A program made the position numbers and the translations under genes. This document shows positions 1 through 64,000 of a DNA stretch of 64,000 bases, in pieces. Under the pieces are notes generated by a model. The model had not been told where the DNA came from. It searched no databases and saw nothing but the letters and a program-made list of their open reading frames with translations. The stretch spans positions 1-64,000 of the forward strand of contig JBJHCF010000007.1 in the NCBI GenBank assembly GCA_050506795.1, read 5' to 3'. The stretch's first letter is position 1, and each line of letters opens with the position of its first letter. This stretch comes from Opitutia bacterium (GTDB lineage Bacteria > Verrucomicrobiota > Verrucomicrobiia > Opitutales > T3Sed10-336).

Positions 1-125
1 TCTCATACAGTTGACCACCGCCTCGCCGCCTCCACTGCGCGACCGTTCAGAGGAGCCCGGTGCGAGAAAACCGCACGCCGGGATCTGCGAGGGGGCTCGT
101 CGGAAACGGCGAGTCCTACCTTAAT
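1..125 (+). mobile_element. 3' end of a group II intron (domains V and VI); the 5' part and any RT ORF lie upstream of the window
   Basis: 53-85 GAGCCCGGTGCGAGAAAACCGCACGCCGGGATC folds as DV (AGC triad, AC bulge). 90-122 forms a DVI hairpin (AGGGGGCTCGTCG-GAAA-CGGCGAGTCCT-A-CCTT) with bulged A118, 8 nt from a terminal AAT at 123-125. Confidence 0.85.
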
Positions 126-140
126 GCAGAAAAGAAACTT

Positions 141-509
141 ATGAGCTACGCAATAGGACTCACATCGGCCTTGCTCCTCATCGTATCCAGTGGATGCGAC
201 CACGGGACCGATCGGAAAGAATGGTCAGAGCCAGTGTTACCTCAAGAAACGGCAGAAACAGCCGATCTAACCGAAGCTATTTCGCTCAGCCTGGCCGAGC
301 TGGAGACCCGTTCTGAGAAGCCATCAGATTACATTCTGATCAAGGCGGAGCAGATCCTCGTGAACAACAAGTTTATCTGGCGTATCACCTTCAAGCCTAA
401 GGAACTCCTACCCGCTGATCCTTCGAGTGAGGTGATTGGAGTGGGTGGTGAGATATTTGTCAATGTTGACCCCGACACTAAGGAAACTACCCTAAGGCAC
501 GGGGAATAG
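141..509 (+). CDS. Hypothetical lipoprotein, integron cassette gene
   Basis: ATG 141 in frame with track ORF 60-509; signal peptide with lipobox-like LLLIVSSG-C; followed by attC-like site. Confidence 0.7.
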   Translation: MSYAIGLTSALLLIVSSGCDHGTDRKEWSEPVLPQETAETADLTEAISLSLAELETRSEKPSDYILIKAEQILVNNKFIWRITFKPKELLPADPSSEVIGVGGEIFVNVDPDTKETTLRHGE

Positions 510-512
510 AAT

Positions 513-596
513 TGTGAACCAGACGGAGATTCCAACGGAATAACACGCCGGTGTTGAGCGGACGCAACAGGTCCGTGGCATTCCTCCACGTCTGCA
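513..596 (+). other. attC-like recombination site 1 (degenerate)
   Basis: R'' TGTGAAC just after stop; imperfect inverted arms GGAGATTCCAACGGA (525-539) / TCCGTGGCATTCCTCC (572-587); R' GTCTGCA (GTTCTGC minus one T). Confidence 0.6.
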
Positions 597-630
597 AGAA
601 TGAAAAACAATTAACCGACAAAACATTATT

Positions 631-1149
631 ATGCAATATTTAATTCTCCAAAAGAATTCGCGAGTCGTAATGATTTGCGGCGTAACCGTGACCATTTTTC
701 TCTTAGTGTATATTTTTGCATTTGACACTTCACGCATCTCGTCACATCACTCTTTAATTCAAATCGATCTCGCAGGATTCTCCGACGACTCAAAAAAAGC
801 AGCCGAAATCGATAGGATCGTAGAGACCTTTTCCGTGTGGGCGAGTGATACGGGATTCAGACCTGTCACAGAACCGAACGAGAATACTCGTTTATCCGTC
901 TTCAAAACCGAGAACGATGAGGGTTTATCAGTCCATTACATAGAATCTCGCGAAGGAATGTCAGACTCAACAGAATGGCAGAAAGAAGCCGTGTTATTCT
1001 CCTACTTAGGTAATCGTCGTATTACTATATCTATTAGCGAAGGTTTGAGTAAAGAACCAACGCTGGAACTGCATCGCATGCACGACGATTTACTCATGCG
1101 ATTAAATGTGAGGAATCCCGGGAAGGTATCACATGCGACGATATGGTAG
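631..1149 (+). CDS. Hypothetical protein with N-terminal membrane anchor, AT-rich cassette gene
   Basis: 172 aa ORF, hydrophobic N-terminal segment, bounded by attC-like sites. Confidence 0.65.
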   Translation: MQYLILQKNSRVVMICGVTVTIFLLVYIFAFDTSRISSHHSLIQIDLAGFSDDSKKAAEIDRIVETFSVWASDTGFRPVTEPNENTRLSVFKTENDEGLSVHYIESREGMSDSTEWQKEAVLFSYLGNRRITISISEGLSKEPTLELHRMHDDLLMRLNVRNPGKVSHATIW

Positions 1150-1170
1150 CGAGTAATAATCAAAAATGGA

Positions 1171-1236
1171 GCAGAACCATTCAGTGGACTCAACGAGATG
1201 GGCTGGCGCCAATCGCGAGTCACCTCTACGCTCTAC
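1171..1236 (+). other. attC-like recombination site 2 (degenerate)
   Basis: R'' GCAGAAC; L'' GTGGACTCAACGAGAT pairs with L' ATCGCGAGTCAC with an extra-helical G; R' GCTCTAC. R'' is complementary to the GT(T)CTGC at the start of the same cassette, as expected for a circularisable cassette. Confidence 0.75.
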
Positions 1237-1518
1237 TTCCGCGTCTTCGAGCGAGACGGCTGGTATAACGCCCTGGCCAAGTACATCAATGATGGAGGTG
1301 TGATGTATCGCTCGCGAGATCCATTAAGCGGATTTGAACAAGGGCAGCGCATACTGCCGCGCGTGCGCCACATGGTGTTGTGGGAGCACGACGACATGCT
1401 CTACGTGTTCTTCTCACGCGGTAGGGACGAGCCAGAGCACATAATGGTCTCGCGGATCGAAAACCTTGATGATGTCTGGGAGGACTGGCAGTCACTGTGG
1501 TCGACGAATGAGGTCTGA
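1231..1518 (+). pseudogene. Internal gene fragment (YFRVF-containing, possibly beta-propeller/hydrolase-like), no own start
   Basis: Protein-like LYFRVFERDGWYNALAK...RVRHMVLW...LYVFFSRGRDEPEHIMVSRI begins abruptly at the attC boundary; the track ATG lies inside the attC. Confidence 0.4.
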
Positions 1519-1533
1519 TTCACCCTATCTCCG

Positions 1534-1734
1534 GGCCGAACCATACAGCGGGTTGTTGAAGCAGCATTGTCCGACCCAAGGGTGCCGTTCGTTATGGTCT
1601 GCGCTCGATTCGACAACCTCGCATCGCAGCGCGCCTTTGCCAAAGCGGGTTTTCGCACTGTTCGGGTGTTCGACGACGTCCCGAACGGGCGATACGCACT
1701 TATGGTGCGTGACTACCCGGAGGCCACTGAAACT
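1534..1734 (+). pseudogene. C-terminal fragment of a GNAT N-acetyltransferase
   Basis: DNLASQRAFAKAGF matches GNAT motif B (N.AS...f.k.GF); N-terminal half with the acetyl-CoA motif is missing; in frame with the downstream methyltransferase. Confidence 0.55.
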
Positions 1735-2598
1735 ATGAAAGAGCCCAATCCCCGTTTCTGGGACATTTTCTTTGAGGTCTACGAAAGCCTGCCCCGCCAA
1801 GGCCCCGGCAACCGTTCCTGTGTCGCCAGTGCTCTCGGCCTTTGCCACGAGCTGCCTCAATTCCCCGCGATCCTCGACCTGGGGTGCGGTGTTGGCGGAC
1901 AGTCCGTCCAGCTCGCCGAACTTACCTCGGGTTCTATCGTGGCAATCGACATTCATGCTCCGAGCATCGAGCGGCTGCGGGCGTCCATCGCGGAGCGTAG
2001 GCTCTCGCAGCGCATCAGTGCGATCGTTGGAGATATTGCCAGTCTAAAGCAACCCCATGAAAGTTTCGATCTCGTCTGGTCCGAAGGCGCGCTCTACAAC
2101 ATTGGTCTCCGGAACGCCATACACGTCTGCCATGGATTACTGCGCCCCGGCGGCTACCTTGCGTTTACTGATGCAGTTTGGCGCAAGGAGAATCCGCCTG
2201 CTGCAGTCAAGGCCAGTTTCGACCTGGACTATCCGACAATGGGATGGCTGGATGATGTTGTGGCAACGGTAACAAACTCCGGATTCGAACTCGTCGGGCA
2301 CTTCACCTTGCCTGATGAAGCGTGGTGGAACGACTTCTACACTCCAATGGAGACTCGTATTGCGGAGTTGCGCTGCAAATACGCTAACGATGTTGAAGTC
2401 TCGGCCATACTCGACAAACTCGCTGAGGAGCCCGAGATGCACCGCCGCCATTCCGACTACTATGCCTATGAGTTCTTTGTGGCACGCCGCCCCCTTGCAC
2501 AGTCGTCGACCGAGGTGATCGAACTGCTCGAACAAGGCGCACCAGAGGATGCGGACAAGCCGCGCTGCTCAGCTTTGACGATCAACAAATCGCCTTAG
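1735..2598 (+). CDS. Class I SAM-dependent methyltransferase
   Basis: ILDLGCGVGGQS motif I, FDLVWSEGALY, LRPGGYLAF; GGAGG RBS at 1719-1723 before ATG 1735; C-terminus reads through attC. Confidence 0.9.
   Translation: MKEPNPRFWDIFFEVYESLPRQGPGNRSCVASALGLCHELPQFPAILDLGCGVGGQSVQLAELTSGSIVAIDIHAPSIERLRASIAERRLSQRISAIVGDIASLKQPHESFDLVWSEGALYNIGLRNAIHVCHGLLRPGGYLAFTDAVWRKENPPAAVKASFDLDYPTMGWLDDVVATVTNSGFELVGHFTLPDEAWWNDFYTPMETRIAELRCKYANDVEVSAILDKLAEEPEMHRRHSDYYAYEFFVARRPLAQSSTEVIELLEQGAPEDADKPRCSALTINKSP
2527..2586 (+). other. attC-like recombination site 3 (degenerate R')
   Basis: CTCGAAC-AAGGCGCACCAGAGGATGCGG-ACAAG-CCGCGCTGCTCAGCTTT-GAC-GATCAAC; 60-bp layout of classical short attC sites, with GTT changed to GAT. 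Confidence 0.75.
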
Positions 2599-2657
2599 AC
2601 AATGCCGTGAGGCTGGTGCCTCTCAGGATACCTATCAACATTCAACATGAATAGAAT

Positions 2658-3065
2658 ATGGAACCGGTACTAATCGTTATTGGGATTGTTATCCTCGCAG
2701 TCGTGATTCGTTTAATTGCAGGGTCCTTCGACGGGGAGCGCGTTGAGCGTTATCTGCGCGATCAGGGATTCGAACTGGTAGATCGAAGTTGGGCCCCTTT
2801 CGGTCCAGGCTGGTTTGGCGAAAAGGATTCAAGGATTTACGAAATTATCTACAAGGATCGCGATGGAAGGGTTCATCGCGCGCATGTAAAAACATCGATG
2901 ATGAGTGGAGTCTACCTCACTCACGACCGAATTGTAGAGGATGTGACGAAACTCTCGGTTGATGAAGAGAAGGCGGCCCTGCGAAAACGCCTCGCCGAAC
3001 TTGAAGGCGAACCAGGCAGAGATAGCAGTGCGGAGAGGCGGATCGATGATGATCGGGTGCCCTAG
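2658..3065 (+). CDS. Small hypothetical membrane protein, cassette gene
   Basis: N-terminal TM helix, WAPFGPGWFGEK motif, coiled-coil tail; reads into attC-like site. Confidence 0.75.
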   Translation: MEPVLIVIGIVILAVVIRLIAGSFDGERVERYLRDQGFELVDRSWAPFGPGWFGEKDSRIYEIIYKDRDGRVHRAHVKTSMMSGVYLTHDRIVEDVTKLSVDEEKAALRKRLAELEGEPGRDSSAERRIDDDRVP

Positions 3066-3091
3066 GCGACGTGCCTGTCGAAACGTTTGGC
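3006..3091 (+). other. attC-like recombination site 4 (decayed arms)
   Basis: R'' GGCGAAC, R' GTTTGGC followed by AGA; residual pairing CAGGCA/TGCCTG. Confidence 0.5.
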
Positions 3092-3502
3092 AGACGAGGA
3101 CGATAGGACTTGCCGTAATCAATGGTAAATCACCTTGGAATTCCAACAGAACTTGGAATTTTTCCGGTTCCACTATCCAATTGCGCACAAAGCGGGAAGC
3201 GCATCGGTGCCGAACCGAAAACTTTTTGTGATCGGAACTATAACGTCTTTTACTGATCGAATGCCGGTCGGTGAAAGTCGAACATGCAGCAAGCGCAAAG
3301 AAGATTGTCAAAGTCGTTTCCTGATCAGTAATCAGATACTTGATTCGGATGATGTGTTTCTGAGTAAGACCTCTAGTTTGACCGAGTGAATTTTTCCTGG
3401 ATGGCACCTATCCTTTGATTTTCGATTGACGGTCTCCGGAGAGGTTGTGTCAATCCCTTCAGACCCAGAGTCTTGTTGTCGCAGTTGACACAAAGGAACC
3501 AA

Positions 3503-4861
3503 ATGAAGCTCAAAGCGTTTAGCGGTGATTTAAAAACGGTGGATTATGTCGATTTTATGATGCTCGACATTTATGGCAGTATTCGCTCTGTCACGATACC
3601 AAAAGGACATGTGAGTGCGGAGATGCTCGAGGAGGGAATCGGATTTGACGCCTCGAATTACGGATTTGCCGACGTGTCGCAGTCCGACATGGTGGCGATC
3701 CCCGATTTGGAGACGGCCTTCGCCGAAGATCGCCCGGATGGAACCATTCTGCATACGCTCTGCAATGTTCGTGCTATGGATGGTTCGGTTTTCGAGTTTT
3801 ATCCGAGAAACGTGATCGCCAATGCAATGAAACAAATGCGGTCGAAAGGGTATGCGGATGACGCCCGGGTATTGATGGAGATCGAGTTTCACGTTCTCGA
3901 GGACGTCAACTATGCGACCGACTTTGCCCACTCCTATTTTCGCCTGCAAAGCGCAGAAGGAATCGGTCCCGATTATTACGACCTTCCCCGGTTTAACATT
4001 CATCGCGGGTATCATCGAAGTTACCCCGACGATCGTTACTTCGATTTGCGCAACGAGATGGTGAACGCCCTTACGGCAATCGGTATTCCCATCAAATACC
4101 ACCATCATGAGGTCGGTGCAGCGCAGTTGGAGTTGGAGTTCGACTTCCTGTCCGCCGAAGACGCAGCGGACAAAGTGGCGATCGCAAAGTGGGTCCTTCG
4201 CAATATCGCGAAGGAGAACAACGTCTTTGTGACTTTTATGCCGAAGCCGATCAACAAGACCCCCGGAAACGGAATGCACGTCCACCAGTTTCTGGTGAAG
4301 GGGGGAAAGTCGATCTTTCCCGGCGACCAGATCTTCGGCTTGAGCACCCGGGCTCTGCAATACACGGCCGGGTTGCTGGAGCACAGTTTGACCGGGTCGC
4401 TTCTTGCGTTCTCCAATCCCAGTACAAACTCATTCAAGCGGTTGGTTCCGGGTTTTGAAGCGCCGGTTAGCGCTACCTTCGCGAAGGCGTCTCGTGAGGC
4501 TGCCGTACGCATCCCCGGATACCTCAAAAAAGGCACAGAACGGATTGAATACCGCACAGGTGACGCGACGGCGAACTGTCACTTCATGCTGGCGGCTATG
4601 ATCCTGGCTGGTTTGGACGGGATCGAGCGAAAACTTGATCCGGTCGCGGCCGGTTATGCCAGTGCCGAAGGCGCGGAGAACCGTCGGTTTCCGCTCACTC
4701 TCCGGACTGTTCTCGATGGATTGCAGAAGGACAACAATTATCTCCAACCAGTATTCCCCCGGGAACTGATCGATCTCTGGACTTCGATGAAGCTGGAGGA
4801 GGCGAGACACGTGTACCACGCTCCCACCCCGGAGGAATACGAGTTGTATTTCAATGCCTGA
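3503..4861 (+). CDS. glnA: Type I glutamine synthetase
   Basis: GFDAS, HHHEVG, TFMPKP..GNGMHVHQ, KRLVPGFEAP, RIEYR motifs; AAAGGA RBS before ATG 3503. Confidence 0.92.
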   Translation: MKLKAFSGDLKTVDYVDFMMLDIYGSIRSVTIPKGHVSAEMLEEGIGFDASNYGFADVSQSDMVAIPDLETAFAEDRPDGTILHTLCNVRAMDGSVFEFYPRNVIANAMKQMRSKGYADDARVLMEIEFHVLEDVNYATDFAHSYFRLQSAEGIGPDYYDLPRFNIHRGYHRSYPDDRYFDLRNEMVNALTAIGIPIKYHHHEVGAAQLELEFDFLSAEDAADKVAIAKWVLRNIAKENNVFVTFMPKPINKTPGNGMHVHQFLVKGGKSIFPGDQIFGLSTRALQYTAGLLEHSLTGSLLAFSNPSTNSFKRLVPGFEAPVSATFAKASREAAVRIPGYLKKGTERIEYRTGDATANCHFMLAAMILAGLDGIERKLDPVAAGYASAEGAENRRFPLTLRTVLDGLQKDNNYLQPVFPRELIDLWTSMKLEEARHVYHAPTPEEYELYFNA

Positions 4862-4971
4862 CCCGGCTCGGAAACACCTGCCATTTGGCGTTGTGGTTCC
4901 CGGCGGCGGGATCGTTTGGTAAACCGAATCCAAATAGGAATTGCGCGAGCACACGTGTACGGCGCTCCCAC

Positions 4972-5014
4972 GCCGCCGGTACGGGCAGAATTCCAGCACT
5001 CCCGAACCGGCGGC
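4972..5014. terminator. GC-rich hairpin between convergent glnA and cotH-like genes
   Basis: GCCGCCGGTACGGG / CCCGAACCGGCGGC, 14-bp stem with one mismatch; no clear U tract. Confidence 0.35.
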
Positions 5015-5095
5015 ATGCGGACCCATGGCGCTCCAGGGAACGGCCGATGCGATTCAGCTGTTTCGACAAACGGCCTCGCCCGGGCACCACCCGGT

Positions 5096-8000
5096 TTAAG
5101 GTTGAACAGGAAACAGGACCTTAACCCTGAAAGATCGATGCGGGTCTTCTCCCGGTGTGTAGCCAGTGTTTACGCGCAGAGTTCCGTTCTGAATGGAATC
5201 AGGGACGTCGACTCGGCTATCAAAAATCGATTGACTCCAGTCGACCTGATCAGACGACGCGTGCACGACATAGGCAATATCGGAACGATTCCCGGGATAG
5301 GCGAACAGGAGCGTGGCCTCGCCGTCGTCCCCTATTTCCAGACGCGGCAATCCGGCTCGGGAAAGTGTACCGAAACCGAGATCAAAAGCATAGCGCAGAA
5401 GATTGGCTATTCCGATCCGCCCTGGATCGGCCGCAGGGCCGGAAATTCCGGGATCCGCGAGATCGGCCGGATCGGGGAACGCCATTTGCCGCCAGTCTCC
5501 GTAAGTCATCGCGCTGCTGAGGTAATCGACCGCGAAGGACTGCGCATCCAGTCCGTGACTCGGGCTGACAGTGCCATCAACGGCCTCTGAGGCTCGGTAC
5601 ACGTTCAAAAGCGCCCCATCCCGAAGTCCGCGCTCCTCGATTCGACGAATCCCCTGATCGAGTGCGTTTGGAAGTATAATACCCCAGTGCCTTTCGTTGA
5701 CCGCCACAATCTGGTCATAGAAGGTCGCATAACGCTCGTCCGTCCCGCTTCCCGTGATCTCCACGGGAACGGCCGCCAACGGACGTCCTTCGCCGTCTTC
5801 GTTGTCGTAAAACACAACAAAATTCCGGCTGGGGGAAACTGTTTCTCCCATAAAGCCACTTCCCTCCTCCAAACCGGATCCGAACGGGAGGACGGTGACA
5901 GGGAGCTCAGTGGTGAGATAATGGTGCAGTTCCTGCCCGTCGTCACCGTCGTTAAGAAGCAGGCGCACGAACACGGTCCCGCCTGGTGTAAACCGAGCGT
6001 TTCCTGACGGTTCGGTAACAAACCATCCCGCATAGGTTCCATCCGCGTCAGCGGTAAAGGTCAAGTGCCGCGAGCCATGGTCATCCGGTTGAAACCGGGG
6101 CGAGTCGGTATTGCGTATCCAGTCGGAGTTTTCGCCGGTAATCAGGATGGCATTTCCCGCGCCGTTCTGGTCGAGCGGGTCGTCCGGTACCACTATCCGG
6201 TTACCGTAGCGATAGGTGGACTCCGGGGTGAGCCCTTCTATTCGGAGGCGGAAAGCAAAAGGAATACGATCAAAATTGTCACCGCCGGCATCCTGATCGC
6301 CCTGTATGAAGAGAGGCATAATCTCCTCCCTAACCAGGACCGCCTGCACGGAAATAGTATCCTCCGATTCCAGTCCCCCGCCGGTGACGGTCAACGTGTA
6401 GACTCCCGGACTGCCGAATCGCACGTCGTCGAACACCGCCCTGCCCGCCTCCATGGGCGACGACAACGTTCCCGAGAGTTCCCCGGGACCGGAGGTGCGG
6501 GAAAGTGTCACCTCCTCCTCAAATGTCGGGTCCACCGCTCCATTATCCAGGAGAGCCTCGACGACAAAAGGGAACGTCGGGCGGTCCACCTGGACCGCGG
6601 CGGGCGCGGACTCAATTGCCAGTTTCGAGGCGACCGGCGGCACGGTTCCCTCCATGGGCACGGCTTCCAGAACGACATTATCAAAACGGTTGTTTCCGGA
6701 CGTTCCGGAAGCTTCCACACCCGTAAACCGGATACGTATGGCAAAGTCCGAATTGTCGTTCGCCGCGTGAACACCGGAAAAATCAAATTCCAGCACACGG
6801 TAGTCTTCAGTGACATTAATGGCATCGTGTTGCAGCGGCGTCCAATCCGCCTGGCCGGAAACCGTCCTGTATTCGATGGCCTGACCACGCGCACCGTTGG
6901 GCGTCCGCCGCACCGCGTAACTGAATCGAACCTGCTCATACCCGGTGGTGGGAAGATTAAACTGCAGCGTGCGGCTGTCGGAAGGATTACGGACGCGCAA
7001 CCCCTGGCCCGCGGAAGCCCCGAGGCGCGCATTCAGGTCCGTACCATCGGTATCGTCCATGTATCCCTCTCCCGTTCCCGGATGAGTGATCAACCCTGTG
7101 CCGGTGATGCTGTGGTCAGCCGGAACTTCCGACACCACGCCCCCGGTCAGCTCATTGAAGTGCCAGTAATGCAACGCAACCGGGGAAGCGGCTTCTACAA
7201 AAACCGCGGTCAAGGTTGTATTTTCCACAAGGTCAATGTTCACCGTGCGCAACCGCCGTGTTCTATCCGTCAATTCCTCCCAATGGGAAAAGCGGTATCC
7301 GGGGCGAGCCTGAGCTGTTACCTCAATAGGAACCTCCTGGAAATAACTCCCGGTCCATGGATAGGCCGAAGCACTGACTCCCGGAGTTCCGTAATCCACA
7401 TCAACCGAATTCACCCGAACGAAACCGGCGTCCGGATCCGAAACATTGAGGGTCAGCGCATTTTGGGAAAGGCTGAACTTCCCTCGCAGGTGTCCCCAGA
7501 CGTAAGCGGGACGCTGATTGGCGAAGTTCCTCATGTTATTGACGTGTCCCGACCAGTTCCCGGGACTCCCCCATCGATCCGCGTGATGAACGATTTCATC
7601 AGCCAGTCCGGCCTGCATCTCGTCGATTACACCGATCACGCGTTCGGGTAAAAACGCGGTGTTTAGCAAGTCGGCGAAACGATTAACGAATTCCTCCCGA
7701 AACTCCTGGTTCTCCAGGAGCTCCCGTAGGAGGAAGGTCGAAGCCGAACCGCGCCACCATTCGCTCGAAGTTTCGGTAACCGCTTCCAGAAGATTATAGG
7801 ATGCGCCGCGGCTATGACCGAATCCGAAATCGGTGTCAAAGAGGAGCCAACGCCAGCGGCCGTCGTGACCGTGGGGAGCAAAGGGATCGTATTCCTCCGC
7901 CTGGAAACGCCAGAAATCGTTATTGTTATTCGGCCAATCCGAATTGTTCACAAAAATCTGGGCGACATTGTAGTCGATGAAATTCCCGATATCGATGCGG

Positions 8001-10552
8001 GTCTTGATGTGTTCGTAATGCTCGGCGGCGGATAACCCGTTCGCTTCGATGTAGGCAATGGTTTGGTTATAATGATCGTCGCTCCCCTCCTTGACCGAAT
8101 GGGGGGAACTGGGACGAAACTCCAGGATATCCACCCGGTCCGGGTTGACCCCATAGGTTCGCGCAAGGTAATGCCTGTCGTAGCGTTCCCTGATATTGTG
8201 AATACCCCAATACTGCCCGTTCAGGTACACCACTGAAGGCCGATACGCCTGGGTGTCCATGCGCAGGTGCTTCACCAGGCGCTGCATCATCGCGTCCCGG
8301 AACATGGTTTGGGCATTGTCGTTGCCCGAGTTTCTCAGCAGCAGACGATTGTATTCCTCGTAAGGGGCGTCCGGGAACACCCGATGCGCGAAGCGGCTTT
8401 CGTCATACAGACTGCCCCGTGCGTAAAGCCTGAGTGACTTCTGTGGAAGATTTCGTGTCCAACCTCCGTGAATACGAATTCCCGCTTCCTGGGAGAAGCC
8501 AATCTCACCGTCGGGTTCAAAAAAAGTGACGTGCGCCGGTCTTTCCCACGCGTTTCCCTTCATCATAAAATTCGGGATTCCGGCGACGTCATTACTCCAA
8601 CCGGGAACGTAAATACCGTGATACCCGAACAGGTCCGGCTGCTCTGCGGCGATACTGATAACCGGCATATTGTATCGGTTCGCCACATTGGAATCGACGA
8701 TGTAGGTTTCGGTCGCGGTGGCGGACGGCAAATAACCCTCCTTGAATGCGCGAGCGCGCACCACGTTGGTCGCGCTGCCTTCCCGCGGCAGGTCGGGCAA
8801 CCCGCTAAACAGGGTTTCCCCTCCCAGCGAAGTGACCTCGATATCGCGGAAACGGACCTGGGTTTGCCACGTTCCCACCCCCACCTGACCGGTCATGTTG
8901 GGCGAGGAGGAATCATCGGTGAATGCAAAAATCAACTCGTCGTCGAGCCAGCATTCAAAGGTGTTGCCCTCGGCGCGGATGCGGATGTCGTACCAGACAT
9001 CGGTATCGACACTTCCGCTGGTTCGCATACCCTGGAACACGCTGTGACCGCCGGTTCCGTGCCCCTTTTCCAGGCCGTGGTCGACGTTACCCCATCCGCC
9101 ATAGTTCATCTGATAGTAGTTATCGCCGTCGACGCGGAAGAAAATCAGAAAACCCTCGTTGCCACCCGTCTTGCGAGCCTGGAGTGTCAGTTCGTAGTCT
9201 TCCCACTCGGTATCGCCGAACATCAGGTGGATGGCCTGCGCCAGGGAAGTTTGCACCAGTTCGTCGCCCTCGATATGCCAGTTCTCGTCCAACGGCGGTC
9301 CCTCACTGGTGTCGATGGTCAACGAACCCTCGTACAGAATTGAAGTCCGCGGTTGACCGTCCGGATCTCCTCCGACGTGCGCGGGATCGGGACGGGAGCT
9401 GTCCCGCGTGTAATAGATCTCCACGTCCGGGTCCCCGGTCGAGAGGGTCAACGCGAAGGGACTGGGGTAAAATCCCCCCGCATGGGAAAACTGAGGCGGA
9501 TCCAGAATTCCGGCGTAGCCGACGGCGTCGTTGTTGGATCGTCCGGGCGTCGATCGTTCAAAATAGACCCACTCGCCTCCCCCGTCATCGCTGCGACCGT
9601 AGGAGACATCGGGCGGCAACCGAATCGGCGGCACCGAATCCACAACCGTTCCGTCGGGCGCGGTCAGCTGCACGGCATTGCCGTCCTTGCTGATACTGAA
9701 GTTAGTGTGAAACCTGAGTTCCTCCGCCAGTATTCGGTGGGCGGGAATCGGCTCTTCCATGGTCCCGTCCGGAAGGCGCCAGCGCACGGTGAGGTGGTCT
9801 CCCCCTTCATGTTCCTTCTGCAGGGCGGTTATCAGGTACTTTTCACCGGCCTCGAGAAAAATCGGATCGGACTGCTGTTGGGAAAACTTATTCCACTGAC
9901 GCCAACTCGACCACTGGTCATCCGGAACATAAGCGATAGGGTCGTCATAATCGGCCACCGAGGTGGAGCCAGGCGGATCCAGGTAAAGACGGCCCGCGTC
10001 GTCGCTGGCGATCCAGAAGACGTACTCGCCGGTTTCGGGGGGCACGATATACCCCCGCATCCTAGTCCCGTAGTGGTCGTCGATGTCTCGCGGCGCTTCA
10101 AAATAATCGGTCACAAGGTTCCGGCTATCGGGTCGATCCGGGTAGATCGCGTGGTCGAGGAGCACAGACATAATACGACTTGGAAGACCGCGATAAACTT
10201 CGCGCCAGATACCGGTCAATCTCTCGCCCTGAGCGGGCCGTCGGTCCTTGCCTGAAGTCCAGACCAGCAGGTGTTCGCCCGGACCGAGGGTCCAGTCGGA
10301 GAACACCCATTGAAAGGGGTCTTCCGGGTCGTCGGTCAGGCCGTATCCGGCCAGGTTGATGGCGCTTTCGCCCCGATTGTAGAGTTCAATCCAGTCCTCA
10401 TAATCGCCATCCTCGTCGAAAACCGTGGTGCTGTTGTTACCCGTGAGCTCGTTAATCACCAGGTCGGCTCGCACCGAAAACGGTGTCAGCAGGAGAAGGG
10501 CAAAGCCGAGGACAAAGAGAACGGACGTAGCTGAGATTTTTCGTTCAAACAT
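5096..10552 (-). CDS. Large secreted CotH-kinase family protein (lamin-tail domain split by PA14, FN3-associated/chitobiase-like region, DUF1080-like lectin domain, CotH kinase, C-terminal putative sorting domain)
   Basis: Signal peptide after ATG 10552; LVINE..DEDGDYEDWIELYN (LTD); GEYVFWIASDDAGRLY..QKEHEGGD (PA14); RIHGGWTR..QKSLRLY, YLNGQYWGIHNIRE, NSDWPNNN, WRWLLFDTDFGFG (CotH). Confidence 0.88.
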   Translation of the reverse strand: MFERKISATSVLFVLGFALLLLTPFSVRADLVINELTGNNSTTVFDEDGDYEDWIELYNRGESAINLAGYGLTDDPEDPFQWVFSDWTLGPGEHLLVWTSGKDRRPAQGERLTGIWREVYRGLPSRIMSVLLDHAIYPDRPDSRNLVTDYFEAPRDIDDHYGTRMRGYIVPPETGEYVFWIASDDAGRLYLDPPGSTSVADYDDPIAYVPDDQWSSWRQWNKFSQQQSDPIFLEAGEKYLITALQKEHEGGDHLTVRWRLPDGTMEEPIPAHRILAEELRFHTNFSISKDGNAVQLTAPDGTVVDSVPPIRLPPDVSYGRSDDGGGEWVYFERSTPGRSNNDAVGYAGILDPPQFSHAGGFYPSPFALTLSTGDPDVEIYYTRDSSRPDPAHVGGDPDGQPRTSILYEGSLTIDTSEGPPLDENWHIEGDELVQTSLAQAIHLMFGDTEWEDYELTLQARKTGGNEGFLIFFRVDGDNYYQMNYGGWGNVDHGLEKGHGTGGHSVFQGMRTSGSVDTDVWYDIRIRAEGNTFECWLDDELIFAFTDDSSSPNMTGQVGVGTWQTQVRFRDIEVTSLGGETLFSGLPDLPREGSATNVVRARAFKEGYLPSATATETYIVDSNVANRYNMPVISIAAEQPDLFGYHGIYVPGWSNDVAGIPNFMMKGNAWERPAHVTFFEPDGEIGFSQEAGIRIHGGWTRNLPQKSLRLYARGSLYDESRFAHRVFPDAPYEEYNRLLLRNSGNDNAQTMFRDAMMQRLVKHLRMDTQAYRPSVVYLNGQYWGIHNIRERYDRHYLARTYGVNPDRVDILEFRPSSPHSVKEGSDDHYNQTIAYIEANGLSAAEHYEHIKTRIDIGNFIDYNVAQIFVNNSDWPNNNNDFWRFQAEEYDPFAPHGHDGRWRWLLFDTDFGFGHSRGASYNLLEAVTETSSEWWRGSASTFLLRELLENQEFREEFVNRFADLLNTAFLPERVIGVIDEMQAGLADEIVHHADRWGSPGNWSGHVNNMRNFANQRPAYVWGHLRGKFSLSQNALTLNVSDPDAGFVRVNSVDVDYGTPGVSASAYPWTGSYFQEVPIEVTAQARPGYRFSHWEELTDRTRRLRTVNIDLVENTTLTAVFVEAASPVALHYWHFNELTGGVVSEVPADHSITGTGLITHPGTGEGYMDDTDGTDLNARLGASAGQGLRVRNPSDSRTLQFNLPTTGYEQVRFSYAVRRTPNGARGQAIEYRTVSGQADWTPLQHDAINVTEDYRVLEFDFSGVHAANDNSDFAIRIRFTGVEASGTSGNNRFDNVVLEAVPMEGTVPPVASKLAIESAPAAVQVDRPTFPFVVEALLDNGAVDPTFEEEVTLSRTSGPGELSGTLSSPMEAGRAVFDDVRFGSPGVYTLTVTGGGLESEDTISVQAVLVREEIMPLFIQGDQDAGGDNFDRIPFAFRLRIEGLTPESTYRYGNRIVVPDDPLDQNGAGNAILITGENSDWIRNTDSPRFQPDDHGSRHLTFTADADGTYAGWFVTEPSGNARFTPGGTVFVRLLLNDGDDGQELHHYLTTELPVTVLPFGSGLEEGSGFMGETVSPSRNFVVFYDNEDGEGRPLAAVPVEITGSGTDERYATFYDQIVAVNERHWGIILPNALDQGIRRIEERGLRDGALLNVYRASEAVDGTVSPSHGLDAQSFAVDYLSSAMTYGDWRQMAFPDPADLADPGISGPAADPGRIGIANLLRYAFDLGFGTLSRAGLPRLEIGDDGEATLLFAYPGNRSDIAYVVHASSDQVDWSQSIFDSRVDVPDSIQNGTLRVNTGYTPGEDPHRSFRVKVLFPVQP

Positions 10553-10740
10553 ATTGTAGAATAACAATTTCCCAATCCAGGGACATTCCGTGCGGACATC
10601 AAGAAGCCCCCTCGATTGTCGAGGGAGCATCCGGGACGCCAGGAAGCGCCCAATATATATATCACATCTCGCCGCGCCTATAACGGCTGATCAAACCGAA
10701 ACGGGATTGCCTTGGGTGGGTGGAGTCATTCAGGTCAGGA

Positions 10741-11301
10741 ATGCTTTTTGGAATTTCGGCATTCAGACCACGGTTCGGTTTCCTGATTTCCATCGTTTTC
10801 CTGCTCAGTTCGACCGCTGTACTGATGGCGGAGAGCTCGGTTCGACTCTACGAGGTCGGATTCCGGACCGGCACCGGCATCGGAAAAGACCGTGATTTCC
10901 GGCAAACGGAGCTGTTTTCAACCTTCACAACGCCCTGGGGCCGGACGACTCCATCCGGCACCTTCCGCGCCGACCTGGAAGCACACACCGCCGGCGGTGT
11001 TCTTCGTAATTCCGATGCCACGGCCGTCCTTTTTTACGCGGGACCAAGCCTGCGCCTGTCCGCCCCCGGGTATCCGATCCATCTCACCGCCGGCTCGGCG
11101 CCGACCTACCTGACGCGCAGCCGCTTCGGGGATGTGGACCTCGGACAACGCCTGCAATTCACCAGCAGCGTGTCTGTCACCCTGATGTTGACACCGGAAA
11201 TCGGCCTGCGCTATCGCGCGCAACACATGTCCAACGCCCGTCTGGCCCGGCCCAATCCGGGAATCAACACCCATTCCGCCGGAATTGTCATCGTCTTCTG
11301 A
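10741..11301 (+). CDS. pagL: Acyloxyacyl hydrolase / lipid A 3-O-deacylase PagL-family beta-barrel
   Basis: C-terminal YRAQHMSNARLARPNPGIN catalytic His-Ser motif, LG..LQFTS, terminal Phe, signal peptide. Confidence 0.8.
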   Translation: MLFGISAFRPRFGFLISIVFLLSSTAVLMAESSVRLYEVGFRTGTGIGKDRDFRQTELFSTFTTPWGRTTPSGTFRADLEAHTAGGVLRNSDATAVLFYAGPSLRLSAPGYPIHLTAGSAPTYLTRSRFGDVDLGQRLQFTSSVSVTLMLTPEIGLRYRAQHMSNARLARPNPGINTHSAGIVIVF

Positions 11302-11308
11302 GCTTTCC

Positions 11309-12214
11309 TTAATCCGACCGGTCGCCCGAAAGAAATTCCAGCGCCTTGATCAAGGCGTGATTTCCGTCCCCGCCCAACCCGCGATTGAGCAAGGCCTGGT
11401 AAAGCGAATGCGCCGACTTCGCCGCGAGTAATGGTGCGCCACATGCGTCGGCCGCTTCCAGAGCCAACCGGACGTCCTTTTGTTGCAGTTCGACGGTAAA
11501 TCCAGGTTTCCAGTCATCCGTGAGAATCTGCGGCCCCCGGTGAGTCAGCATCCAAGACCCGGCCGCTCCGCCTTCGATGGCACGCAGAGCTTTTTCCGGA
11601 TCCACTCCGGCGCGGCGGGCGAAAAGGAGCCCCTCGGCCATGGCCAGGGTGTTGCCCACGCCTATGATCTGATTGACAAGCTTGACCACCTGGCCTGACC
11701 CCGAGGGCCCCACATGGGTGATCCTGTCGCCCAAAGCCTCCAGCACCGGCCGACAACGCTCCAGGACCTCCCGGTCGCCGCCGACCATTATGGACAACGT
11801 TCCCTTGATCGCGCCCAAATCCCCTCCGGTCACCGGGGCATCGAGGAGGTCGACCCCTTTCTCGGCGCAGCACCGGGCGAGTTCGCGGGTGAAGGCAGGG
11901 CTGATCGTGCTCATGTCAATGAGCGTGGCTCCGGGGCGCAGGTAGGCCAGCGCCTGACCGTCACCCAGGAGAACGTTCTCCACATCCGGAGTATCGGGCA
12001 GCATGGTGATGAGCACGTCGCAGTTTTCCGCGACACCGCGGGCGGATCCGGGTACCCGGGCGCCGGCCTGTTCCGCCTCAATCCGTTTTCCCTCGCTTCG
12101 ATTATGGGCGTAAACGGTGAAACCCTTTTTCAGGAGATTAAAACACATCGGTTTGCCCATCAGGCCCAGGCCGATGATACCCACGACGGGAAGCGACTTC
12201 CGGTTTTGGCTCAT
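11309..12214 (-). CDS. NAD(P)-dependent beta-hydroxyacid dehydrogenase (3-hydroxyisobutyrate DH / tartronate semialdehyde reductase family)
   Basis: IGLGLMGKPM, DMSTISP, LDAPVTGG, GSGQVVKLVNQ. Confidence 0.92.
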   Translation of the reverse strand: MSQNRKSLPVVGIIGLGLMGKPMCFNLLKKGFTVYAHNRSEGKRIEAEQAGARVPGSARGVAENCDVLITMLPDTPDVENVLLGDGQALAYLRPGATLIDMSTISPAFTRELARCCAEKGVDLLDAPVTGGDLGAIKGTLSIMVGGDREVLERCRPVLEALGDRITHVGPSGSGQVVKLVNQIIGVGNTLAMAEGLLFARRAGVDPEKALRAIEGGAAGSWMLTHRGPQILTDDWKPGFTVELQQKDVRLALEAADACGAPLLAAKSAHSLYQALLNRGLGGDGNHALIKALEFLSGDRSD

Positions 12215-12307
12215 AACAATGGTATCATGAGTTAAAGTGAAGGAATGAAACTTCGACAAAAACCGGGGACACGAGACGACCGCCGGACGACAACCACGGA
12301 CCCGTTT

Positions 12308-12931
12308 TCACTTCGGCGAACTCCGCCGACGGGTGCTCAACTTCTCCGCGCGCAGGATGCTGCTGATGGCGAGAAAATCGCTTTCGCGGTCCCGGCTGAC
12401 AATACAGTAATCGTAATCCACCCAGCGCTCGATTTCTCCGCGGGCGGTGGCGATACGCCGTTCGATTTCCTCGGCACTGTCCTGCCCTCGGGCCTGCAGC
12501 CGTTCCCGAATCACATCCGTTGATTGCGGAGTGACAAAGACCGAAATCACCCGGCCCCGGAGGGCGGGTTCGTCGGCGACGGCACGACGAAAAGTCTCCG
12601 CGCCCTGCACATCGATATTCAGGAGCAGATCGATCCGGCGGGAAAGTTTGTACCGGACTTCCGACTTCAGGCACCCGTAGAGCCGATCATGCACCCGCGC
12701 CCATTCAAAAAAATCCCCCTTCTCGATCCCTTTCTCGAACGCATCCCGGCTCAAAAAATGGTAATCGACGCCGTCCGCCTCCCCCTCCCGCGGGGGGCGC
12801 GTGGTGGCGGTCACGATTCGCTGCAGAGCCGGCGTCTCGGCCAGCATTCGATCGCACAGAGTGGTTTTTCCACTGCCGGCCGGGCCGGAAACGATCATGA
12901 GAAGCGCGGGGCTTTCGGGAATCGGGGTCAT
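12308..12931 (-). CDS. gmk: Guanylate kinase
   Basis: SGPAGSGKTT, TTRPPREGEADGVDYHF, IDVQGA. Confidence 0.95.
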   Translation of the reverse strand: MTPIPESPALLMIVSGPAGSGKTTLCDRMLAETPALQRIVTATTRPPREGEADGVDYHFLSRDAFEKGIEKGDFFEWARVHDRLYGCLKSEVRYKLSRRIDLLLNIDVQGAETFRRAVADEPALRGRVISVFVTPQSTDVIRERLQARGQDSAEEIERRIATARGEIERWVDYDYCIVSRDRESDFLAISSILRAEKLSTRRRSSPK

Positions 12932-12939
12932 CGGCGGGA

Positions 12940-13476
12940 TCAATAGGTGACGGCAATCACGTTCAACAGGGTGCCATAAGCGAAGAAAATCCCCCCGAGG
13001 ATGCGGGTGCGCACTTCGCGGGCAAACAGCCATTCAAAGAAATCCCGCAAGCGGTAAGGCACCACCGCCAAATACAACGCCAGAACGATGCCAACGTACA
13101 CCAGGGCCACCATGAACAGGCGACTTGCCGGCTCCTGCATCCAGGCGGCACTCAATAACACCGCCGCCACCAGGAGGTAGACGATGCAAAAACTGCGCAC
13201 CGCCAGAAACTCGCGGACATAAAAATAGGAGAGGAGTGCAATCAGACCGAATCCGATCATCAGTTCGCCACTGAACGCGCCGAAATCCGCCTCCCCCAAC
13301 TGGGTCACAAGATACAAGAACCAAACCGTGGCAACGCTCATACCGACCAGGGCCGCGCGGCGTGAACGGGGAAACCCTTTCACCACAGCCACCACCGGTT
13401 GTCCGTTCCAGAGCAGCAGGCCTCCGGTCACCACGAGCACCATCCCGGTCAAAAATGTCGCCAGAAACAAATCCAT
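12940..13476 (-). CDS. Conserved hypothetical integral membrane protein
   Basis: About 6 hydrophobic segments, tightly packed between miaB and gmk. Confidence 0.8.
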   Translation of the reverse strand: MDLFLATFLTGMVLVVTGGLLLWNGQPVVAVVKGFPRSRRAALVGMSVATVWFLYLVTQLGEADFGAFSGELMIGFGLIALLSYFYVREFLAVRSFCIVYLLVAAVLLSAAWMQEPASRLFMVALVYVGIVLALYLAVVPYRLRDFFEWLFAREVRTRILGGIFFAYGTLLNVIAVTY

Positions 13477-13483
13477 TGTCCTT

Positions 13484-14878
13484 CTAGTTTGTGATTTCCC
13501 GCATGCCGATTCCGGCGGCTTCCTCCATCCCGACCAACTCGATCGACCCGTACAGGGAACTTACGGTGGCCCGCTCGACCCTCACCGGCACCAACTGCCC
13601 CACCAGCCGTTGGTCGGCTTCGAAAAAAGTCACCCGGTTGCCTCGCGTCCGCCCGGTGTACCCGTTTCCCTTGCGAGCCGGCCCCTCCACCAGGATTTCC
13701 TGGGTCGTCCCGACCAGCGCCTCATTTCGGCGTTGCGAGTGCCGGCTCAAACGATCCAGCAATTCCCGGTTGCGCGCTTCCTTAACTTCGGAAGGCACCT
13801 GGTCCTCCATGTCGGCGGCCGGGGTCCCGGAGCGTTTGCTGTATTTGAAAATGTAAGCCATATCGTACCCGACTTCATCAAAGAGCTCGACCGTCTGCCT
13901 GAAGTCATCGTCCGTCTCCCCGGGGAACCCGACAATAATATCGGTAGAAAAATACATATGGGGAACGCTCCGACGGAGATCATTCACGATCTCGAGGTAT
14001 TTGCGCCGTGAATACGGACGATTCATCAGCCGCAGCATTCGGTCGGACCCTGACTGCAGCGGCAGGTGCACGCACTCGCACAACTTGGGAAGCTCACGAA
14101 AGGCGCGGACCAGGTCGGCGTTGAAGCCTCGGGGGTGCGGAGAGGTGAAGCGGATGCGCTCGATGCCTTCGATTCGGTCCACCCGCTCCAGCAGTTGCAC
14201 AAAAGGGCTTTTGCCGTCCCGCTCCGGAATCTCGCCACGGCCGTAGCTTGTGACGATTTGGCCGAGCAGGGTGACCTCGCGGACTCCGCCGGCGGCCAAA
14301 CCTTCGATTTCCCGAACGATCTCCTCGATGGGCCGCGCCCGTTCGCGCCCACGCGTCTTGGGAACGATACAAAAGGTGCAGGCCATGTTGCAGCCCTGCA
14401 TGATGGAAACGAAAGCGGAAACCCGCTTTCGGTCGGTCAGGTGTTCGCGGATGGTGTTCTGCGAGCCCGCTTCCTCGTCAATGTCGACAATTGACGACGG
14501 GACGGGAATTCCCGTGTCGCGCGGAGCGGTCAGTTGATCCAGATAATCCGGAACGTGGTGAAAGCGCTGGGTGCCGACGATCAGGTCGACGTCCGGCAAA
14601 CGCTCCAGCAGTTCGGCACCCCGGTTCTGCGCCATGCAGCCCATGAAACCGATAACCAGGCTCGGATTCGCCCGTTTTCGCCGGGCGAGGTACCCCATCT
14701 TTCCGATCGCCTTTTGCTCGGCCTGATCCCGTACGCTGCAGGTGTTGAGCAGAACGACATCGGCTTCGTCCTCCCGGTCGACAATACGGTAGCCACGAGC
14801 CACGAGTTGGGAGGCTACGGCCTCCGAATCCCGCTCGTTCATTTGACAACCGTAGGTCTTGATATACACCCGATTCAT
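13484..14878 (-). CDS. miaB: tRNA-2-methylthio-N6-dimethylallyladenosine synthase
   Basis: TYGCQMNERDSE, NTCSVR, CNMACTFC radical-SAM motif, TRAM C-terminus. Confidence 0.97.
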   Translation of the reverse strand: MNRVYIKTYGCQMNERDSEAVASQLVARGYRIVDREDEADVVLLNTCSVRDQAEQKAIGKMGYLARRKRANPSLVIGFMGCMAQNRGAELLERLPDVDLIVGTQRFHHVPDYLDQLTAPRDTGIPVPSSIVDIDEEAGSQNTIREHLTDRKRVSAFVSIMQGCNMACTFCIVPKTRGRERARPIEEIVREIEGLAAGGVREVTLLGQIVTSYGRGEIPERDGKSPFVQLLERVDRIEGIERIRFTSPHPRGFNADLVRAFRELPKLCECVHLPLQSGSDRMLRLMNRPYSRRKYLEIVNDLRRSVPHMYFSTDIIVGFPGETDDDFRQTVELFDEVGYDMAYIFKYSKRSGTPAADMEDQVPSEVKEARNRELLDRLSRHSQRRNEALVGTTQEILVEGPARKGNGYTGRTRGNRVTFFEADQRLVGQLVPVRVERATVSSLYGSIELVGMEEAAGIGMREITN

Positions 14879-15026
14879 CGGAAAACCTTTGAATGTGACC
14901 CGGCGAGGCTATCGGGTCAAACGGGAAATCGGAGAATCCCGCGCGGAAAAAAACCGTTTCCCGGGAAATTTTCACTGGATTCGGAGCGGGCATTGCCATA
15001 GCCATTTTGATTTGGAGACACGCCAC

Positions 15027-15458
15027 ATGGAACGAGTTACGGAGATGATCCCGGCAGAATCGGCCACCATCCTCCTCGCTGAGGACGACGCCATCGTGCG
15101 CAAGATGGTCATGGATATCCTGACCCTGGGACAGTACGCTGTAATTCCCGCCTGTGATGGAGAGGAAGCCTATAATCTCTTTCTGCAACATGAAGCCGAG
15201 ATCGACATGGTGATCACCGATGTGGTGATGCCGCGCATGAACGGGCGGCAGTTGGGAGAGCGGTGTCGCCTTCGAAACTCGGAAACTCCGATCCTTTACA
15301 TGTCAGGGTACGTGGACAAATGCCTTGATCCGCGGGAAGCGATCAAAGATCGCTCCGATTTCATCGCCAAACCCTTTCGCCCCGCGGAGTTCCTGGGCAG
15401 GGTCGGCAAACTCCTCGGCCGGGAGGACCGCGGCAAAGAGATCCGGGCCGCGTCCTGA
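15027..15458 (+). CDS. Single-domain response regulator (receiver only)
   Basis: ILLAEDD, ITDVVMPRMNG, YMSGY, FIAKPF; GGAGA RBS before ATG 15027. Confidence 0.88.
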   Translation: MERVTEMIPAESATILLAEDDAIVRKMVMDILTLGQYAVIPACDGEEAYNLFLQHEAEIDMVITDVVMPRMNGRQLGERCRLRNSETPILYMSGYVDKCLDPREAIKDRSDFIAKPFRPAEFLGRVGKLLGREDRGKEIRAAS

Positions 15459-15476
15459 TCCCGCCGCTTCCTTTTT

Positions 15477-16709
15477 TTACTCCGTTCGATTGAACGCCAC
15501 GTACGCCTCGGAAAGATCGGTCGCCAGCATCCGAAAGGTTCCCTCGCCCGCATGGAGATTGATGCGGATGGTGAAACGTTTTTCCCGTACAATCGCCTTC
15601 CAGGCGGCGACGTTGTCGGGACAGGGATCCCCTCCCTGCAACGCCGGCACGTCGTTGTAAAAAATGTCCAACACGTCCGGGTCGAACACGGCTCCGGACG
15701 CTCCGGCCGACGACGCCAGGCGCCCCCAGTTGGGGTCCTCTCCGTACCAAGAGCTCTTTACCAGCAATGAGTTTCCAATTTCCCTCGCCACCATTTCGGC
15801 CTCCCCCTCGTTGCGGGCCCCGGTGATCTGCAATTCCACCACTTTGGTGATCTTTTCTCCGTCGGACACAATCTTCTCCGCCAAACGCTCATTGACCAAT
15901 CGCACTGCATCGAGAAACCGGCGGTGCAGTTCGTCGCCGGTTCCGGACAGACTCACCCCAGACCCGCCGCTGGACAGGAAAAGAACAGTGTCGTTGGTGC
16001 TCATGTCGCCATCGACGGTGATCGCGTTGTAGCTTCCCGGAACGGTGCGATCCAGGGCGTCCCGCAAAAGCGTCGGCGGCACCGTCAGGTCCGTGCCGAG
16101 AAAGGCGAGCATAGTGGCCATATTGGGCTCGATCATCCCCGCTCCCTTGGCCATGCCCGCCACGGTGAGAACTCTCCCCTCGTGCTCGAAACGCACGGTT
16201 ACCGTCTTGGGCCGGGTGTCGGAGGTCAGGATGGCCCTCGAGGCATCTTTTCCGCTTCCGGCGCCTTCCGTCACCTGCAGGGCCACCTCACGGATTCCAT
16301 TTTCGATGCGCTCCATGGGCAGGGGCCGGCCGATCCGGCCGGTGGAACAGACCAGAACGCTTCCGGGAGGGGCCCCGATGGCTTTTTCCGCCAACCGCGC
16401 CATCTCCTTGGCGTCGGCCACCCCGCCCGGACCGGTGCAGGCGTTGGCGTTCCCGCTATTGACCAGGATGGCGCGAATGCCCTCCCCGCCCCCTCTTTCC
16501 AGGAGTTCGGTGCAAAGCAGCACGGGCGCCGCTTTGACCACGTTGCGAGTAAACACCCCCGCCGCGGCGCAAGGCTCCTTGGAGGCGATCAACGCCAGGT
16601 CCAGTCTGCCGTCCCCGGTTCCGCGGACATCACAAGCCACTCCGGCGGAAACAAACCCCGGCACATCGCTCAATCCTGCGGAATCCTCTTCGATCTTAAT
16701 GTCGTTCAT
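15477..16709 (-). CDS. argJ: Bifunctional ornithine acetyltransferase / N-acetylglutamate synthase
   Basis: NSGNANACTG, STGRIG, AKGAGMIEPNMATML, DGDMSTND, DPNWGR. Confidence 0.96.
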   Translation of the reverse strand: MNDIKIEEDSAGLSDVPGFVSAGVACDVRGTGDGRLDLALIASKEPCAAAGVFTRNVVKAAPVLLCTELLERGGGEGIRAILVNSGNANACTGPGGVADAKEMARLAEKAIGAPPGSVLVCSTGRIGRPLPMERIENGIREVALQVTEGAGSGKDASRAILTSDTRPKTVTVRFEHEGRVLTVAGMAKGAGMIEPNMATMLAFLGTDLTVPPTLLRDALDRTVPGSYNAITVDGDMSTNDTVLFLSSGGSGVSLSGTGDELHRRFLDAVRLVNERLAEKIVSDGEKITKVVELQITGARNEGEAEMVAREIGNSLLVKSSWYGEDPNWGRLASSAGASGAVFDPDVLDIFYNDVPALQGGDPCPDNVAAWKAIVREKRFTIRINLHAGEGTFRMLATDLSEAYVAFNRTE

Positions 16710-16771
16710 GGCAAACCGTCTTTTGTCCCGCGCCCCGCGCACCCCAGAGCTTCGTCAGTGGATGGCCCGCG

Positions 16772-17800
16772 CTATAGCAAGCCGTCGGTTTCTTCGTACC
16801 CCAACCAGAGATTCATAATCTGAATCGCCTGTCCACTGGCTCCCTTCATCAGGTTGTCCTCGGCGGAAACAATCACAAAATTGTCGGTCCGCTCATCGTA
16901 CACGGCGGAGAGATCAAGACGATTGGTCCCGGTCACCAGGCGGGTATCGGGAGTTTTGCCCGGAGGCAACAAGTGTACGAACGGCCGGCCCTCATAAGCG
17001 CGGCGCCAGCAGGCGTACAAGGCCTCGAGTGAAGTTCCATTGGCGGGGGTCACGATGGTGGTGGCGATGCCCCGCCGCATCGGCGCCAGGTGAGGCACAA
17101 ACTGAACGATCACCGGAGCGCCGGCGGCGGCGCCGAGTTGCTCCTCGATTTCGGACAGGTGACGGTGATGTGGAATTCCGTAGGCCTTGGCGCTCTCCGC
17201 CCGTTCGCAGAAAAGATAGTCCTCCGCCACCTTCCGGCCCGCGCCGCTCACTCCGCTGAAAGAAGCGATGGAAATCTTCCGCCCGGTAAGCAGCTTCTCT
17301 CCGAGCAGAGGCAACAGGGGAAGCAGAATGCTGGTCGGATAACAACCGGGCGCGGCCACCAGGGGAGTCTGTTTCCAGGAATCCACCGGAGTGAACTCCG
17401 GCAGAACATAAACCGACTTTGCCAGCAGTTCGGGAGCGGGATGTTCGCCCCCGTAATAATGCCGGTACACCTCGGGCGAATTCAGGCGGAAGTCGGCGCT
17501 CAGGTCGATAACCTTCCGCCCCGCCGCGACCAGGGGCACGGCGAACGAAGCGGCCACGCCATGCGGCAAGGCCAAAAACCAAAGATCTACCGCGGCATCC
17601 CCCGCCAACGTCTCCGGATCGGAATCGACAAACGTCAGCCCCGAATCCCGTCCCCGCAACTCCGGGATGACCTCGGCCACTCCCTTCCCGGCGTGCTGTC
17701 GCGAGGTGACGCGGGCCAACCGCACACGGGGATGCCCGAGCAGCAGGCGGACCAGCAGCTCGCCGGAGTAGCCCGACGCACCGACGATACCCACGTTCAT
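16772..17800 (-). CDS. argC: N-acetyl-gamma-glutamyl-phosphate reductase
   Basis: GASGYSG, DLSADFRL, PGCYPT, SGVSGAGR, DNLMKGASGQA. Confidence 0.97.
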   Translation of the reverse strand: MNVGIVGASGYSGELLVRLLLGHPRVRLARVTSRQHAGKGVAEVIPELRGRDSGLTFVDSDPETLAGDAAVDLWFLALPHGVAASFAVPLVAAGRKVIDLSADFRLNSPEVYRHYYGGEHPAPELLAKSVYVLPEFTPVDSWKQTPLVAAPGCYPTSILLPLLPLLGEKLLTGRKISIASFSGVSGAGRKVAEDYLFCERAESAKAYGIPHHRHLSEIEEQLGAAAGAPVIVQFVPHLAPMRRGIATTIVTPANGTSLEALYACWRRAYEGRPFVHLLPPGKTPDTRLVTGTNRLDLSAVYDERTDNFVIVSAEDNLMKGASGQAIQIMNLWLGYEETDGLL

Positions 17801-17865
17801 GGCGTTTAAGCGGAACCCGCCTTATCTCAACACGAGAGAAAGGACGCGGCCCCAGAAAAAATCGA

Positions 17866-18264
17866 TTAACGTTTCGAGAACTGGAAGCGCTTGCGAGCGC
17901 CCGGCTGACCGGACTTCTTGCGTTCCTTCTCGCGGGGATCCCGTTTGAGGTGACCCGCACGCTTGAGCGCGACTCTCAACTCGGGATCGAGCTTGAGGAG
18001 GGCCCGGGCGATACCGTGGGCCACGGCAACCGCCTGGCCGCCGACCCCGCCGCCTGCCACTCGCACCCCCACATCGACTTTGTCCTTAAAGTCAACAGTG
18101 GATAAAGGCTGCAGCGCCTGGCGGGAGAAATGTTCACCATGGAAATAATCCTCCGGCACCCGCCCATTGATCTGAATGTTGCCGGAACCGGGAATGACGC
18201 GAACACGGGCCGAGGCGGTTTTGCGCCGGCCGGTCGCGACAAAGACAGTGTTGGTCTCGCTCAT
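17866..18264 (-). CDS. rpsI: 30S ribosomal protein S9
   Basis: TGRRKTASARV ... ERKKSGQPGARKRFQFSKR. Confidence 0.98.
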   Translation of the reverse strand: MSETNTVFVATGRRKTASARVRVIPGSGNIQINGRVPEDYFHGEHFSRQALQPLSTVDFKDKVDVGVRVAGGGVGGQAVAVAHGIARALLKLDPELRVALKRAGHLKRDPREKERKKSGQPGARKRFQFSKR

Positions 18265-18269
18265 AAGGA

Positions 18270-18701
18270 TTATTTCAGATTGAGGGATTCGGGATTCTGG
18301 GCTTCATGCGGATGGGAGGAGCCACCGTAAACCTTGAGTTTCTTCAACATCCGGCGCGCCAGGCGGTTCTTGGGCAGCATGCCCTTAACCGCGTGCTCGA
18401 TAATAAACTCGGGACGCTGTTCCCGCATCTCGGGCATCGAACGATAGCTCTCACCGCCGACGTATCCGGAGTAGAACATGTACTTTTTCTGCTCCTCCTT
18501 CTTTCCGGTCAGCGCCACTTTATCCGCATTGATCACGACGACAAAATCACCGGTTTCGGTGTGCGGGGTGAAGGTCGGCTTGTTTCTGCCTCGCAGGATG
18601 TTGGCCACCTTGACCGCGAGACGGCCCAGGACGACGCCCGACGCGTCGACCACATACCACTTGGGCTGGATTTCGCCTTGTTTTGCTAGATACGTCTTCA
18701 T
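18270..18701 (-). CDS. rplM: 50S ribosomal protein L13
   Basis: WYVVDA..LGRLA..LRGRNKPTFTPH..GDFVVVINA, AVKGMLPKN, HPHEAQNP. Confidence 0.98.
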   Translation of the reverse strand: MKTYLAKQGEIQPKWYVVDASGVVLGRLAVKVANILRGRNKPTFTPHTETGDFVVVINADKVALTGKKEEQKKYMFYSGYVGGESYRSMPEMREQRPEFIIEHAVKGMLPKNRLARRMLKKLKVYGGSSHPHEAQNPESLNLK

Positions 18702-18717
18702 GAAAGGAAAAAGGATG

Positions 18718-18746
18718 AAAATCACGGGTAAGCGGCGACCTGTCAA
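18718..18746 (-). promoter_or_regulatory. Candidate sigma70 promoter of rplM-rpsI
   Basis: Perfect TTGACA (18746-18741), 17-nt spacer, weak -10 GATTTT. Confidence 0.35.
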
Positions 18747-18827
18747 CACCCCATTTCCATTCAGCGCATTTTCTTGGCGCCTGAAGCGAAACAGCCCCGG
18801 CGTCACCGGTGGCGGACGAAGCGAGGG

Positions 18828-19085
18828 TCAAAGGCCCTTGACGAGTTTCAGCCAGCGCAACGCCAGGTCGGACACCTCGTGCTCCCGTACCCGCACCCGA
18901 CCAGGGGTCTCGAAAAAACCCGCCCCGCTCCAAGGGGATTCCTCCCGAAGCTCCTTCGCTTCGCGGAAAGTCTTGAGCTCGTCAAGATCCCGTTTGGCGT
19001 CGCACAACTGAACATAATCCTCGTAAGGCAGCATGACATACTTCCGCTTCCCCTCTTTTTCTATAATCTGAGCTCGATTGCTCAT
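18828..19085 (-). CDS. Small protein resembling Phd/YefM-like type II antitoxin (orphan)
   Basis: QIIEKEGKRKYVMLPYEDY...DLDELKTFREAK pattern typical of this antitoxin family. Confidence 0.6.
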   Translation of the reverse strand: MSNRAQIIEKEGKRKYVMLPYEDYVQLCDAKRDLDELKTFREAKELREESPWSGAGFFETPGRVRVREHEVSDLALRWLKLVKGL

Positions 19086-19528
19086 ATTCTCATCCTGCCG
19101 GTTTCGGGCTGATACCCGGTGGAAAGGTTAAGGCGTGCGGAAAATACCTCCGAACGAAACACAAAAGCGCAACGTGAGAACCAACGCGACGCGCAAGGTA
19201 AACGATAATACCTCGGAAACGATTGGAATCGCATAAAAAAAAGTGAACAGCGTGAACCTGACTGACCTGCACCCTCAAGTTACATTCAAGCAGCGGGCAA
19301 GCAAGAAAAAAGGGAGGGGCAAAACCAAAAAAACGGCTTTGGAATGCTGTGGAGAAGGCGATCCTACGGGAAACCACTAACCCATTACCGGATCACCTTA
19401 CAGCCTCAAAGGGCTTCCCCGATCCGGTGCTAATAGGCTCCACTAGAATCCCGTGGAGAGGGAATTGGTTCCCTTGGACAACGCCTTTGGGAAGCGGTTC
19501 CGGTCGAACGGGTAAAAGCCCAAGGCCG

Positions 19529-20806
19529 TCACACCCAGCCCCGGACCCGGACCGCTTCGGCCACGCGTGCAACCGCCACCAGGTAGGCGGCCAGCCGCAT
19601 GTGAACCTTCTGCTCCTCGTGCATCCGGTAAACAGAGGAGTAGGCGTTCACCATGTGCGCCTCCAGTTCGCGGTGTACCTTCTCCAGGGGCCAGTAATAA
19701 TTGTAGGTTCCCTGCACCTGCTCGAAATAACTGACCGTCACCCCTCCGGCGTTCGCCAGAAAGTCGGGAATCACATGCACCCCCTTTTCCTCCAGGATCT
19801 CGTCGGCTTCCGGCGTGGTCGGTCCGTTGGCCAGCTCGCAGATCATCCGCGCCCGGATTTCGCCGGCGTTGGCTCCGGTGATCACACTTTCCATGGCCGC
19901 CGGGTAAAGAATATCGACTTCAAGGGCCAGCAATTCCTCGGCGGAGATCTCCCTGACTCCGGCCATTCCGGAAAGGCCCCCGCGACGCCGCTTGTGCTCC
20001 ACCAGTTCCTCCGGGTCGAACCCGTCCGGGTTGTAGAACGCTCCCGAGGTATCCGACACCGCCAGCAGTTTTCCTCCGCCCAACAGTTCGCGATGCAACA
20101 GCGCCGCAAACTGACCCGCATTGCCAAACCCCTGGATGGCGTAACTTCCGGTGGGATCAATGCCGGTGCGCTGACAGGCCTCGCGCACGCACAGCACGCC
20201 GCCGCGAGCGGTGGCGTCTTCGCGTCCGAGCGACCCTCCCACCACCAATGGCTTTCCGGTGATGACCGCCGGATGCGACCGGCCGGTAATCACCTCGTAT
20301 TCGTCCATCATCCAAGCCATGATTCTGGGATTGGTGTACACATCGGGCGCCGGCACATCACGATCTCCCCCCAATTCTCTCGCCATCACCCGCATCCAGC
20401 CTCGTGCCAGACGTTCCTGTTCTCCTTCCGAAAGCTCTTTTGGGTTGCAGGTCACCCCGCCCTTGCCTCCGCCGAGCGGAATTTCCATCACGGATGTCTT
20501 CCAGGTCATCCAGGCGGCGAGTGCCCGCACCGTGTCCAGTGTCTCCTCGGGATGCCAGCGCAATCCGCCCTTGGTCGGCCCACAGGCATCGTTATACTGC
20601 ACCCGGTATCCGTGGAACACACGCGAATCGCCGTTATCCATTTTCACCGGTATGGTGAACTTGTACTCGCGCCGGGGCCAGCGCAGCAGATCCCGCATGG
20701 CAGGCTCCAACTCCAGCATCTCCGCGGCCTGATCAAACTGCCGCTGGGCGATCTTAAAAGGATTCACGGACGACGATTCCGCGGTTGATTCGGCTGAATT
20801 TGACAT
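19529..20806 (-). CDS. gdhA: Glutamate dehydrogenase (Glu/Leu/Phe/Val family)
   Basis: GPTKGGLRWHP, MTWK, GGGKGG, DVPAPDV, TGKP..GGSLGR, QGFGNAG, ANAGGVTVSYFE. Confidence 0.95.
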   Translation of the reverse strand: MSNSAESTAESSSVNPFKIAQRQFDQAAEMLELEPAMRDLLRWPRREYKFTIPVKMDNGDSRVFHGYRVQYNDACGPTKGGLRWHPEETLDTVRALAAWMTWKTSVMEIPLGGGKGGVTCNPKELSEGEQERLARGWMRVMARELGGDRDVPAPDVYTNPRIMAWMMDEYEVITGRSHPAVITGKPLVVGGSLGREDATARGGVLCVREACQRTGIDPTGSYAIQGFGNAGQFAALLHRELLGGGKLLAVSDTSGAFYNPDGFDPEELVEHKRRRGGLSGMAGVREISAEELLALEVDILYPAAMESVITGANAGEIRARMICELANGPTTPEADEILEEKGVHVIPDFLANAGGVTVSYFEQVQGTYNYYWPLEKVHRELEAHMVNAYSSVYRMHEEQKVHMRLAAYLVAVARVAEAVRVRGWV

Positions 20807-20897
20807 AGTACGAAAAGGGTTTTCCGGCTTCCCTCCTTTAATCGAACATTAATTAAACTAATTTTAGTACAACGCTAACCCAAGAAACACTAAATGG

Positions 20898-20930
20898 CAT
20901 GGATTTTCCGCGGCAATGGGAAAATGCATG
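20898..20930. terminator. Hairpin downstream of the dioxygenase gene
   Basis: CATGGATTTTCC / GGAAAATGCATG inverted repeat, one mismatch. Confidence 0.35.
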
Positions 20931-20969
20931 GGCGACCCATTTTTCACTGACTCCGCGTCGGTCCCACGC

Positions 20970-21944
20970 TCACGGAGCCGCCACCAAAGGCTTCAAGCCG
21001 GCCTCAATTTCTTCGCGTCGACCCTCCAAAAACGGAGGCAGGGCCAGGCGCTCTCCCAGGGATTCGGGAGATTCGTCGACAGCAAATCCCGGCTCGTCAG
21101 TGGCCAGCTCAAAAAGGATTCCGTTGGGCTCACGAAAATAAAGGCTCTTAAAATAAAACCGGTCCACGGGTCCGCTGGAGGGGATCATGAAAGCCCGCAA
21201 ACGCTTTTGCCAGGCTTCGTACTCCTCGAGAGTCGGCACCCGGAACGCCACATGGTGAACTCCGCCCGCTCCGGGGTAGGCGGGCGGCACATCCGGCTCG
21301 GCGGCGACATGAACCTCGGCCGCCGGCCCGTCACCTCCCATGCGATAGACGACCACGGGCACTTTCAAAGGTTCGAACCAGTACTCACGTTCCCGGGTCA
21401 TGGCGAGAAGCTCGCGCAACAGCTCGTCGATCCCGCCGGCATCGCGAACGCTGAGCGTTACCGGTCCCAAACCTCGGATCTGGTGTTCCGCCGGAACCGG
21501 GCCGGCCTCCCAGGGCTCCCATTCGGCGGAGTCGGTTTCGTCCGTCACCAGGCTGAGGCGCTGCCCTTCAGGATCCTCAAAATCCAGACATTCCCGGCCG
21601 TCACGCTCGACGATCTCGCCCATTCGGACTGTTTCCGCGGCCAGGCGGCTTCGCCACCACTCCAAGGTTGCTCTTCCGCCCACCCGCAGTCCGGTACGGG
21701 CAATGGAACAGGAACCCCGTCTCTCCGGACGCGCCGGCCAATCAAAAAACGTAAAATCGGTTCCCGGCGTGCCTCGCCCGTCAGCGTAGAACAGATGGTA
21801 CGCGGACACGTCGTCCTGATTGACCGTCTTCTTGACCAGCCGCATGCCGAGAGTGCCGGTGTAAAAGCGATAATTCTCCGAAGCTCGCGCCGTGATGGCA
21901 GTCAGATGGTGAATTCCCGCCAGCCGTAGTTTATGCGGATCCAT
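20970..21944 (-). CDS. Ring-cleaving dioxygenase (VOC/glyoxalase, MhqA/MhqO-like)
   Basis: [55 protein letters not shown]. Confidence 0.93.
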
Positions 21945-22234
21945 TCAGGAAAAATATAGCTCACTTTCGGCGCCGGTCCAGCCGCAAGTCAAACCGGGGA
22001 CGCGACGCCCGCGATCTCGAAGCGTACGGGAGTGAGATGTGATGCCTGGGCCGAAAATTCAATTCGGTTCGGAGGTTTCATTTTGAGATCTTTCGGCAAG
22101 CGATGCGAATCGTCAGGCGTTGCCAGCCGGTAAAGCTTGCATTAGGTTAGGGGCGAAACAGACTTTTCGCCAATTCTGAACCTTCCTCCGGACTCACTTA
22201 AACACACCGCTCCGCCACGCGACCGAATCCGTAT

Positions 22235-23203
22235 ATGAACCTCAAAATTCATCACCAGATCAGCGATCAAATCCGATCACCCATCATGCTCGCCGGATGG
22301 CCCGGAATGGGTAATGTGGGTTTGGGCGCGGTCAACTACCTGCGGCGCAAACTCAACGCCAGACCGTTCGCCGAACTGGACATGAGTGAATTGTTCGCCC
22401 CCGAGGCGGTGGTGGTAAAAGAAGGCATTGCCGGCTCCTTCTCCGATCTTCCGTCCCACAAATTCTACTACCTGAACGACCCGGAGATCATCATCTCGGA
22501 AAGCGCGGCGCAAATCGGCGGTCCCGGCGGAATGAGCGTGATGAGCAAAATGCTGGACCTGGCCGAGGAATTGCGGGTGCGCGCTATCTATACCGGGGCC
22601 GCTTTCGCGATGCCCACCGGACACCGTGAAAACGTCCGGGTGCTCTGCGCCGCGAACAACACCGCCGTGCGCGACTCGCTGAGCTCACTGGGAGTGGAGT
22701 CGCTGGCGGAAGGTCACATTTCCGGCATGAACGGGCTGCTCCTGGGTTTCGCCGGCCACCGCAACCTGGATGCCGCCTGCCTGCTGGCCACCATGCCGCA
22801 GTACGCGGTCAACATGCCCAATCCCAAATCCTCCCGGGAAATCGTCCGTTTATTCCAGAGCATTCTGGGCGTTTCGCTCGACATGCAAGAGATCAACCGC
22901 GCGGTGGAAACCACCGAGCACACCATGGAGGAGATCGAAAGCCAAATCCGTACGGCCTTTGCCCAAATGGCGCCGGAAGAGGACGCGGGTCAGGAACTCG
23001 GTCAGGTCGAGGAGGAAAAAGTGCCTCAGTACGTGATGCACAAAATCGACCGCCTCTTCTCCGAAGTGCAGCAAACGCATTCACAGGAAAAAGCCGCCGA
23101 ACTAAAAAGCGAATTGGACAAGTGGAATTTGTACCGTTTTTACGAAGACCGGTTTCTCAACCTGTTCCGCAAGAAACCGGAAGACGACGAGGAAGACGTC
23201 TGA
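22235..23203 (+). CDS. PAC2 (proteasome assembly chaperone) family protein
   Basis: AGWPGMGNVG, ISGMNGLLLG, CLLATMP..PNPK; extra C-terminal ELKSELDKW..YEDRFLNLF helical domain. Confidence 0.85.
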   Translation: MNLKIHHQISDQIRSPIMLAGWPGMGNVGLGAVNYLRRKLNARPFAELDMSELFAPEAVVVKEGIAGSFSDLPSHKFYYLNDPEIIISESAAQIGGPGGMSVMSKMLDLAEELRVRAIYTGAAFAMPTGHRENVRVLCAANNTAVRDSLSSLGVESLAEGHISGMNGLLLGFAGHRNLDAACLLATMPQYAVNMPNPKSSREIVRLFQSILGVSLDMQEINRAVETTEHTMEEIESQIRTAFAQMAPEEDAGQELGQVEEEKVPQYVMHKIDRLFSEVQQTHSQEKAAELKSELDKWNLYRFYEDRFLNLFRKKPEDDEEDV

Positions 23204-23242
23204 CGGGTACAAAAAGCATCGCCATCTGCCCGGCGCCGCGGC

Positions 23243-25936
23243 ATGCTGGCGGTTGTCATGGAAGACAAATGGGCATCAACCGGACTTCCCTCGCTCGATG
23301 AGGTTATCACCGGCTTGCGCATCGGAGACAACGTGGTCTGGCAGGTCGACCAGCTGGAACGCTACCGGACCTTCGCCCAGGCGTTCCTGACCCAAGCGGT
23401 ACGCGACGGACGATCCTGCGTCTATTTGCGTTTCGGTTCCCACCCTCCGATCGGTGAGTTCGCGCCTGAAGTGGAAACCCTGGAACTGGATCCCGCCCCG
23501 GGATTCGACGTGTTCAGCGCGCAGGTCCACAACGCCATCGAAGAACGCGGCCGGGGCGTGTTTTACGTGTTCGACAACCTGTCGTCCCTGGTGGGGAGCT
23601 GGGCCACCGACGAATTGCTGGGCAATTTTTTCCAGATCACCTGTCCCTTCCTTTTCGAGATGGACACGATCGCCTACTTTGCCCTCACCCGGCGGCAACA
23701 CGGCGACCGGGCGATCGCGCGGATCCGCGACACCACCCAGGTTTTGATCGACGTCTATCAGACCCGAGACGGACTTTGTCTGCACCCATTAAAGGTGTGG
23801 GGACGCTATTCCCCGCACATGTTCCTGCCCCACCGGCAGGAAGGAAAGTCGTGGGAACCGCTTTTGCAGAGCGGTCCGGCCGCCGTTTTCGCCACCGAAG
23901 GCGGGGCCAATCCGCTGACCGCGGGAAGCCACCTCATGGCCCCCTGGGAAAGCGTCTACCGCAGACTCACAGCGTTGGCCGAAGCCGCGGCCGAACCGAT
24001 TGACGAATCAGAACCGGAAGTCGCCGCGCTCAAAGAGGAATTCGCCTCCATGATGCTGGGCGGACCGCCGGAGATTCTGCGACTGGCCCGCGAATATTTT
24101 ACCCTCCAGGATCTGTTCGCGGTCCGCCGCCGGCTGATCGGTTCCGGCCGGATCGGGGGCAAAGCCGCCGGCATGCTGACCGCGCGCGCCATCCTCAGCC
24201 ACGCCTCCACCGATGCGGAACTGAGTGAAGCCCTGGACCCGCACGACTCCTTTCACATCGGGTCGGATGTGTTCTTTTCATTTCTGGTCGACAACGACCT
24301 CTTCACCACACGGCTGAAGTTCACCCGCCGGCGGCAGCACGACCCGGACGAGTTTGAAGCCGTCCGCAAACGTTTCCTGCAGGGCAAGTTTTCGCCGGAA
24401 ATCGTGGAGCAATTTCGCCGTATGCTCGACCACTACGGGCAGGCGCCGATCATCGCGCGCTCGAGCAGCCTGCTGGAGGACGGCTTCGGCAACGCGTTCG
24501 CCGGAAAGTACCGCAGCGAATTCCTCCCCAATCAGGGCGACCCCGAGGAAAGGCTCCAGGCCTTCCTGAACGCGGTCAAACGGGTCTACGCCAGCGCGCT
24601 CAATCCGGACGCCCTGGATTACCGGCGGCGGCGCGGACTCGATCAGGCCGACGAACAGATGGCGATCCTGGTGCAGCGGGTTTCGGGGGCCGCGTACCGC
24701 CGTTACTTCTTTCCGCCGCTGGCCGGAGTGGCGTTCTCGCGCAACCTTTACGCCTGGAGCGACGTGCTCGACTCACGCCAGGGAGTAATTCGCCTTGTCC
24801 TGGGTATGGGGACCCGAGCCGTCAACCGGGTGGAACAAGATTACCCCCGTTTGATCGCGGTCAGCCATCCCCACCTGCGCCCCGAGGCTTCCGATCGCGT
24901 GGCGCATTATTCCCAGCGGCACATCGACCTGATTGACCTCGACGCCAATGCCTTCGCCACCCGGGAGATCCGCGAGGTGATCGATGCTCGCGATTACCCG
25001 CAGGCGCACCTTGTCCTATCCGAGTGGAAGGAAGGGCACCTCACCGATCCCGTGACCCGCTTCGTTCGCTCGGAACCGCGGAACTGGCAGGTCACCTTCA
25101 ACAAGCTGCTGCGCCAAACCCCCTTCGCCCGCCTGCTGGGAGGAATGCTTTCCCGCCTGGAGGAAGCCTACGGGCATCCGGTGGACACCGAGTTCACCGC
25201 ATGTTTCAACCGCAACGGCTCCCTTTGTATCGATCTCCTGCAGTGCCGCCCCCTGCGCGCCCCCGGGACCGCCGCCCCGATCGAGCTGCCCCAGGTCTCC
25301 GATACGTCTCACCTGCTCTTCCGCGCATCGCGGGTAGTGACCGGCGGCGATATTCGCGGCATCGAGCGCCTCCTTTACGTCGATCCGCAACGCTACGCCC
25401 GCATGGAAGAGCTTGAAGCTAAGAAGGAAATCGCCCGCCTGGTCGGCCGGCTCAATCGCCATCCGGACACCCGCGAGCGCGGGCTCATCCTCATGGGTCC
25501 CGGACGCTGGGGCAGCCGCAACCTCGACCTCGGGGTCAACGTGAGGTACGCCGATATCTCCAAAGCGGCGGTGCTGGTGGAAATCGCCCGCGCCGAATCC
25601 GGCCACGTCCCGGAGGTGTCGCACGGGACCCATTTTTTTCTGGACCTGGTGGAGGAAGCCATCGTTTACCTCCCCGTTTACCCCGACCAGACCTCGTGCG
25701 CCTTCAACGAAGCCTTTTTTCAAGACGCCCCCAACAGTCTTCCGGAACTCCTGCCCGAATACCGGCATCTGGGGGACGTGGTGAAAATCATCGAATCCGC
25801 CCGCCTCCGCCCGGCCGCCACCTTCCGCTGCACCGCCGATCCCCAAACCCAGCAGGCGGTCTGCTTCCTCGAACCCGCCGCGGCGAAATCCGGGGGATCC
25901 GGCCATAAATCCGATTCCCTTCCGTCAGAGATCTAG
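23243..25936 (+). CDS. PEP/pyruvate-binding (PPDK_N) domain protein with N-terminal RecA/KaiC-like domain and C-terminal putative phospho-His domain
   Basis: STGLPSLDEVITGLRIGDNVVW (RecA-like start, no Walker A); IGGKAAG, RSSSLLEDGFGNAFAGKYRS, MAILVQRV, GVAFS, GMGTRAV, PVDTEF, LLQCRP (PPDK_N); GPGRWGS..SHGTHFF tail; alternative start 23258. Confidence 0.88.
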   Translation: MLAVVMEDKWASTGLPSLDEVITGLRIGDNVVWQVDQLERYRTFAQAFLTQAVRDGRSCVYLRFGSHPPIGEFAPEVETLELDPAPGFDVFSAQVHNAIEERGRGVFYVFDNLSSLVGSWATDELLGNFFQITCPFLFEMDTIAYFALTRRQHGDRAIARIRDTTQVLIDVYQTRDGLCLHPLKVWGRYSPHMFLPHRQEGKSWEPLLQSGPAAVFATEGGANPLTAGSHLMAPWESVYRRLTALAEAAAEPIDESEPEVAALKEEFASMMLGGPPEILRLAREYFTLQDLFAVRRRLIGSGRIGGKAAGMLTARAILSHASTDAELSEALDPHDSFHIGSDVFFSFLVDNDLFTTRLKFTRRRQHDPDEFEAVRKRFLQGKFSPEIVEQFRRMLDHYGQAPIIARSSSLLEDGFGNAFAGKYRSEFLPNQGDPEERLQAFLNAVKRVYASALNPDALDYRRRRGLDQADEQMAILVQRVSGAAYRRYFFPPLAGVAFSRNLYAWSDVLDSRQGVIRLVLGMGTRAVNRVEQDYPRLIAVSHPHLRPEASDRVAHYSQRHIDLIDLDANAFATREIREVIDARDYPQAHLVLSEWKEGHLTDPVTRFVRSEPRNWQVTFNKLLRQTPFARLLGGMLSRLEEAYGHPVDTEFTACFNRNGSLCIDLLQCRPLRAPGTAAPIELPQVSDTSHLLFRASRVVTGGDIRGIERLLYVDPQRYARMEELEAKKEIARLVGRLNRHPDTRERGLILMGPGRWGSRNLDLGVNVRYADISKAAVLVEIARAESGHVPEVSHGTHFFLDLVEEAIVYLPVYPDQTSCAFNEAFFQDAPNSLPELLPEYRHLGDVVKIIESARLRPAATFRCTADPQTQQAVCFLEPAAAKSGGSGHKSDSLPSEI

Positions 25937-26161
25937 GGGAATTGATATAGAGAACTCCGGGATAAGCAGTGAAGAACGCAATGCGGATCGTGCATTCTAA
26001 ACGTCAAATTGAAAACCTTTGTTCCTTCGGGCTTGCCAACCGGATCTCGCCGTATAAATCTGTATATATTTATGACACTTTCTGACCGAAGCGGGTTTTT
26101 TCGTGGAAGCGGAAAAACGGTCGACGGCAGAACCAATCCGTAATCACCTCAACCAGATCCT

Positions 26162-27541
26162 ATGAAAAAAGCTAAGAAAAGCATGAACCGGCGGCATTTC
26201 ATCACCCGCATGGCCGGTGCGGGTGCGGCTACGTTGGCCTTTCCCTTTATCGCGCCCAAGAGCTGGGCCGCCAATAACGGTCCCGCGTTGCGGGTGGCCG
26301 TGATCGGGGTCGGAGGAATCGGCGGCCGCCACACGGGAGATATCGAACGCCTCGGGGCGGTCTGCCCCTGTTACGCCGAGGTCGACACCCGGCGCGCCGG
26401 CAACGTCACCAGCCGCTGGCCCAATGCCCGCGGCTTCCAGGACTACCGGAAGATGTTCGACGAAATGAGCTCGGAATTCGACGCCGTCATGATCGGGATC
26501 CCCGACCACCACCATTATCCGGCATCGGTGCTGGCCCTGCAGCACGGCAAACACTGTTTCACCGAAAAGCCGCTCACCCACACCATCGCCGAGGCTCGTC
26601 GCCTGACGGAGTTGGCTTCGGGAAAACAGCTTGCCACCCAGATGGGCAACCACGGTCACGCCAATCTCGGCAATCGCATGACCTACAGCTGGGTCAAGAG
26701 CGGCGCCATCGGCGAAGTGCTGGAAACGCACTGCTGGACGAATCGTCCGGTCTGGCCGCAAGGCATGGATCGGCCGGAAGGCGAGGAACCGGTGCCGGCG
26801 GAGTTGGATTGGGATGTCTGGGTTGGCCCCGCGCCGCTCCGCCCGTTCGTACACGGAGCCGGCGAAGGCTCGAACGGCGTCTACCACGCATTCAACTGGC
26901 GCGGCTGGTGGGATTTCGGAGGCGGCGCCCTCGGCGATATGGCGTGCCATACCATGGACGGCCTTTACTGGACCATTCATCCGCGTCAGCCGGAGTCCAT
27001 TGAAATGGTGAAGACCACGGGCTTCAACGGCGAAGCCTTCCCCTCCCAATCCATCATCCGGCTCAACTTCCCGGCAGCGGAAGGCGCGCCCGCCTTTCCC
27101 CTTTACTGGTACTCGGGCGGACTCAAGCCGGAACGGCCCGCCGAATTGTCGGAGGGCCAGGAGCTTCCCAACACCGGGTTCCTGATCCGGGGAACGAAAG
27201 CCACCATTCTGGCCACCGGCGACTACGGCGAGAGTCCGCGGATTATCCCGGATGATTTGCGCGTCGAAATCGGACGGCCGGAACTGCTGATCGAACCTTC
27301 GCCGGGACATCCCGAGGAATGGTTCATGGCCTGTCGGGGAGAGCGCCCCTGGGATTTCCCGGAATCCCGTTTCAGCTATGCCGGGCCGTTCACCGAAGTC
27401 GTGAACCTGGGCGTGCTGGCACACCAGCTCGAGGAAGGCGAGAAAGCGCACTGGGACAGCGAAAACGCGCGCATTACCGACCGAACCGACCTCAATCGGT
27501 TCGTGGACAAGGAATATCGCGAAGGCTGGGACATCAGTTAA
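26162..27541 (+). CDS. Tat-exported Gfo/Idh/MocA oxidoreductase
   Basis: MNRRHFI twin-arginine signal, IGVGGIG, PDHHH, EKPL, TQMGNHG, GALGDMACH. Confidence 0.93.
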   Translation: MKKAKKSMNRRHFITRMAGAGAATLAFPFIAPKSWAANNGPALRVAVIGVGGIGGRHTGDIERLGAVCPCYAEVDTRRAGNVTSRWPNARGFQDYRKMFDEMSSEFDAVMIGIPDHHHYPASVLALQHGKHCFTEKPLTHTIAEARRLTELASGKQLATQMGNHGHANLGNRMTYSWVKSGAIGEVLETHCWTNRPVWPQGMDRPEGEEPVPAELDWDVWVGPAPLRPFVHGAGEGSNGVYHAFNWRGWWDFGGGALGDMACHTMDGLYWTIHPRQPESIEMVKTTGFNGEAFPSQSIIRLNFPAAEGAPAFPLYWYSGGLKPERPAELSEGQELPNTGFLIRGTKATILATGDYGESPRIIPDDLRVEIGRPELLIEPSPGHPEEWFMACRGERPWDFPESRFSYAGPFTEVVNLGVLAHQLEEGEKAHWDSENARITDRTDLNRFVDKEYREGWDIS

Positions 27542-27704
27542 TCCAGACCGCAACCCTGGCGTCCCGGTGAAAAGATTGCGTTAGACCAAATTTTCACCGG
27601 GAACCATTGAATTCCACGGAGTGCCGGCTTCTCCTCGCGAGACCGGCACTTCCGTTTTACTTCGAGCTTCCGGTCGCGTCCGCGGCCGTCGTTCGGTAAC
27701 GGAG

Positions 27705-29360
27705 TCAACGCTCAGCCAACCGGGCGCGCTCGGCGTCCCATTGGCGGTAAAGCCGATTCTGCCGGTTGGCCCGTGCGGTTTCGGCGCCCTGGCGCAGGAC
27801 CTCGATCCGGACGGGTCGCGAGAGATCGGAGATATCCAGCACCCGGCGAAAGCCATCCAGCGCCAGGGCGCTCGCACCGCGCTGGTTAAGGAACGCTAGA
27901 ATCTCCAGGAACGCGCCGGCCTGCAGGTCGCCGATCGGGTCCACCGAACCGACGAAGTCCAACCGCTCGATCGCGCGGGCGACATTTCCTTCCGCATCGT
28001 AAAGACGGGCCAGGGCAAACGCCAGGGGGATTCGCGGATCCTCGGCATACGCTTCCTCCCCCAAGCGAATGGCCGCCTCCCGCTCCCCGCGGTCCACCAT
28101 CTGATTCATACGCCGGATCACCGCGTACTGCCGCAGACCGTCATCATCATCCCCGCTTTCCAACTGCCGCTCCAGCCCCACCTGAAATGGACGGTAGAGC
28201 GGATCTCCCACCAGAACGGCCTGCCAACTGAGCGCCGGCAGACTATAATAAGCCGCTTCCCCGAGGGTTTGGCCGCGACTCAGTGCTTCCAGCAAGAGGT
28301 CGGGCCGGTGGGTCAGCTCAAGATAGGGCTCGAAGACATTGCCCACCGTGGCGGCCGCTCCGCCCGCCACCAACGGGCCTACCCAGCGACTGTCGGTGGA
28401 ACGTACCGTGGTGGCGGAAAAACTGTGAATGTGCAACGCCACCGCCCCCGGCGCGAATCGAAAGCCGTCCAGGGTAAACGGCCCGGAGACATCCTGCGAG
28501 TACCAGCCGAAATACAACACCGGAGCATCGAAACGATCGGTCGGCCTCAGGTCCGTGTCTTCATCGAACACCGACAGGTCGAACCCCAACTGTTCGATGC
28601 GACGAACGGTCGCCCCCAGCCATTCGTCACCCAGGGGATGCGGACCGCCCAGATCGATGTAGGCCCGGCCGCGCAATCCCCGTTTTTCGGCCTCCAGGGC
28701 TCCATCGACCAGACTACGGGCATCGTCCGCGGTCGGTCCGTCCAACCGGGCCACCCGGATGACTGAAGCGCGCTGCTCAGGACGGGGAAACCGGGCTTCA
28801 AACAGGGGATTGGGCACGTAAGCGTTGATGTGGTATGCGGTATGACTGAGCAAAGCCAATTGGGCGTCAACCGACCCCCGATTGGTGCGCAGAGCCTCGG
28901 GGATCTGTTCGCGGATGGCATCCGGCAGACGGGAATCATCATGTCGAATGCGAAGGGGCACTCCATGACAGACCACCAGGTATTCGATGCGATGCCCCGA
29001 AGTGGTGTGAAGCACGCGACCGTCCGGATCCCGGCGATCACCCGGCGTCCCTTGCAGCCAGCGACGCTCCAGCAACTCGGCCTTCAAGGGATTGTGAATG
29101 GAATCGATGTACTGCTCCCAGGTGACGGTTTCCGAACGCGGAGCCGACACCAGGAAGAGGTTTTCCTCCGGGATATCACGTCGCTCCATATAATACTCCG
29201 CCAACGCCACGGAATCGGGAACGTTCCGGTTGGCGAGCACCAGCGTGCGGTCGGCCGAGGCCAAAGCGGTCAGACACCCGCCGAGCGTTAAAAGAAAACA
29301 TCCCGTGATTAGCAACCGCCGAAACCAACGGGCTGAAGGACCCAACAAGCGATACAACAT
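27705..29360 (-). CDS. TIGR03790-family protein with C-terminal TPR-like helices
   Basis: LVLAN..DS..LAEYY..R.IP, ARLDGP, YFGWY, F.PGAVALHIHSFSA, ATVGNVFEPYL, LSWQAVLVGDPLYRPF. Confidence 0.8.
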   Translation of the reverse strand: MLYRLLGPSARWFRRLLITGCFLLTLGGCLTALASADRTLVLANRNVPDSVALAEYYMERRDIPEENLFLVSAPRSETVTWEQYIDSIHNPLKAELLERRWLQGTPGDRRDPDGRVLHTTSGHRIEYLVVCHGVPLRIRHDDSRLPDAIREQIPEALRTNRGSVDAQLALLSHTAYHINAYVPNPLFEARFPRPEQRASVIRVARLDGPTADDARSLVDGALEAEKRGLRGRAYIDLGGPHPLGDEWLGATVRRIEQLGFDLSVFDEDTDLRPTDRFDAPVLYFGWYSQDVSGPFTLDGFRFAPGAVALHIHSFSATTVRSTDSRWVGPLVAGGAAATVGNVFEPYLELTHRPDLLLEALSRGQTLGEAAYYSLPALSWQAVLVGDPLYRPFQVGLERQLESGDDDDGLRQYAVIRRMNQMVDRGEREAAIRLGEEAYAEDPRIPLAFALARLYDAEGNVARAIERLDFVGSVDPIGDLQAGAFLEILAFLNQRGASALALDGFRRVLDISDLSRPVRIEVLRQGAETARANRQNRLYRQWDAERARLAER

Positions 29361-29435
29361 GACAACCCCTTTAGTGTGGTACATTTTCGGCCGGGCGCAA
29401 GAAGACGATAAAAGCCCGCGGATTCGCCCCCGAAC

Positions 29436-30530
29436 TTATCTCTGGTTCCGCGACTGCGTCAACGAACGGTCGAATTGGCCGACGGCGTCGGCCAGCGACC
29501 GAGCCAGCCGGGCGCGATAGGCGATGGATCCGATACGGCGGGCTTCCTCCGGATTCGACAGGTAACCGGCCTCAACCAGCACCGCGGGCGCCTCCACCTC
29601 CCGCAACACGCTGAAGCGAGCCCGCTTGATGCCACGGTCGAAGGTCTGCAGATCGTGGAGCAACTGCCGTTGCACGTAGAAGGCAAGCAGGGCGTTCCAG
29701 TGGTCGTATTCATTCCCCGGATGCACAGCCGAATCGCCGGTGCTGGTCTGGCCTTGTCCGGTGGACCGGTGGTGGCGCGGCGTGAGGAGAAACGTCTCGG
29801 TTCCGTTGACCGTGGGATTGTCGACCGCGTTGAAGTGAATGCTGATAAACAAGTCCGCCCGCGCCCGATTGGCCAGGGCGGCGCGCTGTTCGAGCGATAG
29901 GTAGCGGTCGTCCTCCCGGGTTAATATCACCCGGTATCCACGAGAAGCCAGCAGTTCGCGCAGCCTGAGAGCCACATCGAGCGCCATGTCTTTTTCCAGC
30001 AGACCGAAAGCCGCACTGCGCGTTCCCGGGTCCCGGCCTCCATGCCCGGGATCGAGCACGATGGTCTGCAGGTCCCGCGACGGCGCCGGACCTTGCGACG
30101 GCGACAAGAGCGGCCGGATCATACTTTCGTAGTCGATTCGGCTCAGACGGTAAAGGCCGCCGTCGGTGCGGACCCCCTCCCCGAGAAAAATACGGATTCC
30201 GTTAAAGTGAATCACCCGGCTGTTGGCCTCGAACTGGATCCGGAGCCCCGGGTCCCGGGCCAGGACCATTTGCCCCGGGCGTCCGGGAACCACCTCCAAG
30301 CCGGCCGCGGCGGCCACCTCCGGAAGCGCCAGGTAACCGGGCAGCGCCGATATCACCGGCGGAAGCGGCGTCGCGTTCGTGTTCACTCTCGGTTCAGCCG
30401 GACGAGTCGGCGCGCTGAGCACTGGCTCGCCGGACAGGCCGGCCGCATGGAGAAAGAGAACCAGGGAGACCCAGAAAAAGCGGCCCTTCGCCACCGGGCA
30501 TGTCCCCTGACCCCGCCTCACCCCGATCAC
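29436..30530 (-). CDS. N-acetylmuramoyl-L-alanine amidase (Amidase_3)
   Basis: LDPGHGGRDPG..EK, LTREDD, FISIHFNA, PAVLVEAGYLSN; GTGA overlap with infC stop. Confidence 0.93.
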   Translation of the reverse strand: MIGVRRGQGTCPVAKGRFFWVSLVLFLHAAGLSGEPVLSAPTRPAEPRVNTNATPLPPVISALPGYLALPEVAAAAGLEVVPGRPGQMVLARDPGLRIQFEANSRVIHFNGIRIFLGEGVRTDGGLYRLSRIDYESMIRPLLSPSQGPAPSRDLQTIVLDPGHGGRDPGTRSAAFGLLEKDMALDVALRLRELLASRGYRVILTREDDRYLSLEQRAALANRARADLFISIHFNAVDNPTVNGTETFLLTPRHHRSTGQGQTSTGDSAVHPGNEYDHWNALLAFYVQRQLLHDLQTFDRGIKRARFSVLREVEAPAVLVEAGYLSNPEEARRIGSIAYRARLARSLADAVGQFDRSLTQSRNQR

Positions 30531-31135
30531 TCCTGTTCTTCCGTCTCGGGTTCTACCTCCTCGACGTTGTACTTCAACTTTCGCTTGTTTTCCGGCAACG
30601 GCGACATCATGGCGTTAATGCGATTACCCATGATCCGAGGTTCGAAGTCCGAAGTGCCGATATGAGTCAGGTCGTTCATGGCCCGCTCCATGGTTTCCAT
30701 GGCGATATCCTTAAACTGATTCTCCCGTCCGCGCAGGGTCAGGGTAAGTTTCACTTTGAAGCCCTTGTTCAGGAACTCCTCCGCATGGCGCAGCTTGGTA
30801 ATATAATCGTGCTGTTCGATACGGACGCGGAACTTGACCTCTTTGATCTTGCTCGCGGTCGACTTGCTGTCCTTGGACTTCTTGCTCTGTTCATACATGA
30901 ACTTGCCGAAATCCAGGATGCGGCATACCGATGGCTTGGCCTGCGGGGCCACCTCGACGAGGTCCAATCCCAGCTTCTTCGCCAAGTCCAGTGCGTCACG
31001 GGTCGCCATGACCCCCAACTGCTGGTCGTCCGGACCTATCACCCGGACCTCACGTAAACGAATACGTTCGTTCTTGCGGTATTTGAATGTGCGGTTGTTA
31101 CGGAAGTTGCGTCCGTGATGTCTGGGATGGGCCAT
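30527..31135 (-). CDS. infC: Translation initiation factor IF-3
   Basis: NERIR..EVRVIG, LDLVEVAP.AKPSVCRILDFGKF.YE, KEVKFR, LRGRE. Confidence 0.96.
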   Translation of the reverse strand: MAHPRHHGRNFRNNRTFKYRKNERIRLREVRVIGPDDQQLGVMATRDALDLAKKLGLDLVEVAPQAKPSVCRILDFGKFMYEQSKKSKDSKSTASKIKEVKFRVRIEQHDYITKLRHAEEFLNKGFKVKLTLTLRGRENQFKDIAMETMERAMNDLTHIGTSDFEPRIMGNRINAMMSPLPENKRKLKYNVEEVEPETEEQE

Positions 31136-31255
31136 TAAAATGTAATCGGTATATTCGCTTTCCCGGTCACTCTGTGGTGATACCGGAGTAAATTTCAACC
31201 CTTTTCCCGCCGGGAAAAGCCGCTTTCAGCAAATACCGGGAAAAGCATAAGCGGG

Positions 31256-31627
31256 TTATATGGAGAAACTCTCGCCACAGGAGCAACTCGCCTTGGCGTT
31301 GGGGTTGGAAAACTCGAACCCGCCGGCGATCATCGCGTGCGAGTAATCCAAAACAGTTCCCTTGAGGTATAAGGCGCTCTTGCTGTCCACGAGCACCTGG
31401 ACGTCGTCCGCACGCACCAGAATATCGCCCCGGCGGGCTTCGGACACGAACTTGAGCTTGTAGGAGAGCCCGTTGCAGCCCCCGCCGCTGATTCCGACCC
31501 GCAGGTAGCGGGCGTCCTCTTCGCGGGCGATCAGATCCCGCACCTTGGCGCGCGCGGACTCGGTCAGACGGATCAACCGTTCATCGGCTTCGCGGATTGC
31601 AGGCGGGCTGGCGGTGTGAGTCGACAT
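31256..31627 (-). CDS. HesB/IscA/ErpA A-type Fe-S carrier protein
   Basis: GGGCNGLSY, LDY, F.NPNAKASCSCGESF. Confidence 0.95.
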   Translation of the reverse strand: MSTHTASPPAIREADERLIRLTESARAKVRDLIAREEDARYLRVGISGGGCNGLSYKLKFVSEARRGDILVRADDVQVLVDSKSALYLKGTVLDYSHAMIAGGFEFSNPNAKASCSCGESFSI

Positions 31628-31662
31628 AAAACAAATTCATCGTAATCGATTCGGCGACGAGT

Positions 31663-32589
31663 TCAAGCTTCGCGAGCAGGTCGCCCGAAACGGAGGGCAA
31701 AATCGATCGCGCGGGAAATGCTGCCGCTCCGGGCCGTGCCCCGCCCGGCCAAATCGAATGCCGTACCGTGATCGGGACTAACCCGCAGCCAGGGAAGCCC
31801 GAGCGTCACATTGACCGCCGTTTCGAATTCGATCGCCTTGAGGGGAGCCAGGCCCTGGTCGTGGTAAAGCGCCACCACCACGTGGAATTCACCACGCAGT
31901 GCGCGCCAGAACACCGTGTCCCCCGGCAGGGCAGTGGAAAGTCCGGGAAATTCGTCCCGGAGTTCGGTCAGGAAAGGATCGATCCAGGCCCGCTCCTCCT
32001 CCCCCAGCAACCCGTTCTCGCCGGCGTGGGGATTGAGCCCGCAGACCGCGATCCGCGGTTCGAGTATTCCCCTCCGCGCCGACAACTCCGCGGCCGCCCG
32101 CACGGCCCGCTCCAGGCAAGGTTTATCGAGACATTGCGGCACCTGGGCCAGGGGAAGGTGCCAGGTCGCCAACACCAGATGCAGCCGTTCGCCGGTGAAA
32201 CCCATCACCGGCGTGGCCCCCCAGCGATCCCCGAAAAACTCGGTCTGCCCTGGAAACGGAAACCCCGCCCGCTGCAGCCAGGTCTTGCTCACCGGACCTG
32301 TGACGGCCGCGCTGAAATTTCCGTCGCGGCACCCCTGAGCCGCGTTTTCGAGACACTGCCAGGCGAGATGGGCGCCCTCGACGTCCGGGTGGCCGGGAGT
32401 CGCCCGGAATCCGGGATCCCCCACCGGAAAACTTTGATAATCGGCGAGCGCCGTCATTGCCTCCAACCAGGAGGCATGGCCCACCAGCGCCACCGAACCG
32501 GCCAGTTCCGGACGAGCCCGCGCCCAATCCAAGAGGATTTCCGGGCCGATTCCGGCGGGATCACCGCAGGTGACCGCCACCCGGCTCAT
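31663..32589 (-). CDS. pdxA: 4-hydroxythreonine-4-phosphate dehydrogenase
   Basis: GDPAGIGPE, GLNPHAGE.G, YHDQGL.PLK, NVTLGLP..RVSPDHGTAFD; ATGA overlap with lpxA. Confidence 0.94.
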   Translation of the reverse strand: MSRVAVTCGDPAGIGPEILLDWARARPELAGSVALVGHASWLEAMTALADYQSFPVGDPGFRATPGHPDVEGAHLAWQCLENAAQGCRDGNFSAAVTGPVSKTWLQRAGFPFPGQTEFFGDRWGATPVMGFTGERLHLVLATWHLPLAQVPQCLDKPCLERAVRAAAELSARRGILEPRIAVCGLNPHAGENGLLGEEERAWIDPFLTELRDEFPGLSTALPGDTVFWRALRGEFHVVVALYHDQGLAPLKAIEFETAVNVTLGLPWLRVSPDHGTAFDLAGRGTARSGSISRAIDFALRFGRPAREA

Positions 32590-33371
32590 GGGAAAACGCA
32601 CCCCCGGCGACCGTCGAGAAAGAATTCAAAGAAGCGCCGCCGCCACTCCGGTGCCGCCAGGTTATCCTGCAAGTGCCGCCGCGCTTTGTCGCGCAGCGGT
32701 CCCGGTTCGGCATAAAACTCACGCAACATCCGCTTGTACGTATCGATTTCGCCGGCGGAGAGTCCACTTCGCTTGAGCCCCACCAGGTTCAGACCCAGAA
32801 CCCGGTTGCGCTCAATCACGGAAAGCCCGGGCGGAATGTCCTTGGTGATGGCCGCGTTGCCGCCCACCATAACAGTGTCACCCAGGCGGCAGAACTGATG
32901 AATTCCCGCGCCGCCGCCGATAAAAACGCGCGCCCCGACATGAACGTGCCCGGCCAGCAACGCACCGTTGGCCATAACCACGTCATCACCCACATCACAA
33001 TCGTGAGCGACATGGGAGAAAGCCATCAGGTACACCCGCTCGCCCAGACGGGTCACTCCGCCTTCGCGGGTCGATCGATGAACCGTCACGCCCTCGCGCA
33101 GCACCGAATCCGCCCCCACCTCAACCCGCGAGGCGATCGACGAATCAAAGGATCGATCCTGCGGATCACCGCCGACCACCGCACCGCTGCAAATCCGCAC
33201 GGAGGGACCGATATTGCTCCATCGCTTGACCACCACATGGCTTTCCAGGCAGCAATGTTCTCCCAGAACCGCGTCGGACTCGACGACGCAATAGGGACCG
33301 ACCTCGCACCCGTTTCCCAGGCTGACGCTACGGTCGATGATGGCACTGGCGTGAATTTTTCCCACAATCAT
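32586..33371 (-). CDS. lpxA: Acyl-ACP--UDP-N-acetylglucosamine O-acyltransferase (LpxA or paralog)
   Basis: Hexapeptide repeats, GGDPQD, RE.VTVHR.T, MAFSHVAHDC, LAGHV, IHQFCR, GLNLVGLKR. Confidence 0.9.
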   Translation of the reverse strand: MIVGKIHASAIIDRSVSLGNGCEVGPYCVVESDAVLGEHCCLESHVVVKRWSNIGPSVRICSGAVVGGDPQDRSFDSSIASRVEVGADSVLREGVTVHRSTREGGVTRLGERVYLMAFSHVAHDCDVGDDVVMANGALLAGHVHVGARVFIGGGAGIHQFCRLGDTVMVGGNAAITKDIPPGLSVIERNRVLGLNLVGLKRSGLSAGEIDTYKRMLREFYAEPGPLRDKARRHLQDNLAAPEWRRRFFEFFLDGRRGCVFP

Positions 33372-33492
33372 TCACTATGGCGGGTCGCCGCGGGATTGGA
33401 ACCGCAAAATCCGCGCCAAGGAATCGCCGGCCGGCGGATTTTTTCCAGTTCCAGGATTGAATCCCCTGCCAACCGGCATCTAATATCCGCCC

Positions 33493-35085
33493 ATGAAAGA
33501 CCCAGCGCAGAACGGACCGGCTCTCGGCGACGACGATTTCTACAAACCCGCGGATCATTTCTTCTCCGCCAACGCCGACACGGCACTGACCTTCGACGAC
33601 GTCACCCTGGCCACCCGTTATTCGGCGATCCTGCCCCGCGAAACCAATCTCGCGACTTCGCTGACGGACTCAATCCGGCTGCACATTCCGATCGTGTCTT
33701 CGGACATGGACACCGTGACCGAATCCAGAATGGCCATCGCCATGGCGTTGAATGGCGGACTGGGGTTGATACACTTCAACATGTCCCCGGACCAGCAGGT
33801 GCGGCAGGTATCGCGGACCAAACACCATATACACGGTCTGATCCAGGATCCGATCACGGTGTCCCCGGACCTGCTGGTGGGCGACGTGCTGGAACTGATC
33901 GCCAAGAAAAAGTACGGCTTCCGCACCTTCCCGGTGATCGAAAAGGACGGCGAACTGCTGGGGCTGCTGACCGGCCACACGGTCCGGGATCGCTACCGCA
34001 ACCGCACCGTCAAGGAGGCGATGACGCCGCGCGAAAACCTATTCACCCTGCACGAAAAGGAAATCGGCAGCAACCCGATCGAAGTGGCCGACCGCTTTTT
34101 CACGCAGAACATCGGTATCCACAAGCTGCTGGTTGTGGATGACGACCGGAAACTGCGGGGTCTGGTGACGCTGTCGGATATCGAACAGATCATGGCCGAG
34201 GCCAGCGCCTTGCGCAAACCGAGCCGCGACAGCTCCTTTCGCCTGATGGTGGGAGCCGCGCTTTCTCCCATGCGCAAAACTTCGGGTGAACTCGACCGGG
34301 ACCGCACCATCGAACACGTCGGCCGCCTGGTGGATGAGGCTCTGGACGTGGTTGCGGTCTCCACCGCCCACGGAGCCACCGAAAGCGTGGGGAACACGAT
34401 CAGGATGATCCGCGACGCCTTTCCGGATCTGCCCATTATCGCGGGCAACGTCACCAGCGGCCAGGGAGTCGAGTTCCTGGCGGATTGCGGCGCCAACATC
34501 ATCAAGGTGGGACAGGGATCGGGCTCGATCTGCACCACCCGCCTGGTGGCCGGCGTGGGAATTCCTCAGCTCACCGCCCTCTATGTCGCCTCCAGGGCCG
34601 CGGCCCGGAAGGGGGTAAAGATCCTTTCGGACGGCGGTATTTCCAAATCGGGCGACATCGTGAAAGCGCTCACCCTGGCCGACGGCGTCATTTGCGGAAG
34701 CATTCTCGCGGGGTGCCGGGAAGCACCCGGGGAAATCGTGGAAATCGGGGGCAAGCTGTACAAACAATACCGGGGGATGGGGAGCATGGCCGCCATGAAA
34801 ACCGGTTCCGCCGCCCGATACGGGCACCAAAAAAACGATACCTCCCGAAAGATCGCCGCGGAGGGGATCGAGGCGCTGAAGGAAGTTTCCGGCAGTCTGG
34901 ACAACGTCATGGCTGAACTGACCGGCGGTATTCAATCCGGCATGGGTTATCTCGGGGCGCGCAACCTGGAGGAACTCCGTGCAAACGCCCGTTATATTCG
35001 CATCAGCATGGCCGGACTGCGTGAAGCATCACCTCACGATGTGGTTGAAGTTTCCACCCGGACGGGCGCCGACGAAAACGGATAA
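33493..35085 (+). CDS. guaB: IMP dehydrogenase with CBS pair
   Basis: [38 protein letters not shown]. Confidence 0.95.
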
Positions 35086-35120
35086 CGGCGACCCCAGCTC
35101 CCGGGAAGGCCCGAACTGCG

Positions 35121-35396
35121 TCAGAGAGGCATCACCTTGGCCGCCGACCAAGCCCGGCGGTACACCGCCACCACTTCCTCGCTGGAGGTCACCTGACGCT
35201 CCACCGTGAGCGCCACGTAACGTCCGCCCGACGAATGCCGGGTGCGAACGGCGTCGTCCGCGAAAAGCTCCAGGATCTCGGGATAATCCACCCGTGCGAC
35301 GATAAACTTAAAGGTGAAGGTGCAGGGCCAATGGTAAAAACCATCAAGGGTGTCGCGGAAACTCTCCTCGTCCGTGCGTCCCGTGAAAACCTGCAT
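35121..35396 (-). CDS. DUF493/YbeD-like small protein
   Basis: WPCTFTFKFIV ... SSGGRYVALT pattern. Confidence 0.7.
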   Translation of the reverse strand: MQVFTGRTDEESFRDTLDGFYHWPCTFTFKFIVARVDYPEILELFADDAVRTRHSSGGRYVALTVERQVTSSEEVVAVYRRAWSAAKVMPL

Positions 35397-35597
35397 TCGC
35401 CATCCTACCATTGAATAGCTCGCTTGAAAACCGCACGTCACGGTTTTTTAGCCATCCACCGGCCAAACGCGGGCTGCAAGGGATGCCCAGCGTTGACCAA
35501 CGAACGCGTAGCCGAAACGGCAATCAAAGGCAATAATCGCCACCGCACCGCGGACCATCCGCGTCCGGGCGAAATCCGAATCAGAAACCTTTAGACC

Positions 35598-37010
35598 ATG
35601 CCGTACTCACTCAGCAATGAATCCTCGGCGCCGCCGCCGGCGCATTCGGGAATAGATGTGAACCTTTTGCGTAAATACAACGTGCCGGGACCACGTTACA
35701 CCTCCTATCCGACGGCATTAAGATTTTCAGAGGAGGTCGACTCCGCAACCCTGCTCGATGATCTTCAACAATCGGCGAGGGACAAGAACCCGCTCTCGCT
35801 GTACTTCCACCTTCCTTTCTGCCAAAGCGCCTGCTGGTTCTGCGGGTGCACCCGAATTATCACGAGAAATCCCACCGCGCCCGATCGCTACCTCGATTAC
35901 CTGCAAAAGGAAATCGAGCTGACCCGGCCGCATATCGGAGAGGATCGGCAGGCGGTCCAAATGCACTTCGGAGGCGGGACTCCCACCTATTTCGCGCCCG
36001 ACCAGGTGGCCCGCCTGGGCGAGTTGATACGCGACAATTTTTCCTTGGCGCCCAACGCTGAAAACAGCGTGGAGGTTGATCCCCGACGAATAGAACGCGA
36101 ACACCTCGATGCCTGGAGGGAACTGGGCTGCCAACGGGCTTCACTGGGCGTGCAGGACAACAACCCCCGGGTGCAGCAAGCCATCAATCGGATACAGCCG
36201 AAGGAGGTTACCGCGCAAGCGGTGCAATGGTTGAGGGAGGCGGGATTTCAGTCCATCAACATCGATCTCATCTACGGATTACCCTTCCAAACCGTGATGA
36301 CCTTTGACAACACGTTGGACGAAATTCTCGAGCTGGAACCGGACCGGCTGGCGGTGTTCAGTTACGCTCACGTTCCCTGGAGCAAGCCCGCCCAGAAGAT
36401 TCTCGACCGCCAGGGCGGCCTTCCGGACGCGACGGTCAAGCTGGCGATCCTCGAACGGGTGGCGGAACGTTTGGCCCAAGCGGGTTACGTTTATATCGGC
36501 ATGGACCATTTTGCCCGCGCCGGAGACGAGTTGGCGGTGGCGCAAAGGAACGGCACTCTGCAACGCAATTTCCAGGGCTACAGCACCCAGGCCGGAACCG
36601 AGATCCTGGGATTGGGCATGTCCGCCATATCACAGACCCCAAACAGCTATCGTCAAAACCACAAGGAACTGCGCAGCTACCAGGAGGCGCTGAAAGAGGG
36701 GCAATTGCCCTGGAGCCGCGGATATGTGCTCACCGCCGAGGATCACCGGAGACGCGACACGATTCATCGGTTGATGTGTGATTTGCGCCTCGACTTCGCG
36801 GAGCAGTCCGATCGCCTGGGCATTGATTTCAAAGCACGTTATGCCTCCGAACTGAACGCCCTGGGAAGCATGGAGAAAGACGGTTTGTTGCAGCGAACCA
36901 AGCGCGGGATCGAAGTCACCCCGGCGGGCCGTTTCCTCATCCGCAATATCGCGATGACTTTCGACGCCTACCTGGACCGATCCGCTTCCCGGTATTCAAG
37001 AACGGTTTAA
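35598..37010 (+). CDS. hemN: Oxygen-independent coproporphyrinogen III oxidase
   Basis: GPRYTSYPTA, LYFHLPFCQSACWFCGC, HFGGGTPT, IGMDHFA, RNFQGYST. Confidence 0.97.
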   Translation: MPYSLSNESSAPPPAHSGIDVNLLRKYNVPGPRYTSYPTALRFSEEVDSATLLDDLQQSARDKNPLSLYFHLPFCQSACWFCGCTRIITRNPTAPDRYLDYLQKEIELTRPHIGEDRQAVQMHFGGGTPTYFAPDQVARLGELIRDNFSLAPNAENSVEVDPRRIEREHLDAWRELGCQRASLGVQDNNPRVQQAINRIQPKEVTAQAVQWLREAGFQSINIDLIYGLPFQTVMTFDNTLDEILELEPDRLAVFSYAHVPWSKPAQKILDRQGGLPDATVKLAILERVAERLAQAGYVYIGMDHFARAGDELAVAQRNGTLQRNFQGYSTQAGTEILGLGMSAISQTPNSYRQNHKELRSYQEALKEGQLPWSRGYVLTAEDHRRRDTIHRLMCDLRLDFAEQSDRLGIDFKARYASELNALGSMEKDGLLQRTKRGIEVTPAGRFLIRNIAMTFDAYLDRSASRYSRTV

Positions 37011-37034
37011 TCCGCGTCGATCCAACGACGCCTT

Positions 37035-37970
37035 TTACGGGGCCGGGTTCCCGGAACCTCGGGACGGAAGCGAAGTATCACCGGGATGCCTCGTTTTGCG
37101 CCGGCGGTGACGGAAACCACCGGCCAACAGAAGCACGCCAACACCCGCCCAAAGCGCCACGGTTGCGGGCTCGGGAACGACCCCGACGATCCAGTCGTCA
37201 TAGGCGGAAACCCGCGTCGAAACAACCACGTCGCCATACGTTCCGAGATCGCCGCCGTTCATGTTCCAGATGAAGGAATGAACTCCGGCGACAACGAACA
37301 TGCCATAAGACTCGATAAATACCGGACCGCCGCTGTCCCCCTGGGCGGCGATTCCCTCCAATGGAAGCACATGGGAATCCTCCGGGCCGTAGAAGCGATA
37401 CTCCAAGGTGTTGATGGGTGCGGGAGGCGGCGTCAACGCGGAGTCCGTTCCGATCCGCTCCAAAAGACTTTCCCCGGCCCGCTTCACACCGGAAGTGTGG
37501 TTCTGACCGGTCAGGCCGGTTCCCGTACGCCCGTAACCGGCGAATACTCCAATTCGTCCCAGTTCGCTATTCCCGGTGTACCAACCGGCGGGCGCTATAT
37601 TCCGAACCGGTTCCGCCAATCGCACCAGGGCGATATCGTTTCCATCGAGCACATCGCCGGTCCAATTGGGGTGGGCGTAAAAAGCCTCCACCGCATATTG
37701 ATTTCCTCCGACCGTAAAGGTCCTGGGCGAAACCAGGCCGTTCCGCAAGTGGGCCGCGGTCAATACCCAGGAGGAACCGATCAGGACTCCGCTTCCCGAA
37801 TTCGAATTCGAACTCAACTGTCCCACGAACGGAAACTCCGCGGCGAAATCGATGTAGGCCTGATCGAGGACGTCGTGCCGGATAACAATGCCTTCGGCCG
37901 CGCCAATCGGCAGCAACAACATCCCCGCCAACAAACCTCCAAAATTAAATAAGAATCTCCCGTCCTTCAC
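37035..37970 (-). CDS. Trypsin-like serine protease with PEP-CTERM sorting signal
   Basis: WVLTAAH, DIALVRL, GDSGGP triad; VVPEPATVALWAGVGVLLLAGGFRHRRR tail; signal peptide. Confidence 0.92.
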   Translation of the reverse strand: MKDGRFLFNFGGLLAGMLLLPIGAAEGIVIRHDVLDQAYIDFAAEFPFVGQLSSNSNSGSGVLIGSSWVLTAAHLRNGLVSPRTFTVGGNQYAVEAFYAHPNWTGDVLDGNDIALVRLAEPVRNIAPAGWYTGNSELGRIGVFAGYGRTGTGLTGQNHTSGVKRAGESLLERIGTDSALTPPPAPINTLEYRFYGPEDSHVLPLEGIAAQGDSGGPVFIESYGMFVVAGVHSFIWNMNGGDLGTYGDVVVSTRVSAYDDWIVGVVPEPATVALWAGVGVLLLAGGFRHRRRKTRHPGDTSLPSRGSGNPAP

Positions 37971-38273
37971 CTTTGAGACACGGAAAGGGCGCTGAATCGG
38001 GCCGGCATCCGCTATTTTTACGACTTTTTAGCACAAAAATAGGCTTATTTAAAAGCAAAAAACTCACTAAATCACATCCGGGCCCCACGTCTTTTTCATT
38101 TGGCCTCTGAAGGCGGCATGAAAAAGCATTTCAGATCGAAAATTTGAAATTTGAGATTTTCCGCGAAGAAATGTGGATTAGAGAGCGCAAATAAAAACAC
38201 CGTTCATCCGAGTCCCGAAAGGCATGATCGGCGCTGGCGCAACGCGTCGTTGCGGGCCAGGGGTTGGCGGTTT

Positions 38274-39569
38274 CTAGAATCCGCTGCTGAGCTGGAATAC
38301 CGCCGTAAAGATGGCAAAGGCGATAAAGGCCACAAACACGACCGCCATGATCAGCACTCCAATGGAGAGGAAGGCGGTGAAGAGCTGCAAATGGCGGCTC
38401 AGTCGCTCCTGATACAAACGGGAAATCTCTTTCAAACTGGGCACGATGTTCCCGGTGTTTTCTCCCACATCCAACATGTCCAGTACCAGTTCGGGGAAAT
38501 TTTCACTGGCCTGAAGCGCGCCGGAAAGAGACGTGCCCTCGACCACCATTCCCCGGGCCTCGTTGAAGGACCCCCGGATCCGGCGATTGTTCAGCACGTT
38601 CTCCGTCATTTTGAGCGCCTCCACCGTGGTCACCCCGTTTTCCAACAGCGCCCCCAGGGTCTGACTCATTTGCAGGACGTCGTTCACGATAATAAAATCG
38701 CGCACTCCGGGCACTTTTAACAACCACTCGTCGATGCGCAGACGGCCCGACTGGGTGCCATACCACTGCCATATCCCCAGCACCACCAGGATCACGGCCA
38801 CCAGAATGAACAGACCGTAGGACATCAGGAATTCGGATCCGTCGATCAACAACTGCGTGGCGGCGGGAATCTCCCCACCCAGCGAGTCGAAGAGCGTCTC
38901 CATGCGGGGAAAGAGAAAGTAGATGAAAAACAGGATCACCCCCACCGCCACCAGAATGATGAAAAGCGGGTAGGCCAATGCATTGACGACCTTGCCGCGA
39001 AGCGCGTTGCGGTTCTCGTGGTAGGCGACCAACCGGCGCAGAATTTCCTCCAGGTTCCCCGTGGCCTCCCCCGCCCGGATCAGGTGAACGGTGGATTCCT
39101 CGAAGACCTCCGGCGCTTCCGCCACGGCATCAGAGATGGACTGGCCCGAACTGATATTCTCCCATAGGCTCGTCGCCAATTGACGAAGCTGCGGATCCTT
39201 CAGCCGAACACTCAGCAGCCGAACCGCGTCCCCCACCGGCATTCCGCTGGAAATGAGTTCGGACAGAGATCGCAGGAAAGGCAACGCGTGCCGGGGCGAC
39301 AGCTTGGAGCCGCCAAAAAGGGGACGGGAATTTTTCTTCTCCTTGGCGCCTGCCCTGGAGGACGGCTCACTGGATTTCTCACGTCCGGCCGCTTTGGGTT
39401 TCCGGGCGGGCGCCTTTCGCGTCGTCGCTCCGCCGCCATCGGAAATCGAGACCGGATAGAGATTGCGCAAACCGATCTGACGAATGGCTTCCCGGCGACT
39501 GGCGGCATCCAGATCGCCTTTCACCAGCGTACCGCCGGCGTTGCGGGCTGTGTATTGAAACCGCGGCAT
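38274..39569 (-). CDS. gspF: Type II secretion system protein F
   Basis: MPRFQYTAR, AGEATGNL, ALAYP, LLENGV, VGENTG; start overlaps gspE stop. Confidence 0.92.
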   Translation of the reverse strand: MPRFQYTARNAGGTLVKGDLDAASRREAIRQIGLRNLYPVSISDGGGATTRKAPARKPKAAGREKSSEPSSRAGAKEKKNSRPLFGGSKLSPRHALPFLRSLSELISSGMPVGDAVRLLSVRLKDPQLRQLATSLWENISSGQSISDAVAEAPEVFEESTVHLIRAGEATGNLEEILRRLVAYHENRNALRGKVVNALAYPLFIILVAVGVILFFIYFLFPRMETLFDSLGGEIPAATQLLIDGSEFLMSYGLFILVAVILVVLGIWQWYGTQSGRLRIDEWLLKVPGVRDFIIVNDVLQMSQTLGALLENGVTTVEALKMTENVLNNRRIRGSFNEARGMVVEGTSLSGALQASENFPELVLDMLDVGENTGNIVPSLKEISRLYQERLSRHLQLFTAFLSIGVLIMAVVFVAFIAFAIFTAVFQLSSGF

Positions 39570-41236
39570 CAGTCGGCGGCAGTCACCCGGAGGACTTCCT
39601 CCATGGTCGTGTTTCGCAGCTTGACCTGTTCCCATCCGCAGAGGGCGAGATCACGCATTCCATGCTCCACGGCACGCTTCCGAATCGCGCGGGCCGACTG
39701 CCCGGTCACGATCAGTTCGTGCAAGGTTTCATTCACACGCAAAACTTCGAAAATGCCCAAACGTCCTTTGAAACCGGTTTGGCGGCACCGCTGGCATCCC
39801 GGAGAAACGGCCAGTTCCTCGACTCCTTCAGCCACTTGGAAGTCGACCTTGAGCAAGGCCAACTTACCCCGGAGTTCGGTCGGGTCGATTCTCTCCATAC
39901 GCAAGCAGGACTTGCACAGGCGTCGAATCAGACGCTGGGCGATCACCATCTCCACCGCGGAAGCCACCAGGAACGGCTCGATGCCCATATCGATGAGACG
40001 AGTCAAGGCGCCGGGGGCGTCGTTGGTGTGCAGGGTGCTGAATACCAAGTGCCCGGTGAGTGAGGCGCGAATCGCGATATCGGCGGTATCCCGGTCGCGG
40101 ATTTCGCCGACCATGATCACGTCGGGGTCCTGACGAAGGACGTGCCGCAACGCGTCGGCGAACTCCAGCCCGATCTCCGGCCGCACCTGCATCTGGTTGA
40201 CGCCGGGGACTTCGTACTCCACCGGATCCTCGATGGTGATAATTCGTTTTTCCGGTGAGTTGATTTGACGAATAAACGCGTTGAGAGACGTCGACTTCCC
40301 GGAACCGGTGGGACCGGTGACCAGAATAATGCCGTGCGGCATGACCAACACGCGGTCGATAATCTGCTGGTCGCGCGGCAGAAGGCCGATCTCTTCCATG
40401 GTGAAGGGAAGCGACTTCTTGTTGAGAAGTCGGAGACTGACGCTTTCCCCGTACATGGTGGGGACGGTGGACACACGGATATCGAGCACGTTCTCGCCGA
40501 CCCGAAAGTTGATCCGGCCATCCTGCGGCAGCCGGCGTTCGGAGATGTTCAGGCGGGACATGATTTTGATGCGGGCGATGATGGCATCCTGAAAGCGCCG
40601 GAGATTCTCCGGCACCGGAACGGAAACCAGCATGCCGTCGACCCGGTAGCGGATCCGCAATTCCTCTTCCTGAGGTTCGACATGGATGTCGGTCGCCCCG
40701 TCCCGCACCGCCTGACTGACCACGTCGTTGACAAAACGCACGATGGTGGCGGTCTCGTCCTCGTCAGACTCCTGTTCCGCCACCTGCTCGTCGAGCTCAT
40801 CCAAAGCGGCATCGTCGAGGCTGTCGAATCCCACCCCAAGGTGTTGCGTCAGGTAGTCGGCGACTTTCTCGGCGGGCGCCAGGCTCCACACCGGACGACG
40901 TCCGGAGACGGCGTAAATCCAGTCGTCCATCCCGGGTTCCGGCGGCCAGAGGGTGGTCAGGTGCAAGGCGCCGTTTTCACTCGCCCGGACGGGCACGCAC
41001 TTGAACTCATGCAGGAGACGGGCGGGTAATTCTCCGATCGCAGCGCGATCGAACTCGGCGGACGCGGCCAAGGGAAGATCGGTTTCGGAAGCCAGTCGCT
41101 CCAGCACCTGCTCTTCCTCATCGCCCAGGAAACCGGCCAGAGCCGCCATCCGTTTCTCGCGCGGCAAGCCCAGCAATTCGGTGCGCTGCTCTTCGCTCAG
41201 CTGACCCAGGCAGCTCTGTCGTTCATTCACTAACAT
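39569..41236 (-). CDS. gspE: Type II secretion ATPase E
   Basis: ATDIHVEP, ERRLPQDGR, GPTGSGKS, TIEDPVEY, LRQDPDVIMVGEIRD, TGHLVFSTLHTND, CxxC..CxxC. Confidence 0.95.
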   Translation of the reverse strand: MLVNERQSCLGQLSEEQRTELLGLPREKRMAALAGFLGDEEEQVLERLASETDLPLAASAEFDRAAIGELPARLLHEFKCVPVRASENGALHLTTLWPPEPGMDDWIYAVSGRRPVWSLAPAEKVADYLTQHLGVGFDSLDDAALDELDEQVAEQESDEDETATIVRFVNDVVSQAVRDGATDIHVEPQEEELRIRYRVDGMLVSVPVPENLRRFQDAIIARIKIMSRLNISERRLPQDGRINFRVGENVLDIRVSTVPTMYGESVSLRLLNKKSLPFTMEEIGLLPRDQQIIDRVLVMPHGIILVTGPTGSGKSTSLNAFIRQINSPEKRIITIEDPVEYEVPGVNQMQVRPEIGLEFADALRHVLRQDPDVIMVGEIRDRDTADIAIRASLTGHLVFSTLHTNDAPGALTRLIDMGIEPFLVASAVEMVIAQRLIRRLCKSCLRMERIDPTELRGKLALLKVDFQVAEGVEELAVSPGCQRCRQTGFKGRLGIFEVLRVNETLHELIVTGQSARAIRKRAVEHGMRDLALCGWEQVKLRNTTMEEVLRVTAAD

Positions 41237-41272
41237 AGGCGGTATGAATCCGTGCGTAACCGTTAGACAATT

Positions 41273-41848
41273 CTACTGACGCAGGGCCCGCCTGCGGCGC
41301 AATTCCTCAGCGGCCCGCCGCAGTTCCTCATCGCTTTGTTGGGCGTTAGCCGGCCGGGCCTGCTGCTGCGGCTGCTGCTGGCGCCCACCCTGTTGACCGC
41401 GGGCCTGCTGGCGGGGGATTTCACCCACCTGGGCTTCCTTTAACGTAATGGACCGCTCCCGGTCTCCGCGGCGAACGGTGACGGAGTCCCCTCCGTCGAA
41501 ATTCACCAGGGTGTATCCGCCTTCACTGCCATCCAGGGGCAGCCAGAATCCCTCCTGGTTGTCGGGATGGAAAAAACTGACCCGGGTTTCTCCGCCCATA
41601 ACGATGATGCCGCGCAATTCAAGACGATCCAGAGGCTCGTCCTCGGGCGCGGGGGGAGGCGTCTCACGTTGCGGGCGCCGGTCTTCAGGCGGCACGTAGC
41701 CCTCCCAAACAAAAGGTGAGTTTTCAATGAGCGAACCGCGGTCGGCATTAGCCTCAGCGCCGGAAATGGACAGGACCAGTGCAATGCCCGTAACCACAGG
41801 AACGAATCTGTTACCTGGAACAAGATAGGATAATACTGATGATTTCAT
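41273..41848 (-). CDS. Putative GspC-like periplasmic protein
   Basis: SPF motif, LELRGI, beta-rich HR-like domain, Gln-rich tail; between gspD and gspE. Confidence 0.55.
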   Translation of the reverse strand: MKSSVLSYLVPGNRFVPVVTGIALVLSISGAEANADRGSLIENSPFVWEGYVPPEDRRPQRETPPPAPEDEPLDRLELRGIIVMGGETRVSFFHPDNQEGFWLPLDGSEGGYTLVNFDGGDSVTVRRGDRERSITLKEAQVGEIPRQQARGQQGGRQQQPQQQARPANAQQSDEELRRAAEELRRRRALRQ

Positions 41849-41859
41849 GGTTTACCTCC

Positions 41860-43992
41860 TTAATCAAAAACCCGAGAAGAACGCTGTGCCGGAATCAGAG
41901 GATCCTGATCATGGATCGGACGGACCCGCGTGTGCCGCTCGACCAGTTCGTTGATCCGGTCCCGCTGCGACATTGCATCAATACGTTGCCGCGCGTGAAT
42001 CCGGGTGTCGTCGATGGCGGGCATAACAGTGGGCCGGATAAAGAGCAGCAATTCCGTTTTCTGGGACGAAGCCCTGGTAGGGGAAAAAAGCCGGCCCACC
42101 AGAGGAATCGACCCGAGAAGCGCCATCCGGCGATGGGTTTCGATCAATTCCTCACTCTGCAATCCGCCCAACACCACAACATCCCCGTCAGCCACACTCA
42201 CAAACGAAGTCGCCTCCTTTCGACCGATTACCGGCTGCAGGTTCCCTCCAACCTCCACCTGATCGATGACATTGTCAACCAGCTGCTCGATTTCCAGTTG
42301 GATCACCCCGTCGATACCAATCAACGGTGTCACGGTGAGCTCGATACCGATATCACGGAAAGTGACCTGCGAGCGAAACCCGGTAACCCCGGTATCCTGC
42401 ACCGACGACGTCACGATGGGACGAGCCTCACCAACAATAATCCGTGCTTCCCGGTTATGGGTGGTGGTGATGCTGGGAACCGAAAGGATGTCGATCTCGG
42501 TTTTGCTCTGGGCGATGCCGATGATTCCATCGATGGTGTAATCCGAAAGCGTGCCGGCGAATCCGAAATCAAACCCGCGCCCGTCAATCCCGGGTGCGCC
42601 AAACCCGAACGAGCCGCTGCCACTGCTATTGTACTCGAAGCCGAAGGTGTCGATCCCCCGCACTCGCTCATTGCTGAGGCTGACTTCCGCGATCACCACC
42701 TCGATAAACACCTGCGCGAGCAGCACATCGATCTTGGACACCAAGGCTTCGATCAGGTTAAGATCGTTAATGGTGCCGGAAACAACCAGGGAATTGGTGC
42801 GTTCGTCGGGTAGAATAGTCAACAGGCTGCTGAACTCCGATCCCATTTCCTCCACCATGTCCTCGGCAATCGCCTGCACCTCCGGCGGAATGGTTTCCGG
42901 CTGGGGAGGCGCTTCCCCATTGGCTGGTGTTTCGGGAGTCGGCTGAGCGGCCGGCTGCTGGGCCGGCGCGCCGTTCATCGTCGGCCGCGCCTGCTGGGCG
43001 GTTTGGCTGAGCTGGGTGGAAACCAGTTGACTCAAAAGGCTGGCCACCTCCTCGGCATCGGCGTGCTTGAGTTGAATGACCTCATTGCGGGTGCGAGGCT
43101 CGGTCTGAATGTCGACCCGCTCAACAAACTCCGCGAAGAACGCCATATTGCGCGGATCGGTGATGACGATGAGCTGGTTGGTACGCTCCTCGGCGACGAT
43201 CAGGGTGCTGGAACTGACCTGTCGTTGGAGAGCCCCCTGGGTCAGGTTGGTCAACCGGGTGGCCACATCCTGTGCCTGAGCGTAGCGAATATTGAAAAAC
43301 CGTGTTTCCAAAGCCGTCGTAACCGGCCGGTCCACCGCGGCGAGGATGGTTTCGATCCGCTGCAGGTTGCTGACGGTTTCGGTCACCAGAAGAGAATTGG
43401 CCTTCTCAAACGGGATCATTGTCCCGATCTGAGGGGTGAGGATCGGTTGAATCCTCGCGGCGAATTCTTCGATCTGCAGGAACTCCAGCCGGAACAAACG
43501 GCTGACCACCCGGCCGCTGGGGCTGAGACTGAGAGCCGGATCCAGGATCAGTTCCGGCGCGTGCTGTTGGGTCTGCGCCGCCGGAATGACCTTGAGGAAA
43601 TATTCCCCCAGGGGCACGACCGTAATCCCGTTGATACTCAGGAGGCTTTCAATGGCCAGAATCGCTTCATCAATGGTGAACGGACGCTGGCTGTCGAAGG
43701 TTATCGCGGCGGCGGGGAGCTGTTGCGGCCGAATAATGGATCGACCCGTGAGTCGCTCCAGAAAGGTCAGCACCTGGTCCAGGCCGAGGTCGCGAAAAAC
43801 AATCTGATCGATCACCGGCGCAGGCTCGGTCGGGGAATCGAAGTCGTCATTGAACTCATCTTCGAACAAACCCGGGAAATCGTCGAAATCGTCGAATTCA
43901 TCAAAGTCGTCGAATTCATCCACATCCTGCGCCCAAACAAGCGCGGCAAAGGAAAACGATAAAAACGAGAGTAGGATTCTGCGAAAATACAT
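41860..43992 (-). CDS. gspD: Type II secretion secretin D
   Basis: N-domain repeats (ERTNQLIV, DERTNSLVV), QVFIEVVIAEV, DIGIELTVTP, LGGL, IPLVGRLF, TELLLFIRP. Confidence 0.93.
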   Translation of the reverse strand: MYFRRILLSFLSFSFAALVWAQDVDEFDDFDEFDDFDDFPGLFEDEFNDDFDSPTEPAPVIDQIVFRDLGLDQVLTFLERLTGRSIIRPQQLPAAAITFDSQRPFTIDEAILAIESLLSINGITVVPLGEYFLKVIPAAQTQQHAPELILDPALSLSPSGRVVSRLFRLEFLQIEEFAARIQPILTPQIGTMIPFEKANSLLVTETVSNLQRIETILAAVDRPVTTALETRFFNIRYAQAQDVATRLTNLTQGALQRQVSSSTLIVAEERTNQLIVITDPRNMAFFAEFVERVDIQTEPRTRNEVIQLKHADAEEVASLLSQLVSTQLSQTAQQARPTMNGAPAQQPAAQPTPETPANGEAPPQPETIPPEVQAIAEDMVEEMGSEFSSLLTILPDERTNSLVVSGTINDLNLIEALVSKIDVLLAQVFIEVVIAEVSLSNERVRGIDTFGFEYNSSGSGSFGFGAPGIDGRGFDFGFAGTLSDYTIDGIIGIAQSKTEIDILSVPSITTTHNREARIIVGEARPIVTSSVQDTGVTGFRSQVTFRDIGIELTVTPLIGIDGVIQLEIEQLVDNVIDQVEVGGNLQPVIGRKEATSFVSVADGDVVVLGGLQSEELIETHRRMALLGSIPLVGRLFSPTRASSQKTELLLFIRPTVMPAIDDTRIHARQRIDAMSQRDRINELVERHTRVRPIHDQDPLIPAQRSSRVFD

Positions 43993-44079
43993 AACAAACT
44001 TTACTTGGTTGAGAACGGTGACTCTTGGAAATTAACAGGGTGGAGCAAAATCAGAGGCCTTAGTCCAAAAGTGCGGAGT

Positions 44080-44601
44080 TCAATTGGCCAATTCGACCGA
44101 AGAAATGGAGAACTCGGCAACCAGTTGGTGCGGGTTATTCTGATCGGCTCTCAGAACCAGCGAATCCAGACCCATATAGGGGGCACGGGCCTGAATATCG
44201 TCGGCTAATGCCATAAGGGCGCCAATATTGGCCTGGCGAATGGTCATATTGACGGAATGGAAGGTAAAAACCGCTCCCTGGCTGCTTCGCGGGGGATTGA
44301 TCTCCCGGCTCAACTGGCGACGCTGGGCCATGGAGTCGAGCTCACTCACCAACCGGGTACCACTGAGAATGCGTTGCGGCTCGAGGTTTTCCACCCCGGC
44401 CAACATGCGCGCCTGGATTTCCTCCTCGCTGTCGAGGATAATATCCTGTTCCTCCAACAGAAGGCCAAAAGAGGAGTATTCATTGGATATCACCCCTCCC
44501 CGATCGGCCAGGCTGTTCGCCCAAACCACCACAATCGCCAGGAGGAATAGCACCAGCATGGCCTTTTCCCGGAAACTTCTGCTCAGGAAAAGCGATTTCA
44601 T
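44080..44601 (-). CDS. Putative GspM/PilO-like protein
   Basis: S.REK..L N-terminal TM, coiled coil, ferredoxin-like tail; ATGA overlap with upstream gene. Confidence 0.65.
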   Translation of the reverse strand: MKSLFLSRSFREKAMLVLFLLAIVVVWANSLADRGGVISNEYSSFGLLLEEQDIILDSEEEIQARMLAGVENLEPQRILSGTRLVSELDSMAQRRQLSREINPPRSSQGAVFTFHSVNMTIRQANIGALMALADDIQARAPYMGLDSLVLRADQNNPHQLVAEFSISSVELAN

Positions 44602-45863
44602 CGTCCCCCCTCCCTTACGTTGTCACCGGTCGTCGCGGCCACAGGCCCCCCGCGCCGACCGGACGGTGAGGTCTGCGCCACGGGCGCCGCCGCCATGAGC
44701 GCATTTCGATTGAAGGTGGTCTCAAGCAGGAAGGTGGTTTGCCCGTCCCGGACCTGCTGGTTGCGGATGACCACGCTTTCGAAATTGCCGGAATTCAAAA
44801 GAGCGTTCTCGTATTCGTTCACGTCGCGAGTGTTCGAGGTGACCACGTTGGCGATCAGACCGTTCCAGCCCTCGGTTCTTGTCGCCAGGAAATGCATGGA
44901 CGACGGACGGTGCTCGTTGAGGATCGCCAGCATTTCGAAAGGCAGCAACCGGTTCTCGCCGAGCTCCTCCATCCGTTGGGCCAGTTCCAATTGTTCCTGG
45001 ATGCGCGCCACTTGTTCGGTTCGCGCTTCGACCAACTCTTCACGACTCGCCAGCAGGGAACCGGCGGCGTAAAGGAAGCCTTCGCCGACGCCCAGCAGCA
45101 GGATCAATGCAGCGATACCCACCACCGAACGCCAAAGCCAGGCATCGCGGGTGGCGGCTTTTCGCTTCTCCGCCAAAAAGGCTTTCTCCCGGACATCGAG
45201 CGCCGAAACCACCGTCCGATCCAGTGAGGACTTCTCCGTCGACGAGGCGCTCGCCGGCCTGCCGTCGGCTTCGATCGCGACCACTGGAAAGTGAACCGAT
45301 CCCCCGTGCCGGGTGACTTCACCTTCGCGGCGGAAAAACCGCACCGGAGGGCGCCGCCCCCCCAATTCAAACCCGGCGATCAACTCGTCGATCATCCGCC
45401 GTTCGTCTTCGGGAGCCGTTTCCGGATCAAACCCGCGGGAAGCGATTTTTGCCGGAACCGGGTTCTGACCATCGAAATAAACGAGGGTGACCGACCCCTC
45501 CTGGCGAAGAACGCAGATCGCTGCCTGAGTGGGCGCCAGGCCGAAAACGCTGACAAAATCGGGCACCACCAGATCGGCGTCCTCCCAAAGATCCTTCTCC
45601 CCCGGAGTGAATCGTTTATGATAGGCCGCGTAAACCAGCACCCGATTGGAGCCGTCCAAATGGTAAGCCCCATAAAAAAGCTGATGCAGTGGGAAAGGCG
45701 CCTGTTCCTCCAGGGAGATCTCGATAAACGAATTCAGCTCGGAGCGCTCCATTCCCTCTGGAAGCTCCAGCGCCTTCACAAAAAAGAGGTGGCCGGGTAA
45801 AAAAACCACCGATGGTTTTTTGTCCAAGGTATCCACCGAAAGGACTTTTTCCAAGAACTCCAT
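44598..45863 (-). CDS. Putative GspL-like protein
   Basis: LEEQAPFP in actin-like cytoplasmic part, single TM, PilN-like C-terminus; position after gspK. Confidence 0.65.
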   Translation of the reverse strand: MEFLEKVLSVDTLDKKPSVVFLPGHLFFVKALELPEGMERSELNSFIEISLEEQAPFPLHQLFYGAYHLDGSNRVLVYAAYHKRFTPGEKDLWEDADLVVPDFVSVFGLAPTQAAICVLRQEGSVTLVYFDGQNPVPAKIASRGFDPETAPEDERRMIDELIAGFELGGRRPPVRFFRREGEVTRHGGSVHFPVVAIEADGRPASASSTEKSSLDRTVVSALDVREKAFLAEKRKAATRDAWLWRSVVGIAALILLLGVGEGFLYAAGSLLASREELVEARTEQVARIQEQLELAQRMEELGENRLLPFEMLAILNEHRPSSMHFLATRTEGWNGLIANVVTSNTRDVNEYENALLNSGNFESVVIRNQQVRDGQTTFLLETTFNRNALMAAAPVAQTSPSGRRGGPVAATTGDNVREGGR

Positions 45864-45868
45864 GTCAA

Positions 45869-47029
45869 TTAGTGCACTATAGAAGCATTCTCCCGAAGTT
45901 CCACGATTGTAAACGGAAAACTTTGGAGCACGTGATCGCTAAAAGAGGTTGATTCCGCGGCGCCCTGAGCCGTCCGGCCTCCCGTCGCCCCGTTGGCCGT
46001 CCCACTCGGGGTTTCGACCGCCGGCAAAGCGGCTGGTTGATTCAGGTCCAGAACGGCGCTCAACCGATGTTGCAACCCGCCATAGGACACCTGAACGTTT
46101 ACCCGCAGGTAGCGGATGGCCGTCCCGAACTGCCCGCCCGGAAGGTCCAGGCCCAACTCGGCATTGGCCTCGGCGAGGTTTTCAAAATAGGTACGCTGCG
46201 GCCTCAAGGCTTCGTCCCGAAACGCGTCGGCCGAACGCAACTGATCCGCATCACTGTAGTTCCCCCAAACGCGCAGGACGGTTTCCGAGGCGCTATTGAC
46301 GTTCACTTGTGCGAAGTTGCGCAGAGATACCACCTCGGCGAGACGGTAGAACCGGTCGTTGGGTACACCGCCGGAATCGAAGAGGTAATCCCTGAATCCC
46401 TCGATCGCGGCCAACTCATGCAGGCTTCTAAGCGGCTGATAACTGGCGCGATAAGGCAAATCACCCCGATCGTATCCGGAAAATCCGCTGACCACGCGGC
46501 CCTGATCGTAACTCTCATCCACCCAGGCAAGCAGCGCGTCGGCCAAGTCCTCCAACTCGGTGGGTTCGAAGTCGAGATGCTCAAACAGCAGGATCAGGCG
46601 TTCACGATCCATACCGGCGAGTGGCAGCTTCCCGTGCTCGTCGCGAAAGGTGATAGTGACATTCATGCCCTCGGGCATAGTGACTCCGGCATATTCCAAG
46701 GGATCAGACCACCCCTGACGAGGATCGTACAGGTTTCCGTCGATTTCGTAAACGTCATGGAGGACCGCCATGACCGTCTCCAGAACGGCCACGGCATCAG
46801 GACGCAACCGGTCGCGTTCAGCATGCACGGCTTCGGTCCGGATCTCATAAATCGCTTTTTCGATGAAGAGGAACAGAGCCACCGCGGCGAGAAAAATCAT
46901 GATCAGGGTAAAGACCAGGACCGCGCCGGCCTTCGAGTGGACGCCTCCGGATCCGGGCAAACCCCGGCCCGGGCCTAGTAGTCGGCCTGCACCCTCACTT
47001 TTCCTGAAATTGTACACGGTCGGATTCAT
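45869..47029 (-). CDS. gspK: Type II secretion minor pseudopilin K
   Basis: GAVLVFTL, DEHGKLPL, LADALLAWVD, EL..IEGF, VNVNSASETVL. Confidence 0.88.
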   Translation of the reverse strand: MNPTVYNFRKSEGAGRLLGPGRGLPGSGGVHSKAGAVLVFTLIMIFLAAVALFLFIEKAIYEIRTEAVHAERDRLRPDAVAVLETVMAVLHDVYEIDGNLYDPRQGWSDPLEYAGVTMPEGMNVTITFRDEHGKLPLAGMDRERLILLFEHLDFEPTELEDLADALLAWVDESYDQGRVVSGFSGYDRGDLPYRASYQPLRSLHELAAIEGFRDYLFDSGGVPNDRFYRLAEVVSLRNFAQVNVNSASETVLRVWGNYSDADQLRSADAFRDEALRPQRTYFENLAEANAELGLDLPGGQFGTAIRYLRVNVQVSYGGLQHRLSAVLDLNQPAALPAVETPSGTANGATGGRTAQGAAESTSFSDHVLQSFPFTIVELRENASIVH

Positions 47030-47766
47030 CGCTGTATGGCGGCGGAGAACACACCGCGGAACTGGGCGGACAGGGTAATGATTCGCTCGGTTTCCATTCT
47101 GTCCGTTGCAAACCGGATGCGGATTCGGTCGGGCAGCAGATCCTCACCGTCCTCGTCACGGTCGAAATCCCGCCGCTCGCTCCAGGTCTCGGTCTCCCAA
47201 TCGTAGTATTCGTAAACCACTTCCCTGGCAAAGGGGGACAGGAGGGTGCTGCGCGGTTCGTCCTCCTCGAAATTCTCTTCCAGCCGTGAGTGCCAGAGCA
47301 ACGACAGGCCATTCTGCGGGGAAAACTCGAGGTAACAGACCACAAACGGCAACGGCGACTCGGGCCACAAGAGAATTCCCGGACTCTCCAGCAGTTCGAA
47401 GGCGATGTAGGACTCCCCGAAACCCCGATCCGCCGGAATCGTCGCCAGATACACCGGAGAAAGGATTCCGCCGTTTTCCGCCTCCTCGGTTTGGGCGCGC
47501 ATTTCCACCGTCGCCATTTGCATGTTGCTTTGCAGAAAGCGGGTGACTCCGTTGACGTGCCGTTCAAACAAACGGTCGTCGCCACCCCTCCCCCACAGTT
47601 CCCCCATGGAGAAAACAAACATATTGACCGCCACCAGGACCACCGCGGCCAGCGACAGAGCGAGGAGCGTTTCGATCAGCGTAAAACCGGACCTCGGCCG
47701 TCTTGATCCAAGGACCTTCCGGGACGGCGGGGCAAGGCCTATGGCCGATATTCCGTTCCTAGACAT
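47026..47766 (-). CDS. gspJ: Minor pseudopilin J-like
   Basis: G-FTLIETLLAL prepilin motif; order I-J-K. Confidence 0.8.
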   Translation of the reverse strand: MSRNGISAIGLAPPSRKVLGSRRPRSGFTLIETLLALSLAAVVLVAVNMFVFSMGELWGRGGDDRLFERHVNGVTRFLQSNMQMATVEMRAQTEEAENGGILSPVYLATIPADRGFGESYIAFELLESPGILLWPESPLPFVVCYLEFSPQNGLSLLWHSRLEENFEEDEPRSTLLSPFAREVVYEYYDWETETWSERRDFDRDEDGEDLLPDRIRIRFATDRMETERIITLSAQFRGVFSAAIQR

Positions 47767-48253
47767 TCCCTTGCCTCTCAGTGCGGCTATCCTCAAGCCG
47801 TTCCCTGGTCTCCTGGCGCAAGCGGTCACGTTCCGCCGCCTCTTCCCAGCCGGGACGATAGATCAGCGCCCGTTTGGTCAATTCGCCACGTCGTCCACCG
47901 ACTTCGCGTTCCGGGAGAGTCACAGTGATCTCCGCATCGAAGAGATCAGCCACTCCGGTCCGCTCGAGCCGGGCGATCCAGGAAAAACGTCCGGCGTGCA
48001 GAGTATCCACGGTTCCGCCGGCCTCAAAATCCTCACGCACCTGGTGGGCCATTATCCGGGCGAAAACAAATGCCAGCTCCTCGTCCCGCACCTGATCCTT
48101 ACGGATGGCGTCGTACCCGTTAAGCACGTTGATATAAGCCGCCCCAAGCACCACCACCGCCATGCCGAAAATCGCCAAAGCGACCATCACCTCCACCAAA
48201 GTGAAGGCGGTTGCCGGACGATCGTTAGCGAGTTGGTGGTTTCGAGCGTGCAT
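47759..48253 (-). CDS. gspI: Minor pseudopilin I-like
   Basis: A-FTLVEVMVALAIF prepilin motif. Confidence 0.8.
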   Translation of the reverse strand: MHARNHQLANDRPATAFTLVEVMVALAIFGMAVVVLGAAYINVLNGYDAIRKDQVRDEELAFVFARIMAHQVREDFEAGGTVDTLHAGRFSWIARLERTGVADLFDAEITVTLPEREVGGRRGELTKRALIYRPGWEEAAERDRLRQETRERLEDSRTERQGNV

Positions 48254-48372
48254 GGACGAAAAACGAAGCAAACTTTAGGTCCTTATTAGCGAGCCTGAAG
48301 TTCCGTACGATAAAACACCGCCACCGTCCGGGAGTTGCAGGGGTTCTTGAACCCGAGCGATAAATGAGCCGA

Positions 48373-49965
48373 TCAGGTCTCTCCCAGAACCGACTCCAGG
48401 GAATGCAACACCTCCTCACGATCCGCCTCAAAAAGAAACAGGTCACTTCCAATATAAGCGTAAGCCCGGCGCAAGACACCCGCCGAGGGTTGTCGCATAG
48501 TGATGTAGCGCTGCACGTTGGCCAGCATTTCACCACGGGTACCGGTATCGATGTCGAGCTCGATCAATTGGGAAAGCGCCGGTTGGAAATGCGGGAAATT
48601 GTTACTCACATGCCGGAGAACGCGTCGCGCCTGACTGTCTTCACCCATCTCCACCAGGCGGACAGCCATCACCGTCAGATGGTCGGGGCGCACAAAACCG
48701 GAACCGAAAAGCTCGCTGATTAACAACTGCCCCTCCCCACGGTTCCCGGCGCCGAATTGGGCCACCGTTAACTGCGTCTGAAGCGGCACCGCGTAACCCC
48801 GCTCCCAACGGGAAGGGGTTTCATCCCAATTCTCCACCACTTCAAGGGCCCTCCGGTAGCGACCCGCCACCACCAGCGATTCGACCCAATGGTAGGCCGG
48901 TCCCTCAAGATTCATACCCCTTTCCCGGCAATGCCGATAAATCCGCTCCGCGAGGTCATAATACCCCCAGTACCCGGCCACCGCGGCCAGATGATGCATG
49001 GCGGCCTCCTCACGACCGAACTGGGAGAAAAAGGTTTCCGTATCCTCGCGAAACGCCTCCGCGTCACCCAGTTGGTGATGAATCTGGAGCAATCCGATTA
49101 GGGGTTCGTGACTCAAAGGATCGTTTAAGTGACGGAGCAGCGCTGTACGCGAGGCCCGGTCTTCGTATCCCGCCTCCAACAAGAACTCCACCAGAACGAG
49201 AAAGACATCATGATCGACCGTACCCTGATCGACCATCGCCTGAAGACGACTCAGCGCCGCGCTCTCCTCACCTCGGTCCCAATCGATGCGGGTTTGCAGC
49301 AGAAACCCATCCTTTGCGGTCGTCAGATCATACTCCTGAATGAAGGACTCCGCACGGTCCGAATCGCCCCGATGAAAGTAGGCGGTCGCCACTGCGGTGG
49401 CGATCATGTGATCACGACGGTCGGAACCTTCGTATGCCGCTTCCAGCAACCGCTCTCCCAGTTCGATCACCCGATCATCCTGGAAATCGTTAAACAGCAT
49501 CATAAAGTAGGTCTGCAGGTATTCGATATCGTCGGTGTAGTCTTCGTATCGACTTTCCAGCACCCGGATGCCGCTGGACCGCTGTCCGATCTGTTCGTAG
49601 AATCGAGCCAGGGCCAGACGCCCATCCCGGTTCTCAGGGGAAAGGCTCACCCCACTGCGCAGCAGCAGGAAAGGATGCCCATCCTCTTCCTGGCCATCCA
49701 GGAGACGTTGCGCCCGCTCGATATAATAATCCCCGCGCGACACCCGGTAATTGTCCCAACGATGCGGGAAGTACAAATCAAAATATTTGATCTCGGCAAA
49801 ATCCCGCTCGTATTTGATAAAATAATACGCTCCCGCCACCAGTACGCTGTACCCCACAACAAGCATCGCCGCCAGCAGCAGCCCAATGCGCTTCCAGAGT
49901 AAGCGAAAAAAGACGACCCCATTCCGGTGCTTGAGCTTTTGCGCCAAGCCGAAACGAATGAGCAT
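48373..49965 (-). CDS. Membrane-anchored TPR-like helical repeat protein
   Basis: Single TM followed by about 480 aa of helical repeats (SPENRDGRLALARFY); start may be 50025. Confidence 0.75.
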   Translation of the reverse strand: MLIRFGLAQKLKHRNGVVFFRLLWKRIGLLLAAMLVVGYSVLVAGAYYFIKYERDFAEIKYFDLYFPHRWDNYRVSRGDYYIERAQRLLDGQEEDGHPFLLLRSGVSLSPENRDGRLALARFYEQIGQRSSGIRVLESRYEDYTDDIEYLQTYFMMLFNDFQDDRVIELGERLLEAAYEGSDRRDHMIATAVATAYFHRGDSDRAESFIQEYDLTTAKDGFLLQTRIDWDRGEESAALSRLQAMVDQGTVDHDVFLVLVEFLLEAGYEDRASRTALLRHLNDPLSHEPLIGLLQIHHQLGDAEAFREDTETFFSQFGREEAAMHHLAAVAGYWGYYDLAERIYRHCRERGMNLEGPAYHWVESLVVAGRYRRALEVVENWDETPSRWERGYAVPLQTQLTVAQFGAGNRGEGQLLISELFGSGFVRPDHLTVMAVRLVEMGEDSQARRVLRHVSNNFPHFQPALSQLIELDIDTGTRGEMLANVQRYITMRQPSAGVLRRAYAYIGSDLFLFEADREEVLHSLESVLGET

Positions 49966-50380
49966 CTTTTTGATATAACGAACGGCAGACGGCTCGCGCA
50001 CCGTGGGTGAAGGTCTGACTGGCATACCAAAGTTTAGCTAGGTGAGTGTGTTAACCGACACTCTACCGTTCCTGAGTCGCTCTTCAACTCAATTCTGGAA
50101 AACGTTGCTGCCGGAATTTCCGTGGCGATGAATTTCATTCCGAATGGTTCACGCGATTTTTTGGAACCTGCCTCTTTCCTCTGTTCCGCCTTTGGTTTCC
50201 ACGTGCAAAGCTCCCCGCCGTTGTGCCCACCCAGGGGTCCTGGGAATCCGCAGGATTATCGACTCACGCCTAACCCGAATGGCACTGGGTTAAGCTCATT
50301 GACCGAAGGAGCGTTGTCCAACTGTGGTAAGTTAACCAAAAATAACGCCCGGTTTTGAGCGTTGCTGAACGGTGAAGGTT

Positions 50381-50451
50381 CTCACACGGAGCCACGGAGC
50401 TCACGGAGGTGGTCCTGTAAAAAACTCCGTGTCTTTGTGCCTCCGTGTGAG
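50381..50451. repeat. Palindromic element built from triplicated CACGGAG units
   Basis: CTCACACGGAGCCACGGAGCTCACGGAG (50381-50408) ... CTCCGTGTCTTTGTGCCTCCGTGTGAG (50425-50451). Confidence 0.8.
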
Positions 50452-50558
50452 CCCAATTTCCGCTGTATTCTTTGTTTCATAAAACGATGCACCGCCTTAA
50501 CCGAGAGCCATTTCGCCTAACCCATCTCCGATTGCCGAGAGCAAAATCCCAAAACATG

Positions 50559-50593
50559 AAGAACCCCTCTCCGTCAAGCAGAGAGGGGTTCTT
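50559..50593 (-). terminator. Intrinsic terminator after the PEP-CTERM gene
   Basis: 13-bp perfect stem AAGAACCCCTCTC / GAGAGGGGTTCTT, followed on minus strand by CATGTTTT. Confidence 0.75.
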
Positions 50594-50620
50594 TCAGGAA
50601 AAAGCTAGCTTACAATCAGC

Positions 50621-51298
50621 TTACTTCTTAAAGCGCCGACGCAGGAACACGAACAACAGCACTCCAAAGCCGAAGATCGCGGCATAAGTGGAGGGCTCAG
50701 GAACGACGGTGTACTCAGCCGTTTTGATCGTAGCATTGTCGATAAACGGACTGTAGTTGATCACATCTCCAGGGTTCGGCATGGTGAGATTAGGATTGGT
50801 GTAGAAACCATAAGAGTCCCCAGCTGAGGGTGTATCACCCATGGACAAACCGGGGAACCATATGACTCCGAACTGCGCGTTTGATGCCACCAATCCGGTG
50901 CCTGACTGGTGACGAACTTCACTTGCAGTACCCAAGGCGCCCGAACCAGCATTGGGACCAAACCCAATACTGATGCTTTGGTGCGTCCAAACCAAGGCTA
51001 AATTCGAATCACCAAATGATTCACTCGAAAGGAACGCATCCGGGCGGGAACTCACGTTCATTGCAGTGCTAAACGGTGTCAAACCCAGATTCACTCCCCC
51101 GGATGATCCGGCAAAAGCTTCACCAGTAACGTCAAAGATCACACCCCAAGGCGTACCATTCTCAATCAGATTTCCCCCGCTATCTGCAAAATTAGGGGTG
51201 TTAATTTGCAGCGAGACCGTTTGCCCCACCAAGGCTGAAGAGGCCAGACACGCGAGAGACGCGATTCCAAACAGTTTAACTTTCTTAATGTTAGTCAT
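50621..51298 (-). CDS. PEP-CTERM sorting-domain surface protein
   Basis: Signal peptide; Ser/Gly/Thr/Asn-rich body; VVPEPSTYAAIFGFGVLLFVFLRRRFKK. Confidence 0.93.
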   Translation of the reverse strand: MTNIKKVKLFGIASLACLASSALVGQTVSLQINTPNFADSGGNLIENGTPWGVIFDVTGEAFAGSSGGVNLGLTPFSTAMNVSSRPDAFLSSESFGDSNLALVWTHQSISIGFGPNAGSGALGTASEVRHQSGTGLVASNAQFGVIWFPGLSMGDTPSAGDSYGFYTNPNLTMPNPGDVINYSPFIDNATIKTAEYTVVPEPSTYAAIFGFGVLLFVFLRRRFKK

Positions 51299-51364
51299 TT
51301 ATTTTTCCTTATTATATTAGACTTTTCGTTGATCGATTCGTTAGAGAGCAAATTACGTTGGGCC

Positions 51365-52342
51365 TCAATCGTTAGAAAGGTAGCTGGGAGTGAAGACCAA
51401 CACGTCGGTTTGCGGAGCGGGGGTCGCAGCTTTGCGATAGACAAATCCGAGGCCGGGCTCCAACTCACGATCATTGGCGATATTGAAATCCTGGTCGTAC
51501 CAATCACCTTCAAACGCAGTCAGAATTTCGGCCGGAGCCTTGTTGATACCTGCTTCGGTGTTGCTCGGGATAAACAGTTCATCGTTGTCTTGCGCACCAA
51601 GGACATCACCCAAACGGATGGGCGCGGGAACCGCAAATCCAATCGAAATATCCTGCTGGGCATCCGCAGCAACGGTACTCAACGGGTCACGTACAGGAAA
51701 CATTGGCACTGACCCGGCGATTACCGCTGAAAAGCTTTCACCCGATGCGTCACGAACGATAAACGACTCATCCAGCATAATCGTGTGATCATTTGAGATC
51801 GCAAAATCAGCATCATACCAATCCCCATCAAAGAAGGTGAAAATTCCGGAAGGAGCAACATTGACTCCCGCGTCGGGTCCACGATCAAACACGAAAATTT
51901 CGGTTTCATTGGGGAAGCCCGGGAATAGGGTCGCGAGGGTCCAATGAGGGATCAACTGAACGGCATCACCACCTTCGCCGGTGGCAAGTCCACTGAGATC
52001 TACGCCACTCTCAACAACCAGAGTGTCCCCTCCATTATCAACGCCGACGACGGTCGCACGTGTTCCGGCCAGTGCACCGGAACGGACAGCGATGAAGTAG
52101 GCCGGATTCTCGGGTTGGATTCCAGTCCCTTCAGCAAAGTTAATGTTGGAACCGTCTACGCTGACCGGAATCCCTTGAAACACCGGAGCACGATGCATCG
52201 GCACCGAGATCCGCGTATCGGAGGCGGCCAACAGGTTAACGGACACATATCCCACCGGATCCGTAGCCACCTCGACGTCCTGCGCGAAAGCGAAGGGGGC
52301 TGAGGCGACCAATCCTGCGAGTAAGCTAGCTTTTATCTTCAT
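51365..52342 (-). CDS. TIGR02597-family secreted protein
   Basis: Signal peptide then VATDPVGYV..DT.ISVP.HR.PVFQG, IPHWTLATLFP, GFVYRK; AGGAAGGA RBS. Confidence 0.8.
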   Translation of the reverse strand: MKIKASLLAGLVASAPFAFAQDVEVATDPVGYVSVNLLAASDTRISVPMHRAPVFQGIPVSVDGSNINFAEGTGIQPENPAYFIAVRSGALAGTRATVVGVDNGGDTLVVESGVDLSGLATGEGGDAVQLIPHWTLATLFPGFPNETEIFVFDRGPDAGVNVAPSGIFTFFDGDWYDADFAISNDHTIMLDESFIVRDASGESFSAVIAGSVPMFPVRDPLSTVAADAQQDISIGFAVPAPIRLGDVLGAQDNDELFIPSNTEAGINKAPAEILTAFEGDWYDQDFNIANDRELEPGLGFVYRKAATPAPQTDVLVFTPSYLSND

Positions 52343-52711
52343 ATTTTTCCTTCCTGATTAGGGGGTTTGACCTAATTTATTGCTGAGTTTTTGGTTTAAA
52401 TCGAACCAAGATCGACTGTCAAGCCGTAAAATCCCTTAAATCGCCACGGAATCGACCGGCTTCTCCTGCTGGAACCTATCACTTCCGATCGGGCACCCCA
52501 CCGTTGGGAGGAGGGAGAGCCGCAATCGAAGCCAGCCGAATCCGGAGCGGACAATAAGCCTGCTCCATTTTCGTTCGCGATCAGATCCTGGCGGGAAAAT
52601 GGCGTCATTCGTGGTATTTCGAGGATTTCTATAGATAACCTACGGCGGCGCCGGCAAACTGCAAGACTTTTTTTGCTGAAACCAATCGATTTATGAGGCG
52701 GCGGGTCGGGT

Positions 52712-53416
52712 TCAGTCCTCCGGCAGCGGGGCTCCGGTCCACGGGTCCACGACATATGTGCGCCGTTCGTAACCGTAGTGTAGTTCGACGGTGAAAGGAA
52801 TACTGCTTCCATCGGGAAAAAAGGTCACCTGTTCGACCGGCTCGGTCTGCACCAGCTCTCCGCGAATGAGCACATAAGTCGCCCGCGGGCGCTGCTTGAG
52901 GAAACGGACGGAAGCGTTTCGGTCGATGGGGTATTCGTGAAGCCTTTCTCCACCGCTCTGCCGGGTCAGGTAAAAGACCTTTTTCTCATTGTCGAACCCC
53001 AGGATCACCGGACGCTCCCCTTCCAGCGCGAGCCAGCGAGCTTCCCTCATGGCCTGCTCGAACACCTCGTCGAGAGTTCGTTCATCGCGGCTGGCCAAAA
53101 CCCCCACCCCGGTAATAAACAGTGTGGAAAGCAACGCCATTACCGCGATCACCAACAGAATCTCGATGAGGGTGAAGGCGGAGCGGGGGCACGGGGGACG
53201 AGGGGCGTGGGGCGTGGGGCGTGGGGCGCGGGACGAGGGGCGTGGGAGCGAAGTGATCGCCTGCGGAGACGATTCGTCGGAATGGTTTGGGAAGCGAGGT
53301 CCCACACGAAAAAAGCGATCCAAAGCGGCGCGCTCAAAATCCGGAGCGACCGAAGAGAAACCGACCGCGGAACTCGAAGATCTCATCTCTTCAGGCTTAA
53401 CAGTTATCCCTGCCAA
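52712..53416 (-). CDS. gspH: Minor pseudopilin H-like with very long leader
   Basis: A-FTLIEILLVIAVMALL, AR..A, FFPDGS, VDPWTG; start 53416 or 53386. Confidence 0.82.
   Translation of the reverse strand: MAGITVKPEEMRSSSSAVGFSSVAPDFERAALDRFFRVGPRFPNHSDESSPQAITSLPRPSSRAPRPTPHAPRPPCPRSAFTLIEILLVIAVMALLSTLFITGVGVLASRDERTLDEVFEQAMREARWLALEGERPVILGFDNEKKVFYLTRQSGGERLHEYPIDRNASVRFLKQRPRATYVLIRGELVQTEPVEQVTFFPDGSSIPFTVELHYGYERRTYVVDPWTGAPLPED
53185..53247. repeat. Heptanucleotide tandem repeat (CGTGGGG)n, about 9 imperfect units
   Basis: GGGGGCA CGGGGGA CGAGGGG CGTGGGG CGTGGGG CGTGGGG CGCGGGA CGAGGGG CGTGGGA. Confidence 0.9.
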
Positions 53417-53452
53417 TACATCCCGCTTAGGATTTCGCCGCAGGCGAAATCC

Positions 53453-53896
53453 TTACCAGTTACCGATATTCCGGTCGCTGTCCACTCCGTCGGGTCCGAA
53501 TGACCAGAGGTCGTAGCTTCCTTCGTTGTGTTGTCCGGGAAAGCGATACTGGTATTGATTTCCCCATGGGTCGCGCAAGAGCTCATCGCGATCGATATAA
53601 GGCCCGCGCCAACGGTCGCCCCTGCCTTCCGGAGCGCGTACCAGGGCCTCCAGGCCTTCATCGGTGGATGGATAGCTGCCCATGTGCATGCGGTACGAGG
53701 TCAGAGGGACCCGAAAAGCCTGGTTAACCTGGTGTTTGGCAATATCCACCTGGCTTTCGCCGAAGACTTTATCGACATTACTGATCAGAACCCCGGCCAG
53801 CAAGCCCACCAAGGCGAGCACAATCAGGATCTCCAGCAGGGTAAAGGCGGAGCGCTTGGCGCGACCGGCGGAAAATAGGTCATTACGGTTTCTCAT
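53453..53896 (-). CDS. gspG: Major pseudopilin G
   Basis: A-FTLLEILIV, YPSTDEGLEALV, WRGPY, DPWGNQYQY, YDLWSFGPDG..IGNW. Confidence 0.96.
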   Translation of the reverse strand: MRNRNDLFSAGRAKRSAFTLLEILIVLALVGLLAGVLISNVDKVFGESQVDIAKHQVNQAFRVPLTSYRMHMGSYPSTDEGLEALVRAPEGRGDRWRGPYIDRDELLRDPWGNQYQYRFPGQHNEGSYDLWSFGPDGVDSDRNIGNW

Positions 53897-54083
53897 GGTG
53901 AAGGCTGGAAAAAAAGCGTTTAACTAGAATGAATAGGGGACGAAGGTGAAGCTGAAAACACCTTCGGTCCGATCAATGAATATTAACACCTCTTTTGACC
54001 GCAAGTTGCAGCGCCGGGTTCCCTGGTGCTGCCGGACAGTCCCGATAAGACGGATCAGTCCGACCAAATCCCAGGATCTATGT

Positions 54084-55496
54084 CTATGATCCGCCTCCGG
54101 CGTAAAACTTATTGATCTTTTCGGCCACATCGCGGTAACCGATGTCCACCGAGTAAATCGTTTTGTACTCGGCGATGGCTTCCTCGGTTTTGCCCATGAT
54201 TTCGTAGCATTCGGCCAATTCGTAAATGACCTCTTTTTTCTGGTCGTTCATGCCGGAAACCTCCGATTTGACGGCGGCGTACTGCTGAACCGCGAGGTCG
54301 TACTGCTTCTTGTGCTTGAAACAATTCCCAAGATAAACCAGCGACTGCACCCGGTACTTGGCGTTGCGCTGCGAAAGCTGAAACTGCTCGATAGCGGCGT
54401 CGATCTCACCCTTCTTGAAAAGAAGGCGGCCAAATTCGAAACGATTTGCGTAGTCGTTGGGGTAGCGCTCCACCAGGGAGCGGGTTTCCTCCAGCTTCAC
54501 TGAGTCGAGTTCCTCCTGGAGAGATACGATTTGTTTTTCGAGCTCCTCCTTTTGCTCGGGATTGTCCTTGATCTGACGGCTTAAAAGCCCGATCTCACGT
54601 TCGAGCCGCCCGGTTTTCAGCTCGGATTTGATCCGCTCCAAGTTGGCATCAGCCGCACCGGAAGGAAGCTCCTGGGCCTTTTCCACCCACTTGATGGCCT
54701 CGTCGAAATTGCCGACCTTCTCGTACTGTTTGATCAGGTTGCGGTAGTGGTTGAGGTTTTCCGGTTCCGCCTCCACTTTGCCGAGGGTAACCTTGATGAT
54801 ATCCTGGGAGGCGTCCTCAGAACTGACCACTTTTGCTTCCTGCTCCAATGCGATCGCCTGGCCCTCGTCGCGAAGCTTCTCCCGATAGGACCCCGCTTCT
54901 TCCCATTTGCCTTTTTGCATCGATTGGGCAACCGATGCGGACTTGATCATGGCCTGTCCCGCCTCGTGACCGGGTTTGAGTTCCAAAATACGTTCGGCGG
55001 CGCTCAACGCGGCGTCCGCCTGGCCCGCGGCAATGTAAGCCTCGCCGATTTCCAGGAGCGTCTTGATGTTGTCGGGCTGAATCTCACGGATTCCCTCCAG
55101 GGCGAAGACCCGCGTGGCCGGCAGTCCGTGCGATTTGGCGGCGTCAGCCAGAAGTTTCAAAGCGGAAAGATTGGTCGGGTCCCTGCTGAGCATCTTTTCC
55201 GCCGCGTTCATGGCTTTGGCCGGGTTCTTCTTCACCTGGCTCGAAGCCGTAATCATGAACGGCGCGGAGGAAAGCCCGCCGATCGCCTTGGCCATCAGCC
55301 GGTTCTTGGTAGAAAATTGTTTTTTCTGCGCGGCTCGCAAGAGCTTCCTGACCGAAAGACACTCAGGATGCCTTTCGAGGACGCTCAAACAAATCTTGAT
55401 AGCATACTCGTAATTCTCCCGTTCAACGGCGAGACGAGCGATATCGACCTGTTTCTGAAATTGCGGCTTAAGAGATGTGAGAGCTATTTCTGGCAT
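54084..55496 (-). CDS. Tetratricopeptide repeat protein
   Basis: Multiple TPRs; C-terminal DIGYRDVAEKI. Confidence 0.88.
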   Translation of the reverse strand: MPEIALTSLKPQFQKQVDIARLAVERENYEYAIKICLSVLERHPECLSVRKLLRAAQKKQFSTKNRLMAKAIGGLSSAPFMITASSQVKKNPAKAMNAAEKMLSRDPTNLSALKLLADAAKSHGLPATRVFALEGIREIQPDNIKTLLEIGEAYIAAGQADAALSAAERILELKPGHEAGQAMIKSASVAQSMQKGKWEEAGSYREKLRDEGQAIALEQEAKVVSSEDASQDIIKVTLGKVEAEPENLNHYRNLIKQYEKVGNFDEAIKWVEKAQELPSGAADANLERIKSELKTGRLEREIGLLSRQIKDNPEQKEELEKQIVSLQEELDSVKLEETRSLVERYPNDYANRFEFGRLLFKKGEIDAAIEQFQLSQRNAKYRVQSLVYLGNCFKHKKQYDLAVQQYAAVKSEVSGMNDQKKEVIYELAECYEIMGKTEEAIAEYKTIYSVDIGYRDVAEKINKFYAGGGS

Positions 55497-55744
55497 TTGA
55501 TCGATCAATCCGTGTAAAAGAATACTTGTTAACCAATTGAGACAGCGAGTCAAAACGAAAAAACATCCGGCACTCGACAGTTAGACTGACAACGCAAACC
55601 CGGTATTCCCACCGTACCCGGTCCAACCGGGCCACCATCGATTCGATGGGCCCTCCTGAGAAAGTTGGACGCTAACCTTAGGACTTGGAGGGTCCGCCTT
55701 GTCAAACGTGAGATTTAAAAAAAATCCCGCAAGGGGTACCTCGT

Positions 55745-57103
55745 CTACAGGAGCCCGTCCTCGGCCACGGCGTGGCGTAAACTCTCCATCCAACGTTTTA
55801 TCTCCGCCATGTCCGAACCCTCCACCAGCAATCGGATCTTGGGTTCCGTACCGGAGTACCGCACCAGGATCCGCCCTTGATCTCCGAGTGCCTTCTCCGC
55901 GCGGGCCATGACGGCGCTCAACCGCGGCAAGGACGCAAGGTCCGGCTTGTCTTTGACCCTCAACGCCGCGCTCTGTTGCGGAAACGCCACAAACCGGCCG
56001 GCCAGTTTTGACAGGCGCGGCGAACCGGCCGAGCTCAACAGAACCTCGATAATCTTCAGCGCGGCCAGAAGGCCGTCTCCGGCGGGTGCGGTTTCGGGGA
56101 AAATGATGTGCCCGGACGATTCTCCGCCGAGATTGAATCCGCCTTCGACCAGACGCGCCAGAACGTGGCGATCGCCGACATCGGTGCGCTCCACGCTGCC
56201 TCCGGCCGCCCGCAAGGCGGCGTCCAGTCCCAGATTGCTATGCACGGTGGCGACCAGCGTGCGGTGTGCGAGTTTTCCGGCTTCCAGCGCATGGAGTGCC
56301 AGCAGGGCCAGCAAGGCATCCCCGGGAACCACCTCACCGGTTTCATCCACAGCCACGATCCGGTCGCCGTCTCCGTCCAGGGCCAACCCCAAATCGGCCC
56401 CTTCCAATCGTACCCGGGCGGCCAGGAACTCCGGGTGCTGACTGCCCACTCCGTCGTTGATATTGCGTCCGTCGGGCAAATCTCCCAAAGCGATGACCCG
56501 CGCTCCCAAGGCTCGCAACACCCCGGGAGCGGTGCGGTAGCCGGCGCCATTGGCCGCATCCAGGACAATCGTCCAGTCCTTGAGCGCGCCGGGAGGCAGC
56601 AACCCGACCAGCCTTTTCTCGTAAAAGGCCAGATCCGGTTCGTCACGTACCTGTCCCGTCCTGCCCGCTCCCTCGTTGAGACTGGGATCATCGAGCCATC
56701 TTTCGATGTCCTCCTCCGCCTGATCGGTCAGTTTCCTGCCTTCAGCGGAAAAAAACTTGATGCCGTTGTCGTCGGCCGGATTGTGGGACGCCGTCACCAC
56801 AATTCCCAAGTCGGCGCCGTAGTGCAGCACAGCCAGCGCCACCGCCGCAGTCGGCGCCACCCCCAACCGGATCACGTCGGTGCCCGAATCCATCAAGCCT
56901 TCAACGAGCGCCGCTTCCAGGACCGGTCCCGATTCACGGGTATCCCGGCCGATCACCACGACCGGACGACGCGACGACCGACATTGTCCCGCCAGCGAAC
57001 GACCCGCCGCCCGACCGAGTCGTACGGCGAACTCGGGATTGATCCATTGGTCGCCAAAACGACCGCGCACACCGTCGGTCCCGAAATACTTCCGCTTCCC
57101 CAT
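55745..57103 (-). CDS. glmM: Phosphoglucosamine mutase
   Basis: YFGTDGVRG, GRDTRESG, TASHNP..DNGIKFF, DGDGDR, GGESSGH, VRYSGTEP. Confidence 0.96.
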   Translation of the reverse strand: MGKRKYFGTDGVRGRFGDQWINPEFAVRLGRAAGRSLAGQCRSSRRPVVVIGRDTRESGPVLEAALVEGLMDSGTDVIRLGVAPTAAVALAVLHYGADLGIVVTASHNPADDNGIKFFSAEGRKLTDQAEEDIERWLDDPSLNEGAGRTGQVRDEPDLAFYEKRLVGLLPPGALKDWTIVLDAANGAGYRTAPGVLRALGARVIALGDLPDGRNINDGVGSQHPEFLAARVRLEGADLGLALDGDGDRIVAVDETGEVVPGDALLALLALHALEAGKLAHRTLVATVHSNLGLDAALRAAGGSVERTDVGDRHVLARLVEGGFNLGGESSGHIIFPETAPAGDGLLAALKIIEVLLSSAGSPRLSKLAGRFVAFPQQSAALRVKDKPDLASLPRLSAVMARAEKALGDQGRILVRYSGTEPKIRLLVEGSDMAEIKRWMESLRHAVAEDGLL

Positions 57104-58155
57104 TATTGGTAAAATGACTGCACCTTTTTCACAAAATCTCTCACGGCCCCGCCGAGAAGATTTTCCCGGGCAAGCTCAAGCCCCTCCTCCACCGACCCCG
57201 CGCGCCCTTGAATGCTGAAGGCCAAGGCGGCGTTGAGAAGGATCGAGTTCACCAGGCCGGCGGGTGCCTCCCCGTCGAAAATCGCCTGGAGCAGTCGCAA
57301 ATTGTCTTTCAGATTTCCGCCGGCCAATTCGGACGGTTGACATTCAGGCAGCCCGTAACGGTCGGGTCCCCACACCTGGTCATCGCCCTGGAAACGGCCG
57401 AATCCGGCCGTCCGGTTTTCGGTGGCACAGGAGATCTCATCCATACCCGCCCCATCGGACAACCGGCCATGAGCCACATAGCCGGCTTCCAGTCCAATCG
57501 CATGGAGCGCCTCCGCCAGAGGCGACACCCAGGAGTCACCGAAAACCCCCATAAATTGAAAGGCCGGCCGACCGGGATTGATCAATGGGCCGAGAATATT
57601 AAAAACCGTCCTTTGGCCGCGGGCCGCCAGTGCCTTGCGCACAGGCATAATTTCCTTAAACGCGGGATGGTAGGCCGGAGCAAAAAAGAAAACAAAATTC
57701 AACGTGTCGAGGGAACGGCGCGCCAGGTCCTCATCCATCTCCAGCGGCACCCCGAGCGCCTGCAAAAGGTCCGCGCTTCCGCAACTGGAGGTGATGGAAC
57801 GGTTCCCGTGCTTAAAGACCGGCACTCCGGCCGCCGCCAGAACCAGGGCCGCGGTCGTCGAGATATTAAACGTTCCCTGGCGGTCGCCGCCGGTGCCGCA
57901 CACATCGATCGCCCGACCCGCCCATTCGGACACGCCGGGATCCCGGGCCAAGACGCGAAAGGTCTCGGCAAAACAACCGACTTCCACGCCGGTTTCACCC
58001 TTGTTGGCAAAAGCGATCAGAAAACGCTCCTTCAACCCGGCCTCGACATCGTGCGCCGCCAAAGCGCGGGCGGCGGCGGCGGCCTCGGCGGCCGTCAAAT
58101 CAGCCCCCGCCTCAACCCTTTCCGCCGCGTTTCGTAATTCGATGGTGTCACTCAT
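57103..58155 (-). CDS. trpD: Anthranilate phosphoribosyltransferase
   Basis: DVCGTGGD..TFNIST, KHGNRS.TS.CGSADLL, RTVFNILGPLINP. Confidence 0.96.
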   Translation of the reverse strand: MSDTIELRNAAERVEAGADLTAAEAAAAARALAAHDVEAGLKERFLIAFANKGETGVEVGCFAETFRVLARDPGVSEWAGRAIDVCGTGGDRQGTFNISTTAALVLAAAGVPVFKHGNRSITSSCGSADLLQALGVPLEMDEDLARRSLDTLNFVFFFAPAYHPAFKEIMPVRKALAARGQRTVFNILGPLINPGRPAFQFMGVFGDSWVSPLAEALHAIGLEAGYVAHGRLSDGAGMDEISCATENRTAGFGRFQGDDQVWGPDRYGLPECQPSELAGGNLKDNLRLLQAIFDGEAPAGLVNSILLNAALAFSIQGRAGSVEEGLELARENLLGGAVRDFVKKVQSFYQ

Positions 58156-58372
58156 GATGCAGTTGAACCTCTGATAATAGAACAGCTTCTCCCGGTGGCT
58201 CGCAAACGGGACTTTCTCAGCAAGCGCGCCCTGTTCCCGTTTGTCCAGACCGGAATTGAACGTTAAAAACGTTTCCCGAATATCGCTTGACGCCCCATGA
58301 TGCACTACGTAATGCTTTTTCCTTTGCGTCTAGTGCAAAAGTCCTTTCTCTTTTCCAAACCTACACAAAACC

Positions 58373-58552
58373 ATGGCCAATCCAAAACGTAAGCAATCGA
58401 AAGCGAGAAGCGCCAAGCGCCGCGCCGCCAACCGTTTCAAGGCGCCAGAGCTCGCCAAAGACACCGTTGACGGAACCACCTTCCGGCCGCACCGCGTCAA
58501 CCCCAATAACGGGATGTACCGCGGCCGTCAGGTCATCGACATGGAAGCCTGA
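58373..58552 (+). CDS. rpmF: 50S ribosomal protein L32 (59 aa, not in ORF track)
   Basis: Manual translation MANPKRKQSKARSAKRRAANRFKAPELAKDTVDGTTFRPHRVNPNNGMYRGRQVIDMEA; upstream of plsX-fabH. Confidence 0.96.
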   Translation: MANPKRKQSKARSAKRRAANRFKAPELAKDTVDGTTFRPHRVNPNNGMYRGRQVIDMEA

Positions 58553-58615
58553 AGCTTCCTGATTCACCTCCCATTCTTTCCGCGGTGACCATTCCGCATA
58601 TCCCCCCGACACACC

Positions 58616-59683
58616 ATGGAGGATAAAGGGGCCGGCACGACGACCATCGCCATCGACGCCATGGGCGGAGATCTGGGACCCGAGGAAGTCGTTGAAGCGT
58701 TGAAGCTGGCCTACTCGCGGGTACCCAAGATGGAGCGGACGATCCTCACGGGCCGCGAGGAGATCCTCGATCCTCTGCTCCGGAAGGCCGGCCTGGCCGA
58801 CGACTCCCGGGTGAGCGTGCACCACGCCACCGAAGTCATCGAGATGAACGATAAGCCGCTTCAAGCCCTGAAGCGGAAAAAGGACTCGTCCATGGTCAGG
58901 GCGATCGACCTGGTGAAATCCGGTCAGGCCAAGGTGCTTCTCAGCTGCGGCAACACCGGCAGCCTCATGGCGGGCGGCACGATCAAGCTGCGCGTCATGG
59001 AAGGCGTGGACCGGCCGGCCCTGGCCACGGTCATTCCCAACAAGGAGTGCCACTTTGTGCTGATCGATGCCGGCGCCAACCCGGAAGCGCGACCGGAGCA
59101 CCTGGTTCACAACGCGATTCTGGGCAAGATTTATTCGAAGGTGGCGCTCGGCATCGAGGACCCTCGAATCGGCCTGCTCACCATCGGAACCGAAGAGGGA
59201 AAGGGCAACGAACTCACCCACCAGACTCACCTCCTGCTGAAAAAGGTCTCACATCTGTTCAATTACCAGGGTCCGATCGAAGGCTTTCACCTCTTTCAGA
59301 ATCATGTCGATGTGGTGGTATGCGACGGTTTTGTGGGCAATATCGTGCTGAAGACCTGCGAATCGCTTTTCCACGCGCTCAAGGAATACCTTAAGGAGGA
59401 AATCACCCGCAACCCGCTCCGGAAAATGGGTGCGCTGCTCTCCATGGGTGCATTCCGGGCGATGAAAACCCAACTCAACCCTGACCATTATGGCGGGGCT
59501 CCCCTGCTCGGCCTGCGAGGAAACATTCTCAAGGCCCACGGATCGAGCAACCGGGAAGCGATCATGAACGCAATTCGCATCGGCACGGAAATCATCGCTC
59601 AGGACATGAACACCCATATGCTCGACGAGATCCGTGAGGTCAACGAAGCCCTGCGCCAGGCTGAAGCTTCGCCAATCCTATGA
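58616..59683 (+). CDS. plsX: Phosphate acyltransferase
   Basis: IAIDAMGGD, KKDSSM, GNTG, RPAL, DAGAN, EEGKGN, CDGFVGN, GGAPLLG, HGSS. Confidence 0.97.
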   Translation: MEDKGAGTTTIAIDAMGGDLGPEEVVEALKLAYSRVPKMERTILTGREEILDPLLRKAGLADDSRVSVHHATEVIEMNDKPLQALKRKKDSSMVRAIDLVKSGQAKVLLSCGNTGSLMAGGTIKLRVMEGVDRPALATVIPNKECHFVLIDAGANPEARPEHLVHNAILGKIYSKVALGIEDPRIGLLTIGTEEGKGNELTHQTHLLLKKVSHLFNYQGPIEGFHLFQNHVDVVVCDGFVGNIVLKTCESLFHALKEYLKEEITRNPLRKMGALLSMGAFRAMKTQLNPDHYGGAPLLGLRGNILKAHGSSNREAIMNAIRIGTEIIAQDMNTHMLDEIREVNEALRQAEASPIL

Positions 59684-60747
59684 GCGCACAACTCCCCACC
59701 GGACCCCAGGCGGACGAACTCGCCTCCTCCGCGCCGGATCGTCTCGAGGGCGCGCGCCAGACCGTGGCGATCCGCGCCACCGGAGCCTACACCCCGGAGA
59801 AGGTCCTGACCAACAACGAGCTCACCCACCTGGTGGACACGAGTGACGAGTGGATTGTCACCCGCACCGGGATCCGGGAAAGACGAATCGCCGCCCCGGA
59901 TGAAACCGCTGCCGACATGGCCGTCCAGGCCGGAGCCAGGGCGATCGAGAAAGCCGGGCTGTCCCCGGCGGATATCGATCTGGTGATCGTGGCCACCATT
60001 ACTCCGGACATGCCTTTCCCCTCGACCGCCTGCCTGGTGCAGACACGGCTGGGAATGCGGGACGTCTGCGCTTTCGACGTTGAAGCAGCCTGTTCCGGCT
60101 TTATTTACATCACCGAAATCGCCACCGCCATGCTGCAAAGCGGCCGCTTCCGGCACGCCCTGATCATCGGCACCGAAAAGCTCTCTTCCATCCTGGACTG
60201 GAACGACCGCTCGACCTGCGTCCTGTTCGGCGACGGCGCCGGCGCGGCGGTTTTGAGCCGGGGCGAACAACATGGCAGCGGCTCTCTGAGCGTTCTGGAC
60301 ACCCGGCTCGGGGCTGACGGCGCGGCCTCGAACATCCTGTACATGCCGGGCGGCGGTTCACGCATTCCGGCCAGCGCGGCCTCGCTGGCCGCCGGTCACC
60401 ACTTCCTCAAAATGAACGGCCGGGAAGTATTCAAGATCGCCATCCGCATCATGGAACAGGCGACCCGGGACATCCTGGCGCGAAACGATGTCCCCCTGGA
60501 GCGTGTGGCCTGCATAATACCCCACCAGGCCAATTCCCGCATCATTGAAATGCTGTCGGAACGGATGCAGGTGCCGATGAATCGTTTTCACGTCAATCTG
60601 GACCGCCTCGGCAACACCTCCGCGGCCTCGGTTCCGCTGGCCCTGGACGAAGTCCTGGCGCAAGGTAGAATCGCCCCGGGAGAATACGCCGTTCTGGTCG
60701 CCTTTGGCGCCGGCCTCACCTGGGGTGCGACCCTGTTGAGAGGTTGA
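59680..60747 (+). CDS. fabH: Beta-ketoacyl-ACP synthase III
   Basis: DTSDEWIVTRTGI, AACSGF, LFGDGAGA, PHQAN, GNTSAAS, FGAGLTWG. Confidence 0.97.
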   Translation: MSAQLPTGPQADELASSAPDRLEGARQTVAIRATGAYTPEKVLTNNELTHLVDTSDEWIVTRTGIRERRIAAPDETAADMAVQAGARAIEKAGLSPADIDLVIVATITPDMPFPSTACLVQTRLGMRDVCAFDVEAACSGFIYITEIATAMLQSGRFRHALIIGTEKLSSILDWNDRSTCVLFGDGAGAAVLSRGEQHGSGSLSVLDTRLGADGAASNILYMPGGGSRIPASAASLAAGHHFLKMNGREVFKIAIRIMEQATRDILARNDVPLERVACIIPHQANSRIIEMLSERMQVPMNRFHVNLDRLGNTSAASVPLALDEVLAQGRIAPGEYAVLVAFGAGLTWGATLLRG

Positions 60748-60849
60748 GCCCGTCATCGCAGCCCAACTCAATCACCGGCGTCAAGACCCGTTATCACCAA
60801 CAGCGAGTCGTTCTCCGGGAAGGTGCGGCTCGGCCCTGAAGTGAACGAA

Positions 60850-61740
60850 TTATCGGTCACCCCCACCCAGAAGCCCCCACATGTTCCGCCCGAGTACCAG
60901 ACGTTTTTCCTCGTCCGTCAGCCCGGCCGATTCGATGTCGCGCAGAAACCTCCGGAAGTCCGGCGCGCTCTGTTCTCGGGGATAAAGGCGCAACGGGTAG
61001 TCCGAACCATACAGCACGCGCTCCGGTCCAATCCGATCGATCACGGCACGAAAAATTTCCTTGTCATACAAAAGCGGGCTGGCCGCGGTATCATAATAAA
61101 CATTACGGATTCGACCACCCACCCACCGGTTCAACTCGAAAAATGGCAACAGCCCCCCCCAGTGAGCTAAAATCAGCTTGAGGTTCGGGAACCGCTCGGC
61201 GAGCCCGACCAAGTCGTCGAGTGATTCCTGCAACCGTCCCGGGTGGCGACGGCCTACCGGTTCGTTGACGTGCAGGTTAACCGGCACTTCCAGCGAGACC
61301 GCCCGCTCCACCACCGCCATCCACCCGGGGTCCTCCAGGGAAAAGCCCTGAGCAGCAGGAGAAAGCTCGCCCAGCCCGCAGAGGCCGGCTTCGACCGCGC
61401 GCTGCAGTTCGTCCGCCGCGGCTGCGCCGGCCCGCGGCTGGACCGTGGCGAAAGCCCGCAGACGATCGGGATGCCGTTTTACCCACTCGAGATGCCAGTT
61501 ATTTTGCTCGATGCAGGTGTCCTGATGCTCCCAGTACCAGCCCAAAAGCACCGCCTGCTCCACGCCGGCCGCATCCATGTCGGCCAAGAGGGTATCGACA
61601 TCCGGCCACCCCTGCAGGCTCGGCCCGGACAACGGCGCCGCCAGTTCGGCCCAGTGACGCTCACCCCGAGACGCCGACCACCCCCGCGGATCAACGGCCA
61701 CTTCTGGCGGATAAAGGTGAACGTGGCAATCGATGATCAT
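60850..61740 (-). CDS. Amidohydrolase family protein (Amidohydro_2)
   Basis: IIDCHVH, GLGEL, LILAHWGG, YYDTAA, LYGSDYP. Confidence 0.9.
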   Translation of the reverse strand: MIIDCHVHLYPPEVAVDPRGWSASRGERHWAELAAPLSGPSLQGWPDVDTLLADMDAAGVEQAVLLGWYWEHQDTCIEQNNWHLEWVKRHPDRLRAFATVQPRAGAAAADELQRAVEAGLCGLGELSPAAQGFSLEDPGWMAVVERAVSLEVPVNLHVNEPVGRRHPGRLQESLDDLVGLAERFPNLKLILAHWGGLLPFFELNRWVGGRIRNVYYDTAASPLLYDKEIFRAVIDRIGPERVLYGSDYPLRLYPREQSAPDFRRFLRDIESAGLTDEEKRLVLGRNMWGLLGGGDR

Positions 61741-61916
61741 GGAGGAAGGCTGCCGTTTTCAAGGGACGTCGTCAATCCGACCGACGCCCGCCCGGTCTGA
61801 CAATCTCCGCTTTCCGCTTTATTTCCGGCCGCTTTTTTCGTACAACGAATCCACGCTGCGGTTCGCCCTGACGGACGCCGATCAGCGCCATCCATTTCGG
61901 CATCCATCGTCCCTTA

Positions 61917-63392
61917 ATGAATTCAACGAAGGCTTACATCCTCGACACCAACGTTCTGCTGCATGATCCCCACGCCCTCTACAAGTTTGAAGAACACCAT
62001 GTAATCCTCCCGGTGGAAGTGCTCGAAGAACTTGACCGGTTCAAGAGCGATCCCAGTGAAAAAGGGCGCAACGCGCGGCATGTGCACCGCGAACTCAAGA
62101 AGCGCTTCGGCGACTCCACCGCCGCATCGATGGTGGAAGGCGCCGACCTGCCCACCGGCGGCAAACTGTCGGTGTTGGTCAATAAATACCTCTTAAACAC
62201 GAGCCGCAAACGACACAGCGCGGGCATGAAACGCCTGCTGACCGTCTTTCCCGACATGGCCAAGATGGATAATCGTATTCTGGCCTGCACGCTTTTCGTC
62301 ACCGAGACCTCGGGAAAACCGGCCACGCTGGTGACCAAGGACATCAACATGCTGCTCAAGGCCCTGGCGGTCGATCTCCGCGCCGAGGACTACCTCAACG
62401 ACAAGGTAAAAGAGCGTTTTGGAGAGAATGGAGACGATTTTTACTCCTCGATCGAAATCAGCAGGCATGAGATGCAACGGTTCGGATCCGAGGGCGAAAT
62501 CACCCTGCCGGCGACCCGGGTAAACGGCATGGCGATCAACGAGTACGCCTTGTTGCAGACCTCGGATGGCGGTGTTTTTCCCTCTCGCTACCTCGGCGCC
62601 GCCTCCTTTCGGAGGCTCGCGTTGCCGAGTCACCTCCAGCCCCCCGGCGGCATCGCGATAAAGCCCCGCAATCTGGAGCAACAGTTCCTGATGGATGCGC
62701 TGCTCGATCCCGATATCTCTCTGGTCACTTGCTACGGCAAGGCGGGCACCGGAAAAACCATCGTGAGCACCGCCTGCGCGCTTCATTTGATGGGACAACA
62801 GCATTACGAAGGCGTCAGTATTTCCCGGCCGGTTATTTCCATGGGCAAGGAAATCGGCTACCTGCCGGGAGATATCAATGACAAGATGACGCCTTGGCTG
62901 CAACCCTATCACGATGCCCTGAGCGTGATCTACCCGATGCACGAGAACCGGAATCCCGGGTTCGCCGACAAACGGGTTTCCCGGCGCCCCAAAAAAAACG
63001 CCAAGAAAAAATCCTCCTCCGACAGCTCCGCCCTGAATGGTGGATCGGCTTACCCCAAACCTTACCAGGAACTGATCGCTTCCGGCCTGCTGGAAATCGA
63101 AGCGCTGACCTTTATTCGCGGCCGTTCCATTCCGCGGCGGTTTTTCATCCTGGACGAAGCCCAACAACTGACGCCCCACGAGGTAAAGACGGTGGTCAGC
63201 CGCATGAGCGAAGGCTCAAAGATCATTCTGCTCGGCGACCCGACCCAAATCGACAATCCGTACGTCGATTCTCAGTCCAATGGCCTGGTCTACGCCAAAA
63301 ACAAACTGCGCGATCAATCCCTGGCCTCTCACGTCAAACTCACTAAAGGCGAACGAAGCCCGCTGGCGGAGCTGGCGGTGACGCTGATGTGA
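61917..63392 (+). CDS. PIN-PhoH (PhoH2/YlaK-like) protein
   Basis: ILDTNVLLHDP (PIN), GKAGTGKT, GYLPG, RGRS, DEAQQ, GDPTQID. Confidence 0.93.
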   Translation: MNSTKAYILDTNVLLHDPHALYKFEEHHVILPVEVLEELDRFKSDPSEKGRNARHVHRELKKRFGDSTAASMVEGADLPTGGKLSVLVNKYLLNTSRKRHSAGMKRLLTVFPDMAKMDNRILACTLFVTETSGKPATLVTKDINMLLKALAVDLRAEDYLNDKVKERFGENGDDFYSSIEISRHEMQRFGSEGEITLPATRVNGMAINEYALLQTSDGGVFPSRYLGAASFRRLALPSHLQPPGGIAIKPRNLEQQFLMDALLDPDISLVTCYGKAGTGKTIVSTACALHLMGQQHYEGVSISRPVISMGKEIGYLPGDINDKMTPWLQPYHDALSVIYPMHENRNPGFADKRVSRRPKKNAKKKSSSDSSALNGGSAYPKPYQELIASGLLEIEALTFIRGRSIPRRFFILDEAQQLTPHEVKTVVSRMSEGSKIILLGDPTQIDNPYVDSQSNGLVYAKNKLRDQSLASHVKLTKGERSPLAELAVTLM

Positions 63393-63443
63393 TCCCACCG
63401 GGCAGCCCCTTATCACCCGGGGGGACAGAAAATAGCATCTTTT

Positions 63444-63458
63444 TTAGAATAATTCTTG
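63444..63458. promoter_or_regulatory. Fur/PerR-type 7-1-7 operator candidate
   Basis: TTAGAAT-A-ATTCTTG in an AT-rich patch 35-50 nt upstream of the Fur-family gene, overlapping TTGATA. Confidence 0.6.
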
Positions 63459-63492
63459 ATATTAATCCAAAAACACCGATAGGTACAGGATC

Positions 63493-63939
63493 GTGAACCG
63501 AATCAATAATCAACGGCAGACTGTCCTGGACCGCACGCTGTCCCGGAGCGGATTGCGTATGACCCGACAAAGACAGACGGTTTACGACACTCTCATGGAC
63601 CAGCGGGACCACCCGACCGCCGACGAGGTGTTCAGCCGGGTGAAACGAACCATGCCCACCATTTCGCTTGCCACCGTTTACAATTGCCTGGAAAAACTGG
63701 TGGATTGCGGTTTGGTGCGACAGGTCAACCGCGACCGCGAGTCCACCCGCTACTGCGCCAATCTTAAGGAGCACGGCCATTTCTATTGCCGCCAATGCGG
63801 TTCGGTGCACGACATCGACCTGCCTTCCGGACAGCCCGCCGATCTGGGGCTCGCGCTTCCCGAGGGATTTCGGGTCGACCACCTGGACGTGAATCTTCGC
63901 GGAGTCTGTCCGGAGTGCGGAGCCAAACAACAATCCTGA
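63493..63939 (+). CDS. Fur-family transcriptional repressor (PerR-like)
   Basis: GLRMTRQR, HPTADEV, ISLATVYN.L, HGHFYCRQCG, CPEC. Confidence 0.93.
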   Translation: MNRINNQRQTVLDRTLSRSGLRMTRQRQTVYDTLMDQRDHPTADEVFSRVKRTMPTISLATVYNCLEKLVDCGLVRQVNRDRESTRYCANLKEHGHFYCRQCGSVHDIDLPSGQPADLGLALPEGFRVDHLDVNLRGVCPECGAKQQS

Positions 63940-63957
63940 AAAGGACTATTTCAAATC

Positions 63958-64000
63958 ATGAGCAAACAACTGGAAATCAAAAACCTGAGCGTCAACGTCG
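63958..64000 (+). CDS. sufC: Start of probable Fe-S assembly ATPase SufC (partial)
   Basis: AAGGA RBS, MSKQLEIKNLSVNV resembles SufC N-termini; only 14 codons visible, so another ABC ATPase is possible. Confidence 0.5.
   Translation, partial: MSKQLEIKNLSVNV

Follow-up and report, generated by a model that had tools for sequence, protein, structure and literature searches.

Group II introns of a probable class E lineage in the R' box of integron attC sites, traced from an intron tail at the head of a decayed cassette array

The opening bases of a contig from an Opitutia bacterium raise the question of which kind of group II intron can settle in an integron cassette array, at which base of the attC site it inserts, and what becomes of the site afterwards. 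The window, meaning the whole stretch of 64,000 nucleotides that was analysed (contig JBJHCF010000007.1 of assembly GCA_050506795.1), belongs to contig C7 of genome G000, and other C and L numbers denote contigs and loci. Its base 1 is the start of the contig, and positions 1-125 are the 3' end of a group II intron on the + strand, 15 nt upstream of the first gene of the array (Table 1). In the text accessible from two reviews, class C is named as the sole lineage that targets attC (PMC4424553, PMC8876359). The explanation that we regard as probable, taken as a whole, is that the tail belongs to a class E clade that targets attC, inserts in the R' box, leaves the site intact and joins the downstream cassette.

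Table 1. Features of the intron tail, the cassette array and its flank in the window
Feature	Position	Strand	Remarks
RT/maturase ORF, last codons and stop	1..14	+	bases 3-14 read S-Y-S-stop; remaining ORF unassembled
Domain V (DV)	53..86	+	34 nt; AGC triad 54-56; 5-nt GAAAA loop 66-70
Domain VI (DVI)	89..125 (start about)	+	bulged A at 118 (-8); intron terminates AAT at 125
3' exon	126..140	+	GCA, read as final three bases of split R' box; then A-rich leader of first cassette
Cassette gene 1	141..509	+	122 aa, without Pfam family
attC 1, degenerate	513..596	+	attC covariance model, 17.3 bits, E 0.11
Cassette gene 2	631..1149	+	172 aa, GC 0.43 (low), without Pfam family
attC 2	1171..1236	+	attC model, 23.8 bits, E 0.003; R' core mutated (GCT for GTT)
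Class I SAM methyltransferase ORF within array	1567..2598	+	PF13649, E 9e-17
Last cassette-like gene	2658..3065	+	135 aa, without Pfam family
Possible degenerate last attC	3006..3091	+	by-eye reading (R'' 3006-3012, R' 3085-3091); folds as hairpin
Glutamine synthetase-like gene, chromosomal flank of array	3503..4861	+	TIGR00653, E 1e-111, below family cut-off

The hallmarks of a group II intron are present in the tail, namely the DV catalytic triad, a DVI with its bulged A, and an AY end, which confirms the non-IIC intron end that had been recognised from the letters alone. The Rfam model RF00029 scored 41.5 bits against window 51-125 (gathering threshold 40), and the fold of 50-125 reached z -4.1, with none of 200 shuffles equally good. 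The 3' boundary at 125 is marked by the C79 copy described below, whose identity stops at 126, and by relatives that diverge past the same base. The RT ORFs of relatives finish ISYL-stop or LSYK-stop at the same distance to DV as the S-Y-S-stop of the window. Beyond the boundary, the 3' exon begins GCAGA and a 15-nt leader runs to the ATG at 141. A 5-nt DV loop has been described as a class E trait that is common to class F (PMC3753933).

The array that follows is a real but decayed attC cluster. Between attC 2 and the methyltransferase ORF, remnants of genes occur in window 1198-1735 with no attC detectable among them, which points to decay of the array. A last attC ending near 3085 had also been proposed; its letters are present, and the 3006-3091 site is weakly supported, with no match to the attC model and an attC grammar p of 0.34. 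Farther along, the - strand carries an 1844-aa ORF (5096-10630) that contains several repeated modules and, at its N-terminus, a signal-like segment. The two integron integrase genes of G000 are both located on contigs other than C7. On C50 and C31 (L304, L102:2360-4340) a complete integron was seen, with intI, an attI-like site, toxin-antitoxin-like cassettes and an antisense class C intron; the class C intron of the C31 array was considered as an IIC-attC element and dropped, since an IS66-like element interrupts its 5' end.

The 125 bases of the tail also open contig C79, where an identical copy is followed by a non-cassette flank, and G000 thus holds two identical 3' ends. Two intron 5' ends, identical over 92 nt, terminate contigs C49 and C72. 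Both begin with GTGCG, the start that the sequence-only reading expected upstream. Neither the intron body nor the RT expected with it was found in the assembly; contigs of run X1, at a likeness of at least 80%, covered 26 of the 30 bins into which the intron of the closest relative (described below) was divided, and they gave neither an EBS1 nor a link to a junction. Both 5' exons end ACGTT(C/T), and both 3' exons begin with G. On C49, a 299-aa alpha/beta hydrolase gene is followed by an L'-like box and a spacer, after which GTTC abuts the GTGCG of the intron; the left arm of this site is degenerate, with no attC-model match and a grammar p of 0.085. The C72 exon ends ACGTTT within an antisense ORF, without attC (grammar p = 0.91). 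By eye, with no Pfam match of note, the interrupted ORF at C72:128-457 appears to lie in a pilus or type II secretion-like operon, and its other half was not found. On C79 the junction lies about 50 nt away from the end of an AraC-like gene; this contig cannot hold the other half of the C72 ORF, so that a third intron copy or a rearrangement is likely.

Four joins of C49 or C72 to C7 or C79 can be drawn. Synteny did not settle the pairing (1 of 11 family genomes each), and folding did not clearly separate the four, although C49-C7 alone folds as one long bottom-strand hairpin pairing the R-box ends. It could be argued that the 5' end of the window copy is C72 or an unassembled third one, and that the junction arose by recombination between copies, not in an interrupted attC; the C72 ORF half that C79 cannot carry, which calls for more than two copies or a rearrangement, and the poor separation of the folds would agree with this. 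We consider such an origin improbable, since C49 ends in a cassette-like gene with L', spacer and GTTC, C7 starts with a typical cassette leader, the long hairpin arises from C49-C7 only, and the 3' junction would in any case still stem from an attC insertion. The best join is most likely C49-C7, which would yield an R' box GTTC/GCA and link the hydrolase cassette to the window array. Joining the exons in this way, as had been suggested, would give an attC-like right arm, with a left arm that is degenerate.

As the intron body, EBS1 and RT of the window copy are unassembled, its class and EBS1 rest on its closest relative. This is a full-length copy at L043:4103-6101 in genome G005 of the same family, 96% identical to window 31-125 and lying within an attC that the model scored at 41.9 bits. 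With 125 nt and an inferred join, the window locus is a poor exemplar, and further study is better based on L043:4103-6101. In the L043 array, two sister sites free of introns read GTTC-AGG and GTTC-TGG, which places the split after GTTN. G005 carries five such intron 3' ends, and the flank differs at each.

The RT of this relative has 478 aa, matches TIGR04416 with 355 bits (cut-off 300), and has RVT_1 as its only Pfam domain, without an endonuclease domain (En-minus). In a quick tree of 92 rows it fell, together with the E1 reference Kl.pn.I5, into a clade of 78 rows (SH-aLRT 98), and in a careful tree, built from 41 of the 92 RTs and holding Kl.pn.I5 as its single labelled class E reference, the grouping stood at 91/90. 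Class labels were taken from the available parts of PMC3522654 (Tables S2-S3), PMC3552965 (Tables S1-S2) and PMC5027574. In the careful tree, the attC-type introns and retargeted branches form a 22-row clade (100/99). For the features by which class E is recognised in DI, namely alpha' at the tip of a DId3 stem-loop and an additional bulge in DId3, an MFE fold (z -0.74) gave no guidance. With moderate support, from the relative's RT and one E1 reference, the lineage of the window intron would be class E, outside E1, in line with the IIB-like lineage that had been proposed. A class C intron, like IIC-attC or the top-strand case of Enterobacter cloacae, is suggested by the association with attC sites, yet for the closest relative this is refuted: a clade forced with class C, including the IIC-attC intron Kl.pn.I3, was rejected for two RTs of that relative (AU p = 3.7e-5), the triad is AGC and not CGC, DV has 34 nt, EBS1 has 6 nt, and relatives lie on the top strand at R'. 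Nested in the attC clade is a branch (L049, L082, L086, L125) with EBS1 AAGAGU or AAGAUU that inserts after GA(C/T)TCTT, and its position in the tree points to retargeting away from attC.

Target recognition can be followed from the EBS1 loop in DI, whose six bases pair with exon positions -1 to -6 in 54, 52, 56, 53 and 49 of 58 introns and, at the sixth position, in 33 of 57, with covariation through all four pair types at each position; for this set, 17 of 75 aligned 5' ends were dropped as internally deleted or tandem copies. The EBS1 of the attC group reads (T/G)AAC(G/A)N, with a one-base shift in the subgroup that splits after GTT, and that of L043 (GAACGU) matches the last six exon bases perfectly. 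The pairing with the attC right arm that had been predicted was accordingly found in the relatives. For EBS2, a 6-bp pairing with IBS2 is possible in L043 (p = 0.01), and covariation is weak overall. An adaptation of EBS2 to attC was considered and set aside: candidate loops favoured intron-free attC arms over random sites in 12 of 12 attC-type introns, and likewise in 4 of 4 introns of other types, with loops unparsed in 11 of 23 attC-type and 20 of 24 other introns. The EBS3 column pairs in 33 of 44 introns, in an uncertain register. The junctions of the relatives show insertion into the top strand, in the orientation of the cassettes, with the R' box split after GTTN, or after GTT in the sister group. 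The sense orientation proposed for the window copy is thus borne out in relatives, and the proposed split after GTTNN is replaced by GTTN (GTTC/GCA), or GTT in the sister group.

Enrichment for attC was assessed in groups of introns defined by EBS1, which is located inside the intron. By a grammar score, 16 of 24 attC-type introns had upstream an R''-L''...L' palindrome that exceeded the 95th percentile of the values at 3000 (C/T)GTT sites in genomic sequence; the score was hand-tuned, and 13 of 14 held-out intron-free sites pass it. A second scorer, for which GTT was not required, found the palindrome in 16 of 24 attC-type introns vs 3 of 31 introns with another EBS1, so that the anticipated enrichment of attC flanks among homologues was upheld; either scorer was passed by 19 of the 24, and 5 passed neither. 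From the grammar set, group A (28 rows) had lost one false 5' end (L143) and three flanks shorter than 70 nt, and group B (47 rows) four short flanks and 12 deleted copies without EBS1, 3 of which passed. The attC covariance model, of Verrucomicrobia type and trained on 15 intron-free sites, matched with default filters at 9 of 24 attC-type junctions and at four further junctions, and all 46 model matches, in 37 loci, share the strand of the intron. A strict genome-wide attC rule was swamped by other repeats, and a rule based on ORF context gave only 5 sites and was then loosened.

On the 3' side, 41 junctions of introns with the DVI type of the window begin with G in 24 cases and with C in 16. 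An ORF starts within 30 nt of the junction in 25 of these 41, in 21 of 115 other introns and at 15.8% of random sites, and a same-strand attC lies within 1.5 kb downstream in 14 of 33 junctions with longer flanks (training sites account for 5 of these). Because introns that are related are not independent of each other, all these figures are given as counts and not as tests. Neither an RT in class C nor a lack of attC enrichment among homologues was observed, and the probable 5' exon of the window copy, assigned through the C49-C7 join, is an attC-like right arm; the three outcomes that the sequence-only reading had named against itself did not arise.

The motif ACGTTYG occurs 1161 times in G000, so EBS1 and EBS3 alone cannot explain the enrichment, and there must be something more that narrows the choice, whether EBS2, the attC hairpin or selection. 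The last of these leads to an alternative in which the intron inserts at any ACGTTY/G and its attC copies merely persist as neutral, genic ones being purged. This is in keeping with the abundance of such sites, with the G000 5' end (one of two) that interrupts an ORF in antisense, with the weak covariation of EBS2 and with the five attC-type introns that fail both scorers. We find it unlikely as the whole account, somewhat less so than a recombined junction. EBS1 stays (T/G)AAC(G/A)N across RTs that are only about 47-50% identical, and it matches the GTTN-ending hexamer of intron-free attC sites, 18 of 28 of which read ACGTT followed by A, C or G; antisense and other intergenic neutral sites are plentiful, yet they are rarely occupied. 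Survival and targeting can both be partly true.

On the preferred explanation, targeting by a class E clade, the ribonucleoprotein would reverse-splice into the top strand through EBS1/IBS1 and EBS3/IBS3 pairing, and cDNA synthesis would be primed at the replication fork, by analogy with other En-minus introns (PMC4424553). In the R boxes only AAC and GTT are conserved, and crossover takes place between C and A on the bottom strand of R' (PMC2727003). The intron would enter 3-4 nt beyond the G/TT crossover, on its downstream side, where the GTG or GTGC of the intron itself would complete the R' box, so that the attC would keep its four boxes; one intron-free site in G000 already reads GTTCGTG. 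The intron would become the 5' part of the downstream cassette, be transcribed with it, and could splice out of its leader. Class E introns have been described to self-splice in vitro by hydrolysis, without a need for EBS2 (PMC3753933). It had been proposed that the intron blocks cassette excision while present. This found no support, since the GTT triad and both L boxes survive, and R''/R' pairing averages 4.69 of 7 at 16 occupied sites vs 4.68 at 28 intron-free ones; judged from these features, an occupied attC should remain usable for recombination.

A further proposal, attractive and no more than tentative in our view, is that the clade hitch-hikes on cassettes: the attC would stay recombinogenic, and IntI would excise, shuffle and transfer the intron, which would serve as leader to the cassette downstream of it. 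Moreover, if an attC-borne copy recombined with one located elsewhere, attC could become attached to new genes. If true, such recombination would be a sense-strand route to the birth of cassettes, and with IIC-attC and the CL1 lineage at least three independent captures of attC by group II introns would have occurred, with a different base chosen in each. Targeting by a class E clade that uses ordinary EBS pairing on the opposite strand would represent convergent capture of a niche that is repeated, mobile and harmless, and it offers direct ways to test whether introns travel on cassettes and to address the origin of cassettes, which is an open question.

The premise that described attC introns are all of class IIC and on the bottom strand was contradicted by the literature. 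Among accessible texts on attC and on named introns, non-IIC introns in cassette arrays were found in Sonbol and Siam (2021; PMC7923331) alone, where the CL1 intron UHB.I2 lies in sense directly at attC and two class E fragments have attC-like structures upstream. The accessible text of that paper defines no class E insertion site or lineage, and its supplementary figures S5-S10 may show junctions. The introns H.ha.F1 and H.ha.F2 of a Halorhodospira halochloris CALIN (PMC7923331) are, like the window clade, class E, En-minus and in cassette orientation, and their listed proteins resemble the L043-type RT by eye, so they probably belong to the same clade; they were described there as 5'-truncated, with neither insertion point nor EBS1/IBS1 in the text accessible, whereas full copies of the window clade define both. 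UHB.I2 (CL1/IIB1) is likewise non-IIC and sense, and by its coordinates it shares 2 nt with the predicted attC; it differs in RT class, and the overlap implies a split after GTTNN, as opposed to four or three R' bases in the window clade (PMC7923331). Non-IIC introns in cassette arrays had thus already been reported, and what is defined here, from sequence, is the predicted class E target site and its EBS1 pairing.

The IIC-attC introns (S.ma.I2, Kl.pn.I3) resemble the window clade as group II retroelements that colonise attC. In contrast, they have a class C RT and a CGC triad and insert into the bottom strand at R'' (TTGT/T), antisense, with a hairpin in place of IBS2 and the gene parted from its attC (PMC3001079, PMC4424553, PMC8876359, PMC7923331). 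The window clade inserts in sense at R', has an EBS1 of 6 nt and does not separate the gene from its attC. An Enterobacter cloacae IIC intron (Rodriguez-Martinez 2012, cited in PMC7923331) shares the top-strand sense position in attC, but it is class C and a single case. Kl.pn.I5 (class E1; PMC3522654) is En-minus and shares the wider RT clade (91/90), but it falls in a separate subclade, has 37% identity to the relative's RT and occupies an intergenic non-attC target.

Intron matches were obtained in 43 of 401 genomes of the order, and a metagenome scan with the DV motif, blind to flanks, yielded at least 122 loci. Viral contigs gave one match. Among 72,556 plasmid records the intron was not found, the best identity being 45.1%, and in consequence nothing so far points to its playing a part in clinical integrons. 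At L057 (G639:C588), in a MAG labelled Burkholderiales, there is an RT that branches within the Opitutales introns; the 3' exon is GGCAG, and an attC lies downstream. The placement reflects either horizontal transfer or misbinning. Of 401 genomes in the phylum of G639, 2 had matches with an E value of 1e-110 or lower, and G639 is one of these two.

Several forms of the intron were encountered besides full copies. Internally deleted mini-copies that keep both ends occur at attC-like sites (L078, L119, L026, L176), three of them within 3.3 kb at L078, and in tandem copies (L165, L185, L196, L285) one intron starts immediately after the last base of another. In two genomes, remnants of related introns (L025, L026, L040) carry a short REP-like hairpin as an insertion within their DV loop. 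Finally, a 31-nt motif ending CTCGTTCGG is present seven times in G000 (C12:36311, C12:74068, C34:22804, C4:138515, C46:36760, C50:1941, C61:8304) and also in two relatives (L025, L027). In four cases it is followed by a 5'-truncated remnant of a window-type intron and then a cassette-like gene, and two copies lie downstream of intI genes, facing these. The motif is possibly an attI-like or island-boundary site that is also struck by the intron.
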